Below are positions 1 to 64,000 of a stretch of DNA of 64,000 bases, piece by piece. The stretch covers positions 96,001 to 160,000 of the forward strand of contig OY843592.1 in NCBI GenBank assembly GCA_963692865.2, written 5' to 3'. The DNA is from a bacterium (lineage in GTDB: Bacteria > UBA8248). The number at the start of each line of letters is the position of its first letter. The stretch's first letter is position 1. The position numbers were made by a program, and so were the translations under genes. The notes beneath the pieces were generated by a model. It did not search any database and was not told the origin of the DNA. It saw only the letters and a program-made list of their open reading frames with translations.

Positions 1-459
1 CGGTTGAGTGGCAACCAATTCTCTAACAGCTTTAATGAGTTCTTCAATACTCTTCACATTTCCAGCACCATCCAGATGGTCGTTCTTGTCAAGCGCTTGA
101 ACAACAAACGGCTTTGCCACATCATCCTTCAGACGATTTGTTAGGAAATCACAGAGTTTATCAGCTTGCTCCGGATACTTAGTCCAAAGAATAATAAAAT
201 AAGGTCCAGATGGTTTAAGAGTATCCTCTATCAATCCGCCAATCGTACTGAAGTCCCTAGCGTGGTCAGTTGCAGAGCCATCATTGAGATGGAGGTCAGC
301 AAAGATGACTCTGACATGCGGGCATTCGCAAACACTCTCTGTTTCCCCAGTGAAATGAATGGGGAGACACGCAACGCCATAGGTGTTGAGGCCCCTCGTC
401 AAACCATCAAGATGTTTGGGTTCGTCGTCAATCGCTACAATACGAGGAGCTGGCAACAT
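1..459 (-). CDS. Receiver (REC)-like domain protein, runs off left edge
   Basis: Not in ORF track. ATG at 459 overlaps the upstream TGA (TGATG). Reads MLPAPRIVAIDDEPKHL...VRVIFADLHL...FIILWT, a receiver-type pattern; open to position 1. Confidence 0.75.
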   Translation of the reverse strand, partial: MLPAPRIVAIDDEPKHLDGLTRGLNTYGVACLPIHFTGETESVCECPHVRVIFADLHLNDGSATDHARDFSTIGGLIEDTLKPSGPYFIILWTKYPEQADKLCDFLTNRLKDDVAKPFVVQALDKNDHLDGAGNVKSIEELIKAVRELVATQP

Positions 460-2630
460 CACTTCACTTCCTTCTTGAAGATTAAAGTAACAACCGCACC
501 GTCGAATTCGTCAGGAATCTCAACCTCTCCCGGTTCCGGGAACGCAAGTTGTCCTCCGTTCAATTCCATCGCCAGGATTGCATAATACAGACCCAGTCCC
601 ATGCCTTCCGGCTTTCGCGTGAAGAATGGTCGCACAAGATGCTCAGGATCATCTCCTTGAAAACCGACACCATTGTCGGCGACGATAATCGCCGGTCCAG
701 CATCGAAATCGTGTGAAACATCGATATAAAGCTTTCGCTCAGGCGGTTCGTTCTTAGCCGACATGTTTGGCCATCTCACGCGAAGCCAGTAGAGTGCGTT
801 GTCTATTAGATTGTTCAGTGCTCCCAAAACCAAGCTGAATGCAAATCGGGATTCGAACCCATCGGCACTATCTTGCAGCAAAGGGCAGACGAGTTTAATT
901 CTATGATATCGAAAGCGCAGCATGTTGAATTGGCGCGCAGCATTCACTAGCTTCTTTGCGCTGTGGTGTTGCTTGCTGTCTCGTCGAAGTAATGTTGCGA
1001 AACCATCGAGAAGATGCATGAGATCACGGGCCTGACGAGCAGCACTCTCCATGTCCGTTCCTTCTGCAATAACTCGATGGAGTGCCCTCACGCCACGTTC
1101 TATTTCATGAAATACAACAGCCAGATTCAAACCGGACATGCCAGCAGAAAGCAGCGTTTCCTGCATGCTTTTGTAATTGTTCTCAATTTGGACAAGGTAA
1201 TTCTCGAATTTCTCCCGAACTCCCTGTCGTTCGAGTTCGCGCCTCATTTCTTGTATTGGTTTCTCTATTTTGGCGGTGATAGGATCATCGGGCCTATCTG
1301 TCAATTTTCTGATGCGCTCTTTGTCAAATTGACGTTCTTCTTCAAGAGCAGCAAGTGTACCCAGAACAATGCGACGGAGTTCTTGACACGCTTCGTTTTC
1401 CACAAAGCCCTCGCGGTTGGTCTTTTCGATTAGTCCGGTGGACTCCTTGAGAGAGAGATGGATCGCCCCCAGAATTATGTTGTTGCTGATTCGGCGCGTC
1501 GGTATGTTCACGCGGCGAAGATCAAGACCGAGCCAGTCATCGCCACGCTCGCCATAGTTGTACACTCGAATGCCATCTCTATATACTCGCACACCACCCG
1601 CCTCGTCGAGATAGTCTTCCAGCAATCGAATGTTGGGTAATCGTCGGCGAACTTCCCGATCCCGGTCATAAACATTGAACTCTCCCTTCACAGAACCAAT
1701 GCCTTCGAAATCCGCCTCGTTGGCCACGACTTTCTTTTCCATCCGATCATCGCCCGACTTAGACGGAAGCTTCAATTGATCACCGGATTTTTGAACAATT
1801 CGGCTGTCGAGCTTGAAACCTGGTACTTGGCGGAATTCGTAGGTCCAGTCAAACTTGCCTTTATTAAGAAAGAACGAGAACTTCCAGATGGCTCGATCAA
1901 GAATTTCAGAAACGTCCGGCAGGTCAGTCGTCCATTCTTCTCGGCTAGGAACGTGCAGAATGGCCTCAAATCCACTCGGTTCTTCAAATGGTGAGCATAT
2001 GGATGTAATCTGATTATGAAGACGCCGAACCTCTCCGCGAGACCAGTCGGTTGTGCGTAATTCCCGAATTTGAATTTGGGTTCCAGTTTTCTCTCCCAGA
2101 AATACTTCTGGGCGGCGAACTATTATTGTTACAGGAGCTTCGTCGAGATATGGTCGCGTGATCAACTCATTCCAGTCTATTTCGACAATGTATTCGTCTG
2201 TGTTTCGAGCCCGCGTCACTAAAGTAATGTTGTTACCAAGTTTATGGACGGCAAACCGCCCCAATCCCTTTTCGCCAAGTGGAAGTCGACCATGTTTCGG
2301 CGTTCTTTTATCTGCTCGCCGTTGCTCCTGGCGATGGTTGTCACCAAGTACAAGCCAGACTGACTGAAGGGTATCAAGCGTCATCCCTTCCCCATCGTCA
2401 GTGACGGTGATCGTAGGGTCTTGCGAAGATTCAAGATCGAGGCAAATCGAAACTTTGTTGGCATCTGCGTCATAAGCATTCTTTACAAGTTCGAAGACAG
2501 CTAAGCGCGCGCTTCCAATCAGTTCGTCTCCGAGCAGTTGCAACAGTCTGCCTCTTGGCCGAAATGGCTGACTAATCTCATTCGATTTATTGTCGTTCAA
2601 ACGCGCGTCCCCCCGCTTGCTATGTGTCAT
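459..2630 (-). CDS. MORC/MutL-like GHKL ATPase fused to C-terminal histidine kinase
   Basis: N-terminal ELVKNAYDA, DDGEGM, GEKGLGR; C-terminal H-box VFHEI, N-box NNLIDNA, DNGVG, PFFTRK, GMGLGLY. Start ATG 2630 or TTG 2600. Confidence 0.85.
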   Translation of the reverse strand: MTHSKRGDARLNDNKSNEISQPFRPRGRLLQLLGDELIGSARLAVFELVKNAYDADANKVSICLDLESSQDPTITVTDDGEGMTLDTLQSVWLVLGDNHRQEQRRADKRTPKHGRLPLGEKGLGRFAVHKLGNNITLVTRARNTDEYIVEIDWNELITRPYLDEAPVTIIVRRPEVFLGEKTGTQIQIRELRTTDWSRGEVRRLHNQITSICSPFEEPSGFEAILHVPSREEWTTDLPDVSEILDRAIWKFSFFLNKGKFDWTYEFRQVPGFKLDSRIVQKSGDQLKLPSKSGDDRMEKKVVANEADFEGIGSVKGEFNVYDRDREVRRRLPNIRLLEDYLDEAGGVRVYRDGIRVYNYGERGDDWLGLDLRRVNIPTRRISNNIILGAIHLSLKESTGLIEKTNREGFVENEACQELRRIVLGTLAALEEERQFDKERIRKLTDRPDDPITAKIEKPIQEMRRELERQGVREKFENYLVQIENNYKSMQETLLSAGMSGLNLAVVFHEIERGVRALHRVIAEGTDMESAARQARDLMHLLDGFATLLRRDSKQHHSAKKLVNAARQFNMLRFRYHRIKLVCPLLQDSADGFESRFAFSLVLGALNNLIDNALYWLRVRWPNMSAKNEPPERKLYIDVSHDFDAGPAIIVADNGVGFQGDDPEHLVRPFFTRKPEGMGLGLYYAILAMELNGGQLAFPEPGEVEIPDEFDGAVVTLIFKKEVK

Positions 2631-2684
2631 TATGATATGTGACTTCCACTCTACCGGCAACGGAGGCACTTTGCTCCAGACGCG

Positions 2685-3089
2685 ATGACCGCAGGAGCCG
2701 ACTACGCCGCCGCGCGGGGCATGAAGATATACATCGAGCCCTACAACCGCTACGAGACGAACTTCATCAACACCGTGCGCCAGGGGATGGAATACGTGAA
2801 GGAGGAGAACCACGCAGGCCTCGCGCTGATGATAGACAGCTGCTGGATGAATTCCGAGGACGCCTCCATACCCGGAGCCGTCTTCGCCGCGCGCGAGTGG
2901 ATAGAATACGTGCACGTGGCCGATTCCACGCGCGGCTATCCGGGTTCGGCCCACATCCACTTCGGCGACTTCATCCGCGCGCTCAGGGAAATCGGCTACG
3001 AAGGCGTGCTCTCGGTGCAGATCGACCAGAAACCCGCCTTCCGGGTCGCGGCGGAGCGGAGCATCAGGCTGCTAAGGTGTTATTTGTGA
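2685..3089 (+). pseudogene. C-terminal half of a sugar-phosphate isomerase/epimerase (xylose-isomerase-like TIM barrel)
   Basis: IEPYNRYETNFINT, YVHVADSTRGYPGSAHIHF; only 134 aa, in-frame TGA upstream at 2640-2642. Confidence 0.75.
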
Positions 3090-3181
3090 AGCGAGGTTTT
3101 CGGACAGGAATCAGGTAACGGAGGAGACGGCGTGTACCCCCCGAGGCAGATACCGGGGTGAACCCGCACCACCCTTCTCTT

Positions 3182-3505
3182 CTAAATCGCACGCGGCAAT
3201 GCGGATTGGGGCGGTGGATCTTCCCTCGTGGGCAGAAGGCGGATATTATCGCCTGATTCTTTCTCGGCGCGGGCGAGTTCAAAATGCGCCTGCAGGTTGA
3301 GCCAGAACTCGGGTTCGACGCCGAACCAGTGGCCCAGACGCAGGGCCGTATCGCCGGTGATCGATCTCTTGCCGTTGATGATCTGACTCACCCTGTTGGG
3401 CGGTACGTCGATCCGGCGCGCGAATTCTGTGGGCGTAATGCCGAATTCGGCCAATTCGTCCTTCAATATCTCGCCGGGATGAACGGTTCGCTTCAACACC
3501 TGCAT
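3182..3505 (-). CDS. higA: HigA antitoxin
   Basis: VHPGEILKDEL, HTH, ITGDTALRL, FWLNLQ; follows higB. Confidence 0.92.
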   Translation of the reverse strand: MQVLKRTVHPGEILKDELAEFGITPTEFARRIDVPPNRVSQIINGKRSITGDTALRLGHWFGVEPEFWLNLQAHFELARAEKESGDNIRLLPTREDPPPQSALPRAI

Positions 3506-3513
3506 CTCTCCTC

Positions 3514-3801
3514 TCATGAATGATAGTCCACAATCTCGACCCTGCTCGGTCCTGACTCTCCGTCCGGCCATTCGAAACAGATCCGCCATTGCCGGTTGAT
3601 GCGGATGGAATACTGTCCTTTCCGGTCTCCACTCAAGGCTTCCAGCCTATTGCTCGGCAAGGTCCTCAAGGTTTCGAGAGAAGGGGCCGCGTTCAAGATC
3701 GAGAGCCGCTTGGTGGCTTGCTGCTCGAAGCCTTGGAAGTCTTTTACGAATCGGCCACTGGCGAATCGCTCTGATTTCCTGTCCCGGTAACCAAGGATCA
3801 T
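3514..3801 (-). CDS. higB: HigB (RelE-like) toxin
   Basis: PSNRLEALSGDRKGQYSIRINRQWRICF...IVDYH. Confidence 0.93.
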   Translation of the reverse strand: MILGYRDRKSERFASGRFVKDFQGFEQQATKRLSILNAAPSLETLRTLPSNRLEALSGDRKGQYSIRINRQWRICFEWPDGESGPSRVEIVDYHS

Positions 3802-3809
3802 GGAAACTC

Positions 3810-3837
3810 ATTATAGATAATTGACGATGGACGTCAA
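3810..3837 (-). promoter_or_regulatory. sigma70 promoter of higBA with palindromic operator
   Basis: Minus strand TTGACG (3837-3832), 16 nt, TATAAT (3815-3810); palindrome TTGACG-N5-CGTCAA at 3821-3837. Confidence 0.75.
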
Positions 3838-3875
3838 GGGTAAATAGACTATGCGTCTGAGGCGCATCCACCCCC

Positions 3876-4340
3876 CTACTTCTCGCACTCGCCTTTCGCT
3901 AGTTTGGTGGCGATGTGGGCCGGAAAAGCGGGGAAAATCTCGATGACTCGCTTCTCCTTCTCGTCGCGCACGACGACGGTGTGGGAATGCCTACGCGACA
4001 GGAAAAACCCGGTGAGGCGGAATCGCCCGAAGGGCTGCCAGGTGAGGATGAAGGGGTAGGCCACGGATTTCTCCTTGTTGAATGGCCGCGAGATGAGGAG
4101 TTCCCCCTCGCCCCCGATGGGGTAGGCCAGCTTCTTGAACTCGCCCTTTTTGCGCTCCACCAGCCAGACGGCCAGGTCGCGCCCCTTGGCCGGCAGCGTG
4201 ATGCGAACTTTCTGCTCCACCTTGTAGCCGTTCAGGATGGTGTAGCTCACCCGGCAGTTGAACACGCTTTCCACGTTCGTCTCCGCTGCGGCGGAAACAC
4301 AAGAGGCGAGCACTGCAATGACACAGGCGATGCGCTTCAT
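3876..4340 (-). CDS. Secreted hypothetical protein
   Basis: Signal peptide MKRIACVIAVLASCVSAAA; host-like codon usage. Confidence 0.65.
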   Translation of the reverse strand: MKRIACVIAVLASCVSAAAETNVESVFNCRVSYTILNGYKVEQKVRITLPAKGRDLAVWLVERKKGEFKKLAYPIGGEGELLISRPFNKEKSVAYPFILTWQPFGRFRLTGFFLSRRHSHTVVVRDEKEKRVIEIFPAFPAHIATKLAKGECEK

Positions 4341-4536
4341 CCTGAAACCTCGGAAATGGAGAGGGCACATCCTGCGACAGCGAACAGGTCGTATTATGAA
4401 CGATTCAAGGGGATGATTTCCAGAGGGGGCGTTCACTCCCCGCTACTCAATGTCGCATAATAGCCATCGGCACACACCATGGAATAACTCCAAAAGAGGC
4501 TACGGCCTTTTGATTACCAAGTGAACCGAAAAGGAG

Positions 4537-5370
4537 TTGAAATTGAATCTCTACCACTACTGCTCACAGGAAGCGTTTCTCTCGATCATCCGCACACGCA
4601 CATTTTGGTGTTCAGCGCTTTCGTTGTCGAACGACACGATGGAGGGAAGGTGGATACGCAAAATATTCTCCGATATTTGTGATAAAGATAAAAATGGCCT
4701 AGAGGAACACAATAAAAACCGGGTACTAAAAATGCTTGGTAGTTGGGAGGTCTATTGTGAAGGTCTTGGGTTCTGCCTTTCAAAACATCCTGATTCACTG
4801 AGCCAGTGGAGAGGCTATGCGCAAGATGCCGAGGGCTTTTGCATAGGTTTTTCCAAAGAAAAGCTAAAGGAACTAAAAGAGAAAACACGTGACGATAATG
4901 AGGATAACGAACCTAGCTTTACTTTATTTGAAGTGAACTATGATATTACACGCCAACAAAAAAACCTCAAGCCAGCCTATCAAAAAATCAAGGAAATCAT
5001 TGAAAGTGGAGAAGAACCTATCGGGCCAGATCATTTATCGGGAACAATAGGATTGGAAGTTACAAAGATCCTTTCAGAAGTTTTTCGACAGAAGAATCCG
5101 GCTTTCCAAGAAGAGAAAGAATGGAGAATTCTGTCAATTTTTCACAAGCTCGATCCTAGCGATGTCAAGTTCCGAACCGTCGGTAATCGCATCGTACCTT
5201 ATCGGCCATTCAGATTTGACCGTGAAACAATTAGCGAGGTTGTCCTGGGACCAAAGAACCAAACTCCAAAAGATATTGTTAAAAGCGTTCTAAACAAATT
5301 CGGATACCCTTTAAGGAATGGTCCTGATCAAGGGGTGGAGGTAAAGAAATCCGAAGCGTCTTACCGATGA
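4537..5370 (+). CDS. DUF2971 family protein
   Basis: LYHYC, SNDTMEG, CLS..DSLSQWRGYA, KNPAFQEEKEWR; low GC. Confidence 0.85.
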   Translation: MKLNLYHYCSQEAFLSIIRTRTFWCSALSLSNDTMEGRWIRKIFSDICDKDKNGLEEHNKNRVLKMLGSWEVYCEGLGFCLSKHPDSLSQWRGYAQDAEGFCIGFSKEKLKELKEKTRDDNEDNEPSFTLFEVNYDITRQQKNLKPAYQKIKEIIESGEEPIGPDHLSGTIGLEVTKILSEVFRQKNPAFQEEKEWRILSIFHKLDPSDVKFRTVGNRIVPYRPFRFDRETISEVVLGPKNQTPKDIVKSVLNKFGYPLRNGPDQGVEVKKSEASYR

Positions 5371-5433
5371 GAGACTTTCGCGCCCGATGAGTTCTCTATC
5401 TTTCCTCAACTAATGGTACCCCCCTCTTTTAAC

Positions 5434-5465
5434 AAAATCGCCCCGGGATTTTGACTCCGGGGCGG
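5434..5465 (-). terminator. Intrinsic terminator between convergent genes
   Basis: CGCCCCGG...CCGGGGCG stem followed by a T-run on the minus strand. Confidence 0.6.
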
Positions 5466-5483
5466 TTCGTCCTGTGAGATGCT

Positions 5484-6161
5484 TCAAGCGTTTTTGTTCG
5501 GGTCCTGGGCGTCGGGTTCGGGGTATTCATCCGGCCAGTGGTCGACCATCGTCTTGTAGTAGGTCTTGACCTTCCCGCCGTCGAGGTGAAGGGATTTCTT
5601 GATCTTGTCGACCTCGCGCTGTTCCTCGAGCGGGATGCCGAGCGAATCCATGTAGCGGTTGAAGAGGTTGAACAGCCCGCTCACCATCGTGAGTTCGACG
5701 ATCTCGGCTTCGGAGAAATGCTTGCGCACCTCCTCGAACACATCGTCTCTCGAACGCGCGGTGTTGAGCGTAACGTGCTCCGCCCACAGGATGGCCGCCT
5801 TCTCGCGCGGGGTGAACAGATCCGATTCCATGTAGGCGTCGGTGCCGATGACCTCCACCTGTTCTTCGCTGATGCCGGCCGCTTGACCAAGCGACGTGTT
5901 GTGCGCGTATCAGTAGGCGCACCCGTTGAGATGGCTCGTCTTGATGACCACCATCTCCTTGACCTTGGACGTGAGCACGCTGCCCCCGCCCTCGCGCTGG
6001 AGCGTCGCCACGAAGGGCAGCATGGCCTTGGCGACGTGGGGGGTTTTGGCCAGCACCCGCATCGAATGCGGCACGCGGCCCAGCATGGCGGTGGTGGCCT
6101 CATAGAAGCGGCCCACGTCGGCGTCCGCCTCCTCGGGCTGAATCATTTCTATTCTGGACAT
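5484..6161 (-). CDS. AhpD/carboxymuconolactone decarboxylase-family selenoprotein (CxxU)
   Basis: ORFs 5910-6263 and 5484-5858 share a frame joined by TGA at 5912-5910: TSHLNG-C-A-Y-U-YAHN. Start ATG 6161 with GGAG RBS. Confidence 0.85.
5878..5895 (-). promoter_or_regulatory. Putative bacterial SECIS hairpin
   Basis: GUCGCUU-GGUC-AAGCGGC, 14 nt after the in-frame UGA. Confidence 0.6.
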
Positions 6162-6271
6162 ATCGGAACTCTCCTGTTTCGCACCTCCCATGAAAGCATG
6201 GGCGCCTTGTTCATCATCGGCCGCCTTCATCGTTCGGTGAAAAGCAGCCGCATTCGCTTTCAATCCCTCTA

Positions 6272-6870
6272 TTATGACTCATCCGCCGCCTCGCGGGCCA
6301 GCCACGCGCGGAACTCCGCAAGGGCCAGCCCCCGGTGGCTGACGCGGTTCTTGACTTCGAGCGCAAGCTCCGAGACGGCGCAGCCCTGCTCGGGCAGATA
6401 CATGAGCGGGTCGTAGCCGAAACCACCCTCTCCTCCGGGGGTGCGAAGTATCCGCCCGCCCAGCGCGCCCTCGAAAAAACCGAACCATCCATCCGGCTTA
6501 ACGTATGCCAGCACGCATACATAGCGCGCGCCTCGCTCTGCCTCGGGCACGTCGCGCATCCTTTCGAGCAAGAGCGCGTTTCGCCCCGAATCGTCCAGCC
6601 CCTCGCCGCCGAAGCGCGCGGAGCGAACGCCCAACTCGCCCGGCAGCGCGTCCACCTCCACGCCGGAATCATCGGCGAGCGCGGGAAGGCCGCTCGCCTC
6701 GCACGCGGCCCGCGCCTTGATGAGCGCGTTTTCCGCGTAGGTGGAGCCGGTTTCTTCGACCTCGAACCGGAACCCCGCCTCATCGGGGAGAAGCAGCTCT
6801 ACCTTCATCCCCTCGAGGGCGGCGCGCACCTCGCGCGCCTTTCCGGGATTTCCGCTTGCGAGGACGATTC

Positions 6871-6874
<4 letters not shown>
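6272..6874 (-). CDS. rdgB: Non-canonical purine NTP pyrophosphatase RdgB/HAM1
   Basis: MRIVLASGNPGK, ADDSG, GFGYDP, SHRG; ATGA overlap with rph. Confidence 0.95.
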
Positions 6875-7608
<734 letters not shown>

Positions 7609-7709
7609 GCTTTCTCCATATCGAAAACGAACCACTTTTCAGACGCAGAGGATACTACGGGGATTCGATGCGCGAATCCAGAGGAAAAGGATGAATCCCG
7701 CCAGCGGTC

Positions 7710-10700
7710 TTACGCGGCGGGCGCCGTGTATTTCGTCTCGCGCAAACCAACGGCGCGCCTTAAACTCCGGACGAAGTTCTGGGCCGCGAGATAGATGCAC
7801 GGCACCAGGAAGAGCGTGAACAAGGTGGAAAGCGAGAGTCCGCTCAGCACGACCAGCCCCAAGGGCTTGAGCATCTCCGAGCCCTTTCCCCAGCCGCTCG
7901 CCAGAGGCGTCAGCGCGATGATGGTGGTGAGCGTGGTCATGAGAATCGGGCGCAGTCTCGTCGATGCCCCCTCGATGATGGCTTCCCTTATCTCCATCCC
8001 GCGCTCTCTCAAGCGTTCGACGTAGTCGATCATCACGATGGAGTTGTTCACCACGATGCCCACCAAGAGGATGACGCCGATGAGCACCGTCGAGCCGAAA
8101 GGCGTACCGGTGAGGTAGAGACCCAGGAGCGCGCCGGTGAGCGCGGGCGGCACGGCGAAGATGATGACCAAGGGGTTTACGAGCGAGTCGTACTGAACGG
8201 CAAGCACCGTGTAGACCAGGAAAATGGCGAGAAGCGCCAGGATAAAGAGTTCGCGGTTCGATTTCTTCAGGTTCTCCTCATCCTCGCCCGGCAGGATGAA
8301 GTAGCCCCTCGGCACGTTGACTTCTTTCAGGCGCGTGCGCACGTCCGCGCCCACGTCACCCAGCGAGCGGCCCTGTATGTCGCCCGTTATCTGGATGAGG
8401 CGGTTCTGGTCCGTGCGTGGGATGACCGAACTACCCTGCCCGTAGCGGATATGCGCCACGTGGTGCAAGCGCGTGGAGCGTCCGTTCCGGTTCTGGGGAA
8501 ACAGGGGCAGTTGCGCCAGATCCTGCTCGCTCTTGATCTCGGTGTCCGAGAACTTGACCCGCACCGGCACGCGCGTATCCACCCGGTTGATGAACGTGGC
8601 GATGGAGCCATCCACCGCCGTGGCCACGGTGTCGCCCACATCCTCGACGGAGAGGCCGAGTTCCGCCGCGCGCTCCCTGTTCACCTGGATGCGGAACTCG
8701 GGCCGGGGCCTGTCCTCGGTCATCTGCACGTTGTGCAGCCCCTCCACCCCCTGGAGCTTCTCGACGACTTCTTCCGCGATGCGGTTGAGCGTGGTCAGAT
8801 CCTCTCCCCGAACGCCCAGGGAGAAGCTCTTGTTGTGCCGGGTGTTGGAAGTGCGAAGGCCGCGCACCCGGCTCTTGAAGGCGTAAATCCGAGCATCGGG
8901 ATACGTCATCCGCGCGAGCCGGGGCCTTAACTTTCCGAGGTATTCGAACACGCTCACGCCGTCTTTGAGCGTCACGTCGATTCTCCCCCGGGAGGCGGAG
9001 GGCGAGAAGTTGCGCCCGAAAAGACGCCCCCCCGCCGTGGCGAACACCTTGTCGACGGCAGGGTCGCGCACGAGCATGTCGTGAATCTCTCGCGTCACCT
9101 GCTTGGTGTATTCCAGGGTGCCGCCCGGAGAGAAGCGGATGTCGACCGAGATGCGCCCGTCGTCCACCTGGGGCAGGAGTTCGTTGCCCAACCTGCCGAT
9201 GAGCGTGTAGCTACTCGCGCAGACGGCGAGGGCGAGGATGATGACGACCCAGCGGAGAGTGAGAACCGGCCTCAAGAGAAAGCGGTAGAACCGGTTGACC
9301 AGATTGACGAGCCAGATGAAAAGGCGGAAGAGCGGAAAGCGGCTGAAGCCGCTGCTCATCGGGATCTGCAGGAGACGGGCGGATAGCATGGCCACGACCG
9401 TAAGGCCGACCATGAGGCTGCATATGAACGCCAGGGTGATGGTGAGTATCAACTCGCGGAACAGTAGCGCCACGTAGCCCGATACCAGCAGAAACGGCAT
9501 GACGGCGGCCACGTTCGTGAGCGTGGAGGCCACCATTGCGCTCTCCACCTCGGCGGAACCGCGCTCCGCCGCCTCCACGGGGTCGCCTCCTTCCGCCTGA
9601 TGGCGCGAAATGTTCTCGAGCATGACGATGGCGTTGTCCACGAGCATGCCCACGCCGAGCGCCACCCCGCCCAGGCTGAATATATTGAAGGTAAAGCCGA
9701 GCACCCACATGAGGAAAAACGTGAAGACGGAAGCGACCGGGATCGCCAGGCCGATGATGAGCGTGCGCCTGAGACTCCCCAGGAAGCAGAGCACCACCAG
9801 GATCGCCAAGGCGCCGCCCACCAGGGCGGAGGAGAGGACGTTCCTGATCGAGGCGCGTATGAAGAAACTCTGATCCGAAATCGGGACGAGGGTGACGTCG
9901 GGCGGCACGATTCCGTAGCGCGTCAGGAAGGCGAGTCTGTCGCGCAGCCCGTCCACGACGGAGACCGTGTTCGCGTCCGGCTGCTTCAAAGCCACCACCT
10001 TGACGCTCTCATCGCCGTTCAGCCACACGAAGATGCGCCTCTCCTTGCCGGCGTCCTGAACCTTGGCGAAATCGCGCAGATAGACCCGGCGGCCGTCCTT
10101 CGTGGGGAAGATCAGGCGCGAAAGCTCGCCCGCGCTCTTGAGCTTGCCCGCCGTACGGCTCGAATACTCCCGGTGGGGGGTCTTCACCCGTCCGGCGGCC
10201 AGGTCCATGTTCTCGGCGCGCATCCTTCTCAGGACGGCGGGCAGGTCGAGCCCCAGACCCTGCATCCTCGGCAGATCGACGAGCACCTGCACCTCCTCGT
10301 CCTGGCCGCCGAACGCCTCCACCGAGGCGATTCCGGGGACGGTCATAAGCTGGGGGATGAGCACCTTCCGCGCCCAGGTCTGAAGCTGCGGTCCTTTCAG
10401 GGTCTTGGAAGAAAGCGCGTATTCGATGATGGGCACCTGCGCCGGGTCGGACTTGAAGATTCGCGTGTTCTGGAGTTGATCCTGTATCTCTTGCGGCAGG
10501 TTTCTTCTGGCGACGTTGAATTTGGTGATGGCGTCCTGGAGCGCGAGATCGATGTCGCGGTCGAAGTCGAAGAACATCCACAGGCGCGCGGCGCCCTCGC
10601 GGCTGATCGAGAAGATGCGCACCACCCCCTGCGTGGTCGCGAGTTCGCGCTCCACCACCTTGGTGACCTGCTCCTCGACCACCTTGGGATCGGCCCCCTC

Positions 10701-10850
10701 GAAATCGATGCCGATGAATATCCGCGGATAAACGATCCTGGGCAGAAAATCGACCGGCAGCCGCGTGAGCGCGAAAAAGCCGAGCACCAGCGCGCAGACC
10801 ACGCCCATGATGGTTCCCACGGGCCTCCGGATGCAACTCCGGCTCAGCAT
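7710..10850 (-). CDS. RND efflux permease (AcrB family)
   Basis: 1046 aa; GMLVDNAIV, GIVVNNSI, RLRPILMTT. Confidence 0.95.
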   Translation of the reverse strand: MLSRSCIRRPVGTIMGVVCALVLGFFALTRLPVDFLPRIVYPRIFIGIDFEGADPKVVEEQVTKVVERELATTQGVVRIFSISREGAARLWMFFDFDRDIDLALQDAITKFNVARRNLPQEIQDQLQNTRIFKSDPAQVPIIEYALSSKTLKGPQLQTWARKVLIPQLMTVPGIASVEAFGGQDEEVQVLVDLPRMQGLGLDLPAVLRRMRAENMDLAAGRVKTPHREYSSRTAGKLKSAGELSRLIFPTKDGRRVYLRDFAKVQDAGKERRIFVWLNGDESVKVVALKQPDANTVSVVDGLRDRLAFLTRYGIVPPDVTLVPISDQSFFIRASIRNVLSSALVGGALAILVVLCFLGSLRRTLIIGLAIPVASVFTFFLMWVLGFTFNIFSLGGVALGVGMLVDNAIVMLENISRHQAEGGDPVEAAERGSAEVESAMVASTLTNVAAVMPFLLVSGYVALLFRELILTITLAFICSLMVGLTVVAMLSARLLQIPMSSGFSRFPLFRLFIWLVNLVNRFYRFLLRPVLTLRWVVIILALAVCASSYTLIGRLGNELLPQVDDGRISVDIRFSPGGTLEYTKQVTREIHDMLVRDPAVDKVFATAGGRLFGRNFSPSASRGRIDVTLKDGVSVFEYLGKLRPRLARMTYPDARIYAFKSRVRGLRTSNTRHNKSFSLGVRGEDLTTLNRIAEEVVEKLQGVEGLHNVQMTEDRPRPEFRIQVNRERAAELGLSVEDVGDTVATAVDGSIATFINRVDTRVPVRVKFSDTEIKSEQDLAQLPLFPQNRNGRSTRLHHVAHIRYGQGSSVIPRTDQNRLIQITGDIQGRSLGDVGADVRTRLKEVNVPRGYFILPGEDEENLKKSNRELFILALLAIFLVYTVLAVQYDSLVNPLVIIFAVPPALTGALLGLYLTGTPFGSTVLIGVILLVGIVVNNSIVMIDYVERLRERGMEIREAIIEGASTRLRPILMTTLTTIIALTPLASGWGKGSEMLKPLGLVVLSGLSLSTLFTLFLVPCIYLAAQNFVRSLRRAVGLRETKYTAPAA

Positions 10851-10862
10851 GGAGCCTCTCCT

Positions 10863-12326
10863 TTACGGCCCAACGACCCGGATGGGCCGCCTGTCCCTTA
10901 ATTGGCTGATGGCGCTAACGACCACCCGCTCGCCCACGCGAAGGCCTTCCAGAATCTCGATTCGCCCGTCGATCATCTCGCCGAGGCGGACTTCGCGGCG
11001 CAGCGCAATGAACCGCGGCCCGCGCCTCCCCGGGGGGCCGCGTCTCGCTCCGCGCCCGCTCGCCTCGGCCATCCCTCTGCCCGCCTCGCCTCTCATACCG
11101 GGACCGCCTCGCCCGGAACCGCCGATCCCCGCTCCCTTTTGCAACCTTTTCACCACGAAGACCGCGCCCGTCTTCGTGCGCAAGTCCCCGTCCCAGATCA
11201 CGGCGTGAACCGGCAGGTTGATCGCCTGCCTTCCCAGCAGGGGGTCGAACTTCACGCGGGCGAGAAGGCCCGGTCTCAAGGAAGAATCGGAGTTTTGAAC
11301 GTCCACCTCCACGATGAGCTGGCGCGAACTCGGGTCCACGCTCGGGAAAATTCGCGTCAATTTCCCCGAGAACGAGCGCCCCCGGTACGCGTCGAGTTCG
11401 ACCCGTGCGCCCTGGCCTTTCCTGATGAGCGGCAGATCCAGCTCGCTCACTCGCACCCGGGCGCGCAGCGTATCCGTCTGGGCGATGGTGAACAGATGCG
11501 CCCGGTTCACCGCCAGGTCTCCGGGCTCGATTCTTCTCTCGGTGACGACGCCCGATATCGGCGAGCGAATGGTGAAGTATTCGAGTTCCACCTTGAGCCG
11601 CCTTACCCGCTGCATACGCTGTCCGACCTGCGCGCGCGCCATGTCGACTTCTTCCACGCGCGCGCCGATTTTCACCAGCTTGAGCTTTTCCCTTGCAACC
11701 TGAACGCGGGCGGCGTCCTCCGCGAGGCGCGCCCGGCGTTCGGCAACGTCCGCTCGGGCGCGGTTCGCCTCCGTCGTCACCCTGCGCCACTCCCGTTCGC
11801 TGATGACGCCCTTTTTGTGCAAGGCGCCCAGAGAACGCGCGTTGGCCTCCGCCTCCTCGCGTCTGGCGATGGCGGAGGTGATTTCCGCTTCACTTCGCTT
11901 GCGCGTCGCCTCCGCCTGGGTGACGGCGGCCGCGGCGGCGGCGATTTCTTCGGGGCGGCTCCCGGCTTTCAGTTTTCCGAGGTTCGCCCGCGCGGCGGCG
12001 AGTTCGCTCTGCGCCAGCCTCAAGTCTATCCGCTTGATGGTGGAATCAAGACGCGCGAGGATTTGTCCCTTCCTTACCTGAGCGCCCTCGCGCGCTAAAA
12101 CCTCTCGAACCTGACCCTCTGCGCGGGACATGAGCTTCACCTCGCTTCTGGCCAGAAGGGTTCCCGTGGCCGCCACGCGCCTGCCCAGACGGCCCACCGC
12201 GACTTTTTGCACCTGCACCGTGACAATGCGGTTTCTCCGCCCCCTGGGGCGGCCCGCGTAGGCGCAGGTGAACTCACCCGCAACGAAAAACACCATGATG
12301 AGCACAGCGGCCATTCTCGCAGACAT
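10863..12326 (-). CDS. RND membrane fusion (adaptor) protein
   Basis: Lipoyl halves (REGAQVRKGQ; IRSPISGVV), long coiled coil, LRPGLLARV; start uncertain. Confidence 0.9.
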   Translation of the reverse strand: MSARMAAVLIMVFFVAGEFTCAYAGRPRGRRNRIVTVQVQKVAVGRLGRRVAATGTLLARSEVKLMSRAEGQVREVLAREGAQVRKGQILARLDSTIKRIDLRLAQSELAAARANLGKLKAGSRPEEIAAAAAAVTQAEATRKRSEAEITSAIARREEAEANARSLGALHKKGVISEREWRRVTTEANRARADVAERRARLAEDAARVQVAREKLKLVKIGARVEEVDMARAQVGQRMQRVRRLKVELEYFTIRSPISGVVTERRIEPGDLAVNRAHLFTIAQTDTLRARVRVSELDLPLIRKGQGARVELDAYRGRSFSGKLTRIFPSVDPSSRQLIVEVDVQNSDSSLRPGLLARVKFDPLLGRQAINLPVHAVIWDGDLRTKTGAVFVVKRLQKGAGIGGSGRGGPGMRGEAGRGMAEASGRGARRGPPGRRGPRFIALRREVRLGEMIDGRIEILEGLRVGERVVVSAISQLRDRRPIRVVGP

Positions 12327-12505
12327 CTTCCCGCAACTCCCGAAAGAGAAACCCGGCGGCGAACCACTCGCGCGACGGATGCTAATACGCGACGCAAGCG
12401 ATCTTATCACAAACAACGGGTCTTCTCTTTTGGACGCCAGACGGTTCCTGGAGGGGAGATGCAATGTGAAAGCGGCACGTTGTCGGCATAAACAGCCGTT
12501 GTTCC

Positions 12506-13702
12506 TCAAAAAGACGACAGCCATTCATCTCCGGGCATGATGCGCAGCATGAATTCATCGAACATGGGCACGGTGAAAGCCGTATCACCGTGACTCGGAC
12601 TCCAGACCATCCCTTTGTTAATTAATTGGCTGCGGATGGGCGCCAGAGAGGTTACCCGGCGGTTCATTTCCCTGGCGATGTCACCCGAACGATGGGGGCC
12701 CTTACCGAGTTCGGCCATCGCTCGCAGATACTTTTTCTCCGCAGGAGACAACCGGTCGAACCTGACCAAAAAGAAACTCTGATCCAGAGCGGCGATGACC
12801 TGCTTCGACGCGATATCTACATCGGAAACCGTGATGGGAGAACGCTCGGCGACGTCCCACAAGTGTTTGCCCCATTCCTGAAGAAAGTAGGGATAACATT
12901 GCGTTTTTGAAACGATCTCTTCAAGGGCGCGGGATTCTATCTCCACACCTTCATCTTTGGCAGGCTTTTCAATCGCGAGTCTGGCGTCTTCAGGAGACAA
13001 TGGCCCTATTTCGGAAAATTCAAAAAGCCGTTCGGCGTAGGATTTCGCCTTTCCCATGCGGCCTCGCACCTGCGGCAGCCCCGCCCCCAGCATGGTCACC
13101 GGAAGCCGCCGCTGGGATACCCGGTGCAACGAAATGATCAAGGCCTCCAGTTGCTCTTCCGGCACGTACTGGAGCTCATCGAAGAGAAACGCCACGCAGG
13201 CAGCATCCGCATGGGCGGCGGCGCCGACGGCCTCGAACAATTCCTGCAAGTCGCTTTCGAGGTTTCCATTGTCCGCCAGTCCGGGTTCGGGGCTGACATC
13301 CAAACCCACCTCTATGTCCCGGTATGTCACTTTCAGGGCCTTCACGAATCCCGCGAGTCCTCTCAAGGCTCTTTGCGCCAATTCTTTCGCCGCACGCCTA
13401 CGCGAGAGTTTCAGCAATGCCGTATATAATCGAGGCGCCAAAATAGAGGGCAACGATTGGCTTTCGGGTGCTTCTATCGACAGAACGTAGATACCGCTCG
13501 CCTCGGCCTGTTCCCGAATTAGATTCAACAGGACGGTTTTGCCGACCCCTCGCAACCCGACCAACATGCAGCTTTTGGTCGAGCGTCCGATTCTGGTCCG
13601 CTCCAGTGCGATTCGCGCGGATTCGCAAACCTCGCCCCGACCAGCCAACTCGGGCGGTTGAGTGCCCGCTCCAGGCGCATATGGGTTGCGTATCGGATCC
13701 AT
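12506..13702 (-). CDS. STAND/AAA-like ATPase with C-terminal winged helix
   Basis: NPYAPGAG, Walker A GLRGVGKT, Walker B FLFDELQ, YPYFLQ, wHTH-like C-terminus. Confidence 0.85.
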   Translation of the reverse strand: MDPIRNPYAPGAGTQPPELAGRGEVCESARIALERTRIGRSTKSCMLVGLRGVGKTVLLNLIREQAEASGIYVLSIEAPESQSLPSILAPRLYTALLKLSRRRAAKELAQRALRGLAGFVKALKVTYRDIEVGLDVSPEPGLADNGNLESDLQELFEAVGAAAHADAACVAFLFDELQYVPEEQLEALIISLHRVSQRRLPVTMLGAGLPQVRGRMGKAKSYAERLFEFSEIGPLSPEDARLAIEKPAKDEGVEIESRALEEIVSKTQCYPYFLQEWGKHLWDVAERSPITVSDVDIASKQVIAALDQSFFLVRFDRLSPAEKKYLRAMAELGKGPHRSGDIAREMNRRVTSLAPIRSQLINKGMVWSPSHGDTAFTVPMFDEFMLRIMPGDEWLSSF

Positions 13703-13711
13703 AATGAAAGT

Positions 13712-13774
13712 AGTTTATATTAAAATTAGCCAGTTTACAATTTATTTATAAGATAGCTAATATCGCTATAAATC
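13712..13774. repeat. AT-rich palindromic element, copy 1
   Basis: agtttatattaaaattagc...ttataagatagctaatatcgctataaatc. Confidence 0.8.
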
Positions 13775-13865
13775 AAGAAATCCGGGCGCCGAGATGGCTG
13801 ATCTTCCAAATCGAGCGCCCGGTTCCGATACGGGTAAACGATTTGCGATTCAGTCCCACAGAAAG

Positions 13866-13927
13866 AGTTTATAGCAAAATTAGGAAGTTTATTATTTTCT
13901 TATAAGATGCCTAATTTGGCTATAATC
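13866..13927. repeat. AT-rich palindromic element, copy 2
   Basis: Arms ttatagcaaaattagg / cctaatttggctataa (15 of 16 complementary). Confidence 0.85.
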
Positions 13928-14002
13928 GAAAAAATTCGTTAATTCAGAATAACTTGCATAAGGGACAAACAACAGTCGATGACATTTAAGGGCGGCAAGG
14001 CT

Positions 14003-14872
14003 TCAGTTCAGTGTACCGAACCACTCGGCGATGGCGCGGCCGACCTCGTCGGGGGAGTCCTCCTGGATGAAGTGAATCCCCGGTACGGTGACTTCTGTCT
14101 GGTTCGGCCAGGTTCGGCAGAACGCGCGCTGTTCGCCTACAAGGATGGCGCCCGGCTCTGCGTTCACGAACAGCTTGGGTACGGAGGATTCGCGAAGCCA
14201 GGCGGCGTAACTACCGACAATCTCGGTTACATCCGCAGGCTCGCCCTCGATGGGAATCTCGCGCGGCCACGCGAGGGTCGGGCGGCGGCCCTCTCCGGGT
14301 TCCGAGAAGGGACGCCGGTACTCATCCATCTCCTCCTCGCTGAGCTCGCGCCTGATCGACCCCGGCAGCACGCGCTCGACGAACACGTTCTTATCGAGAA
14401 TCATGGACTCACCGCTCTCCGAGCGGAATCCTTGAAAAACCCGCCGCGACGCTTCGGGCCATTGCGCCCATGTTAGCGGCTGCACGATGGCCTCCATGTA
14501 GGCCAGCCCCTTCACGGCGTCCCGATGCCGGTTGGCCCAGTCGAAGCCGAGCGCCGAACCCCAGTCGTGCATGATGAGGGTGACGCGCTCGGCGACGCCG
14601 AGAGCGTTCAGTAACGCATCGAGATAGCGGCGGTGCTCCACGAAGCGGTAGCGGCCCGGGCCGCTGCCCTCCAGCTTGTCGGAATCGCCCATGCCGATCA
14701 GGTCCGGCGCGATGCATCGGCCCAGCGGAGTAAGGTGAGGAATAATGCCTCGCCAAAGAAATGAGGAAGTCGGGTTTCCGTGCAGCAAAACGATTGGGTC
14801 GCCCTCGCCGGTCTCGACGTAGGCCATGGGGCGGCCGAGCACTTCCAGGCGTTTCTTCTCAATCCCTGACAC
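14003..14872 (-). CDS. dhaA: Haloalkane dehalogenase
   Basis: [13 protein letters not shown] nucleophile, [21 protein letters not shown]. Confidence 0.93.
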
Positions 14873-14995
14873 GGCGGATCTCCTTCAACTTACTCGTTCA
14901 GACACTCGCGCTATGCCCATGCGCGCGATTCACAAAAAACAGAAACGACCAACCTAACCGAGCGAATACGTGCTGCGCATCAGGTCGATGATGCG

Positions 14996-15057
14996 AGTTT
15001 ATAACAAAATTAGAGAGTTTATGATTTTCTTATAAGATGGTTAATTTGATTATAATC
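14996..15057. repeat. AT-rich palindromic element, copy 3
   Basis: agtttataacaaaattagagagtttatgattttcttataagatggttaatttgattataatc. Confidence 0.85.
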
Positions 15058-15141
15058 AACGAATCTCAAAGACTCTGGCCCCTGAATACCTGCACCGCTT
15101 CATCCCTTAAGTAGTGGAATTTTAGTCGAAATATGAAAAGA

Positions 15142-16125
15142 TTAGCCGCCGATTGCGCTCATGGTGCGCTCGGGCTGGACGAACTCTTCCTGGCCGATGA
15201 GGTGGCCCGGCGTCTTGGTGAGCACCACCTCGGCGAGCCAGGCCTTTATCTCATCGTCCGGCGCGCCGCCCCTGAGCAGCCTCTTGACGTCGTGCTCGAC
15301 CGTGGAGAACAGGCAGGTCCGCACCATGCCGTCCGCCGTCAGGCGGATGCGGTTGCAGTCCTGGCAGAAAGGCCGCGTGACCGAGGCGATGACGCCCACC
15401 TCGCCCTTGCCGTCCTTGTAGCGGTATCGCGTCGCGGGGTCGGAGGGGTGGCCGCTCACGAGTTCTAATTCGCCCTCGACGGAGAGGCCCTCCAGAATCT
15501 CCTCCGCCGTCAAGACCTTCTCATGCGCCCAGGTGCGGTCCGCATCGAGCGGCATGTATTCGATGAAGCGCACGACGTGGCCCGTCTCGCGCGACCACCT
15601 GGCGAAGCGCGGCAACTCCTCCTCGCTCAACCCCTTGACCGCCACCGCGTTGATCTTGATGGGAGAAAATCCCGCCGCCGCCGCCGCCTCGATCCCCTCC
15701 ATCACCTGACCGAACACGTCCCGGCGCGTCATGAACAGGAATTTGCCCGCGTCCATGGAATCCAGGCTGATGTTCACCCGCCTCAGGCCCGCCGCGTAGA
15801 GATCCCTCGCCATCTTCGGGAGGAAGACGCCGTTCGTCGTCAAGGCCAGGTCCATTCCGGGCTGGACTTCCACCATCTGCCCGACGAGGCGGTGCAAGTC
15901 CTTGCGCAGGAGCGGCTCGCCGCCGGTCAGGTGATAGCTCGTGAAGCCCAGTTCGGTGGTGATGCGCACGACGCGGGTGATCTCCTCGTAGTTGAGAACC
16001 TCCTCGTGCGGCAGCCACGTCATGCCCTCTTCGGGCATGCAGTAGAAACACCGGAAGTTGCACCTGTCCGTCACCGAGATTCTCAAATCATCGTGCGCGC
16101 GCCCGTAGCGATCGAATAACGCCAT
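15142..16125 (-). CDS. moaA: GTP 3',8-cyclase
   Basis: LRISVTDRCNFRCFYC, PFCQDCNRIRLT, C-terminal MSAIGG. Confidence 0.97.
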   Translation of the reverse strand: MALFDRYGRAHDDLRISVTDRCNFRCFYCMPEEGMTWLPHEEVLNYEEITRVVRITTELGFTSYHLTGGEPLLRKDLHRLVGQMVEVQPGMDLALTTNGVFLPKMARDLYAAGLRRVNISLDSMDAGKFLFMTRRDVFGQVMEGIEAAAAAGFSPIKINAVAVKGLSEEELPRFARWSRETGHVVRFIEYMPLDADRTWAHEKVLTAEEILEGLSVEGELELVSGHPSDPATRYRYKDGKGEVGVIASVTRPFCQDCNRIRLTADGMVRTCLFSTVEHDVKRLLRGGAPDDEIKAWLAEVVLTKTPGHLIGQEEFVQPERTMSAIGG

Positions 16126-16129
16126 TGCC

Positions 16130-18091
16130 CTAACCTTCCCTTGGGGGTGGAGCCATCACCTGGCCGGTCAACGCGGTATTATACCCGCCGAGCGCCTCCA
16201 CGGCATCCCGAAAAGCCTTATCGTTCAGAATATCCATCACCTTCTGGATGGCGGGCGTCTCCCGGTGCTCTTCGGGCACGATGAAATCGAACCGCTCGCG
16301 CTCCAGCGGGATGAAATCGAGGTTCAACATCTGGGCGGCGGCGAAAATCCCCAGCCCGCAGTCCGCACGCCCCGCCGCCACCGCCATGGCCACCGCCATG
16401 TGCGTGGTCTCCACCCGCTCGTAGCCCCGTACGTCGCCTGGCGAGAGGCCCTCGCGCGCCATGAGGTGATCGAGCAGCACCCGCGTGCCCGCCCCGTTCT
16501 GGCGGTTGACGATGGCGACATCCTCACGGCTCAGGTCGGACACACCCGCTATTCCCTTTGGGTTTCCCTTCGGCGTCAGGATGCCCTGTTCTCTTTGCAC
16601 GAAATTCACCACCACGACCTCGCGTCCCTTGAGATAGCGCTTGATGTAGTACCAGTTGTACTCCCCGGTTTCCGGATCGAGCAGGTGGCTGCCCGCGATG
16701 TGCGCCTCCCCGTCGCGCACGGCGATGAGGCCCGCCAGCGAACCCACCGCCGAGGCGGAAAGGCGCGCGTCGTGGTGGCGCGCTCTCAATTCGTCCGCCA
16801 AGAGATCCAGCGCGTTGTCGTGGCTGCCCGCCATGAGCAGGTTGCCCCGGATATCGGCGAGCGGCCTCAAGAGCTCCACCGTGACCTCCTCGCCCGTCTC
16901 GACCCCCTCCGAGTGGGCGGGCACGCGCACCACGCCGTCCGCCTCCACGAGCGAACTGATGACGCTGGCCCCGCGCTTGGCGGGCAGGCAGACCATCCGC
17001 TCGCCCACCTGGCCGAGCTTCACGCGCAAGAACTCCTCCATGCCGAGCCGCGAGGCGCTCTTGCGGCTCATGGAGGCCCTGATGCGCTCCTCCTCACCCG
17101 GCGCCGCGCCCGCCATGTGCGCCATGAGCGGACGCACGAACTCCTGAAGCGCCAGCACCGCCGAGACCGGATAGCCCGGAATCCCGAGCACGGGCTTGCG
17201 CGCGCCCGAATCCGCTTCACAAACGCCCAGGATGGTGGGCTTGCCGGGGAAGATGGCCACGCCGTGCACGAGGAGTTCGCCCAGCTTCTCCACGACGGCG
17301 GCGGTGTGATCCTCGCGTCCTGCGGAGGAACCCGCGTTCACCAGAACGACGTCCGCATTCTCTAGCGCGTCTCGAACCGCAGCCTCGATGGCCTCGAACC
17401 TGTCTTCGAGAATCGGACCCGGCAGCGCCTCTCCCCCCCACTCGGCGATGAAGGCGGACAAAACGCTCGAATTGAACTCCACCAGATCACCGGGCTTGAG
17501 AGCAGCGCCCGCTTCCACGAGTTCATCCCCGGTGGGGATGATGGCGACGCGCGGACGCCGCCGCACCCGCACCCGGGTGATTCCCGCCGCGAGCAGCGCG
17601 CCCAGATCGTAGGGTCTCAAAACGTGCCCCGCCGTAAGGATGAGCTGGCCCTCGACGACGTCCTCTCCCGCCACGCGCACGTTCTGCCAGGGCGAGAGCG
17701 CCGCCTCGATGCGAATGGCGCCGGGACTCGCCTCGTGCACGTGTTCGATCATGACGACGCAATCCATCCCCTCGGGCATGGGGTCGCCCGTGTCGAGAGG
17801 CTGGGCTTCTTCGCCCAGGAGAAACTCCTTGGGACTCACGGGCGTGGCGCCGGAAGTTTCCGCCGAGACGAGGGCGTAGCCGTCCATGGCGGCGGCGTGA
17901 AAGTGCGGGCTCGAAATCCGCGCGTAGGCCGCGCGCGAGGTCACGCGCCCGAGCGCTTCCGGGGTCGGGGTTTCCTCTTCACCCAAGCGGAAGTCGCCCA
18001 CCTTCTCCAGAAGACGCGATAGCGCCTCTTCGCGCGGGATGTTTTCGAGATAGATTTTCCGGCCCCCCCGGGCCAGGGGCAAATCGTTCAT
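16130..18091 (-). CDS. MoeA fused to periplasmic-binding-protein-like domain
   Basis: AAMDGYA, IPTGDEL, GIPGYPVS, then GSHD...NRQNGAGTR domain. Confidence 0.92.
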   Translation of the reverse strand: MNDLPLARGGRKIYLENIPREEALSRLLEKVGDFRLGEEETPTPEALGRVTSRAAYARISSPHFHAAAMDGYALVSAETSGATPVSPKEFLLGEEAQPLDTGDPMPEGMDCVVMIEHVHEASPGAIRIEAALSPWQNVRVAGEDVVEGQLILTAGHVLRPYDLGALLAAGITRVRVRRRPRVAIIPTGDELVEAGAALKPGDLVEFNSSVLSAFIAEWGGEALPGPILEDRFEAIEAAVRDALENADVVLVNAGSSAGREDHTAAVVEKLGELLVHGVAIFPGKPTILGVCEADSGARKPVLGIPGYPVSAVLALQEFVRPLMAHMAGAAPGEEERIRASMSRKSASRLGMEEFLRVKLGQVGERMVCLPAKRGASVISSLVEADGVVRVPAHSEGVETGEEVTVELLRPLADIRGNLLMAGSHDNALDLLADELRARHHDARLSASAVGSLAGLIAVRDGEAHIAGSHLLDPETGEYNWYYIKRYLKGREVVVVNFVQREQGILTPKGNPKGIAGVSDLSREDVAIVNRQNGAGTRVLLDHLMAREGLSPGDVRGYERVETTHMAVAMAVAAGRADCGLGIFAAAQMLNLDFIPLERERFDFIVPEEHRETPAIQKVMDILNDKAFRDAVEALGGYNTALTGQVMAPPPREG

Positions 18092-18136
18092 TCGCTCACG
18101 CCTGATTCAATGAGTATAAACAGCCTACAGCCGCAC

Positions 18137-19378
18137 TCAATACAGATGCACGCGCACCTGCGCTCCCTCGCGCAGCCCCTCGGCTTCCAGCGGAATCGCG
18201 ATGTAGCCGTCCGCTTTCGTCATGGTGGATATCATCGCGGAATTGCCCATGAGGGGATGGGCGACGCGCCCGCTCTCGCCCTCTTCCAGCGCGACGCGGA
18301 CCATATCCTCGCGCCCGGGAGCGGAGGCCACGTTTCTCGACAGGGTGGCTGCAAGACCTTGCCTCTCCACATCGGTACGGGCTATCTCCCCGCTCAACTG
18401 CCTGATGACGGGCCGGACGAAAGCGTGAAAGATCATGAGCGCAGAAACCGGATGCCCCGGAATTCCGATGACGGCTTTGTCCTCCCCGTCACGTACGACG
18501 CGCCCGATGATGGTCGGCTTGCCGGGCTTGATCGATATCCCGTGCACCAGAACGCCCGGCTCGCCCAGTGAGTCGATGGCCTCGACCGTGTAGTCGCGAA
18601 GGCCCATGGAGCTACCGCCCGAGATGAGCACGACGTCCGCGCGGGCCACCGCCTGGTTGAGGCGCTCCTTGATGACGTCAAGATCGTCGGGGAGGATCTC
18701 TTCGGTCTCGGGTTCGCCGCCCGCCTCGATCACCCCCGCCGCGAGGGAAAAACGGTTGATGTCGCGCACCTGACCGGCGCGGGGCGTCTCGCGCGGGTCG
18801 ACCAATTCATCCCCCGTGGGCAGTATCGCCACCCGGGGGCGGCGATGGACCTCTACCGACGTGACCCCCACGCCCGCGAGCGCGCCCACGTCCTGACTCC
18901 TGAGACGGGAACCCGCTCCCAGAATCAACTCGTCCTTTTTGAGATCATCGCCTACTCCAAGGACGTTCTCGCCCACGGCGGCGGGGCGCCTGACCTCCAG
19001 AGTCTCCGGGTCGGGAGCCGAGGTGAACTCCTCCATCACCACCGCGTCGGCGCCTTCCGGCGCCATGCCGCCCGTCAGGATGCGCGCCGCCTCGCCACGC
19101 CCCACCGAAAAGCCGGGCGCCGCTCCCATGGGCACCTGGCCGACTACGTCGAGATATGCCGGAACGGCCTCGCTCGCGCCGAAGGAATCAGAAGCCCTAA
19201 GCGCATAACCGTCCATCGTGGCTCGCGGGAAATCGGGCAGGTCTACGGGCGAGTGAACATCTTCGGCCAGAACGCGGCCCACTGCGCCAAAAGAAGAAAG
19301 ACGCTCCGTCCCCAAAGCGCGGAAACCCCGAAGCGCCTCTTTCGCTTCTTCGGGGGATACGACCTTGAAGAATTCCAT
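18137..19378 (-). CDS. moeA: Molybdopterin molybdotransferase
   Basis: RATMDGYA, PTGDEL, SGGSSMG, KPGKP, GIPGHPVS. Confidence 0.95.
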   Translation of the reverse strand: MEFFKVVSPEEAKEALRGFRALGTERLSSFGAVGRVLAEDVHSPVDLPDFPRATMDGYALRASDSFGASEAVPAYLDVVGQVPMGAAPGFSVGRGEAARILTGGMAPEGADAVVMEEFTSAPDPETLEVRRPAAVGENVLGVGDDLKKDELILGAGSRLRSQDVGALAGVGVTSVEVHRRPRVAILPTGDELVDPRETPRAGQVRDINRFSLAAGVIEAGGEPETEEILPDDLDVIKERLNQAVARADVVLISGGSSMGLRDYTVEAIDSLGEPGVLVHGISIKPGKPTIIGRVVRDGEDKAVIGIPGHPVSALMIFHAFVRPVIRQLSGEIARTDVERQGLAATLSRNVASAPGREDMVRVALEEGESGRVAHPLMGNSAMISTMTKADGYIAIPLEAEGLREGAQVRVHLY

Positions 19379-19628
19379 CGGACCTCTCCGCCTTCAAAAT
19401 GAAAAAACCAACCGCTGCGCGCGCAGGGCTGGCCGCAAAATTCGGAGTCGTTCAGGGGAGTTCGCCCGGCATCCCCTGTAAGGCGAAAGACCGCGCTGCC
19501 CCTCACGGCCTGTTTCCCACAACGATGTAAAGGCGCGGCCGCGTAATCGCCTTCCATGAGAAACGACCGGCCGCGACGAGGAGCGCCAAGCCTCGAAACT
19601 CAAGCGCGGACAGCGGCGAGCCGGCTCT

Positions 19629-19829
19629 TCAGCCCTTCTCGCCCTCTCCGGCGGCGGACGCCTCTTTCTTCTCGGGCAGTTCCGGCTCGTCGCTCATCCC
19701 CTTCTTGAAGCTCTTGATTCCGCGGGCGAGGCCCGAGCCGATCTCGGGCAGACGCTTCGCGCCGAAGACCAGCACGCATATCGCGAGGATGACCAGAAGC
19801 TCGGGAATGCCCATATTCATCGGAAACAT
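19629..19829 (-). CDS. tatA: Twin-arginine translocase TatA/E
   Basis: ELLVILAICVLVFGAKRLPEIGSGLARGIKSFKK. Confidence 0.93.
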   Translation of the reverse strand: MFPMNMGIPELLVILAICVLVFGAKRLPEIGSGLARGIKSFKKGMSDEPELPEKKEASAAGEGEKG

Positions 19830-19853
19830 CGAAAAACTCCTATGGACGAACGA

Positions 19854-21035
19854 TCAGGAAACCGCGTCCGCGTAAACCTGCGTCGCGGCTCCGACACCAT
19901 CTCCAGACTTTTTAATATACCCCAATTTCGAGAAAATTACCTCCAGCGCCGAGAGAAGGTAGACCACGTTCGCCTGGGTGGCTCCGTGACCCATCATCCC
20001 GATCCGCCATATCTTGCCGGCCACCGCGCCCAATCCGCCGCCGATCTCGATGTTGAAATCGCCCAGCAGGCTCTTGCGCACCGCGGCGTCGTCCATCCCC
20101 TCTTGAAGAGCGACGGTGTTGAGCGTGGGCGTACGCGCGCCCTCCCGGGCGAACATGGAAAGGCCGAGCGCCTCAACGCCCGCCTGGAGCGCCTTGCTCG
20201 CCAGGGCGTGCCTCGCAAAGCGGGCTTCCAAACCCTCATCGAAGATGATGCGCAGCGCTTCTCTGATCGCGTAGTTCATGGAGATGGGGCCCGTGTGGTG
20301 ATAGACGCGCTCGTTGCCCCAGTATTTCTCCACCATGCTCACGTCGAAATACCAGCTCGTGACCTTGGATTTACGCTCGCGCACCTTGCCGAGCGCGCGC
20401 TCGCTGAAGGTGATGGGCGCAACGCCCGGCGGACAGGCCAGGCACTTCTGCGTGCCGCTGTAAGCGACCTCCACCCCCCATTTATCGAGTTCCACGGGCA
20501 CGCCGCCCAGGGAGGTGACGCAATCGAGCAGCAAGAGCGCGCCGTGTTCGCGGCACATCGCGCCGATTTCCTCCATCGGCTGTAAAACGCCCGTGCTGGT
20601 CTCGGCGTGGACGATGCCGACCATCACGGCGTCGGGATTGGCGTCGAGGGCGGCCTTCACGTCGTGGGGGTCGATGGGCTGCCCCCAGGGGGCTTCCACC
20701 GTAACGACATCCGCTCCGTAGCGAGCGGCCACGTCGCTCATCCGTCCGCCGAACACGCCGTTCACGCAGATGACGGCCTTATCGCCCGGCTCGATGATGT
20801 TGCAAACGGAAGCCTCCATCGCAGCGCTTCCCGTGCCCGATACGGGGAACGTCACCTGGTTCTCCGTGTTGAACAGATCGCGCAGCATCGACTGGCAGTC
20901 GTCCATGACGGACAGGAAATCGGGGTCCAGGTGCCCCACCACGTGGGTGCTCATGGCCTTCAGGATTCTGGGATGAACCGGGCTGGGCCCCGGCCCCAGC
21001 AGCAAACGCAGATGCGGATTCAGCTCTTCAGACAA
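19854..21035 (-). CDS. Class V aminotransferase (alanine-glyoxylate/serine-pyruvate family)
   Basis: [23 protein letters not shown]. Confidence 0.93.
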
Positions 21036-21268
21036 GACTTTTCCCTCGCTCGAATCAGGTGTTTGGAATGGATGAGAAACTCCGGCCTTCGCACTTGGCC
21101 CCTCGTTCCGAAATACGACCGCGAGATACTACCACACGCCCCAACCACCGCAAAGGGGGATGGGGGTGAAAGGGGCATCGCAATTTCTATCTATAAATAT
21201 AGAATTCCACCACTTGCTAGATTTACAGTAAAGTAGCAAAAACTACTCTTCCCAGACCCATCGCATAT

Positions 21269-21913
21269 ATGGGAACAACACGAATGACGAGAGAAAAATT
21301 GCAGGGCGAGTTCGAGACGCTTCGCAACCAGGGAATCTACCTGATTACGACGTTCAACACCTACAATGATTTATTCGAGGCCGGCGATGAGGTCGAGCGT
21401 ATCTTGAGAAAATCGGCAGAAATGTTTTTTGGAGACCTCAACATGATGATGATCGAATACATCATCATTGTTGTTTGCCGTCTCACTGACCCTCCAGGAA
21501 CATCCGGCAAAACGAACCTGACAATTCAACACATGAACAAACTGTTGCGTGAAAACGATTGTTTGAGTCCTGAGATCGAAATGCTAAGCGATAGCATCAT
21601 GGCCTACAGAAAACTCTTGGAACCCGTACGGAACAAAATTGTCGCTCACATGGATCGCGACACATATATTCAAGACTTGGCTCTTGGCGGTCATTCTAAA
21701 GAAGATATGAACAAGTTTTTCGAGAACGATTTATTGCAGTATTTCGAAAAAGTCGCAGAAGCCATCGGCGTCTCCCCCTTAGGCGACCTGGTTACTCACG
21801 GTAGCGGGGACGCGCTCGACCTCCGCAAAACACTGAAGAGGGGGCTGATAGCCGAGAAGTTGATTCATGAAGACCCCAAAATGGCTTTATATTTTCTTGA
21901 AAACTCGCCATAG
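21269..21913 (+). CDS. HEPN-domain protein (AbiU2-like)
   Basis: CRLTD and RNKIVAH (Rx4-6H) motif; low GC. Confidence 0.7.
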   Translation: MGTTRMTREKLQGEFETLRNQGIYLITTFNTYNDLFEAGDEVERILRKSAEMFFGDLNMMMIEYIIIVVCRLTDPPGTSGKTNLTIQHMNKLLRENDCLSPEIEMLSDSIMAYRKLLEPVRNKIVAHMDRDTYIQDLALGGHSKEDMNKFFENDLLQYFEKVAEAIGVSPLGDLVTHGSGDALDLRKTLKRGLIAEKLIHEDPKMALYFLENSP

Positions 21914-22109
21914 GCTCAAAACGAAGATGAAAGTTAACAGACCGCGAATATACTCATGCTCGTTCTCATTGAATTCTAGCGCTTAGTGTCGCCACACAAT
22001 CATCATCAAGAAAACATGCTAGAGCACATTCCAGGGAATAGTTTGACAAGCATTCTCACAAGAATCTACTGTGGAGTCGGGGATTGGCATACAATCTGGG
22101 AAAAAAACC

Positions 22110-22346
22110 ATGACAAAATTCGAGATGGTGGCTCATTTTCTGCAACAATCAATGCTTTTGGTGCAACACCCCATCGTATGGGTGGCGGGCGCAGTCTATT
22201 TTGCGGGATGCGCGCTCATCGGCGTGGGGCTTTTGTTCATGCGCCGCGCAGCGATCGCGCGGGACAAGGCGCTGGACATACTTATGAGACGAGCGGAGGA
22301 AGACAGCCTCGCGCTGCGAACCCTCATCGAGCGAACGAGCAAGTAG
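22110..22346 (+). CDS. Small single-TM hypothetical protein
   Basis: Hydrophobic segment plus short helix; TTGACA upstream at 22043. Confidence 0.45.
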   Translation: MTKFEMVAHFLQQSMLLVQHPIVWVAGAVYFAGCALIGVGLLFMRRAAIARDKALDILMRRAEEDSLALRTLIERTSK

Positions 22347-22391
22347 AACCGACTATATCGACCAACCGAAAACTCAGGCGATCGCCTCGTC

Positions 22392-22895
22392 CTATTCCCC
22401 GTCCAACTCGATGTTGTCGTAATCGGGTATGGCGCCCATGCCCTTCCTGGCGGCCATGGATTTTCGCTCGTATTCCATCACCAGTTCTCCGCGCTGGTTG
22501 TAGGCGCGCGTCTTGATGGTGACGACCCCCCGATCGGGCCTGCTCTTCGACTCGCGCTTGTCGAGAATTTCCGATTCCGAATAGAGCGTATCGCCCGCGA
22601 AGACGGGGGCGGGCATCTTGATGTAGGTCCACTCCAGGTTCGCCACCGAGCGGTAGGAGGTGTCGGTGACCGTCATGCCGGCCACGACGGCCAGCGTGAG
22701 GGCGGAATTGACGAGCGGTTTTCCGAACTGGGTCTTCGACGCATAGTGGGCGTCGAAGTGAATCGGGTGGGTGTTGTTCGTCAGCAGGGTGAACCAGGTG
22801 TTGTCCGATTCGAGTATGGTGCGCCCCGGCCTGTGCTTGATGACCTCGCCCACCACGAAATCCTCATACCAGCGTCCCATCTGAAAGTTCGGCAT
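22392..22895 (-). CDS. MaoC family dehydratase
   Basis: PGRTILESDN, NTHPIHFD, PVFAGDTL. Confidence 0.92.
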   Translation of the reverse strand: MPNFQMGRWYEDFVVGEVIKHRPGRTILESDNTWFTLLTNNTHPIHFDAHYASKTQFGKPLVNSALTLAVVAGMTVTDTSYRSVANLEWTYIKMPAPVFAGDTLYSESEILDKRESKSRPDRGVVTIKTRAYNQRGELVMEYERKSMAARKGMGAIPDYDNIELDGE

Positions 22896-22998
22896 ATTCG
22901 TTCTCCTCGTTATGCTCCCGTCCACAATCAAGGCGCGCTGTCCGGCAATGCGTCCCCTCGCGGCGATGCGGACGCCTCTTTTTCCCCGTCCCCCCTTT

Positions 22999-23285
22999 TA
23001 GGGGGCTGTTGAAAAACCCCGAGGAGTAATGAATCACTCCCCCCTTGAGGGGGAGTCAGCGAGGTAAGGGCGTTAGCCCGCAAGCGAGCTGGTGGGGGGA
23101 GATTTTTTCTGTGGCATGTCCCCCCACCGAATCGGCCTTCGTCCAAAGGACTCGGCCTCTTCGACTCCCCCTCAAGGGGGGAGTGGTTGTTGAGTGCTCT
23201 ACAAGGTGATTGTGATGTCTCTTCCCTTTCAGGCCGGCTACTTACACCAAATCACAGAGGCAAGGCTTTTTCAACAACCTCTCTA
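22999..23285. mobile_element. MITE-like element with GG(C/T)TGTTGAAAAA terminal inverted repeats and internal hairpins
   Basis: Left TAGGGGGCTGTTGAAAAA, right TTTTTCAACAACCTCTCTA; internal CTCCCCCTTGAGGGGGAG pair. Confidence 0.65.
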
Positions 23286-24434
23286 AGCGGGGTATTGCTC
23301 CAGAAGCCTCTTGGCGATGATGAGGCGCTGAATCTCGTTCGAGCCCTCGCCCACCACCAGGAGCTTCGAGTCCCTGAAATAACGCTCCACGGGCAACTCC
23401 TGGATGTAGCCCATGCCGCCGTGCACCTGAATGGCCTCGCTCGCGCAGAACTCCGCCGTCTCGGAAGCGAAGAACTTGGCCATGCCGGCTTCCAGGTCGC
23501 ACCGCTTGCCCTGGGCCTTCAGGTTCGCCGCGTGATACGTCATGAGCTTCGCCGCGTGGATGCGCGTTCCCATCTCGGCGAGTTTCGCCTGTATCAACTG
23601 ATGGCCCGCCAGCGGCTTGCCGAAGGTCTCGCGCTGCTGGGAATAGCGCATCGAATCCTCAAAGGCCGCGCGCGCGAGGCCCACGCTGCGCGCCGCCACG
23701 TTGACGCGGCCGCCCTCGAGCCCGCTCATGATCATCGGGAAACCCTCGTTCTCATCACCTAAGAGATTCTCGAGCGGCACGCGCGCATCCTCGAACACCA
23801 GTTCGCTCGTGCGGATGCCCCGGTAGCCCATCTTCTTCAAGTGCCTGCTCACCTGAAAGCCGGGCGTTCCCTTGTGGACGAGGATGCAGGAGATGCCCTT
23901 CGCCTTGGGTTTTTCCGGATCGGTGCGCGCGAACACGCTGAACATCGTGCCGTGCTCGGCGTTCGAGATGAACATCTTGGAACCATTCATCACCCACTGG
24001 TCGTCTTCTCTGACGGCGCGCGTCTTGAGAGCGGCGGCGTCCGAACCCGATCCCGGCTCGGTGAGCGCCATGCCCGAGTGCCACTCGCCGGTGGCCATCT
24101 TGGGCAGGTAGGTCTTTTTCTGCTCATCCGTCCCGTAGTTCAGGATCATCCAGGCGGTCATCATGTGCGTGCCGAGAATGCCCGCCACGCTCATCCAGCC
24201 CACGGATAACTCCTCCATGGCGATGGCGTAGCACACCTCGTCCATGCCGCTCCCGCCGTATTCCTCGGGTATCGTGAAGCCGAAAAAGCCGAGTTCCTGC
24301 ATCTTCTCCACGACGGGCGTGGGGTACTTGTCGGCGAGCTCGTATTCCATGGCGATGGGCATGACCTCGCGATCCACGAATTCCTTCATCATCCGCTGAA
24401 CGCTCGTCTGTAGTTCGGTGAACTGGAAATGCAA
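23283..24434 (-). CDS. Acyl-CoA dehydrogenase
   Basis: ALTEPGSGSD, NGSKMFISN, QVHGGMGY, GEGSNEIQR. Confidence 0.95.
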   Translation of the reverse strand: MHFQFTELQTSVQRMMKEFVDREVMPIAMEYELADKYPTPVVEKMQELGFFGFTIPEEYGGSGMDEVCYAIAMEELSVGWMSVAGILGTHMMTAWMILNYGTDEQKKTYLPKMATGEWHSGMALTEPGSGSDAAALKTRAVREDDQWVMNGSKMFISNAEHGTMFSVFARTDPEKPKAKGISCILVHKGTPGFQVSRHLKKMGYRGIRTSELVFEDARVPLENLLGDENEGFPMIMSGLEGGRVNVAARSVGLARAAFEDSMRYSQQRETFGKPLAGHQLIQAKLAEMGTRIHAAKLMTYHAANLKAQGKRCDLEAGMAKFFASETAEFCASEAIQVHGGMGYIQELPVERYFRDSKLLVVGEGSNEIQRLIIAKRLLEQYPA

Positions 24435-24480
24435 GGGATGTTCCCTCCTGAAATTGAATAACCGGAATTTTCGCCAAGTA

Positions 24481-25659
24481 TTAAATCACACCGTCGGCGC
24501 GCAAGTCCGCCACGTCGTCCGGGGAGTAGCCGAGACTCTCCAGCACCTCTTCGGTATGGGCGCTCAGCCCGGGCGGTTGTTCGAGCTTTGGCGTCATCTC
24601 GCTGAATTTGACCGGAAAGCGGCACATTTTCAAGTTTCCGTATTCGCCAGCCACCTCGGGGAAAATCTCCCGGTGCGCCGTCTGGGGATGATCGCACACC
24701 TCGCCCAGATCGTTCACCGCCCCGCAGGGTACGCCGGCTTCGAGAAAAATCTTCCGCCATTCCTCGCGTTCTTTCGTGGCGAGGATCGGCAGCACCTGTT
24801 CGAGCAGCGCGTCTTTGTTCTCGTGCCTGTCGGCGTTGGTCGCGAAACGCGGGTCGTCCACCCATTCGGGATGTCCGAGGACACCTGCGAACAGCCGCCA
24901 GGTGTTCTCGTTTCCGCATGCGACGCCGATGAGCTTTCCCCCCTTGGCGGGATAGGCCCCGTAAGGCGCCAGAAAGTGATGCCCCACGCCCACGCGGCCC
25001 GGCTTGGCGCCGTGGAGGAAGTAGTGAAAGTGGAAATAGCCCTGCATGCTCACCATGCAGTCGAACATCGAGACGTCGAGCTCCTGGCCCTCGCCCGTCC
25101 TGTCGCGCTGCCTGAGCGCCATCATCGCGCCCAGGGCCACGAAAAGCCCCGTCACCCCGTCGCAGATGGAATGGGCCATCTTCGCGGGGGATTCGGGCGG
25201 CCCCGTCATCTCCATGATGCCCGCTTCGGCCTGGATGAGGCCGTCGAACGCCTTCATGTCGCGGTAGGGGCCGTCCTGCCCGTAGCCCGAGGTGTGGACG
25301 TAGATGATGTCGGGCTTTATCTTCTTCACCTCCTCGTACCCGAAGCCGAGCCTGTCGACGGCGCCGGGGCTGAAGTTTTCGAGAAAAACGTCGGCGCTCC
25401 CGAGCATCTCGCGTAAAATCTTCTTGCCGCGTTCGTCTTTCAGGTTCAGCGTCACGCTCTTCTTGTTGGGGTTCACCCAGAAGTGCACCGCCCCCTCGCC
25501 GAAGACCGCGTCGTCCCAGAGACGGACCATGTCGCCCGTGCCGGGGACTTCCACTTTCAGTACCTCCGCGCCGAAATCGGCCAGATGGCGCAGCCCCACC
25601 GGCCCGCTGATGGATACCCCCAGCGAAACGATTCGAACGCCGTCGAGCGGAAGCGCCAT
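24481..25659 (-). CDS. Family III CoA transferase (CaiB/BaiF)
   Basis: LADFGAEVLKVE, NKKSVTLNLK, ENFSPG, SGYGQDGP. Confidence 0.95.
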   Translation of the reverse strand: MALPLDGVRIVSLGVSISGPVGLRHLADFGAEVLKVEVPGTGDMVRLWDDAVFGEGAVHFWVNPNKKSVTLNLKDERGKKILREMLGSADVFLENFSPGAVDRLGFGYEEVKKIKPDIIYVHTSGYGQDGPYRDMKAFDGLIQAEAGIMEMTGPPESPAKMAHSICDGVTGLFVALGAMMALRQRDRTGEGQELDVSMFDCMVSMQGYFHFHYFLHGAKPGRVGVGHHFLAPYGAYPAKGGKLIGVACGNENTWRLFAGVLGHPEWVDDPRFATNADRHENKDALLEQVLPILATKEREEWRKIFLEAGVPCGAVNDLGEVCDHPQTAHREIFPEVAGEYGNLKMCRFPVKFSEMTPKLEQPPGLSAHTEEVLESLGYSPDDVADLRADGVI

Positions 25660-25914
25660 TTTATGACTCCCCGGAAAATCATACCTCTTCAAACGAGGCG
25701 ACAGGCTCGGCGACTGCCGATCCCATGCCCTCGCGACTCATGCGGTTTCCCGACGAATGGGTCCATGCGAAACCACGAAAGGAGACATGACAATACACCA
25801 TCGATTTTGGGGATGACAAGGCGATTTGGGGCAGGGAACCTGAAATATCGGGTGATATTCGGTTAGGATATCAACAGGCGGAGAGAACGCAAAAAGATAA
25901 CCAGAGAGGAAGAA

Positions 25915-26500
25915 ATGATGACGCGAGAAGAATTACATAAAGAGTTTGAAGCGCTTTGCAATGAAGCGATTGACCTGCTCGTAATTTTCCGCATTTATAA
26001 TGATTTGTTCAAATTCGATAACCTTGAAATCTTAAAAAATCAGCAGGGTGGTTCTTCGGGGGTCTCCAAAGCATAATACGGGAACATATTATATTGTTGG
26101 TTTGTCGTCTCACCGACCCGCCAGAAACACCCGGCAAGCCCAACCTCACAATTCCACGCATGAACAAACTGCTAAGCGAAAAAAACTCTTGGAACTCGGA
26201 AATCGAAACTCTAACAAATGGAATCATGTCTTACAGAGCGCATTTAACACCTGCACGAAACAAAATAATTGCGCATAAGGATCGTGAAACGTATTTTTCC
26301 TAAGGACCACTTGGGAAACACACAGAAAAAGAAATGAGAAAGTTTTTTGAAAACGACTTGCCAATGTATTTCGACGCAGTCGGAGAAGCCATCGGCTCTG
26401 GTCGGCAAGATTTACACGACTTACCCCCGGGCCTGGTGACGTTGATGACCTTATCGAAACCTTGAAGAAAGGACTCGGGATAATTCCAACAAGGGATTGA
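25915..26500 (+). pseudogene. Decayed paralog of the HEPN gene at 21269-21913
   Basis: MTREEL, LVCRLTDPP, RNKIIAH, KFFENDL, TLKKGL; frameshift in the A-run at about 26034-26039, TAA at 26301, second frameshift near 26430. Confidence 0.8.
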
Positions 26501-26634
26501 GCCAGCTATTTCTCCAGAAACCATATCCCGATTCATCACCCCCCACCGGTTTGCCTGCGGACTTGCGCCTTTTGCCCACCGACTCCCCCTCAAGGGGGGA
26601 GTAGTCTCGACCGAACTTGCCTTCATCTTCTTCC

Positions 26635-26979
26635 CTACGTCGTCTCCGGCGGAATGAGCGGCTCAATGAGGGAGATCAATCGCGGCAAGTCTTCCTGTAC
26701 TGTCCGCCACACGATATCGAGGTTTACGTCGAAATACGCATGAATGAGCCGATGGCGCATGGCGATGATTTCATCCCACGGAATGGCGAACAACTGCTCG
26801 CGGGCGGCTTCCGATACGCGGGTCGCGGCCTCTCCCAAGATCGCGATATCCATTACCAACGACAAGACCAACTGCCGATTCGTATTCAGATCGTCTCGCG
26901 TTCGGCCGCGCGCGAAAGACACCGCCTCTTGCGCGGCGTCCAGCATGTGCCGCAGACGAATCTCATCCTCCCTGCGCAT
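26635..26979 (-). CDS. HepT-like HEPN toxin (DUF86)
   Basis: [20 protein letters not shown]. Confidence 0.92.
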
Positions 26980-27271
26980 ATTGAACTTCCGCCGCGTCCA
27001 GCACGTCTTGGCGAAAATAGCGGCTCAAATCCTCAGGCGTGCGCAAGTCCACTTTTCGCCCGCCGAACATGCACGACAATTCCCGCTCCATCCTGGCTAC
27101 GCCCAAAAGTCCCGGCGTGTGGCCCGGCTCGAACTCGACCAGCACGTCGATGTCGCTCTCGGGGCCGAAATCCTCGCGCAATGCCGAGCCGAAGATGGCG
27201 AACTTCCTCACGTCATTCGTCCGGCAAAACTCAGCGAGTCGTTCTTTCGGTATGGAAACTTGCGAGTTCAT
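26963..27271 (-). CDS. MNT nucleotidyltransferase antitoxin
   Basis: [24 protein letters not shown]. Confidence 0.92.
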
Positions 27272-27446
27272 TCTCTCACCCTCATGGCCATGCGTTCCCT
27301 GCTCGATGATAAGACAAACCGAACAGGGGAAACAAACAGAGGAGATTGTTGCGGGAACCACCGCAACTCTAATTCCGCATTCCCTCTCGGCTCGGTCGGA
27401 AATGACACCTGAATGACGATGAGAGGCAACGGCGAGGCCTTCGATA

Positions 27447-27788
27447 TCACTCCCCCGCTTCGTCGAGGTAAGCCTGAAAATCTCCGCTGATCCGCGAGAT
27501 GAAGGACGCGGCGTAATCGAGGGCGATGAACTCCATGTCCTCCGGGTCGTCGTCCACCTCGTCCCTGAGCTCCGTGAGGACGCCCAGATATTCCTCGGCC
27601 CGGGGGCCTGCGGCGGCGTCTTTTTTCTCCGCAGGAGCCGCCTCCTTCTCCACGAAGTCCGCGAACGGGCCCACCTCGTAGGAGATGAAGCAGAACATGT
27701 GATAGAGCGCCTTTTCCTCGACGCCGCCCTCGCCCTGCGCGTCTTTTCTGAGTTCGTTCAGCTTCGCCAAAACGGGTTCGTGCTTCAA
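27447..27788 (-). CDS. Acidic hypothetical protein with internal two-fold repeat
   Basis: TTG start with AAGGAG RBS; two similar ~45-aa units. Confidence 0.7.
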
Positions 27789-28004
27789 CGGCGTCTCCTT
27801 ATTCCCTCATCCTGCTCGAGCAAGCGGCGTTTTATATGCGTTTCAGATAAAACTACCAGGGGAGTTATGAAAACAGCCCCTCGTTCCCGGCGAGACGGGT
27901 TCCCATCATAGGTTTCCGCGCAAACCATATCAAAATTGCCTCATCATTCAGGCGAAGCGCAGATTCCCCGCGAAGATTTCATGAGGCCGGTTTCGAAGGC
28001 CATA

Positions 28005-28904
28005 TTAAAACGCCCGCGCCTCCACGCCCGCCATGCGCTCGAGCGCCTTGACGATGGCGATGTGGTCGAGTTCCCCCTCCCCGTTCGCCACCAGGGAGTT
28101 GAAAATCTGCGCGACGAGCGATGCGCCCGGAAGCGCCACTTCGCGCTCTCGGGCCTGCTCCAAAGCGTAGCGCAAATCCTTGACGTGGCTCGTTATCTTC
28201 CCGCCGGGGGAGAAATCGCCCGAGAGGATTTTCGGCGCCTTGACCTCCAGCCCCCCGCAGCGCGCGAGTCCCGCCCCCATCACGTCCACGAGCGCCGCGG
28301 GGTCGAGGCCGGCCTTGGCCCCGAACACGAGCGCCTCGCCCACCCCCAGGAAAGTGACGGCTACCAGAATCTGGTTCGCGAGCTTGGCGATGCACCCCGA
28401 ACCCGCAGGCTCGCCTACGTGCACCACCTTCGCTCCCAAAACGTCGAGCAGGGGCTTGCAGCGCGCGAAGACGTCCCCGGGGCCTCCGGCCATGATGGCG
28501 AGCGTGCCGCCCGCAGCCCCCTCGGGCGCACCCGATACCGGCGCGTCGAGCATCCCGACGCCCTTCTCGAAAAGAGCCGCTGCCACCTCGGCGGAGAAGG
28601 CCGGGTCGTTGCTCGTGCAATCGACCAGGACGCCGCCCGGTTCCATGGCGCCGAAGAGGCCGTTTTCCGCGTATACCACGTCTTTCAGGTTCGGCGCGTC
28701 GGGCAGCATGGTGAAGACGATTTCCGAATGCGCCGCCACCTCGGCGGGCGAATCGCACGCCCTCGCGCCCTCCGCCGCGATCTCATCCACCGGCGGGCGG
28801 CTGCGGCTCGATACCGCCAGCGGATAGCCCGCCGCCAGAAACCGCCGCGCCATGGGCTTTCCCATCAATCCCAGACCCACGAAACCAACAGCCGTCTTGG
28901 GCAT
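28005..28904 (-). CDS. Beta-hydroxyacid dehydrogenase (2-hydroxy-3-oxopropionate reductase-like)
   Basis: GFVGLGLMG, LDAPVSG, AKLANQ, KDL. Confidence 0.92.
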   Translation of the reverse strand: MPKTAVGFVGLGLMGKPMARRFLAAGYPLAVSSRSRPPVDEIAAEGARACDSPAEVAAHSEIVFTMLPDAPNLKDVVYAENGLFGAMEPGGVLVDCTSNDPAFSAEVAAALFEKGVGMLDAPVSGAPEGAAGGTLAIMAGGPGDVFARCKPLLDVLGAKVVHVGEPAGSGCIAKLANQILVAVTFLGVGEALVFGAKAGLDPAALVDVMGAGLARCGGLEVKAPKILSGDFSPGGKITSHVKDLRYALEQAREREVALPGASLVAQIFNSLVANGEGELDHIAIVKALERMAGVEARAF

Positions 28905-29017
28905 CGCTCTCCTCCTGACAATGCGTAAACGCTCTTCCGGGGATGATAGGGCAACCGCATGGGCGAGACAAACGAAATCAAACCCAACCGGGAAGGAAAG
29001 GTCCATTCCGAGCGATG

Positions 29018-29264
29018 AGGGGTTGTTGAAAAAGCCCCTGAAAAACAGGGAACGGATTTCAACCCCGTACATACAGCCCGCGCCGGATGAAGGGCGAAAG
29101 CTCCTCTCTCCTCACCCCGAGCAGCCGTGAGCCAGCGTATCGAAGGGCAATCCCTCGATACGGCGGACAAGCGCGCCTACTCGGGATGAGGGGTTTGTCG
29201 AACCCCTCCTGCCCCAATCGGTTTCATGCGCCGAATCGCGAAATCAGGCTTTTTCAACGACCCC
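29018..29264. mobile_element. MITE-like element with the same TIRs carrying a REP-like pair
   Basis: GGGGTTGTTGAAAAAGCC ... GGCTTTTTCAACGACCCC; internal inverted pair at about 29110-29191. Confidence 0.6.
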
Positions 29265-29597
29265 GCCCCAGTCGGGTCCGACCCTCAGGGGAGGAGTGGT
29301 TCTCCAGGACTGGTTTCGACCGAGAAAGACAAGACCATTCTCGTAATGGCGGCCTCTCCCCGGAGGCCGCCGCGCAAGCCTCGACCCGTCCCTGCTCCTG
29401 CCTTGATTTCACCAATCATTTCCTTTTGGCCCGATATGCGGAACGAATTATCGCTATTCGAACCCCCGCCTCCCTTTTCAGGCTCCGGTCGATTTGATAA
29501 TCTTCCCGCAATCGAGATAACGCGGATCGCTCAGGAGCGCCGAGGCCGGAGGGGGCATTTCGGCCCCTCCGGATCCCCCTGCCTTGAGGAATGCACC

Positions 29598-30833
29598 ATG
29601 TATCTGAACGAAGAGCGCGCGCGCGGGCTGATGGCCGACTTCGGCTTTGACGCCATCATCGCCTCCACGCCGGAGAACGTCACCTATCTGGCCGGCACCG
29701 TGGGCTGGTCGAACAAGGTCTACGCCTACTCCGTCCACATGTTCGCCGTCTTCGCGCGCGACGAAGGCGCCGCCCCCGCCCTCATCGTGCCGGGCCAGGA
29801 GGTCACCTACGTCTCGGCCCAGCAGTCCTGGATAAAAGACCTCTACACCTTCGGCGGCAAGAGCGCGCTCATCCAGCCGCCGGGATCAGAAGCCCGGACG
29901 CCCGAGGAGGAAACCTACCTCGGCCTTTACAACGACGACGCGAAACGCGGCAAGAACCCGGGCGAGGCCCTGGGGCTTGCGCTCAGAGCGCGCGGGTTGA
30001 CCAAGGCTCGGCTCGCCCTCGATCAGGAGCGCGTCATGCCCAACGTGCGCGCCCAGATAGAGGCGGCGCTGCCGGATGCGGAGATCGTGAACGCGGCGGA
30101 TTTCTTCCGCCTGATCCGCATGGTCAAGACGCCGGACGAGATAGCCGCGCTCGCCGCCGCCGCCGAGGTGAACGAGAAGGCGGCGACCGCCGCCTCGAAC
30201 GCCGTCGCCGAGGGCGCGACCGAGCGCGAGGTGGCGTCGGTCTTCGCGGCGGAAGTGGGGCGGATGGGCGGCAAGTGGCAGTGGTTCCACTTCTGCTCGG
30301 GCCGCCGGGCGACGGGCATCTTCCCGCCCACGGACAAGAAGATCGCCAGAGGCGAGATGTGGAAGTTCGACGCCGGCGTCGTCCTGAACAACTACCAGGG
30401 GGACACCGGCTGGGGCGGCGTGCTCGGCGAGCCGACGAAAGCGCAGCTCGATTTGTGGAAGGCGACGGAAGAGGGCTTCGAGGCCGCGATGGCCAAGGTC
30501 AAGGCGGGCGTGCTCGGCTCCACGATTCACCGCACCATGCTCGAAGCCACCCGCGCGGCGGGGCTTCCCGATCACAACGGCAACTTCGCCGGCCACGCCA
30601 TCGGCCTGGAGCAGCGCGAGGTGCCCTACGTTCTCGCCGAACCCGCGCCGCAGGGCAGCCCCTTCCTGCCGGAGTCGAGCGACTTCCCGCTCGAGGCGGG
30701 CACCACGATTTGCGTCGAGAACCCCTGCCAGATATTCGGCATGGGCGGAACCCAGATAGAGAAGACCGTCGTCGTCACCGAAACCGGGTATGAGCCCGTC
30801 TACCCGCAGGAGAGGAAACTCTGGGTCGCCTAG
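29598..30833 (+). CDS. M24 (Xaa-Pro/creatinase-like) peptidase
   Basis: RMVKTPDEI, D...GD, GHAIGL, ENP, IEK metal-ligand pattern. Confidence 0.88.
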   Translation: MYLNEERARGLMADFGFDAIIASTPENVTYLAGTVGWSNKVYAYSVHMFAVFARDEGAAPALIVPGQEVTYVSAQQSWIKDLYTFGGKSALIQPPGSEARTPEEETYLGLYNDDAKRGKNPGEALGLALRARGLTKARLALDQERVMPNVRAQIEAALPDAEIVNAADFFRLIRMVKTPDEIAALAAAAEVNEKAATAASNAVAEGATEREVASVFAAEVGRMGGKWQWFHFCSGRRATGIFPPTDKKIARGEMWKFDAGVVLNNYQGDTGWGGVLGEPTKAQLDLWKATEEGFEAAMAKVKAGVLGSTIHRTMLEATRAAGLPDHNGNFAGHAIGLEQREVPYVLAEPAPQGSPFLPESSDFPLEAGTTICVENPCQIFGMGGTQIEKTVVVTETGYEPVYPQERKLWVA

Positions 30834-30877
30834 GCTTTTATGAACGATACGATGTTTACTGCGCGTTGTCGCGTTTT

Positions 30878-31188
30878 CTCGTCATTCCGGCAATCAATGC
30901 CGACCGAGAAGGGAGGGATTGCCGGAATCCAGGGAATTTCAGAACTTGCGTGGGCGCATTCATTCGAACGGTGGGGACAACCCCTCCTCGGGGTTGTCCT
31001 GCCCTCCGTGGTTGTCCTTTGTCGAACAGGCACAGAGGCCTGTGGGGCAGCCCCGAGGAGGGGCTGCCACTACGGATGACGTGGTGATTTCGTAGGGATC
31101 GCGCGTGGGCGGCCCGGCCGATGAGCCGGGACGACGATGAAAGGCGAATTCTCTGGATTTCGGATGGAAACATTCCGGAATGACGGCG
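30878..31188. repeat. Nested REP-like palindrome cluster
   Basis: gtcattccgg...ccggaatgac ends; internal GGACAACCCC/GGGGTTGTCC and GGCAGCCCC/GGGGCTGCC hairpins. Confidence 0.6.
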
Positions 31189-31257
31189 GCGCTTTCGCAT
31201 GTGATTGCTTTTTCGTTATTTGAACGAACTGATTTCAACCCGGATGAGGGACAACGA

Positions 31258-32043
31258 ATGTGCGCGACCAGGTTCATCGACTTGAGCACCCCCATCATGA
31301 ACGGCTCGAACGAGCCGCGTCCGCCCGAGGTCACCTATCTCGATCACCAGGAGTTCGGCGCGCGCTCGGCCAAGACCTGGGACATCCCGATGGAGGAGCT
31401 CCACGACGGCGTGGGCGGGGCGGCGGAGTTCGTCACCGTATCCACCCACTCGGCCACCCACATGGACGCCCCCTGGCACTACGGCCCCACCGTGGCGGGC
31501 GAGCCCTCGCGCAAGATCGACAAGGTGCCGCTGGAGTGGTGCTACGGCGACGGCGTGGTGCTGGACTTGAGGCGCAAGAAGACGGGGGACTGGATCACCG
31601 AAGAGGATATAAAAGAGTGCCTCGCCAGGATCGACTACGAGGTCAAGGCGGGCGACATCGTGCTCCTCTGGACGGGCACGGACGAGCACCGCGACAGCCC
31701 CGACTATCCCGAACTCCACCCGGGCATGAGCATCCCGGCGACGGAGTATCTGCTGGATCGGGGCGTGCGCGTCATCGGCATCGACGCCTTCGGCTTCGAC
31801 AGGCCCTTCAGCTTCCAGGTGCCCGAGTTCAAGGCGGGCAAGCGCGAATCGCTCATGCCCTGCCACCACATCCTGGGCAGGCGGCGCGAGTATTTCCAGA
31901 TCGAGCAGATCACCAACATCGGCGCGATACCGAAGCCGCACGGCTTCAAGATCTGCTGTTTTCCGATCAACGTGAAGGACGCGAGCGGCGCATGGGTGCG
32001 GCCGGTCGCGATAGTGGAGGATCAGGACGAGGATTTTTGCTGA
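31258..32043 (+). CDS. Cyclase/kynurenine formamidase family metallohydrolase
   Basis: HSATHMDAPWH, GDIVLLWTG, IGIDAFG, GAWVRPVA. Confidence 0.9.
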   Translation: MCATRFIDLSTPIMNGSNEPRPPEVTYLDHQEFGARSAKTWDIPMEELHDGVGGAAEFVTVSTHSATHMDAPWHYGPTVAGEPSRKIDKVPLEWCYGDGVVLDLRRKKTGDWITEEDIKECLARIDYEVKAGDIVLLWTGTDEHRDSPDYPELHPGMSIPATEYLLDRGVRVIGIDAFGFDRPFSFQVPEFKAGKRESLMPCHHILGRRREYFQIEQITNIGAIPKPHGFKICCFPINVKDASGAWVRPVAIVEDQDEDFC

Positions 32044-32071
32044 CTCATAATTCCCAAGGAGGAGAACTCTC

Positions 32072-33217
32072 ATGAAAAAGTTCAGGCTCATCATCGCCGT
32101 CGCGGCGCTGTTCGCGCTCCTCGCCGCGGCGCCGGCCCCGGCCGAAGCGGCCAAGAAACTCAAGAACATCAAGGTGACGATGGCGAACCCGCTGTTCAAC
32201 CCGGGCATATCGTTTCTGTGGATCGGTAACTTCCTCGGCTACTACCAGGAAAACGGCGTGGACGCGCAGTTCGTCGCCGCACAGGGCGGCGCCCAGGCGA
32301 TGGGCTGGGTGCTCTCGGGCCGCACGCACGTCGGCCTGCCGAGGCCCATCCCGATCCTCTTCCGCGCCGCGCGCGGCAAGAAGATGCCCCCCGTCAAGGG
32401 CGTCTACATCCTGAACCGCGACGCCATCTACGCCGACGGCGTGGCCGTGCCGCCGGGCAGCAAGATCAAGTCCGTCTGCGACTTGCAGGGCAAGAAGGTG
32501 GGCGTGATGAGCCAGCGCGACTCGGGCCCCATCTTCGTGAGAAAGGCGCTCGAGACCTGCGGCATCCCCGCCGCCAAGCAGGAGGTGACGTATCTGCCCG
32601 TCGGGCCGGTCTCGAAGGCCGCCACGGCGATGAAGCTCGGCCGCGTGGACGCCTGGGCGAACGTGGACATCCAGTACACCCTGGCGGCGGCGCGCGGATT
32701 CAAGTTCGACATGATTCCCTACCAGAAGGACTGGACGCAGAACCTGTTCGGAAACGTGGTGTGGATCAACAAGAAGTTCCTGGCGGACAACCGCGCGACC
32801 GTGGTGGGCTTCCTGCGCGGCCTGGCCAAGGGAAGCCTCTTCTTCTACACGAACCCCGAGGCCGCGCTCCAGGTGCACTGGGTGCTCTACCCCGAGTCCA
32901 AGCCCAAGGGCATGAGCGACGCGGAGGCCACCGCCTTGATGATCAAGGTGCTGAAGGCGCGCGCGCCGAAGCTCAAGCTCGATGACGAGAAGATCAAGAA
33001 GTTCGGCGCGCACCACGACGGCGAATGGGCCGAGTACGTGAAGTTCGTGGGTCTGGACAAGAAGCTCACCGACGCGCAGGTGAAATCGCTCTACACGAAC
33101 GAACTGATCGATGAGGTCAACAACTTCGACCGGAACGAGGTGATCAACCGCGCCAAGAACTTCGACTTCGCCAAGGAGCTCAAGCGCTTCAAGGCGATGA
33201 TGAAGATGCAGAAATAA
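32072..33217 (+). CDS. ABC substrate-binding protein (SsuA/NMT1-like)
   Basis: Signal peptide, DLQGKKVGV; followed by permease and ATPase genes. Confidence 0.88.
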   Translation: MKKFRLIIAVAALFALLAAAPAPAEAAKKLKNIKVTMANPLFNPGISFLWIGNFLGYYQENGVDAQFVAAQGGAQAMGWVLSGRTHVGLPRPIPILFRAARGKKMPPVKGVYILNRDAIYADGVAVPPGSKIKSVCDLQGKKVGVMSQRDSGPIFVRKALETCGIPAAKQEVTYLPVGPVSKAATAMKLGRVDAWANVDIQYTLAAARGFKFDMIPYQKDWTQNLFGNVVWINKKFLADNRATVVGFLRGLAKGSLFFYTNPEAALQVHWVLYPESKPKGMSDAEATALMIKVLKARAPKLKLDDEKIKKFGAHHDGEWAEYVKFVGLDKKLTDAQVKSLYTNELIDEVNNFDRNEVINRAKNFDFAKELKRFKAMMKMQK

Positions 33218-33229
33218 AAGGCAGGCGAA

Positions 33230-34150
33230 ATGGCGACCACAGATCAGAAGAACGAAACATCAAAGAGCGCGGGCGGTCCCTCGCTTTCGGAGACGCTGCT
33301 CCAGAGGCCGTATCTGCTCTTCGGCGTATCCTTCGTGGTGTTGCTGGTCGTATGGGAGTGGACGGTTACCTACTTCGAGGTGGACGACTTCATCTTCCCG
33401 GCGCCCTCGGGCGTGGCGACGGCGCTCATGCGCGGGCTGTTCTTCTACGACGTGGGCAGCGGCGTGGGCGGCGCGGCAGACTTCATGGGACTGATGAAGA
33501 CGAGCTTCTACAACCACATCAGCCACACGCTGTTCGAGGCCGTCATGGGCTTTTTCATGGGCAGCATCATCGGGCTGGGCCTGGGGCTGGTGTTCATGCA
33601 GTCCAAATGGGTCGAGGCGATCATCATGCCCTACGTGGTGGCGTTCCAGACCCTCCCCAAGCTCGCCATCGCGCCCCTGTTCATCATCTGGTTCGGCTAC
33701 GAGGTGAAGTCGAAGATATTCCTGGCCGGTCTCGTGGCGTTCTTCCCGCTGCTGGTGAACACGATGGTCGGGCTCAAGTCCGCCGCGTCCGACCAGATAG
33801 ACCTCATGCGCTCGCTCTCCGCCTCGCGCTGGCAGATGTTCTGGAAGATGCAGTTCCCGAACGCCCTGCCCTTCATCTTCGCGGGCTTCGAGATAGCGGT
33901 GGTGTTCAGCCTGCTCGGCGCGATTCTGGGCGAGTTCGTGGGCGCCGGCCAGTGCATGTGGGGCGGCCGCGGCCAGTGCGGTCTGGGGATACTGCTCATG
34001 CAGATGAGCTTCAGCAGCGACACCACGGGCACGTTCGCCATCCTGGTCATCCTCTCGTGCATGGGGCTGGGAATGCACCAGGTGGTGCGCTTCGTGAAGA
34101 AAAAAGTGCTCTTCTGGGCGCCCGAGACGGACAAGACGATGGGCGCCTGA
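33230..34150 (+). CDS. ABC permease (SsuC/TauC-like)
   Basis: PKLAIAPL, FPNALPFIFAG, GEF. Confidence 0.92.
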   Translation: MATTDQKNETSKSAGGPSLSETLLQRPYLLFGVSFVVLLVVWEWTVTYFEVDDFIFPAPSGVATALMRGLFFYDVGSGVGGAADFMGLMKTSFYNHISHTLFEAVMGFFMGSIIGLGLGLVFMQSKWVEAIIMPYVVAFQTLPKLAIAPLFIIWFGYEVKSKIFLAGLVAFFPLLVNTMVGLKSAASDQIDLMRSLSASRWQMFWKMQFPNALPFIFAGFEIAVVFSLLGAILGEFVGAGQCMWGGRGQCGLGILLMQMSFSSDTTGTFAILVILSCMGLGMHQVVRFVKKKVLFWAPETDKTMGA

Positions 34151-34211
34151 TAGTCGGAATTTTCATGGAAACCGCCCCCGGCGGTTCTTTCGCCGGGGGT
34201 TTCGGGGAAAG

Positions 34212-34985
<774 letters not shown>

Positions 34986-35022
34986 GGAAAACACTGAATA
35001 GCCATTCTCAGGAGCGCAACGT

Positions 35023-35826
35023 ATGGAGAAACTCATCATCACCAACTGCGCGGCGGACAGCCGGAAGCACGCGGGCGTCCCCAAGCGGCTCCAGACGCCC
35101 GACGCCGTCGCCAAGGAAGTCAGGGAAAGCTACGAGGCGGGCGCGGCCATCGCCCACATCCACGGCATCCCGATGAAGCTCGAAAGCTGGGAGCCGCTCA
35201 CGAACGCTATCCGCGAGGCCTGCCCCGAGGTGCTGATCCAGTTCGGAATCGCCGCGATGGGCCTTCCGGGCCGGCAGAAGATCATCCATCTGAAGCCGGA
35301 CATGGCCTCCATCGCCCTGGGCTCCCATGACTTCGCCTTCGTGGACGCCGATCTGCTCGTCGAGCACTCCCGCCAGGAGATTGAGGACCAGGTGCGCCTG
35401 TTCAACGACCATGGTGTCAAGCCCGAGTTCGAGTGCTTCAACCTGGGGCATCTCTGGAACCTCGAATGGCTGCTCGACAAGGGGCTGGTGGAAGACCCGG
35501 TCGTCATCACCATCTTCTTCGGCTGGCCGGGCGGCTTCTACGCTCCCGCCACGCTCAAGGAGCTTCTCCACCGCATCGACCACCTGCCCGAGGGCTGCGT
35601 GTTCTCGTGCAGTTCGGCGGGCCCCACTTCCAACGCGCTCGAAACCGTCACCATCATCCAGGGCGGCCACGTGCGCGTAGGCACCGAGGATGAGCCCTAC
35701 TACGCCGAAGGCGTGCTGTGCGAGAACAACGCGCAGCTCGTCGCGCGCATCACGCGCATCGGCCACGAACTCGGGCGCGACCCGGCCACGGTCGATGAGG
35801 CGAAGAAGATACTCGGCATGGACTAG
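35023..35826 (+). CDS. Beta-keto acid cleavage enzyme (DUF849/Kce family)
   Basis: AGAAIAHIH, KPEFE, GHVRVGTED. Confidence 0.9.
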   Translation: MEKLIITNCAADSRKHAGVPKRLQTPDAVAKEVRESYEAGAAIAHIHGIPMKLESWEPLTNAIREACPEVLIQFGIAAMGLPGRQKIIHLKPDMASIALGSHDFAFVDADLLVEHSRQEIEDQVRLFNDHGVKPEFECFNLGHLWNLEWLLDKGLVEDPVVITIFFGWPGGFYAPATLKELLHRIDHLPEGCVFSCSSAGPTSNALETVTIIQGGHVRVGTEDEPYYAEGVLCENNAQLVARITRIGHELGRDPATVDEAKKILGMD

Positions 35827-35858
35827 ACTTTGGCCCGGCAACGCGAGAGGAGCAATGA

Positions 35859-36656
35859 ATGGAAAAGATGATGATCGTCAACTGCGCGGCGGACACCTCG
35901 ATGCACGAGGGCGTGCCGCAGCGCTTCGCGGATTCGGAAGTCCTCGCCGACTCGGTCGAAAAAGCATACGAGGCGGGCGCGTGCATCGCGCACATCCACG
36001 CGCCGCCCACGAACTACGAGGCCTGGGCGTCTCACTCCAGGGCCATCCGCGACAGGTGCGGGGTCATGCTTCAGTACGGCATCTCGACCCAGACGGTCGA
36101 TCAGCGGAAAGAGGTGGTCAAGAACCATCCCGAGATGATGTCCGTCGCGGTGGGCGCACACAACATGGCCTTCATCGCGCGCGACGTGATGATGCTCCAC
36201 CCCCGCGAGGAACTGGCCGAGATGATGCGGCTCTGCAAGGACTATGGCGTCAAGCCCGAGTTCGAGGTCTTCACGCTGGGCGAGACCTGGATGATCGACG
36301 ACCTGCTCCAGAAAGGACTCGTGGAGCCGCCGATATTGATGACGTGCTTCTTCGGGCGTCCGGGCGGGGCGTGGTCGCCGCCTTCCTTAAGCGAGTTCCT
36401 GCACCGCGTATCGAACCTGCCCGCCGATTCGGTCTACATCACGAGCGCCACCGGCCCCACCCACGTCCACATGCAGACGATGGCGGTCATGCACGGCGGC
36501 CACGTGCGCGTGGGCACCGAGGATGAGCCGTATCTCCACCCCGGCGAACTCGGCGACAACGCGGATCACGTCGCGCGCATCGCGCGAATCGCGGGCGAAA
36601 TGGGCCGCGAGATCGCGAACGTGGATGAGGCGAAAACACTGATAGGGATCGCGTAA
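35859..36656 (+). CDS. Beta-keto acid cleavage enzyme, second paralog
   Basis: AGACIAHIH, KPEFE, GHVRVGTED. Confidence 0.9.
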   Translation: MEKMMIVNCAADTSMHEGVPQRFADSEVLADSVEKAYEAGACIAHIHAPPTNYEAWASHSRAIRDRCGVMLQYGISTQTVDQRKEVVKNHPEMMSVAVGAHNMAFIARDVMMLHPREELAEMMRLCKDYGVKPEFEVFTLGETWMIDDLLQKGLVEPPILMTCFFGRPGGAWSPPSLSEFLHRVSNLPADSVYITSATGPTHVHMQTMAVMHGGHVRVGTEDEPYLHPGELGDNADHVARIARIAGEMGREIANVDEAKTLIGIA

Positions 36657-36665
36657 AAGATTTCA

Positions 36666-36988
36666 AAGGGGATTGTCGATAGCGGGATTCCGGGCTTTGG
36701 ATTCGAAAAGGAATGGATGGATTCATTCCCCCCTTGAAGGCCATTGGCAACTAATTGAAGAGGAGGAACCACTCCCCATCCAGAATAACGGTGACGGGAT
36801 ACCGCCTTGCCGGAGGGAGTGTAGGGGTCGCATACATGCGACCCGTGTTGTGAAGGCAAAAAGGCAGGGCCGCATGTATGTCGGACATATATGTCCGACC
36901 TACACACGGGGGATGACTCTTCGCAGATCGCTGAACGCCGGAATGTCGGTGAACACTCTCGATTGGGGGACTTTTTCAACAGCCCCGT
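36666..36988. repeat. GTAG-type REP pair within a decayed TIR-bounded element
   Basis: GTAGGGGTCGCATACATGCGACCC and inverted GTCGGACATATATGTCCGACCTAC; right end CTTTTTCAACAGCCCC. Confidence 0.6.
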
Positions 36989-37063
36989 AATGATGAGACT
37001 GATAGGTAAACATCATTCAAAAATTTCACAATTTCTCCACCCATACTCTTAAGGACGGATAAC

Positions 37064-38749
37064 ATGCCCAAGATGAGCGGGGCGCAGTTCATGGCTGACG
37101 CCCTCCACGCCTACGGCGTCACCCACATTTTCTTCGTGCCGACGATTCTGAGCCACTCCCTCGCCCAGATGGAGGAGCGCGGCACGGGCATCGCCCGCGT
37201 CCTCACCCACGGGGAGAAGGCGGCGGCCTACATGGCGGACGGCTACGCGCGCGCCTCGGGCCGCCCCGGCGTCTGCATGGCGCAGATCGTGGGCGGCGTG
37301 AACCTTGCGGCGGGGCTTCGCGACGCCCACCTGGCCTGCGCGCCCATCATCGCCTTCACGGGCGGCACCACGCCGCAGATCCGCTACCGGAACGCCTACC
37401 AGGAAATAGAGGACATCAGCGCGTTCGACCCGATCACCAAGTTCAACGCCACCGTGGATACCGTCGAGCGCTTCCCGGACATGATCCGCCAGGCCTTCCG
37501 CGTCGCCACCTCGGGAACGCCCGGCCCCGTGCACCTGCGCTTCGGCGGGAACCTGGGCCAGGTGGAGCAGGACGTGGCGGACCTGGAACTCATCGTCGAG
37601 GAGAATTTCAAAGAAGTCCCCGCCTACAGGCCGGAACCGGAGCCTGCGAGCATCAAACGGGCGCTGGAGGTCATCGCGGGAGCCGAGCGGCCCATCATCG
37701 TCGCGGGCGGCGGCGTCAGAACTTCCCAGGCCAACGCGGAACTCGTGGCCTTCGCCGAGAAACTCCAGATTCCCGTCGCCACCTCCATGAACGGCAAGGA
37801 AACGATTCGGGGCGATCACCCGCTCTCGGTCGGCGTGGTGGGCACGTATTCGAGGAGATGCGCCAACGAACTGGTATCGGAAGCCGACCTCGTCTTTTTC
37901 ATCGGCACCCAGACGGGCGGCATGACCACCCACTTCTGGCGCGTGCCGAAAATCGGCGTCAAGGCGGTCCAGCTCGACATCGACCCCGAGGAACTCGGGC
38001 GCAACTACCCGCTCGAGGCCTCAATTATCGGGGATGCGAAAATCGCCCTCGGCAAGCTCACCGAAGCGGCGGAAGAGGTGCCCGAACGCGGGGCGTGGCT
38101 CTCGCGCGTGGAGACGGTATGCGCGGCGTGGCGGGCCGAGTTCGCCCCGCTCCTGAACTCGGACGCCTCGCCCATGCGGCCCGAGAGGGTTTGTAAGACG
38201 CTGAGCGAGCGCCTGCCGCCTGACGCCATCGTGCTCGCCGACACCGGGCATTCGGGCATGTGGACGGGCGGCTATCTGGACCTCAAAAGCCCCGATATCG
38301 GCTTCATGCGCGCGGCGGGCCACCTGGGCTGGGGGTTCCCGGCGGCGCTCGGGGCGAAGTGCGGCGCGCCCGAGCGGCCCGTTATCCTCTTCACGGGCGA
38401 TGCGGGATTCTGGTATCACATCGGCGAAGTCGAAACCGCCGTGCGCTGGGGGATCAACGCCGTCATCCTCGTCAACAACAACGGCTCCCAGAACCAGGAG
38501 ACCAAGATTTTCGACGACGCCTACGGCGGGGCGCAGCACGGCAAGGCCTACGAACTCTGGCACTTCAACCAGACGAACTTCACGGAAATCGCAAAGTCGA
38601 TGGGCGCCGCGAGCGTCCGCGTGGAAAAACCGAATGAGCTCGGCTCCGCCCTCGATCAGGCCTTCAGCATGAAGGACGGCCCCGTGGTCCTCGACGTCGT
38701 AACCGACATCGAGGCCCTCGCGCCGGGCGCCTACGGGCCTGAGGGGTAG
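37064..38749 (+). CDS. ThDP-dependent enzyme, acetolactate synthase-like
   Basis: AYMADGYARASG, GDAG...NN ThDP motif. Confidence 0.92.
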   Translation: MPKMSGAQFMADALHAYGVTHIFFVPTILSHSLAQMEERGTGIARVLTHGEKAAAYMADGYARASGRPGVCMAQIVGGVNLAAGLRDAHLACAPIIAFTGGTTPQIRYRNAYQEIEDISAFDPITKFNATVDTVERFPDMIRQAFRVATSGTPGPVHLRFGGNLGQVEQDVADLELIVEENFKEVPAYRPEPEPASIKRALEVIAGAERPIIVAGGGVRTSQANAELVAFAEKLQIPVATSMNGKETIRGDHPLSVGVVGTYSRRCANELVSEADLVFFIGTQTGGMTTHFWRVPKIGVKAVQLDIDPEELGRNYPLEASIIGDAKIALGKLTEAAEEVPERGAWLSRVETVCAAWRAEFAPLLNSDASPMRPERVCKTLSERLPPDAIVLADTGHSGMWTGGYLDLKSPDIGFMRAAGHLGWGFPAALGAKCGAPERPVILFTGDAGFWYHIGEVETAVRWGINAVILVNNNGSQNQETKIFDDAYGGAQHGKAYELWHFNQTNFTEIAKSMGAASVRVEKPNELGSALDQAFSMKDGPVVLDVVTDIEALAPGAYGPEG

Positions 38750-38838
38750 AATGATCAGAAAGCTAAGCGTCGGATAACAAGAGAGTGCAGGCAAAGCAAA
38801 ATTGATACATAAGCCTCTCCAATTCACGACATTTATTG

Positions 38839-39210
38839 TCAAACCTCTAAAATTTTCTTGAGGTTCGCCCAAGACCAACGAATCAGTCGACCAGCATTTG
38901 GTACAGGAGTCGGATGAGAATCCTTGTAGCCAATTATCTGGACAATCGGTTTCCGCAACTCACGCGCTATCGCAACTTCTTTTCTCACACCAGAAGCACG
39001 GTGTGTTTTAGTACCTACAAGTACGATTACGATATCTGATCGATTAATTCTACTTTTCGCCTCCCGTTCCCAATTAGCCTGAGGGGCTTCTTCTTTCATC
39101 GACCAATCCGCAGCAGAAAACGGGGATTCAGGAAGTCTAAATTGCCCCGCAAAGAAATGTTTCAATACTTGATCCTCATCAAAATCAAAACTGATAAACG
39201 CTCTTTTCAT
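38839..39210 (-). CDS. TIR-like protein (ThsB/MTH538/DUF1863 type), second
   Basis: RAFISFDFDED, IVLVGTKT, VRKEV (putative catalytic Glu). Confidence 0.85.
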   Translation of the reverse strand: MKRAFISFDFDEDQVLKHFFAGQFRLPESPFSAADWSMKEEAPQANWEREAKSRINRSDIVIVLVGTKTHRASGVRKEVAIARELRKPIVQIIGYKDSHPTPVPNAGRLIRWSWANLKKILEV

Positions 39211-39234
39211 TACCTACACGCTCCATTCTCAAGT

Positions 39235-39735
39235 TCAATTATTCCTACGTATCGAGATTGCTTCTTCAACAGCATTGGCTAGATGTTTTTTAATCCAATT
39301 GTATCGCTCCTGACTGTTACTTCCTGCCGGATTGTAACATTTCACAATTGAAGAAAGTTTCTTGCCAGTTTTGCCATGCTTGATATAGTCAAAGGGATTT
39401 CCCCCTTTGGTTGATACTTTCCCGTCGGCATTTTTCAACCCGTGAATGTGAATGCCCACAACGCCCATTTCATCGTCCCACGCTTTAATAATCTCGTGGT
39501 TGATCCACTTACGTCCTGCCGTGTTTGAGCCTACAAGAACAACCGCACAGGTGCGTCCTTCCATTTGTTCGCCGATCCATTTTTTAATGGCTGTCTCTCC
39601 ACCTTTCTTTACAACTTCCCAAACATTGTCCGTAGCAGGTCGATTACCAACGATTACGCCTATGTTACGAACTGTAGCCACGCGCCAATTATCTGGTTGA
39701 TAGTGAAAACTGTAGAAAACTCTCCTTGTCATCAT
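39235..39735 (-). CDS. TIR-like protein (ThsB/MTH538/DUF1863 type), first
   Basis: RRVFYSFHY..DNWRV, VVLVGSNTAGRKWINHEI, GIHIH. Confidence 0.9.
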   Translation of the reverse strand: MMTRRVFYSFHYQPDNWRVATVRNIGVIVGNRPATDNVWEVVKKGGETAIKKWIGEQMEGRTCAVVLVGSNTAGRKWINHEIIKAWDDEMGVVGIHIHGLKNADGKVSTKGGNPFDYIKHGKTGKKLSSIVKCYNPAGSNSQERYNWIKKHLANAVEEAISIRRNN

Positions 39736-40157
39736 ACACACCTAATAAAGAGGATTGTCAGAAGTACGAGCATTAAAATTAAAAGAAATAAATAAAACCA
39801 GAGGACGGACCAAGACCAAGCAATTTTCCAAACGGAATCGACCGACTTGGCATATGGGCGGTAATCCAGATCAAAGGGAACTATTTCCTTTCCAGCCACG
39901 ATAGCCTCATGGAGTGCTCTATAACATTTTTCTAGGTGAAGATATCGGGTATCCATGAACCAAAAAGCGATGACAGGGATGCAGCCACCCACACCAATTA
40001 GCCAGTGCGGTTCTTCCGATAAACCTGAGAAGGCGAAAATTGCAGTAACCAGCGATACGGTCCAAGTTTTCATTTGGGTGCTATTGCCCGCCATACGGGA
40101 AACAATGGATTGAACCATTTTAAGGTGCTCGATCATCTTATGAGGGTCATTTTTCAT
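39732..40157 (-). CDS. Small multi-TM membrane protein coupled to the TIR genes
   Basis: HLKMVQSIVSRMAGNS..KTW, three hydrophobic segments; ATGA overlap with the first TIR gene. Confidence 0.8.
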   Translation of the reverse strand: MKNDPHKMIEHLKMVQSIVSRMAGNSTQMKTWTVSLVTAIFAFSGLSEEPHWLIGVGGCIPVIAFWFMDTRYLHLEKCYRALHEAIVAGKEIVPFDLDYRPYAKSVDSVWKIAWSWSVLWFYLFLLILMLVLLTILFIRCV

Positions 40158-40314
40158 ATCGTGAAATTACCACATCACTGAGTAACAAGAAAAGTTTTCA
40201 AAGTTCCAACAACACTTCGTTTGGATACAGAATCTCCATCATTACTTACCCCCTAAAACACTCGCACGATTAGAGTCAGCAAGCACACTTTACACCCAAG
40301 TCTGCACGGATGTT

Positions 40315-40420
40315 CTAATGCGAAAGTATCTGATTCAGGAAGAGTTTCGTGCGGTCGGATTGGGGGTTGTTGAAGAATTCTTCGGGTTCGTTCCGCTCGA
40401 CGACCCGGCCCTCGTCCATG
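40315..40420 (-). pseudogene. Duplicated 3' end (34 codons) of the amino-acid ABC ATPase gene
   Basis: 90/106 nt identical (hand count) to 44351-44456; MDEGRVVERNEPEEFF...LNQILSH. Confidence 0.85.
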
Positions 40421-40426
40421 CCCGGC

Positions 40427-40843
40427 TCACCGGCAATGCGTTGCCTCCAGGAAAGCGCGCAGACGCCGCGCCAAGGCATCCTCATCGACAAGTTCACACT
40501 CCCACAGCGTAAGCGAATTCCAGCCGGCGGTTGCAAGTTCGTCCAGTTGCTTCGCATGACGCTCGACGTTGCGCGCAATCTTCGATTCCCAGTATTCGGC
40601 GTTGGTTTTCGGCAGGCGGTTCCCGCGCTTGCACGAATGACCGTGCCAAAAGCACCCGTTCACGAAGATGACCCTCCGGCGCGGGCCGAACACGATATCG
40701 GGCTTGCCCGGCAAATCCTTCCTGTGCAGCCGGTAACGATACCCCATGCGATGCAATATCCGCCGAACTTTCATCTCGGGTTTGGTGTCGCGGCCCTTGA
40801 CCGCCCGCATCGTCCGGCTGCGTTGCTCGGAAGTCATCGTCAT
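40427..40843 (-). CDS. vsr: Very-short-patch repair endonuclease
   Basis: RSRTMRAVKGRDTKPE, LPGKPDI, FVNGCFWHGH, WECE. Confidence 0.95.
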   Translation of the reverse strand: MTMTSEQRSRTMRAVKGRDTKPEMKVRRILHRMGYRYRLHRKDLPGKPDIVFGPRRRVIFVNGCFWHGHSCKRGNRLPKTNAEYWESKIARNVERHAKQLDELATAGWNSLTLWECELVDEDALARRLRAFLEATHCR

Positions 40844-41697
40844 GACCGGCGAATGGGCGTTGGTTTCGACTCTTGTTGCAATTGTCCGCTGCGGTCGATG
40901 CGCGTCGTTCGAACGGTTTCAGCGCCTCGATGGGCCACGCTGAAACCAACGTAGTTGATTTCTTCCGGCTCGCAACGGAAGCAGTCGTTAAAGGCCTGAA
41001 GTATTTGAACATCAGAAAGCGCTTGCGGCCGGGGGTCGGGATTATTGCGGGGACTCGGAATCGTTGACGGCAAGACGTAAAGGCAAGGCGGCGGCAAACT
41101 GAACGGCCCCACAACGGTTTTTCGGGAAGAGCCGGTCAGCAACTTCGGACACGGCCTCCCTATGGCGCCGCATATCATGTCCCAGATGACAATCCCGTCG
41201 ATGCGTTGATTTCGTGAGATAATCTCGGCGCTCAGTCGAGTATGAATGCCGGACCAGGCATTGTGGCGAGGGTCGGCGCCCACGTTCGTGCAGACGCTCC
41301 AGATTATAAACTCATCCGCATGCGCGGGCCGTTCGAAAATGTTGGTGTTGTTGCCGTCGAGACACCCTTTCAACTCGATAACGGCCGTGCGGCCTGAATT
41401 GAGCCTTACGGCATAGTCATGGCGATTGGCTTCTCCCGCAGACTCCCATTTGCCGATGAAGCCCCCATCCCGCATATGGTCGAGAATATGCTTAACGAAC
41501 TCCTTCTTCTCGCGCATGGTAGCCGAGAATTGCCCGCGAATGCGTTCAATCGCGCCCCGGAACAAGCCGCTGCCGTAAAATTCCGTTTCATCAAAACCGT
41601 GATCGCCAAGCGTATGAGCCTCGGTTTTGAGAACTTCCGCAAATGCCTCTATTTTCTCCTGAAGATCCGTATTTCGTTCACATGGGATGACAGTCAT
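40840..41697 (-). CDS. Putative PD-(D/E)xK restriction endonuclease
   Basis: HDY...IELK motif; lies between the methylase and vsr with ATGA overlaps. Confidence 0.6.
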   Translation of the reverse strand: MTVIPCERNTDLQEKIEAFAEVLKTEAHTLGDHGFDETEFYGSGLFRGAIERIRGQFSATMREKKEFVKHILDHMRDGGFIGKWESAGEANRHDYAVRLNSGRTAVIELKGCLDGNNTNIFERPAHADEFIIWSVCTNVGADPRHNAWSGIHTRLSAEIISRNQRIDGIVIWDMICGAIGRPCPKLLTGSSRKTVVGPFSLPPPCLYVLPSTIPSPRNNPDPRPQALSDVQILQAFNDCFRCEPEEINYVGFSVAHRGAETVRTTRIDRSGQLQQESKPTPIRRS

Positions 41698-42839
41698 GCG
41701 GCTTCTTGCGCCTTAGGCATATGCAACAAAATTGGTTCTATAATCTCGTTCGCCAAAAAACGCACGACAGGCACGGCGACTCCGTCCCCTGTCAGGTGGT
41801 AGGCCTCGTTATAGTTGTCGGGCAGGATGTAATCATCGGGAAGTCCCATGAGCCTTGCGGTTTCACGGCTCGAAATGAGGCGCGTCCGCACCCTATCGCC
41901 TTCAACAAAAATAACCAGTTGCCTGCTGGAGCCGCCAACCGGAGTCCGCAGGCAACCGGCAATATCGTCGAAACGCACTTCGGCGCGCTGCACTTTGCGG
42001 CCGGACTCGTCTCGCCGCGTACGCTTGTAGATCGTGCCGATTATTCGCCGTCCTTCCCGTTTCGCCGAATGAACTTTATCGAGGTTCACGTCGCTCATCA
42101 TGCCGAGAAGCTTTTGCGTTTCTTCAGGCGCGTGCCAGGAAACGTCTTCGGGATCGTCTTCGACCAGGTCGGAAAATCCGATGCTGCGAGTCGGCGGCGC
42201 AGTGAGACTCCACCATATCCAGTTTTCTTTCAAGTGGATCGGCAATTTGTCGAAAGCGGTCCTCAGCGTGCGGGGATGAAACGTGTCGCTCGGATACTCC
42301 TGAGAAAGCATTTCAGGAACATCAATATCGTCTCTAACCGCAAGGAGCAGAAGCCGGGGTCGCGATTGGGGAAGGAACAACGCGGCATCAATAATCAAAG
42401 CGCCGAATCTATAGTTGCCGGCGTTCAGCGCACTGCAAATCGCCTGAAAATCCTTGCCATCGTGGGAGGTCAAAGTCCCGCGAACATTTTCCAGAACGAT
42501 GACGCCGGGCGCTCTTGACTCGTACGCGAGCTCCATCATCAGACGCCAGAAGGACCAGAAAGCGCTCGAGCGCTCGCCTTTCAAGCCGGCGCCCACTCCG
42601 GCAAGAGACAAGTCCTGACAGGGAAAAGAGGCCCAAACGAGATTGGCGGAATCAATCAGGTCGTTCGATGTTACGTTCCGGATATCATCGCATAGAAGAT
42701 GGCCGGCGCCCCAGTTGAGTCCGTACGTTGCGGCTTTCTTCGGATCAAAGTCGTTCGCGAACAGACATTGCCATTCATCCCCCAGCCCGGCGCGAGCCAT
42801 GCCTGCGCCTGCGAAAAACTCATAGAAACTGCCGATCAT
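41694..42839 (-). CDS. dcm: DNA cytosine-5 methyltransferase
   Basis: FFAGAG, SFPCQDLS, LENV, QSRPR, GDGV. Confidence 0.95.
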   Translation of the reverse strand: MIGSFYEFFAGAGMARAGLGDEWQCLFANDFDPKKAATYGLNWGAGHLLCDDIRNVTSNDLIDSANLVWASFPCQDLSLAGVGAGLKGERSSAFWSFWRLMMELAYESRAPGVIVLENVRGTLTSHDGKDFQAICSALNAGNYRFGALIIDAALFLPQSRPRLLLLAVRDDIDVPEMLSQEYPSDTFHPRTLRTAFDKLPIHLKENWIWWSLTAPPTRSIGFSDLVEDDPEDVSWHAPEETQKLLGMMSDVNLDKVHSAKREGRRIIGTIYKRTRRDESGRKVQRAEVRFDDIAGCLRTPVGGSSRQLVIFVEGDRVRTRLISSRETARLMGLPDDYILPDNYNEAYHLTGDGVAVPVVRFLANEIIEPILLHMPKAQEAA

Positions 42840-43134
42840 GCAGTCCACCTATGCTTTCGGGCGATGGGCAATGTCTAAAATACCGAAGCCTTCGCTTGGG
42901 GTCTTCCCAAGGGTAATATAATTTGCCTTCCTGTGGGAAACAAACGCGACAGCCGAGTCCGCAGTCAATGCGAAGCTACGAGACGCCCTTACCCGCCTGC
43001 TCCGAAGCCTCGTGAACCATCGGACGGAGATATCAGCATCGGCAAACCCTCTGTTATCATCAAGTTCTATCCCAAAAATTACCCAAAAACAAGCACGACG
43101 AATCCTCTACCCTCATGCGAAAATACCCGGCTCG

Positions 43135-43808
43135 GGACGAGGGGGGGGGTGCAGGGGCAGGCCCCCGCGCCTGTCCGAGGCCCCTGCGCCTGCGCTTCGT
43201 TTCGCAGAAGCCGGCAGGCGGCGATTCCTCTCGCATGGGTCGGAATCGACCTCCCTCTTCGTTCGGAACCGACTCCTCGGGAGCGCCCTACACATATCAT
43301 GCGACCCGGCCTTTTTCGCCTCTCCGGCAACGGGCCGCATGATATGCGGGACAACCCCTCTTCGGGGTCGTCCTGCTACACCGCCGCTTGAACGAGAAGG
43401 GGGGGTTCGCGGCAATCCAACCCGCCTCATCCTGCGCACACCTACCCCACCGCCTCATCCTGAGCAGCGGCGAAGCCGCGTATCGAAGGACGGCGCTCTC
43501 GCCACGACGCGGGGGGTCGGCTCCCCCCGTCCCCCTCGACAGGCCCAGGACAGGCTTTCAATACGCCCCTCGCAAGCTCGGGGCTGCTCGGGACGAGGTT
43601 GGGGATTTGGCAGGGACAGGCCTCCGCGCCTGTCCGATGTCGTGGTGAATATGATCGACGGGCGGGCGCAGGGGCGCTTCGTGAAGCGCCCGTTTCTCCT
43701 CCGGGGAGGGCCGTTCGCGAACCGCCCCTACGGCCCTCTGATCCGAATGACGACGCGCCCTCCTCGCCCTTCGATACGCGGCTTCGCCGCTGCTCAGGAC
43801 GAGGCGAG
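43135..43808. repeat. Mosaic of REP-like palindromes
   Basis: CCTCATCCTGAGCAGCGGCGAAGCCGCGTATCGAAGG at about 43453 with an inverted copy at about 43768-43805; GCAGGG(G/A)CAGGCC...GCCTGTCCGA at about 43151 and 43610. Confidence 0.7.
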
Positions 43809-43920
43809 GCGGCGCCGCGCATTTCCCCGCATTTCGCGTCATGGGCGCGGCGGCGGCGCGTGGCAGGATCGCCCTCCGATACCGTGGGCCGTCCGTTTCA
43901 GAAAAACGGGCGAATTCCCG

Positions 43921-43970
43921 TAAAATAAGATAAATTCGGATAAAATTGGATAAATAAAGATAAATTTTTT
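43921..43970. repeat. Five tandem 10-bp AT-rich units
   Basis: TAAAATAAGA TAAATTCGGA TAAAATTGGA TAAATAAAGA TAAATTTTTT. Confidence 0.75.
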
Positions 43971-44350
43971 GAGGCCAAGTATCTGAAAATAAAGGCGTTC
44001 AGTCGTTTTCGCGCGAAACGGCGCCCAAGGGGAGGGATCGCGCCGAAAAGGCGTCCGCCCTTTTTTTGACGAAACCGTCCACCCGCCGGCGCGCCTCGTC
44101 AGAGCCGGGAAAATCGGGCCGAAAGCGCGCGCGCAGGCGCCCCGCCCGCGCGGCGAACCCGGCCCGCAAGGACTTTCCCGGCAACCCCCGAGGGGGCGTG
44201 ATTCTTCTCCCTCGTATGCCGGCCGGAACCCCCAAGGAGCGTTTCTTCTCCCTCGCGCGCCGGCCACGACTCGCAAGGGAGGAGCCGTTTCACAAGCGTA
44301 CGTCGATGGAGAAATTCATCCTCTGCCCATGGCGGATTTTTCAACACATC

Positions 44351-45091
44351 CTAATGCGAGAGTATCTGGTTGAGGAAGAGTTTCGTCCTCTCGGACTGGG
44401 GGTGGTAGAAGAACGTCTCGGGGTCGTTCCGCTCGACGATCTGGCCCTCGTCCATGAAGATGACGCAGTGGGCGACCTGGCGCGCGAAGCCCATCTCGTG
44501 GGTGACGACGAGCATCGTCATCCCGGTCTCGGCGAGTTCGACCATCACGTCGAGCACCTCCTTTATCATCTCTGGATCCAGCGCCGAGGTCGGCTCGTCG
44601 AACAGCATGATCTTGGGCCGCATGCACAGCGAGCGCGCAATCGCCACGCGCTGCTGTTGGCCGCCCGAGAGCTGGCCGGGGTATTTCATGGCCTGCTCGG
44701 GAATCTTGACGCGGGTCAGGTATTCCATCGCGAGCTCCTCGGCCTCGGCCTTCGGCGTCTTGCGCACCCAGATGGGCGCGAGCGTGCAGTTCTCCAGAAC
44801 CGTCAGGTGCGGGAAGAGGTTGAACTGCTGGAACACCATGCCGACTTCTCTGCGCACGTTGTCGATCTGCTTGAGGTCGCCCGTCAACTCGATGCCCTCC
44901 ACCACGATGGTGCCCTTCTGGTGTTCCTCCAGGCGGTTGATGCAGCGGATGAGCGTCGATTTGCCCGACCCCGAGGGCCCGCAGATGACGATGCGCTCCC
45001 CCCGGTTGACGGTCAGGTCGATGTCGCGCAGGACGTGGAACTGGCCGAACCACTTGTTCATGCCCTCGATTCGGATAATCGGCTCACTCAT
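44351..45091 (-). CDS. aapP: Amino-acid ABC ATPase (AapP/BztD)
   Basis: [28 protein letters not shown]. Confidence 0.9.
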
Positions 45092-45108
45092 GGGCGCATT
45101 CTCCTCCC

Positions 45109-46239
45109 TCAGGTTCTGTGGCCCGTGTCGAGCTTGCGCTCGAGCCACAGGCTGTAACGCGACATGCTGAAACAGAAGATGAAATAGATGACGCCGGCGA
45201 AGATGTAGGACTCATGCTCCAAGCCCAGCCATTTGGGGTCCGTCACGGCGGAGCGGGCCACGAGCAGGAGATCGAAAAGCCCGATGATCGATACCAGCGC
45301 CGTATCCTTGAAAAGGGCGATGAAGGTGTTGACGATGCCCGGGATCACGATTTTCAAGGCCTGCGGCAGGATGATCAGCTGCATCGACTTCCAGTAGTTC
45401 AAGCCCAGCGCCTGTGCGGCTTCCGTCTGGCCCTTCGGCAGGGCCTGCAGCCCGCCGCGCACGACCTCGGCCATATAGGCGGATGAGAACATGGTGAAGC
45501 CGATCAGGGCGCGCAGCAGTTCGTTGGCGTTCACCCCTTCGGGCGTGAAGAGCGGCAGCACGAAAGACGCCATGAAGAGCACGGTGATGAGCGGCACCGC
45601 GCGCCAAAGCTCGATGAAGGCGATGCAGATGGTGCGCACCACGGGCATCTCAGACCTCCGCCCGAGGGCCAGCAGAACCCCGATCGGCAGGGAGAACAGG
45701 ATGGCGACCGAGGCGAACACGAGCGTGAGCGTCAGGCCGCCCCATTTGTGCGTCGGCACCACTTCCAGGCCGAAAGCGCCGTTGAGCAGGACGTAGGCGA
45801 TGACGGGAAAGCCGAAGACGAGGAAAAGCGCGGCGAAGGTGCGGCCCGGCACCCTGTCGGAGAGCACCGGGAACAAGTTGACGCAGAACAGGATGAAGGT
45901 CAGGTTCACCCGCCAGCGCTCGGCCTCGGGGTAGAAGCCGTAGATGTACTGCCAGAATCGCTTCGGCACCAGAACCCAGCAGGCGCCTTCGATGCCCCGG
46001 CAGTCCTTGTTGGACTCCCCCTCCCAGAGCGAGTCGATGAAAGCCCACTCGAAAATCGGCGGCACGATCGTATAGAGGAGATAAAAGGTAAGCAGCGTGA
46101 GCGCCGTGTTGAGCGGCGAGGAGAACAGGTTCTGCCGCATCCAGCCCAGGACGCCTACGGTCGAGACCGGCGGCGGCGACTGCGGGATGTGCTCAGTGCG
46201 CACGAAGCCGCCGCCCGCGTTTTTGGAGATATCGCTCAT
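45109..46239 (-). CDS. aapM: Amino-acid ABC permease (AapM/BztC)
   Basis: [23 protein letters not shown]. Confidence 0.88.
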
Positions 46240-46243
46240 GGCC

Positions 46244-47443
46244 TCATCTCTCCACCAGCGAAATGCGCCTGTTGTACCAGTTCATGTAGAGCGAGATCAG
46301 CAGGCTGAAGGTGAGATACACCACCACGCACATAAAGATAATCTCGATGGCCTGGCCGCTCTGGTTCAACGAAATGCCGCCGAAGACGTTGAACAGATCG
46401 GGATAGCCGATGGCGATGCCGAGCGAGGAGTTTTTCGTCAGGTTCAAGTACTGGCTCACCAGCGGCGGCACGATAACCCGGAGCGCCTGGGGAATGATGA
46501 CGAGCCTTAAGGTAGGCTCCGGCCGCACCCCCAGCGAATAGGAGGCTTCGCGCTGGCCGCGCGAGACGGCGAGAATGCCCGCGCGCACGATCTCGGCGAT
46601 GAATGAGGAGGTGTAGACCGTGAGCGCGGTCAACGCGGAGAACAACTCTATCTGTATCTCCAGGCCGCCTGTGAAGCGGAACCGGCCCAGTTCGGCATAT
46701 TCCCAGGTGAGCGGAAAACCGGTCACGACGGAGGCGAGCAACGGAACGCCGATGAGGACGCCGAGCGACGCCCAGAAGACGGGGAACTGCTCGCCGGTCG
46801 CGTCCTGGCGCCTGCGCGCCCATTTCTTGAGCCAGATGATCGCCGTGACCGCGAGGAAGAAAGATATCACGACCGCCGAGAAACCCGGCTGCGGGATGGG
46901 CTTCGGCACCGTGAGGCCTCGGTTGTGGATATAGATGGTATCGAAGATCGGTATCGCCCGGCGCACCAAGGGGAGCGATTGGAAGACGGCAAAGTGCCAG
47001 AACAGAAACTGCAACAGCAGCGGCACGTTGCGCACGGACTCGATATAGACGCCCACCAGACGCGAAACCAGCCAGTTGTTCGAGAGCCTGAGCACGCCGA
47101 GGATGAAGCCGAGAATCGTCGCCAGCACGATGCCCATGGCGGAGATGAGAAGCGTATTGAGGAGTCCGACGATGAATACCGCGCCGTGGGTCGAGCCCGC
47201 TTCGACGGAATAGGGGATGAGCGTGAGCGGAATCTCGAAACCCGCCGGGTTGTAGAGGAAATCGAACCCCGCCTTGATGTTGCGTTTTTCGAGATTGATG
47301 ATCGTATTGTGTATCAGGTAGATGCCAAGGCCGACGAGAGTCAGCACGAAGGCGACCTGGAACGCTATCGCCCGGACTTTGGGATCGTACCACCAGCTTG
47401 CGGCGCCTTGGCGTCCTCCGCTTGCTTGAGAGTCTACCGCCAT
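46244..47443 (-). CDS. aapQ: Amino-acid ABC permease (AapQ/BztB)
   Basis: VGLLNTL, RNVPLLLQ, KNSSLGIAIGYPD. Confidence 0.88.
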   Translation of the reverse strand: MAVDSQASGGRQGAASWWYDPKVRAIAFQVAFVLTLVGLGIYLIHNTIINLEKRNIKAGFDFLYNPAGFEIPLTLIPYSVEAGSTHGAVFIVGLLNTLLISAMGIVLATILGFILGVLRLSNNWLVSRLVGVYIESVRNVPLLLQFLFWHFAVFQSLPLVRRAIPIFDTIYIHNRGLTVPKPIPQPGFSAVVISFFLAVTAIIWLKKWARRRQDATGEQFPVFWASLGVLIGVPLLASVVTGFPLTWEYAELGRFRFTGGLEIQIELFSALTALTVYTSSFIAEIVRAGILAVSRGQREASYSLGVRPEPTLRLVIIPQALRVIVPPLVSQYLNLTKNSSLGIAIGYPDLFNVFGGISLNQSGQAIEIIFMCVVVYLTFSLLISLYMNWYNRRISLVER

Positions 47444-47556
47444 CTCGAACCCCCGGGGTGCGACATCGCCTGCGCGGTATCTTCGCTCCAACGCGCCGCC
47501 CGGCCCCGGGGAGACCCCCGGAACCGGAGCGGGTTCACGTTATCGGTCAGACCGGC

Positions 47557-48582
47557 TTAGCGGAACGGAGGCGAGTAGAGAATTCCGCCCTTCGTCCAGA
47601 GCTGGTTGTAGCCGCGCGCGAGGCCGATGGCCGTCTTGGGGCCGATGTGGCGCTCGTATATCTCGGAATAGTTGCCCACGCTCTTGATGACGTTGTAGGC
47701 CCAGTCCTTGGGCAGACCGAGCATGCTGCCGAAGTCCCCTTCCTGGCCGAGCAGTCGCTTGATCTCGGGGTTGTTCGATTTCTTCATGGCGTCGACGTTC
47801 TTCGAGGTGATGCCGAGTTCCTCGGCGACGATGAGCGCGTTGCGCACCCAACGGGCGATGTCGCCCCACACGTTGTCGCCGTGGCGCACGACGGGACCAA
47901 GAGGTTCCTTGGAGATGATTTCGGGCAGAATCACGTGCGCGTCGGGGTTCTTGAGCACAGAGCGCTGGGCCGCGAGGCCGGAGCGGTCCGTCGTGTAGGC
48001 GTCGCAGCGGTTGGCGGCGTAGTTCTGGCGCGCCTCGGCCGCGTCCTCGACGACGACCGATTTGAACTTCATCTTGTTGCTGCGGAAGAAGTCCGCCAGG
48101 TTGAGCTCGGTCGTCGTGCCCGTCTGAATGCAGACCGAAGCGCCGCCGAGTTCCTTGGCGCTCTTGACGCCGAGGGACTTGCGGGTGATGAAGCCCTGCC
48201 CGTCGTAATACAGCACGCCCACGAACTCGAAGCCCAAGTTCACGTCGCGCTTGAAGGTCCAGGTCGTGTTGCGCGAGAGAACGTCGATCTCACCCGATTG
48301 AAGCGCCGGAAAGCGCGTCTTGCCGGTCAGCGGCTTGTAGGTCACCTTGTCGGGATTGCCGAAAATGGCGGCGCTCATACCGCGGCAATAATCGACGTCG
48401 AAACCCCTCCAGACGCCCTTGTCGTCGGGTGCGGAGAAACCCGTGAGGCCGGTGTTGACGCCGCAAATGAGATTGCCGCGCTTTTTCACCGTCTCCAGCG
48501 TCGGGCTGGCGGCGTGGGCGGCGTTTGCCATTATCGCAACGGCGGCGAACATGCAAAATAAGGTGATCAGGCGCTTTTTCAT
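47557..48582 (-). CDS. aapJ: Amino-acid ABC substrate-binding protein (AapJ/BztA)
   Basis: SRNTTWT, ISKEPLGP, VGNYSEIYER, YSPPFR. Confidence 0.92.
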   Translation of the reverse strand: MKKRLITLFCMFAAVAIMANAAHAASPTLETVKKRGNLICGVNTGLTGFSAPDDKGVWRGFDVDYCRGMSAAIFGNPDKVTYKPLTGKTRFPALQSGEIDVLSRNTTWTFKRDVNLGFEFVGVLYYDGQGFITRKSLGVKSAKELGGASVCIQTGTTTELNLADFFRSNKMKFKSVVVEDAAEARQNYAANRCDAYTTDRSGLAAQRSVLKNPDAHVILPEIISKEPLGPVVRHGDNVWGDIARWVRNALIVAEELGITSKNVDAMKKSNNPEIKRLLGQEGDFGSMLGLPKDWAYNVIKSVGNYSEIYERHIGPKTAIGLARGYNQLWTKGGILYSPPFR

Positions 48583-48806
48583 CTCAATTCCCTCCCTTGT
48601 AGGCATTATAGAACCAAAGAAACATCCTCAGATATATTCTATTGCACTGCGCAAGTCAAAAATATCACGATGGGGACGTTCTCACAACTTTTTTTCCAAA
48701 TCCTAAGAACTGGAAATAGGGGATTTTTCAGCAACGGCAGGGAAAGATGAGCGAGAAGCACACCAGCGGAGTTTCCATGAATACGTCCGGCATCGTTGCC
48801 GGGCTC

Positions 48807-49089
48807 TCATGCGGATGGGCGAAGCCGAATACCCAGGGCGCGCATGACCTTGAGAACGGTGGCGAACCCGGGATTCCCCTCGGGCGAGAGCGCCTTGTAG
48901 AGGCCCTCCCTGCCGAGACCGGTCTCGGCGGCGACCTTCGTCATCCCCTTGACCCTCGCCACATCCCCCCAACGCCGCCGCGATGAGCGCCGGGTCGCCG
49001 TCCTCGAAAACCGCTTCGAGGTAGAGAGCGATGTCCTCTTTCGTCATGAGGTGCTCCGCCGCGTCCCACGGCCTGGTTTGGTTTGTCAT
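48807..49089 (-). pseudogene. Frameshifted orphan addiction-module antidote (HTH)
   Basis: WDAAEHL...ALG|DVARVKGMTKVAAETGLGREGLYKALS..GNPGF; one extra G in the run at 48965-48970. Confidence 0.75.
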
Positions 49090-49147
49090 GCTCACTTTCT
49101 CCCATCGTTTTCACGCACGAAGACGGGATGCTACCACAAACTCCTCC

Positions 49148-49367
49148 AGGGGGTTGTTGAAAAAGTCCTCTCCGCCTCATCCTGAGTAGCGGCGAAGCCG
49201 CGTATCGACGGATGCCCTCTCGCCCGGCGCGAGGCGCTCGACTCCCCTCGCCCTTCGACAAGCTCAGGACAGGCCCCTTCGATACGCCGCCTTCGGCGGC
49301 TACTCAGGGTGAAGAAAGAGACACTGGCGGTTTGCGGGGGTCGCAGACGGGGCTTTTCCACCCCCTA
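49148..49367. mobile_element. MITE-like TIR-bounded element with REP pair
   Basis: GGGGGTTGTTGAAAAAG ... GGCTTTTCCACCCCCTA; internal CATCCTGAGTAGCGGCGAAGCC and its inverted copy. Confidence 0.6.
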
Positions 49368-50438
49368 CTCCCGGATTTTCTCGATGACGCTGAGCGTCTG
49401 CGCGCCGGGGGTGGGGATCCACATGGATTTCTGGCCCTCGCCGCCGCCCACGATGAGGATGAGGGCGTCCGCGTGCGTGAGGACGGGCACGGAGGCTTCG
49501 GGGTCCGTCCTGTCGACCCAGACGGGAAAGGTCGGGCCTTTCGATTTTCCCCGGACGCCCACTTGCTTCCAGGGTTTTCTCGCCTTCTCGAAGAGATAGC
49601 GCTTCACGTCCGACTTGCTCCAGCCCGCTCGGGCGACGTAGGCGGCGTGCTCGGGGGCCATGACGAGGACGGGCTCTCCCTGGGAGGAGAGGTTGTTCCC
49701 GCCCAGCGTCGCCATCGAATCCGCGTAGCCGAACAGAAGCGCGTGAGGCTCGGTGTTGTAGTTGTCCGTGATGCAGTGCGGCGCCTCCCCGCAGGCGAGC
49801 GTCACCGTGCTCTCATCCGGCGCGAAGCCGCGCTCCACGTGATAAGGCTCCCAGGGGTTCGCGTCTTCGTTCTCCGCGATGCAATACGTGTATTTCCCCG
49901 GATGAGCGTGCTGGGCGCGGTCCACCTCGCCAGGGACGGCCCCTCCCAAATTGATGAGGCAAAGCCTGAGCGCACGGCCTATCGTCGCGTTCGCCCGCCA
50001 GCCGGGACCGAAAAGGCCCGAGCCGCAGTTGATCTTGAGCCGTTGCGCAATGGGGCCGTTCACGATGACGAGCGCGGTGGCGGGGTGCGTCGTCGTCTGG
50101 CGGTGGCTGAGTCCATAACGCGGCTTGGTGACAGCACTTAGGGCCGCGACGACGACGGGCAGGTATTCGGGCGCGCAGCCCGCCATCACGGCGTTCACCG
50201 CAACGGCGCGGGCCGTCGCCACTCCCATGAGGGGAGGCACCTCGGCGATTTCCTCATCCGGCTCCCCCGGCCAGCCGGTGAGCAGACCCTCCACGCGCTC
50301 GCGCGTGGGCGGAACGACCGGCAACCCGTCCGTCCAGCCACGCTCGTAGAAATAGGCGTTCACCTCATCGAGAGAGCCGTTAATCTGCAAAACCCGCCTG
50401 CCGGCCTTCGGCGATGGGTTTTCGACGTTTCCAGCCAA
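49365..50438 (-). CDS. Conserved protein of unknown function usually paired with UGSC selenoproteins
   Basis: GWTDGLPVVPPT, AVNAVMAGC, RANATIGRA, CIAENE. Confidence 0.8.
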   Translation of the reverse strand: MAGNVENPSPKAGRRVLQINGSLDEVNAYFYERGWTDGLPVVPPTRERVEGLLTGWPGEPDEEIAEVPPLMGVATARAVAVNAVMAGCAPEYLPVVVAALSAVTKPRYGLSHRQTTTHPATALVIVNGPIAQRLKINCGSGLFGPGWRANATIGRALRLCLINLGGAVPGEVDRAQHAHPGKYTYCIAENEDANPWEPYHVERGFAPDESTVTLACGEAPHCITDNYNTEPHALLFGYADSMATLGGNNLSSQGEPVLVMAPEHAAYVARAGWSKSDVKRYLFEKARKPWKQVGVRGKSKGPTFPVWVDRTDPEASVPVLTHADALILIVGGGEGQKSMWIPTPGAQTLSVIEKIRE

Positions 50439-50450
50439 GTCCGCCTCTCC

Positions 50451-51056
50451 CTATTTGGGGCAAAGATTCCGGGGGCCTTTGAATTTCTTCTCCACGTATT
50501 CGGCCCGGAGTTTCTCCGCATCCCCCGTGAGCGCGTGGACGACCTCGGCCACGACGGCGTCCGCCTTGGGGTAAAGCGCTTCCCTCCCGGGAGCGGCCAA
50601 GGGATGGTCCATCTCCACGATGGGCAGGCCGCCGTATCCCTGCCTTCGCGCTATGGCGCGGGCGCTGTGGCTGAAACCCCGGCTCACGATGACGCAGGCG
50701 GGACGCCCCAGCCTTTCAAGACGAACCGCGTCGCGGACACTCCACGACGTGGAGGAACCTCAGTGCCCCACGCCGACGAGAATGGCGCCGCAGCGCGCGT
50801 TCAATTCTTCGAAAATTTCTGGGGCCGCAGGCTGGGCGAGGTGATGCTTACGGCGCTGGACGACTTCCTTGATGCCAACCGAGGCCCAAAGCCGGTCGCG
50901 CACCCTCTCCAGCACCCAGTCGGAGAACTCCTTGTTGTTCTCGAGAATCCCGAGAGTGGCACCCGCCAGCGTCTCGGGTCTTATATTCAGCGCCTCATCC
51001 GGTATCCTGGGGATGCCCGCGGGGGAGATGACGTCGGTGAATACCTCATCGTTCAT
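50451..51056 (-). CDS. UGSC-family selenoprotein (UGSS variant)
   Basis: ORFs 50760-51077 and 50451-50687 share a frame via TGA at 50762-50760: VGVGH-U-GSSTSWSVRDA; LENNK and HPLA motifs. Confidence 0.82.
50729..50749 (-). promoter_or_regulatory. Putative bacterial SECIS hairpin
   Basis: CGUCGUGG-AGUGU-CCGCGACG, 10 nt after the UGA. Confidence 0.55.
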
Positions 51057-51078
51057 CGGATTCTCACGATGCAGCATT

Positions 51079-51873
51079 CTATCTGCCCGTAAAGACGGGC
51101 TTTCTCTTCTCCATGAACGCGGTGCGGCCTTCCTTGTAATCGGCGCTGTTGAAACATTCCTCGGAGAGCCTCGCTATCATCTCGAAATCGCGCTCTGAGC
51201 CGTCTTTCACCACTTCGCCGATGGTGAGCTTCGACGCCTTGACCGAAAGCGGCGCGTTGTTCGCGATGGCGGAGGCCATGTCCACGACATAGTCCTCTAA
51301 CTCGTCCACTGGCGCCACCTCGTTCACCAGTCCGATTTCGAGCGCCTTCGCCGCCGGGATGCGCCGGGCCGTGAAGAGAATCTCCTTCGCCTTGGCGGGT
51401 CCCACGAGGTCGACGAGTTGTTTCAGGTTGTCGAAACCGTATGCGATGCCCAGACGCCCGGCGGGGATTCCGAACTGCGAATCATCCGCCGCGACCCGGA
51501 TGTCGGCGTTCAGCGCGATTCCCAGCCCGCCGCCCAGGCAATAGCCGCGGATCATGGCGATCAGGGGCTTTTTCATGTCCGCCATGATTTTCTTGGCTTC
51601 TTCCGAAATCCGCGTGTACTCGGCGGCCTGCTCGGCGTTGCTCCTGTTCTTGGCGAACTGCGAGATGTCCGCGCCCGATACGAACGCCTTATCGCCCGCG
51701 CCCTTCATCACCACGACGCGGATGGCGTCGTCGGCCTCGTAAGAGTTCAGTATCTCGGCGATGGCCCCCCACATCTCGAGCGAGAGCGCGTTCCTCCGCT
51801 CGGGGTTGTTGAAGATCATCCAGCCGATGCCGCCGTCCACCTCGAAAGCCATCTTTTCCGTCGATAACCGCAT
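51079..51873 (-). CDS. Enoyl-CoA hydratase/isomerase
   Basis: AFVSGADI, YCLGGG, EGRTAFMEKRKP. Confidence 0.93.
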   Translation of the reverse strand: MRLSTEKMAFEVDGGIGWMIFNNPERRNALSLEMWGAIAEILNSYEADDAIRVVVMKGAGDKAFVSGADISQFAKNRSNAEQAAEYTRISEEAKKIMADMKKPLIAMIRGYCLGGGLGIALNADIRVAADDSQFGIPAGRLGIAYGFDNLKQLVDLVGPAKAKEILFTARRIPAAKALEIGLVNEVAPVDELEDYVVDMASAIANNAPLSVKASKLTIGEVVKDGSERDFEMIARLSEECFNSADYKEGRTAFMEKRKPVFTGR

Positions 51874-51916
51874 TCCTTGCTCCATATGCTGCGCCCCCGA
51901 GGGGGCAGGAATGTTC

Positions 51917-53104
51917 CTAGACGATGCCCTCATCGCGCAATTGGCGTATCACGTCCGCATCGTAGCCCAACTCCCCTAGAATCTCCTCCGTGTGCGCGCC
52001 CATCTCGGGTGCTGCGCCCCGCATCTTCTGCGGCGTTCGCGCGAGCTTGACCGCCTGGCCGACGATCCTGATCGGCCCCATCTCGGGATGATCCACCTCG
52101 GGCGCCATGTTCAGCCCCTTGACCTGGGGATCGGCGAACGTTTCATCCACCGCGTAGATGGGCCCGCAGGGGATTCCCGCCTCGTTCAATATCCCGATCC
52201 ACTCGGCGCCCGGTTTCGTGCGCGTCCGATTGGTGATGGTCTCCTGCAGCGCCACCTTGTTCTCAAAGCGCCTGGTGATGTCCGCATAGTCGGGATTATC
52301 GAGCAGTTCGGGCATTTCCAGCGCGCGCACGAGGCGCTCCCAGAGATGCTGGGGGCCGGACTGGATGATGATCCGCCCGTCCGCCGTCTCGAATACGCCC
52401 GCCGGCAGAAACGTGGGGTGGTTGTTCCCCTGCTGGGTGGGCACTTCCTCGAATCGCAGATAGCGGGCGGCCTGGAAGTCCATCATCTGAATCTGGGCTT
52501 CGAGGAGCGAGGTGTGCACCCATTGCCCCTCGCCCGATACTTCGCGCTCGAGCAGGGCGATCATAATCCCCTGCGCGAGCATGAAGCCCGCCGAGAGGTC
52601 GGCGAGCGGAATGCCCACCCGCATGGGACCGCCCCCCGGCTTGCCCGTGACGGACATAAGGCCGCTCAGCCCCTGGGCTATCATGTCCAGCCCCGGTCGT
52701 CCGCGGTAGGGTCCCTCCTGGCCGAAGCCGGAGATGCTCCCGTAAACGATACGCGGGTTCACCGCGCGGCACGCCTCATAGTCCACGCCCAGGCGGCGCT
52801 TCACGTCGGGCCTGTAGTTTTCGATGACGACGTCGGCGCCTTCCACCATGCGGAAGAATATCTCGCGGCCCTTCTCCTCGCGCAGGTTGAGCGTCATGCC
52901 TCGCTTGTTGCGGTGCAGGTTCTGCGCCTCATAGCCGCCCCGGGGCTGGGCCATGTTGTCCGAAAAGCCGCTTCCTGCGGGCGCTTCTATCTTGATGACG
53001 TCCGCCCCCCAGTCCGCGAACTGGCGAACCGCCGTGGGGCCGGCCCGCGCGCGGGTGAGATCCAAAACCTTGAAGCGGGACAGGGGTAGAGAATGATTCT
53101 GCAC
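51917..53104 (-). CDS. Family III CoA transferase
   Basis: DWGADVIKIE, RNKRG, ENYRP, SGFGQEGP. Confidence 0.95.
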   Translation of the reverse strand: MQNHSLPLSRFKVLDLTRARAGPTAVRQFADWGADVIKIEAPAGSGFSDNMAQPRGGYEAQNLHRNKRGMTLNLREEKGREIFFRMVEGADVVIENYRPDVKRRLGVDYEACRAVNPRIVYGSISGFGQEGPYRGRPGLDMIAQGLSGLMSVTGKPGGGPMRVGIPLADLSAGFMLAQGIMIALLEREVSGEGQWVHTSLLEAQIQMMDFQAARYLRFEEVPTQQGNNHPTFLPAGVFETADGRIIIQSGPQHLWERLVRALEMPELLDNPDYADITRRFENKVALQETITNRTRTKPGAEWIGILNEAGIPCGPIYAVDETFADPQVKGLNMAPEVDHPEMGPIRIVGQAVKLARTPQKMRGAAPEMGAHTEEILGELGYDADVIRQLRDEGIV

Positions 53105-53271
53105 GAACGCGCTCCTGTAAAAATACGACGATTCATGAACAAGGGAGATGCATCCGGCCATAAGGTAGCAGAATCGAGCGGCTTTGCGCAGTGCGTGAGG
53201 GGGTGAATTTCACGATTTCAGGGCGCGAATACCTCTCGATCAGAGAGGAGCGTGTAGAGGATATGCTTTAC

Positions 53272-53348
<77 letters not shown>

Positions 53349-53423
53349 GTGAGGCCGCCAAGCGTAGCACAACCCAATCTTGCACTGGAACCGAATGAGG
53401 CGGAGCCGGCCGGACCGAGTGGA

Positions 53424-55673
53424 TCAGGCGGGCGCGGGCTGCGGCGTGCGTCCGTTGCGCCTGCTTCGCTGATACCAGTACAGGGCCGCGAAAATCGCCA
53501 CGGCAATCAGTTGCACCACGGGGCGCGGGCCGCTCGTGAAATCCGTGATGAGCGAGGGCCTGAACGCTGCGATGCACACCACAATCAAGACCGCCCGCTC
53601 GCCCCAGTTGCAATTATCGGCGAAATAGCCCTGAAGCGCGGAGGCGAAGGCGAACATCGCCACAAGGGAGACCACGCACACCCAGGCGATTTTCAGGAAA
53701 TCGTTGATCCAGATGATCTCGCCCTTGGGGCCGACCCCCTGCATCATCAAGAGCTCCAGGTTGTAGATGAAGACGAACGGCAGAACGGCGGTCCGCAGGT
53801 CGTAGACGAAGCCCTGCACGCCCGTCTGGATAGGGTCGGACTTGGCTATCGCGGATGCTGCGAACGCGGCGAGGCCCACCGGCGGCGTGTCGTCCGCAAG
53901 GATGCCGAAATAAAAGACGAACAGATGGGCCGCGAGCAGCGGAACCACGAGGCCCGCCTTGCCGCCCAGGCTCACGATGACCGGCGCGGTGAGCGTCGCC
54001 ATGACGATGTAGTTCGCCGTCGTGGGCAGGCCCATGCCCAGCACGAGCGAGCACAACGCCGTGAGCAGGAGCATGAGCACCACGTTGCCGAGAGAAACGA
54101 TTTCGATGAGTTCGATGAAGCGGCCGCTGAGACCCGTGAGCGTCACCGTGCCGACGATGATGCCCGCCGCCGCGGTCGCCACGCCGATGCCCATCATGTT
54201 CTTGGCCCCGGCCATCATCCCCTGCCACACGTCGCCGAAGCTCTGGCCGAAACCGGAGAGCACCCCGCGCCACAGGCGATCCTCCAATTCCTTGAAATGC
54301 GCCTCGCCGAACAACTCGCGCAGGCGGGCGGCGCCCTTCTCCCGCTTCATGTCGCCCAAGACGGCGATCGTGTTCTGCATGGGACGCTGGACGACGATGA
54401 TCGCCATGGTCAACAGGATCGCGTTGAAGGCCGACGCCACGGCCGACATGCGCAGGATGACCAGCGTGTAGATCAGCGCCAGGATGGGGACGACGTAGTG
54501 GATGCCGCCTATCAGCGTGCTCCAGAACGAGGGCAGCTCATCCGCCTCGAGCGGCCTTAAGTTGAGCTTCAGCGCTTCCAGATGAACGACGTAGAACAGA
54601 GCGATGTAAGAGAGCAGAGCCGGCAATATGGCGGCGCGCACCACGTCGAGATACGCCAGACCCAGGAATTCCGCCATGATGAACGCGGCGGCGCCCATGA
54701 CCGGCGGCATGAGCTGTCCGTTCGTGCTCGCGCCCACCTCCACGGCGCCCGCCTTGTAGGCGGGCAGTCCCACCTTCTTCATGAGCGGAATCGTGAAGGT
54801 TCCCGTCGTCGCCACGTTCGCGATGGAAGAACCCGAGACCAGACCCGTCATGCCCGAGGCCACCACCGCCGCCTTGGCGGGTCCGCCCCGGAAGCGGCCC
54901 AGCGCCGCGAAGGCCACCTGCACGAAGTAGTTCGCCGCCCCCGCCTTGTCGAGCAGGGAGCCGAACAGCACGAAGAGGAACACGAAACTCGTCGACACCC
55001 CGATGGGCACGCCCCAGATGCCGCTGTCGCTCAGATACATGTGGTCCACGACGAATTCGAGCGGAACGCCCGGATGCGCGATAAACGAGGGCATGTAGGG
55101 GCCTACGAAACAATAGAGCAGGAATACCATGGCGAGAATCGGGAGCGCGGGGCCGAGCGCGCGGCGCGCGGCCTCCAAGAGAAGAACGACGAGAATCATC
55201 CCCACGATGACGTCTTGCCGGATGGGAAGCCCCGAGCGCTGGATGATGTTCGCGTAGTCCCACGCCATGTAGAACGCGCCCATCCCCGCGAGAATCGCGA
55301 GCGCGTAGTCGTACCAGGGGATGACCTCCCGCGTGGAGCGCTGGGGCCGCATGAAGCCGGGAAAAAGCTGGATCGACGCGCGCTGAATCCAGCTTTCGCC
55401 GGGCTTCTTCGTCCCCGGGAAGGCCAGATAGACCATCGTGATGGCGAAGGTCAGGTGGATGCTTCTGGCGATGATGGAGTTAAGCGGGGTGTAGGCGATA
55501 TAGAGCTGAAAACAAGACCAGGAGATTGCGAGAACAGAGACCAGCCAGGCCGTCAGGTTCTTGGGCTGCCTCCCGCCGGATTCCGCCTCGGCGGCGATCT
55601 CCTCCGCCGCCCGTTTCGATTCTTCGTCTATCTCTGCGCCCAAAACGTCTGCGGAATCACCCGGTTCGCTCAT
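53424..55673 (-). CDS. TRAP transporter 4TM/12TM fusion permease
   Basis: GGPAKAAV, GQLMPPVMGAAAF, LGMGLPTTANY, DDTPPV. Confidence 0.95.
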   Translation of the reverse strand: MSEPGDSADVLGAEIDEESKRAAEEIAAEAESGGRQPKNLTAWLVSVLAISWSCFQLYIAYTPLNSIIARSIHLTFAITMVYLAFPGTKKPGESWIQRASIQLFPGFMRPQRSTREVIPWYDYALAILAGMGAFYMAWDYANIIQRSGLPIRQDVIVGMILVVLLLEAARRALGPALPILAMVFLLYCFVGPYMPSFIAHPGVPLEFVVDHMYLSDSGIWGVPIGVSTSFVFLFVLFGSLLDKAGAANYFVQVAFAALGRFRGGPAKAAVVASGMTGLVSGSSIANVATTGTFTIPLMKKVGLPAYKAGAVEVGASTNGQLMPPVMGAAAFIMAEFLGLAYLDVVRAAILPALLSYIALFYVVHLEALKLNLRPLEADELPSFWSTLIGGIHYVVPILALIYTLVILRMSAVASAFNAILLTMAIIVVQRPMQNTIAVLGDMKREKGAARLRELFGEAHFKELEDRLWRGVLSGFGQSFGDVWQGMMAGAKNMMGIGVATAAAGIIVGTVTLTGLSGRFIELIEIVSLGNVVLMLLLTALCSLVLGMGLPTTANYIVMATLTAPVIVSLGGKAGLVVPLLAAHLFVFYFGILADDTPPVGLAAFAASAIAKSDPIQTGVQGFVYDLRTAVLPFVFIYNLELLMMQGVGPKGEIIWINDFLKIAWVCVVSLVAMFAFASALQGYFADNCNWGERAVLIVVCIAAFRPSLITDFTSGPRPVVQLIAVAIFAALYWYQRSRRNGRTPQPAPA

Positions 55674-55785
55674 ATATTCGCCCCTCGAATCATTGCCTCG
55701 CTTCGTGAAAAAATCGAACCCGAATCGCCGCGCGAAGCCGGGGGGCGCGCGGCCCCCCGGCCCGTGCGGTGGACGTTCGTCTGAA

Positions 55786-56757
55786 TTACTTCTTCATCAG
55801 GCCTGCTTCTTTGTAATAACGCGTGGCGCCCGGATGGAAGGGAGCCGAGAGCCCCCCGAGCATGTCTTTTTTCTGCAAGTACTTGAACGCCGCATGCGTG
55901 GCGCGGAACTGATCGAGATTATCGAAGATGGTTTTCACGACGTTGTAGACCACGTCGTTGGGCTGTTTGTTGCTGGTGACGAAGGTGGCCTTCACCGCGT
56001 AGGTCGGCACGTCCTTCTTGACGCCCTTGTAGATGCCGCCCGGGATGTTCGTCATGACGTAGTAGGGCTTGCCGGCCACCAGCTTCATGATGCCCGGAGC
56101 GTTGATGGGAACCATGCGGATCGCCGTGCTGTTGGATATCTCGAGACCGCCGCCCCAGGGGTTGCCCACGGTGTAGAAGAACGCGTCGATCTTCTTGTCC
56201 ACCAGCGCGCGGCTCGCTCCACCCTGCTGCAGACCCTCGGCCTTGATGTCCTTTTTCATGTCGATGCCGTAGATTCTCAGGATGTCCGTCGCGTTTCCGC
56301 GCTGGCCGGAGCCGGGGTTGCCGATGTTGACCCGGCGGCCCTTGATGTCCGATACCTTCATGATGCCGGAATCCGCGCGCGCCACGAGCATGACGGTTTC
56401 CGCATGAGCGCTGAATACGCTGCGAAGGCCCTTGTAGGCTTTGCCCTTCCAGTCGGCCGCGCCGTTATAGGCCTGCCAGTTCCTGTCGGACTGGGCGACG
56501 CCGAAGTTCAACAGGCCGCGCTTGATGGCGTTGATGTTGAACACCGAACCCAGCGCGGGACGGCCGATGCAATTGTAGCCCTTGCTCTTCAAGGTCTTGT
56601 TCACCAGCTTGCAGACGTTGAGAGCCACCTGGTAGTACACGCCCGTGGTGGAGCCGCCGCCGACCACGAGGAACTTCGCGGCGCTCGCCGGAACCACCGT
56701 TCCCGCGATCGAAACCGCCGCTAAGAAAGCGATTACGAATTTCATTGTCCTTTTCAT
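55786..56757 (-). CDS. TAXI family solute-binding protein
   Basis: GGSTTGVYY, GSVFNI, NPGSG, PFHPGA. Confidence 0.95.
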   Translation of the reverse strand: MKRTMKFVIAFLAAVSIAGTVVPASAAKFLVVGGGSTTGVYYQVALNVCKLVNKTLKSKGYNCIGRPALGSVFNINAIKRGLLNFGVAQSDRNWQAYNGAADWKGKAYKGLRSVFSAHAETVMLVARADSGIMKVSDIKGRRVNIGNPGSGQRGNATDILRIYGIDMKKDIKAEGLQQGGASRALVDKKIDAFFYTVGNPWGGGLEISNSTAIRMVPINAPGIMKLVAGKPYYVMTNIPGGIYKGVKKDVPTYAVKATFVTSNKQPNDVVYNVVKTIFDNLDQFRATHAAFKYLQKKDMLGGLSAPFHPGATRYYKEAGLMKK

Positions 56758-57063
56758 CGCGTATTCTCCTTGAGTGAAGTGAGGTGGATAATAGACTTGC
56801 CAAGCATCGCTGCCGATTGTTTCCTCCGTACCGACGGCATCCACGCCTATTCTTCGCGGATGGCGAGTTCTTCGGAAAACCTATAAACATCGGCTCTTGC
56901 CGATTCTTTGTTCTCGGAATGATTGCCCAATTGAAGGATAATGAGCGAAAAACACGATGTCAACCGGAAACTAAACGCCGGGGAGCCATTTCCATTGCTT
57001 TGGGGTATTCTCATCGTCGGAAGAAATCTCCCGTCTTTTCTTATCCTGCTTCGAGGCTGGACA

Positions 57064-58272
57064 ATGAACCGGGCAACTTGGGACGTCATCGTCATCGGAG
57101 GCGGCATACTCGGCCTTTCCACCGCCATGGAGGTCACCCGCCGCCACCCGCGAAAACGCGTCCTCGTCCTCGAGAAAGAAGCCGGCGTCGGCCGCCATCA
57201 ATCGCTCCACAACAGCGGTGTGATTCACTCGGGGCTCTACTACCGCCCCGGCTCGCTCAAGGCGAAGACCTGCGTAGAGGGCGCGGCCGCCATGGTGCGC
57301 TTCGCACAAGAACACGGGGTCAACCACGAAATCTGCGGCAAGGTGGTCGTCGCAACGGAGGAGGCGGAAATCCCCCGCCTGGAGGAACTCCACCGCCGGG
57401 GCGCCGCGAACGGAATCGAAAACATCACGGTTCTGGGGCCAGAGGAACTGAAGGAAATCGAACCCCACGCCCGGGGCGTCAAGGCGCTTCGGGTGCCCTC
57501 CACGGGCATCATCGACTACGGCGGCGTCGTGCGCGCCTACGCCCGCATCGTCACCGAGGCGGGGCAGAGCATCCGGACGTCCGCGCAAGTCACCGGCATC
57601 GCCGTCTTGAAAGGAGAAAAGCGCGTCGAGACGACGGCGGGGGATTTCGCGGGTAAGTTCATCGTCAACTGCGCGGGGCTTTACGCAGACAGGGTCGCGA
57701 AACTCGCGGGCGGGGCGCCGCCGATGAAAATAGTACCCTTTCGGGGCGAGTATTACGAACTCGCCTCCGAGCGGCGCTCGCTCGTGAAGAGCTTGATCTA
57801 CCCGGCGCCCGACCCGGCGTTCCCCTTTCTCGGGGTTCACTTCACCCGCCGCGTGGACGGGAGCGTCGAGGCGGGGCCGAACGCCGTCCTGGCCTGCATG
57901 CGGGAGGGCTACACGAAAACGCGGGTCGACCCCTACGATCTCTTCGAGACCCTCACCTATCCCGGTTTCCTGAGGCTGGCCATGAAATACTGGAAGACGG
58001 GACTGGGCGAGATGGTCCGCTCCCTCAGCAAGGCCGCCTTCACGCGCGCGCTGCAAAAGCTCATGCCCGAGATCCGGGAATCGGACCTCGTTCCCGCGGG
58101 CGCGGGCGTCCGCGCGCAGGCGGTGGACCGGGACGGCGATCTGCTGGATGATTTCTCCATCATCCATACCGAGGGGGCCGTCCACGTGTGCAACGCCCCC
58201 TCGCCGGGCGCTACGGCGTCGCTGATGATAGGCCGCGCCATCGCCGACATGGCAGATGAAATGCAAGAGTGA
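57064..58272 (+). CDS. lhgO: L-2-hydroxyglutarate oxidase
   Basis: GGGILG, HQSLHNSGVIHSG, PFLGVHFT, NAPSPGAT. Confidence 0.88.
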   Translation: MNRATWDVIVIGGGILGLSTAMEVTRRHPRKRVLVLEKEAGVGRHQSLHNSGVIHSGLYYRPGSLKAKTCVEGAAAMVRFAQEHGVNHEICGKVVVATEEAEIPRLEELHRRGAANGIENITVLGPEELKEIEPHARGVKALRVPSTGIIDYGGVVRAYARIVTEAGQSIRTSAQVTGIAVLKGEKRVETTAGDFAGKFIVNCAGLYADRVAKLAGGAPPMKIVPFRGEYYELASERRSLVKSLIYPAPDPAFPFLGVHFTRRVDGSVEAGPNAVLACMREGYTKTRVDPYDLFETLTYPGFLRLAMKYWKTGLGEMVRSLSKAAFTRALQKLMPEIRESDLVPAGAGVRAQAVDRDGDLLDDFSIIHTEGAVHVCNAPSPGATASLMIGRAIADMADEMQE

Positions 58273-58426
58273 ACGCCGTGGCACGACAGTTCGGGTCGCG
58301 AGGGAAAAGACTTCCGCCTTCGTAGAGACAAGTCGCGACCTGTCTCCTACAGGTCGGCAAGAAAAAGCTGGTGGTTCGCTGGAACAACACCGGAACCGAC
58401 ATACATCCCAACGAGACACAACTCCA

Positions 58427-59113
58427 TCAACCTCCGGGTCGGTAGGCGCTCTCTGGCGGGTCGGGCCTGCGCCAGGGCCGGATGAGCTTTCCGCCCCGAT
58501 AGGCCGCCTCGTAGGGGCCATCGGGCGTCAAGACCACGAGGGGGCTTTTTCTTCGACTCATCCTCCGGCGATAGCGCCTGCTTTGCGCGACGTAGAGTTC
58601 GCGCTCGCCGGGCAGCAGTTCGAAGAGGCGGTCGAAAAAGCGCAGGAATTCACGGACGAACTTCTTCGTCGCCGCACGATGGCGATCCACGAGGTAGCAT
58701 TTGCCCTCCAACACCCGGTTGTAGACCAGACCCAGAAAATTCTCCTCGCCGTCGAAATAGGGTTCGTAGGGAAACGCGCGGCACGAGACGGAGCGGTTCT
58801 CCCGCTCGCAATGCGCGGCGCCCCGGCACTCGATGAAAACGCTCTGCTCCTCATCGACTTCTTCGACCATCGCGAGTTCAGAGGGCATGCGCGGCCTGAA
58901 CTCGTGCCAGAGCCGCGTGCGCGATTCCAGAAACTTCCACTCCTCGCGATGGGCGACGGGGACCACCCAGCCCGAGTCGCAGCAAAAAGGAACCCCCTCG
59001 TTGAAGGGCGCGCATTTCTTCCCGCAGTCGAACCGCGCGGGCGGACTCGCAAAGCCCGAATAGAGCGCCTCGAAATCCTTCGGCCGCAGCTTCGCCGCCC
59101 TCATCTTTTCCAC
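58427..59113 (-). CDS. Cys-cluster hypothetical protein
   Basis: DCGKKC, FCC, CRGAAHC, SCRAFP, C; GTG start overlaps the upstream TAG. Confidence 0.7.
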   Translation of the reverse strand: MEKMRAAKLRPKDFEALYSGFASPPARFDCGKKCAPFNEGVPFCCDSGWVVPVAHREEWKFLESRTRLWHEFRPRMPSELAMVEEVDEEQSVFIECRGAAHCERENRSVSCRAFPYEPYFDGEENFLGLVYNRVLEGKCYLVDRHRAATKKFVREFLRFFDRLFELLPGERELYVAQSRRYRRRMSRRKSPLVVLTPDGPYEAAYRGGKLIRPWRRPDPPESAYRPGG

Positions 59114-60687
59114 TATGCCTCATCCTCATCTTCGCCAGCGCCTTCGGTCGAATCCGCCGGGCGCGCTCGGGAGGCGGCGGCATGTGCAGAGGCGGCCAAG
59201 GCCCTCGATATGGCCGCGGCGGCCTGATGAAAGAGGACGGCGCAATAGTCGACCTCGTCATCATCCATCTCCCGCGGCGCATCGAAGTAAAACGCAGCCA
59301 ACCCCACGACTTTTCCCAACGCGACCAGCGGAAAGACCACGGCTCCGCCCACCTCTTCGGCCCTCAGCGCCTCGGGCGCGCCGTACCATTCATCGGTGGA
59401 GGCCACCTCGACGATCTCCCTTTCCCGCAAGGCGATCCGCTCCGGCAGGCCGGAATCGGAAGAAGCGACGGCGCGCCGGTAGTCTCCGCCCAGGCGCGAT
59501 GAGCACACTTCAAGAAACCGCTCCGCCGCTTCGTCGTACAAGGCGGCGTAATACCTCTCGGTCGGGAAAAAACGCGAGACTTCCCCCACGACGGTCAGGA
59601 TGACGTCGCGAAAATGCGCGCCCGCCGCCACCGATTCGCTCACCTTGGAGATAGTAGCGAGCTGGTCCGAAGCGAGCCGCCGCCCCGAGACTTCCTGACC
59701 CGACCCCGCTCCTCTCGTCCGAAGAGCTTCGCTTTCCTTCCCCTGGCCGGGTTTCAGAAAATAAAACAAGGCGAGCGAGGCGAGCCAGAACGCCAGCATC
59801 AAACCTGCCGTCATCGTCAATCCTGTATCCAGCCCCGAACGCTCCGCCAGATGGACGAGGCGCAGCCGCCTCACCCCGAGGTGGAAGATGGACTGCGTCA
59901 TCGAGCGTTTGTCCGCATTCGCGGCGTTGAAGGCGTCGGGGTCGCAGCAAACCGGAACATCAATGGCCGGGGCGAGTTCTCTCTTGAAGGCTCCGTCGAT
60001 GCTCTCGGAGAGGAACTTCTCCCCCCGCCTGGCGAAGAGGACCTTCTGTTCGGGCTCCGCCAACAGGAAAACGCTTTCGCCGGGAGCCGGCTCGCCCTCG
60101 CGCAAGGGCAGCAGCGATTCCGCCGGAACGATGACGCCCCAGAAACCCTTGGTCGACGGCGAGGGCGCCAGCACCAGCATGATCGGTACGCCGTTTAATG
60201 TGCTCGATTGAACGTCGAACTCCCGCCTCGGCGGCTTCGCCTCCCGCGCCCGCTCCGAGACGGAGAGAAGCGACCGCCTCGCACCGGCCCAGAGACCCTT
60301 CTCCTCGGCCCCAAGGGGCGGCATGCTCCCTACCCTGCGCGAATCCAGAATACCGCCCCGCTCGTCGAGCAGCACCGAAGCGGCGAAGGATGCTCTGGAT
60401 TCCCCGCCCAGGAGAAACGAAAGCGCTTTCCCCTCCCTCTCGGCGACGCCCGGAACCGCCGCCATCAGGAGTTCGGCCCCTTGAATCCTCCCGAGCAGGA
60501 AGTCGACGCGGCCGCGTATTCCGGCCTTGAAGTCCTGCAGACGGCTCGCGTCGCGCTCGGAGTATCGGCTCAGGAGCGCATCCCGGACGGTTCGATGGGC
60601 GAAATAGGCCGCGCCTGCCGCAAATAGGGCCGTGATGATCGCAAAAACCAGGAGAGGAGAAATTGATCTTCGGGAATTCTCATCCAT
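59113..60687 (-). CDS. Membrane sensor: 2 TM, periplasmic domain, C-terminal GAF
   Basis: MDENSRRS-TM ... TM ... VFPLVALGKVVG...QAAAAI. Confidence 0.7.
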   Translation of the reverse strand: MDENSRRSISPLLVFAIITALFAAGAAYFAHRTVRDALLSRYSERDASRLQDFKAGIRGRVDFLLGRIQGAELLMAAVPGVAEREGKALSFLLGGESRASFAASVLLDERGGILDSRRVGSMPPLGAEEKGLWAGARRSLLSVSERAREAKPPRREFDVQSSTLNGVPIMLVLAPSPSTKGFWGVIVPAESLLPLREGEPAPGESVFLLAEPEQKVLFARRGEKFLSESIDGAFKRELAPAIDVPVCCDPDAFNAANADKRSMTQSIFHLGVRRLRLVHLAERSGLDTGLTMTAGLMLAFWLASLALFYFLKPGQGKESEALRTRGAGSGQEVSGRRLASDQLATISKVSESVAAGAHFRDVILTVVGEVSRFFPTERYYAALYDEAAERFLEVCSSRLGGDYRRAVASSDSGLPERIALREREIVEVASTDEWYGAPEALRAEEVGGAVVFPLVALGKVVGLAAFYFDAPREMDDDEVDYCAVLFHQAAAAISRALAASAHAAASRARPADSTEGAGEDEDEA

Positions 60688-60779
60688 AACACGTCGGCCG
60701 ATGCCCTCGCCCGCCGGAGCGCGCATCGCGCAGGGAAAAGCGATGCGCCCCAAAATCGCCGGGCAACGCGTAGAACCGC

Positions 60780-61799
<1,020 letters not shown>

Positions 61800-62135
61800 G
61801 CCTTTCTTGTTCGGTGGAAATTCGCGCTGCGAAATAACGTATATTCAATTTCTATCATCGCGGCCGCCGCCGGGCAAGTCGAAAAAACCATCGACGTATT
61901 TGGAGAATCCATTCCCCCCTCTCGCCAGGCGGTTCCGCCCGGACCATACACGCCAGGGCACTCCCATTCTCCTTCTCTCAGCGGGTCGCGCGCGCATGGC
62001 GGCGTTGATCATTGCACCCCGTTTTGTTAGGTTTGGCGCTCAACCCGTTTCAGCGGGAACCGTTCAGCCGGATCATTCCCCATGTATGCGCGCGGAAGCA
62101 CATAGTGGGAAAATCGTTTTTCAATGGAGAGGGAA

Positions 62136-62531
62136 ATGGCGGAAGAAGAAAAAGAAGAGGAAACAAACGAAGCTGAAGCGCCTGAACAAGATGAGTCGCC
62201 TGAACAGGTGGGCCCCGTTCTGACGGCCAAAGAGATTGACAAGATGAACGTGCCCAAGCTCAAGGAAGCCGCACTGGAGTACGGCGGAAAAATCTCGGGC
62301 GTCCACGGCATGGGCAAAATCCAGTTGATCCGGGCGCTCAAGGAGATAAACGACATTCCGTTGCTCGAAGCGAAGCGCACCTCGAAAATCGACAGAAGCG
62401 CCGTCAAGCAACAGATCAAGGCTCTCAAGAACATGCGGGATCAGAATATCGAGGCGAAAGACGGCGTCCAGCTCAGGCGCGTGAGAAAACGCATCAAATC
62501 GCTTCGCAGAAAACTGGTGCGAACCGCTTGA
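62136..62531 (+). CDS. Small protein with Rho-N-like helical domain and basic tail
   Basis: DKMNVPKLKEAA...GVHGMGKIQLI; acidic N-terminus, Lys/Arg-rich C-terminus. Confidence 0.65.
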   Translation: MAEEEKEEETNEAEAPEQDESPEQVGPVLTAKEIDKMNVPKLKEAALEYGGKISGVHGMGKIQLIRALKEINDIPLLEAKRTSKIDRSAVKQQIKALKNMRDQNIEAKDGVQLRRVRKRIKSLRRKLVRTA

Positions 62532-62574
62532 GTTGAATGCGCGGTTGGGAGATTTCATTCCCCCGGGAGAAACG

Positions 62575-63564
62575 ATGCCCGCACACATATCCCTGCCCCT
62601 GTCCTCGAACGGAGCAGTCAAATTCACGGATCGCATCCGGGAGGACGTTTCCCGCCTGGAGCGCACCGAACTCTCCACGCTGCAGATCAACGTGGGCAAA
62701 TACTGCAACCAGACTTGCGCGCACTGCCACGTGGGCGCGGGCCCGCACCGCAAGGAGATCATGACCGGGGAGACGGCGAGCCGCATCATCGAATGGCTCG
62801 AGGATACGCAGATACCCAACGTCGACATCACGGGGGGCGCGCCCGAGTTGAACGCCCACTTCAGGCGCATCGTCGCCTCCGCCCGCCGCAAAGGCCGCCA
62901 TGTGATGGTTCGCTGCAATCTCACGGTCATCTACGAACCGGGCCAGGAGGATTTGATCGATTTCTACCGCGAGAACCGGGTGGAACTCATCTGCTCGCTG
63001 CCTTGCTATCTCGAAGAAAACGTGAACGCCCAGCGCGGAGACGGCGTTTTTGAAAAATCCATCCGCGCGCTCCGGGAGTTGAACGAGGCGGGGTTCGGCC
63101 CGCCGGGCGATCTGGCCCTGAACCTCGTCTACAACCCCGTGGACGACAACCTCCCGCCACCGCAAGAGGCGCTCGAGGCGGACTATAAGCGCGAACTCCT
63201 CAAGCGCTACGGCCTCCGCTTTCACCGTCTCTACACCATCACCAACATGCCCATCACCCGTTTCGCCGGTTATCTGAAGGCGAACGGGAAGCTGGATTCC
63301 TACATGGCGGCGCTGCGCGGAGCCTACAACCCCGGGACGCTGCCCGGCCTGATGTGCCGAAACCTCATCAGCGTGGGGTGGGACGGCGTCCTCTACGATT
63401 GCGACTTCAACCAGATGCTCGACATGTCCCTGGGCAACGGGACGCCCCTGAAACTTTGGGACGTAGCGCCTGACGCCCTGTTGGATCGCGAAATTCTGCT
63501 GGGCGATCATTGCTTCGGCTGCACGGCGGGGGCGGGTTCTTCCTGCGGAGGCTCTCTGGCGTAG
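62575..63564 (+). CDS. arsS: ArsS-like radical SAM protein (DUF3641 tail)
   Basis: LQINVGKYCNQTCAHC, DITGGAPE, YDCDFNQML, HCFGCTAGAGSSCGG. Confidence 0.85.
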   Translation: MPAHISLPLSSNGAVKFTDRIREDVSRLERTELSTLQINVGKYCNQTCAHCHVGAGPHRKEIMTGETASRIIEWLEDTQIPNVDITGGAPELNAHFRRIVASARRKGRHVMVRCNLTVIYEPGQEDLIDFYRENRVELICSLPCYLEENVNAQRGDGVFEKSIRALRELNEAGFGPPGDLALNLVYNPVDDNLPPPQEALEADYKRELLKRYGLRFHRLYTITNMPITRFAGYLKANGKLDSYMAALRGAYNPGTLPGLMCRNLISVGWDGVLYDCDFNQMLDMSLGNGTPLKLWDVAPDALLDREILLGDHCFGCTAGAGSSCGGSLA

Positions 63565-63681
63565 AGAGCGGAGTCATCGAAAAAATTTCTGGTCTCTTTC
63601 CTGACATCAAGGTATTATGATGTTATCCACGAGGTTGCTTCGATAATTTCTCATACGCCATGTTCGGGGCCGCAACTCGAA

Positions 63682-64000
63682 ATGAAAACGGAGCGAATTC
63701 CATTGTCTCGCCTGCGAGAAATCAGATCGCGGTATTCATGGCCGCGCGGACTGCTCGCCCTGGCCTTGGTCCTCGCGCTTCTGTGCGCTTCGGCTTCTCT
63801 CGCCCGTGGGTCGAACCACGACCCGGGCGACGAAGAACGGACGGTCGAATCCATCGACCCGTTCGAGGAATTCAACCGCGCGGTCTTCGGCTTCAACGAG
63901 GCGCTCGACGCCGTCATCTTCCTGCCGCTCGCGAAGATATACCGGGCCATATTCCCCAAACCCGTCCGCGATTCGTTCCGCAATTTCATGCGCAACCTGA
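63682..64000 (+). CDS. mlaA: MlaA/VacJ family protein, runs off right edge
   Basis: Not in ORF track; DPFEEFNRAVFGFN...PVRDSFRNFMRNL. Confidence 0.85.
   Translation, partial: MKTERIPLSRLREIRSRYSWPRGLLALALVLALLCASASLARGSNHDPGDEERTVESIDPFEEFNRAVFGFNEALDAVIFLPLAKIYRAIFPKPVRDSFRNFMRNL

Follow-up and report, generated by a model that had tools for sequence, protein, structure and literature searches.

Type I Thoeris systems pair ThsA, a SIR2-SLOG protein, with the TIR protein ThsB, and several thsB genes per system occur. Thoeris types whose effector is a small membrane protein lacking a classical sensor domain have also been validated (Yirmiya et al., 2025, bioRxiv 10.64898/2025.12.03.692087). 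According to that preprint, type V, with validated systems from B. thuringiensis DAR 81934 and Bacillus sp. 1NLA3E, consists of ThsB and ThsF, a DUF2270 protein (PF10028) with three TM helices and 3'cADPR as its signal, while type VII consists of ThsB and ThsH, a SLATT membrane effector with canonical cADPR as its signal, and basic inter-protomer pockets are predicted for the effectors of both. Closest in sequence to the locus described here is PDC-M50, a candidate in PADLOC. The PDC systems are 145 phage defence candidates that Payne et al. present as untested (bioRxiv 10.1101/2024.01.29.577857). The name PDC-M50 itself was not found in the literature searched, nor was an experimental test of its membrane component, PDC-M50A; the "M" may stand for multi-gene.

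The cassette and its insertion

Three intact genes of the minus strand, taken from the list of open reading frames, form a cassette in the window, by which we mean the whole stretch of 64,000 nucleotides analysed. The first (39732-40157) encodes a TM protein of 141 aa that belongs to the PDC-M50A family and is the presumed membrane effector. It is followed by the gene of TIR-A (39235-39735), a ThsB-type TIR protein of 166 aa assigned to PF08937 and PDC-M50B/ThsB, presumably a phage sensor and signal synthase, and by that of TIR-B (38839-39210), a minimal TIR protein of 123 aa, also assigned to PF08937 and considered an accessory second TIR. At the junction between the TM gene and TIR-A, GTATGATGA, the TGA stop of the former (39732-39734) overlaps an ATG at 39733-39735. 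Hence the ATGA coupling is real and TIR-A starts at 39735, giving 166 aa; the list of open reading frames carries it from a GTG (39235-39741, 168 aa). Between the TIR-A stop and the TIR-B start, the latter preceded by GGAG, there are 24 nt. The GC content is 0.43 in each of the cassette genes, against 0.636 in the left flank and 0.564 in the adjoining restriction-modification (R-M) genes. A low-GC non-coding stretch 5' of the TM gene (40158-40251, minus strand) presumably holds the promoter; a scan upstream of the operon on the minus strand gave no convincing sigma-70 match, staying at or below the shuffled background, and nothing in a terminator scan exceeded such a background.

The cassette is bordered on one side by a TPP enzyme gene and on the other by Vsr, type II REase and Dcm genes, and genes for SIR2, SLOG, Macro or caspase proteins are absent from its vicinity. 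Genome-wide, TIR-A and TIR-B are the only ThsB_TIR matches. An earlier reading made from the sequence alone (the sequence-only reading) had described a low-GC operon of three genes, ATGA coupling of the TM gene to a TIR gene and the absence of a SIR2-SLOG, Macro or caspase effector nearby; the open reading frames and their GC content, the TGA/ATG overlap and the identity of the neighbours bear it out on all these points.

The cassette was acquired horizontally. The insert has 43% GC in a genome of 64% GC, the TM gene is present in four of the 23 genomes of the genus (the source genome included), and the flanking genes, 5.6 kb apart here, are separated by 0.4-1.1 kb in relatives, which thus carry the empty insertion site. 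Transfer of the operon and the R-M cassette as one mobile unit was considered and rejected: synteny places between them a region, 40252-40420, that is homologous to the spacer and the 3' end of the ABC gene in relatives, with homology resuming at 40252, so that the cassette was inserted independently of the R-M unit. The 43% GC insert, the adjoining Vsr, REase and Dcm genes and the patchy presence fit a defence island.

A role outside defence, either as an addiction module resembling toxin-antitoxin systems or as an inert remnant carried with the adjoining R-M cassette, would agree with the existence of an orphan TM gene without a TIR (locus L096). We regard it as very improbable, given that each of the three open reading frames is intact, with 59-75% identity kept even between distant phyla, that the R-M unit was inserted separately, and that the TM-TIR pair recurs on plasmids and next to defence genes of unrelated kinds. 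A scan of viral contigs yielded one relative among 56 pattern matches, which gives no indication that phages are the main carriers of the family. The locus is, in our view, probably a horizontally acquired anti-phage cassette of the Thoeris family, signalling through TIRs and of the PDC-M50 type, with the TM protein as its effector.

Linkage of the membrane module to TIR domains

The TM protein is matched by all four PDC-M50A models of PADLOC, with PDLC04686 covering residues 3-135 (positions 3-131 of the 134 of the profile) at 1.5e-32 and 110.7 bits. PDC-M50B (PDLC04688) matches TIR-A over its full length, residues 4-166, at 2.2e-63. The two proteins thus correspond to components A and B over their full length, on the same strand and with ATGA coupling, and their gene order and tight coupling are those of seven of the eight genome loci, in which the TM gene is immediately followed by a homologue of TIR-A. 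The window cassette differs by its third gene, the minimal TIR-B. The sequence-only reading had proposed a candidate new system and had named beforehand a full match to a system already described as evidence against this; the full-length match of the TM-TIR pair to PDC-M50 is such a case, and the claim of novelty is withdrawn.

Linkage was analysed in 88 related loci, eight of them without a usable downstream open reading frame. With redundancy kept, 59 of the 80 downstream open reading frames matched PF08937 and 21 did not; upstream the proportion was 15 of 62. Clustering at 95% identity reduced the loci to 70 non-redundant clusters, and with an iterated HMM a downstream TIR was found in 50 of the 63 evaluable clusters and a TIR on either side in 53. 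Adjacency of TM and TIR genes is strongly conserved on these counts. At least two TIR-like open reading frames were present in 12 of the 70 clusters, and a Priestia plasmid has the gene order Dcm-TM-TIR-TIR. The recurrence of such two-TIR variants fits the earlier suggestion that multiple TIRs act as added sensors, and on this point the suggestion stands.

The TM module also occurs within larger proteins. In two of them (P0238, P0393) it is the C-terminal part and is fused to SLOG sensor domains; nothing but the TM part qualifies as a candidate output of these proteins. In two others (P0394, P0395) it is N-terminal to a ThsB TIR. On a Rathayibacter plasmid the C-terminal half of a HIT protein is the TM module (PDC-M50A, 5.6e-21, residues 164-293), and the gene is flanked upstream by a PDC-M50B/ThsB-like TIR and downstream by a second TIR. 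Fusion to SLOG, HIT and TIR domains marks the TM module as the membrane-located output part of TIR signalling.

The fusions to TIR domains would suit direct protein contact equally well as a diffusible signal, and they lend themselves to a reading with exchanged roles. In it a sensor or anchor function would fall to the membrane protein, which would perceive the membrane disturbance caused by phage entry or lysis proteins and activate the TIRs by contact, and the TIRs would be effectors that deplete NAD+ with no diffusible signal involved. Besides the presence of both modules on single polypeptides, the lack of a known ligand-binding domain in the TM protein favours such an arrangement, as does the NADase effector role of bacterial TIRs in other systems, reported in bioRxiv 10.64898/2025.12.03.692087. 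However, in proteins that carry the TM module C-terminally to SLOG or HIT it cannot sense for a TIR; TIR-A falls in the ThsB group, in which, according to the same preprint, the members characterised so far synthesise signals; and a single TM gene accompanied by several different TIRs accords with many sensors converging on one effector. We therefore hold reversed roles to be unlikely and retain the TM protein as the effector.

The two TIR proteins

Both TIR proteins exceed the 21.2-bit cut-off of the Pfam family ThsB_TIR (PF08937), TIR-A with 88.3 bits (4.7e-25) and TIR-B with 44.0 bits (3.1e-11). In PADLOC, TIR-A matches ThsB (PDLC00433) at 7.1e-67, and TIR-B matches ThsB at 1.2e-07 and PDC-M50B weakly, at 3.1e-05. 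The PDB matches of TIR-A are 8wcf_A (3.9e-36), for which a literature search found nothing, and the ThsB chains 9b7d (2.2e-22) and 6lhy (2.5e-22). On these matches TIR-A is a close relative of the solved ThsB-type TIRs. One invariant alignment column holds Glu81 of TIR-A (WINHE; codon at 39493-39495, minus strand) and Glu78 of TIR-B (VRKE; codon at 38977-38979, minus strand), and both residues align with the Glu of the YEI motif in the solved ThsB chains 6lhy and 9b7d, which we take to be the catalytic residue. The conserved glutamate that the sequence-only reading had recognized in the two TIRs is thus confirmed by the invariant column and by the alignment with the ThsB chains.

TIR-B could be a regulator, a decoy or a degenerate copy that modulates TIR-A, for instance through mixed assemblies or degradation of the signal, the functional system then being the two-gene PDC-M50 pair. 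TIR-B is missing from seven of the eight genome loci and from a copy in the same genus (L095), where a remnant-like match of 12 residues follows TIR-A; it is short, the alignment showing it without the insert of about 35 residues typical of ThsB-type TIRs; and it gives weak, sub-threshold matches to SLOG-type families (STALD 0.0007). Against this, it scores above the PF08937 threshold and shares with TIR-A the invariant alignment columns S, F, D, G, T and E. Moreover, three other loci (L003, L030 and L077) have a TIR-B homologue with 58-75% identity directly beside their TM gene, and in L030 the TIR-B-type gene is the sole TIR found adjoining it. A purely modulating or degenerate TIR-B appears to us distinctly improbable, and a second sensor is the role we prefer for it.

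The membrane protein among known effectors

Kyte-Doolittle analysis places hydrophobic segments of the TM protein at residues 32-48, 50-70 and 112-141, and the AF2 model (pLDDT 85) has helices at 5-46, 52-87 and 116-140, in agreement with the three or so TM segments of the sequence-only reading. Predicted from these segments and the distribution of charges, the topology has a cytoplasmic N-terminus and an external C-terminus. No Pfam family matched at E<=1, PF10028 and the SLATT families included, and NCBIfam gave no match for any of the three cassette proteins. Fold searches returned generic helical hairpins: Foldseek with the model found no PDB match at E<=0.001; the wide VIA-align search reached a best Z of 10.5, typical for helical models, to long helical hairpins such as ESCRT-III and coiled coils; and a PDB search with the family profile gave plexin alone, at E 0.5. 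The Pfam and fold searches accordingly uphold the earlier statement that the protein has no recognisable ligand-binding domain. Prediction of a four-copy complex gave scores of 0.13 and 0.16, with the mark set at 0.42; these uncontrolled values speak neither for nor against oligomerisation. In the protein atlas the neighbours are unnamed clusters (0.96-0.97) and, among the named ones, a DUF3278-like family (0.93) and 8xMP (0.88), which serve as leads only; judged by the titles and abstracts of the matches listed, a literature search yielded nothing on the 8xMP Pfam family.

Taking the TM protein as the effector, we propose the following mechanism. TIR-A, and probably also TIR-B as a second sensor, would detect infection and turn NAD+ into an ADP-ribose-derived signal. 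The TM protein, likely assembled as a homo-oligomer in the inner membrane, would bind the signal through the basic cytoplasmic residues R21, K30 and R80, conserved in the family and located near D69 and E76. Binding would open or disrupt the membrane, possibly by pore formation, so that growth arrest or death would precede phage release.

Among the validated systems, type V Thoeris resembles the cassette in plan, being a two-gene set of a TIR and a small three-TM effector that has no separate sensor domain and is encoded beside thsB. A ring-shaped homo-oligomer with basic inter-protomer pockets would be expected of a ThsF effector, and the conserved R21, K30 and R80 of the TM family are no more than suggestive of it. 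DUF2270 was encountered in the literature searched only in the preprint of Yirmiya et al. It is the Pfam family most often touched, among the matches listed, by 78 members of the TM family, nine of which match PF10028 weakly in a scan at E<=1 (best E 0.0013); one of the members (P0391) reaches 16.6 bits, below the cut-off of 25 bits. The AF2 models of both families share one layout: an N-terminal helix leads into TM1, a cytoplasmic helix prolongs TM2, and a last TM ends the chain. The weak matches always occupy a single register that spans the N-terminal helix, TM1 and TM2. Local HMM cross-searches scored 4-8 bits there, and hhalign of the TM family alignment against DUF2270, itself represented by a narrow set (16 sequences, 53-80% identity) that is not TIR-linked, gave a probability of 3.8% and E 0.011 over 57 columns of that region.

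On the other hand, true DUF2270 proteins have about 230 aa, with some 60 extra cytoplasmic residues; none of four matched the PDC-M50A models; and NCBI names them DUF2270, whereas it labels most homologues of the TM protein as hypothetical and a few others as proteins with a HIT or TIR domain. The precomputed Pfam annotation shows PF10028 for none of the 120 close homologues listed. It was found in none of 51 genomes of the phylum and in three of 400 gammaproteobacterial genomes, in none of them adjoining a TIR, and tblastn against plasmids for DUF2270 recovered alphaproteobacterial and haloarchaeal genes only. By the sequence tests run, the TM family appears not to be the same as Pfam DUF2270.

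SLATT effectors belong to type VII Thoeris and to CBASS; their name stands for SMODS- and SLOG-associating, and the TM module likewise occurs fused to SLOG domains. With type VII Thoeris the cassette shares the pairing of a TIR with a small membrane-spanning effector; no SLATT family is among the best 25 of the 57 Pfam families matched by the 78 TM family members at E<=1. Type I has in common with it a ThsB-type TIR with the conserved Glu, the B. cereus ThsB chains matching at about 2e-22, and differs by the SIR2-SLOG gene, absent from the window cassette. The TIR-flanked HIT-plus-TM effectors of actinobacterial plasmids contain the common TM module, to which the window protein adds no enzyme domain. 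PADLOC includes a "ThsC HIT family" model, and these effectors may correspond to the "hydrolase effector" that bioRxiv 10.64898/2025.12.03.692087 describes for type XI Thoeris from an Actinobacteria scaffold.

A broader interpretation, which we offer tentatively and consider rather less likely than its negation, is that PDC-M50A is neither ThsF/DUF2270 nor SLATT but a minimal membrane effector in its own right and of very wide occurrence, the family comprising 4441 related representative clusters. It would read the TIR product, possibly a signal that none of the Thoeris types I-XI uses, by means of some 70 cytoplasmic residues without a known ligand-binding fold, and SLOG-, HIT- and TIR-fused proteins would employ it again as the part that kills; the window form would then be the two-sensor version of a Thoeris type not yet validated. 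If so, the TM protein would lend itself well to studying how a chain of about 140 aa reads a nucleotide signal with no classical sensor domain. The more useful results concern the TM family itself, which is large, tightly linked to TIR genes, C-terminal in SLOG and HIT proteins and N-terminal in TIR fusions. The cassette contributes an intact and clean case of a class in which a tiny membrane protein accompanies a TIR signalling enzyme, from a phylum with sparse sampling (51 species genomes). Of the proposal that it is a new Thoeris-like system, the Thoeris likeness holds, the small membrane protein being the sole candidate effector and the TM-TIR adjacency being strongly conserved, and the newness does not, PDC-M50 being a candidate already listed. 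From the match to PDC-M50 and the likeness to validated Thoeris systems, the cassette is a further example of these systems and not a new kind.

Organization of the cassette and of its products

The cassette consists of three intact ORFs on the minus strand, as the sequence-only reading had described it. In the ORF listing these are the TM gene (39732-40157), coding for the 141-aa membrane protein, TIR-A (39235-39741 when listed from a GTG) and TIR-B (38839-39210, 123 aa). The ATGA coupling of the TM gene to the first TIR is real and visible in the sequence GTATGATGA, where the TM gene stop codon overlaps the ATG at 39733-39735; because of this overlap, 39735 is the most likely start of TIR-A, which gives a protein of 166 aa. 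A gap of 24 nt separates the TIR-A stop from the TIR-B start, which is preceded by GGAG. The low GC content is also borne out, each gene having 43% GC versus 63.6% for the left flank and 56.4% for the restriction-modification genes next to the cassette.

Both TIRs exceed the Pfam cut-off for ThsB_TIR (PF08937; TIR-A 4.7e-25, TIR-B 3.1e-11), and TIR-A also matches solved ThsB-type TIR chains (8wcf_A, 3.9e-36; 9b7d and 6lhy, ~2e-22). TIR-B is a stripped-down TIR missing the ~35-residue ThsB-type insert. Nine aligned sequences, four of the TIR-B type and five of the TIR-A type, have S7, F8, D13, V63, G66, T69 and E78 (TIR-B numbering) as invariant columns. The latter shares its column with E81 of TIR-A, so that the presumed catalytic glutamate is kept in both TIRs, as had been proposed.

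The TM protein contains three hydrophobic segments (residues 32-48, 50-70 and 112-141), in agreement with the number expected. A net positive charge at its N-terminus and an acidic loop between TM1 and TM2 suggest that the N-terminus is cytoplasmic and the C-terminus external. The AF2 model (pLDDT 85, pTM 0.72) comprises helices 5-46, 52-87 and 116-140. Across the TM family R21 is invariant and L12, Q16, K30, W66, D69, L73, E76, R80 and L82 are conserved in at least 90% of the members; most of the conserved residues fall in the predicted cytoplasmic helices flanking TM1 and TM2.

The TM protein has no Pfam match, and none of the three proteins has a match in NCBIfam. All four PADLOC models of PDC-M50A match the TM protein (best 1.5e-32), and TIR-A is matched by the PADLOC models of ThsB (7.1e-67) and PDC-M50B (2.2e-63). 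The matches to components A and B indicate that the pair formed by the TM protein and TIR-A, put forward as a candidate new system, is already catalogued as phage defence candidate PDC-M50. The PDC set is described as 145 untested candidates, single- and multi-gene (bioRxiv 10.1101/2024.01.29.577857).

Linkage to TIR genes and domain fusions

A TIR-A homologue lies directly downstream in seven of the eight genome-contig loci encoding a TM relative. The hosts are Thermodesulfobacteriota, Gamma- and Alphaproteobacteria and one Bathyarchaeota MAG, with identities of 59-75% among bacteria and 36% in the archaeon. A metagenome scan provided 80 further loci (the best 80 of 321 confirmed), giving 88 in total. 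Redundant loci included, the directly downstream ORF was usable in 80 of the 88, and PF08937 matched 59 of these ORFs and TIR_2 12, two sets that may overlap; the co-occurrence with TIR genes on which the initial proposal depended is thereby upheld. Upstream of the TM genes, 62 ORFs have a length of 60 aa or more; 15 of them match PF08937, 13 match TIR_2 and two encode DUF2188 proteins (9.8e-20), a domain mentioned as a putative Thoeris effector domain (Yirmiya et al., bioRxiv 10.64898/2025.12.03.692087). Clustering of the TM proteins at 95% identity yielded 70 clusters. Our own iterated TIR HMM, which may drift, detected a downstream TIR in 50 of the 63 clusters that could be evaluated and a TIR upstream or downstream in 53 of them; 12 of the 70 hold at least two TIR-like ORFs.

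Three other loci place a short TIR of the TIR-B type beside the TM gene. The three-gene order of the cassette recurs in L003 at 75% identity; in L030 the short TIR precedes the TM gene, and in L077 it comes after the TM gene, which has another TIR upstream. A Priestia megaterium plasmid presents the order Dcm-TM-TIR-TIR. Hence, the core comprises two genes, and the three-gene form is a variant of it that recurs.

A profile of 29 close TM homologues retrieves 4441 representative proteins at E<=1e-3, 2613 of them at E<=1e-10; nearly all members are 110-170 aa long among the 150 matches listed. Some longer members are fusions. Proteins P0238 (401 aa) and P0393 (430 aa) join an N-terminal SLOG domain (LD_cluster2, ~1e-11) to a C-terminal PDC-M50A membrane module, and P0238 matches NCBIfam 'Thoeris type III ThcA' below threshold (45.6 bits, cut-off 110 bits). 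The TM module and a ThsB TIR share one polypeptide in P0394 and P0395, and HIT-domain proteins encoded on actinobacterial plasmids have the module as their C-terminal half. On a Rathayibacter plasmid (NZ_CP047175.1, locus L100, 2021-4521) the order is ThsB TIR, HIT-TM protein with the PDC-M50A module, second TIR and a 169-aa protein with no family match; the HIT part matches the PADLOC 'ThsC HIT family' model. Since it is fused to SLOG, the signal-binding domain of ThsA (Yirmiya et al., bioRxiv 10.64898/2025.12.03.692087), the TM module can be read as an output module of TIR and nucleotide signalling. This conserved context and the domain fusions lend good support to the function assigned to the cassette at the outset, with TIR sensors and a membrane effector.

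Genomic setting and mobility

A restriction-modification cassette (40427-42848, minus strand, 56% GC) adjoins the TIR operon, its three genes having 4-nt overlaps. They code for a Vsr mismatch endonuclease (40427-40843; PF03852, 6.6e-30), a type II restriction enzyme (40840-41697; PADLOC REase_II, 1.3e-141, no Pfam match) and a C5 cytosine methylase (41694-42848; PF00145, 3.9e-44). The cassette is bracketed by a 106-nt direct repeat, 85% identical (40315-40420 and 44351-44456), that corresponds to the 3' end of the ABC ATPase gene (44351-45148). This arrangement looks like an insertion at the ABC gene end carrying a replacement 3' end.

Both flanking genes are present in four of the nine same-genus loci compared (L105, L108, L109 and L110), in which the TPP-enzyme and ABC ATPase genes are convergent and 0.4-1.1 kb apart, versus 5.6 kb in the window. 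In one relative (L103) homology spans window positions 40252-40418. This homology and the short spacing in the relatives show that the TIR cassette sits in the original TPP-ABC spacer and that the restriction-modification cassette is a separate insertion into the ABC gene end. The ~1.5 kb at 42849-44350 hold no convincing gene and contain repeats: an inverted repeat of 42 nt, 95% complementary (43451-43492/43765-43806), a 28-nt direct repeat (43151 and 43610) and a tandem 41-mer (44195-44276). REP-like elements would be one explanation for them, a scar left by the mobile element that brought the restriction-modification genes another.

In the collection searched, the TM gene is carried by five of the 51 species genomes representing the host phylum and by four of the 23 genomes of the genus, the window genome included. 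One same-genus genome has the TM and TIR-A pair (64% and 73% identity) at another chromosomal site (L095, 972-1938, minus strand), convergent with a DNA methylase-HNH fusion gene; TIR-A is followed there by 12 residues matching the TIR-B start (E 0.004), a possible remnant of a lost TIR-B. In a second one a TM homologue of 65% identity lies without a TIR gene (L096, 952-1380, plus strand), its 3' end overlapped by a convergent, unassigned 410-aa ORF, and may be an orphan or disrupted copy. Given this distribution, the cassette is accessory and mobile. Its closest copies, 59-75% identical at the protein level, come from MAGs belonging to unrelated phyla. This points to a recent horizontal exchange.

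Comparison with the validated Thoeris effectors

The novelty claimed for the system does not hold, since the pair is PDC-M50 and a 2025 preprint validated the system class. That preprint reports Thoeris types V-XI as validated and 29 effector types as predicted in all; in type V the effector is ThsF, a DUF2270 protein with three TM segments that 3'cADPR activates and whose model is a heptameric ring, and in type VII it is ThsH, a SLATT protein activated by cADPR (bioRxiv 10.64898/2025.12.03.692087). The window TM protein has no match to DUF2270 (PF10028) at E<=1. Among 78 diverse TM-family members PF10028 is the commonest Pfam family, with nine matches, all below cut-off (best E 0.0013), followed by 8xMP (6) and DUF3278 (4).

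Alignment of the TM family by hhalign to 16 true DUF2270 proteins, which are not TIR-linked, gave a probability of 3.8% and E 0.011 over 57 columns spanning the equivalent N-helix/TM1/TM2 region, and cross-searches with local HMMs scored 4-8 bits, again in this register. The PDC-M50A models match none of four true DUF2270 proteins, whereas they match all of four stand-alone TM-family members. NCBI names the true set 'DUF2270 domain-containing protein' and the TM homologues mostly 'hypothetical protein', with some HIT- or TIR-domain proteins. A distant relationship between the TM family and DUF2270 is possible. The AF2 model of a DUF2270 protein shares the general layout of the TM protein, but with ~60 more cytoplasmic residues. 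The very abundant TM family may be ThsF in disguise or a separate candidate effector family, and we propose that the window cassette works like type V Thoeris.
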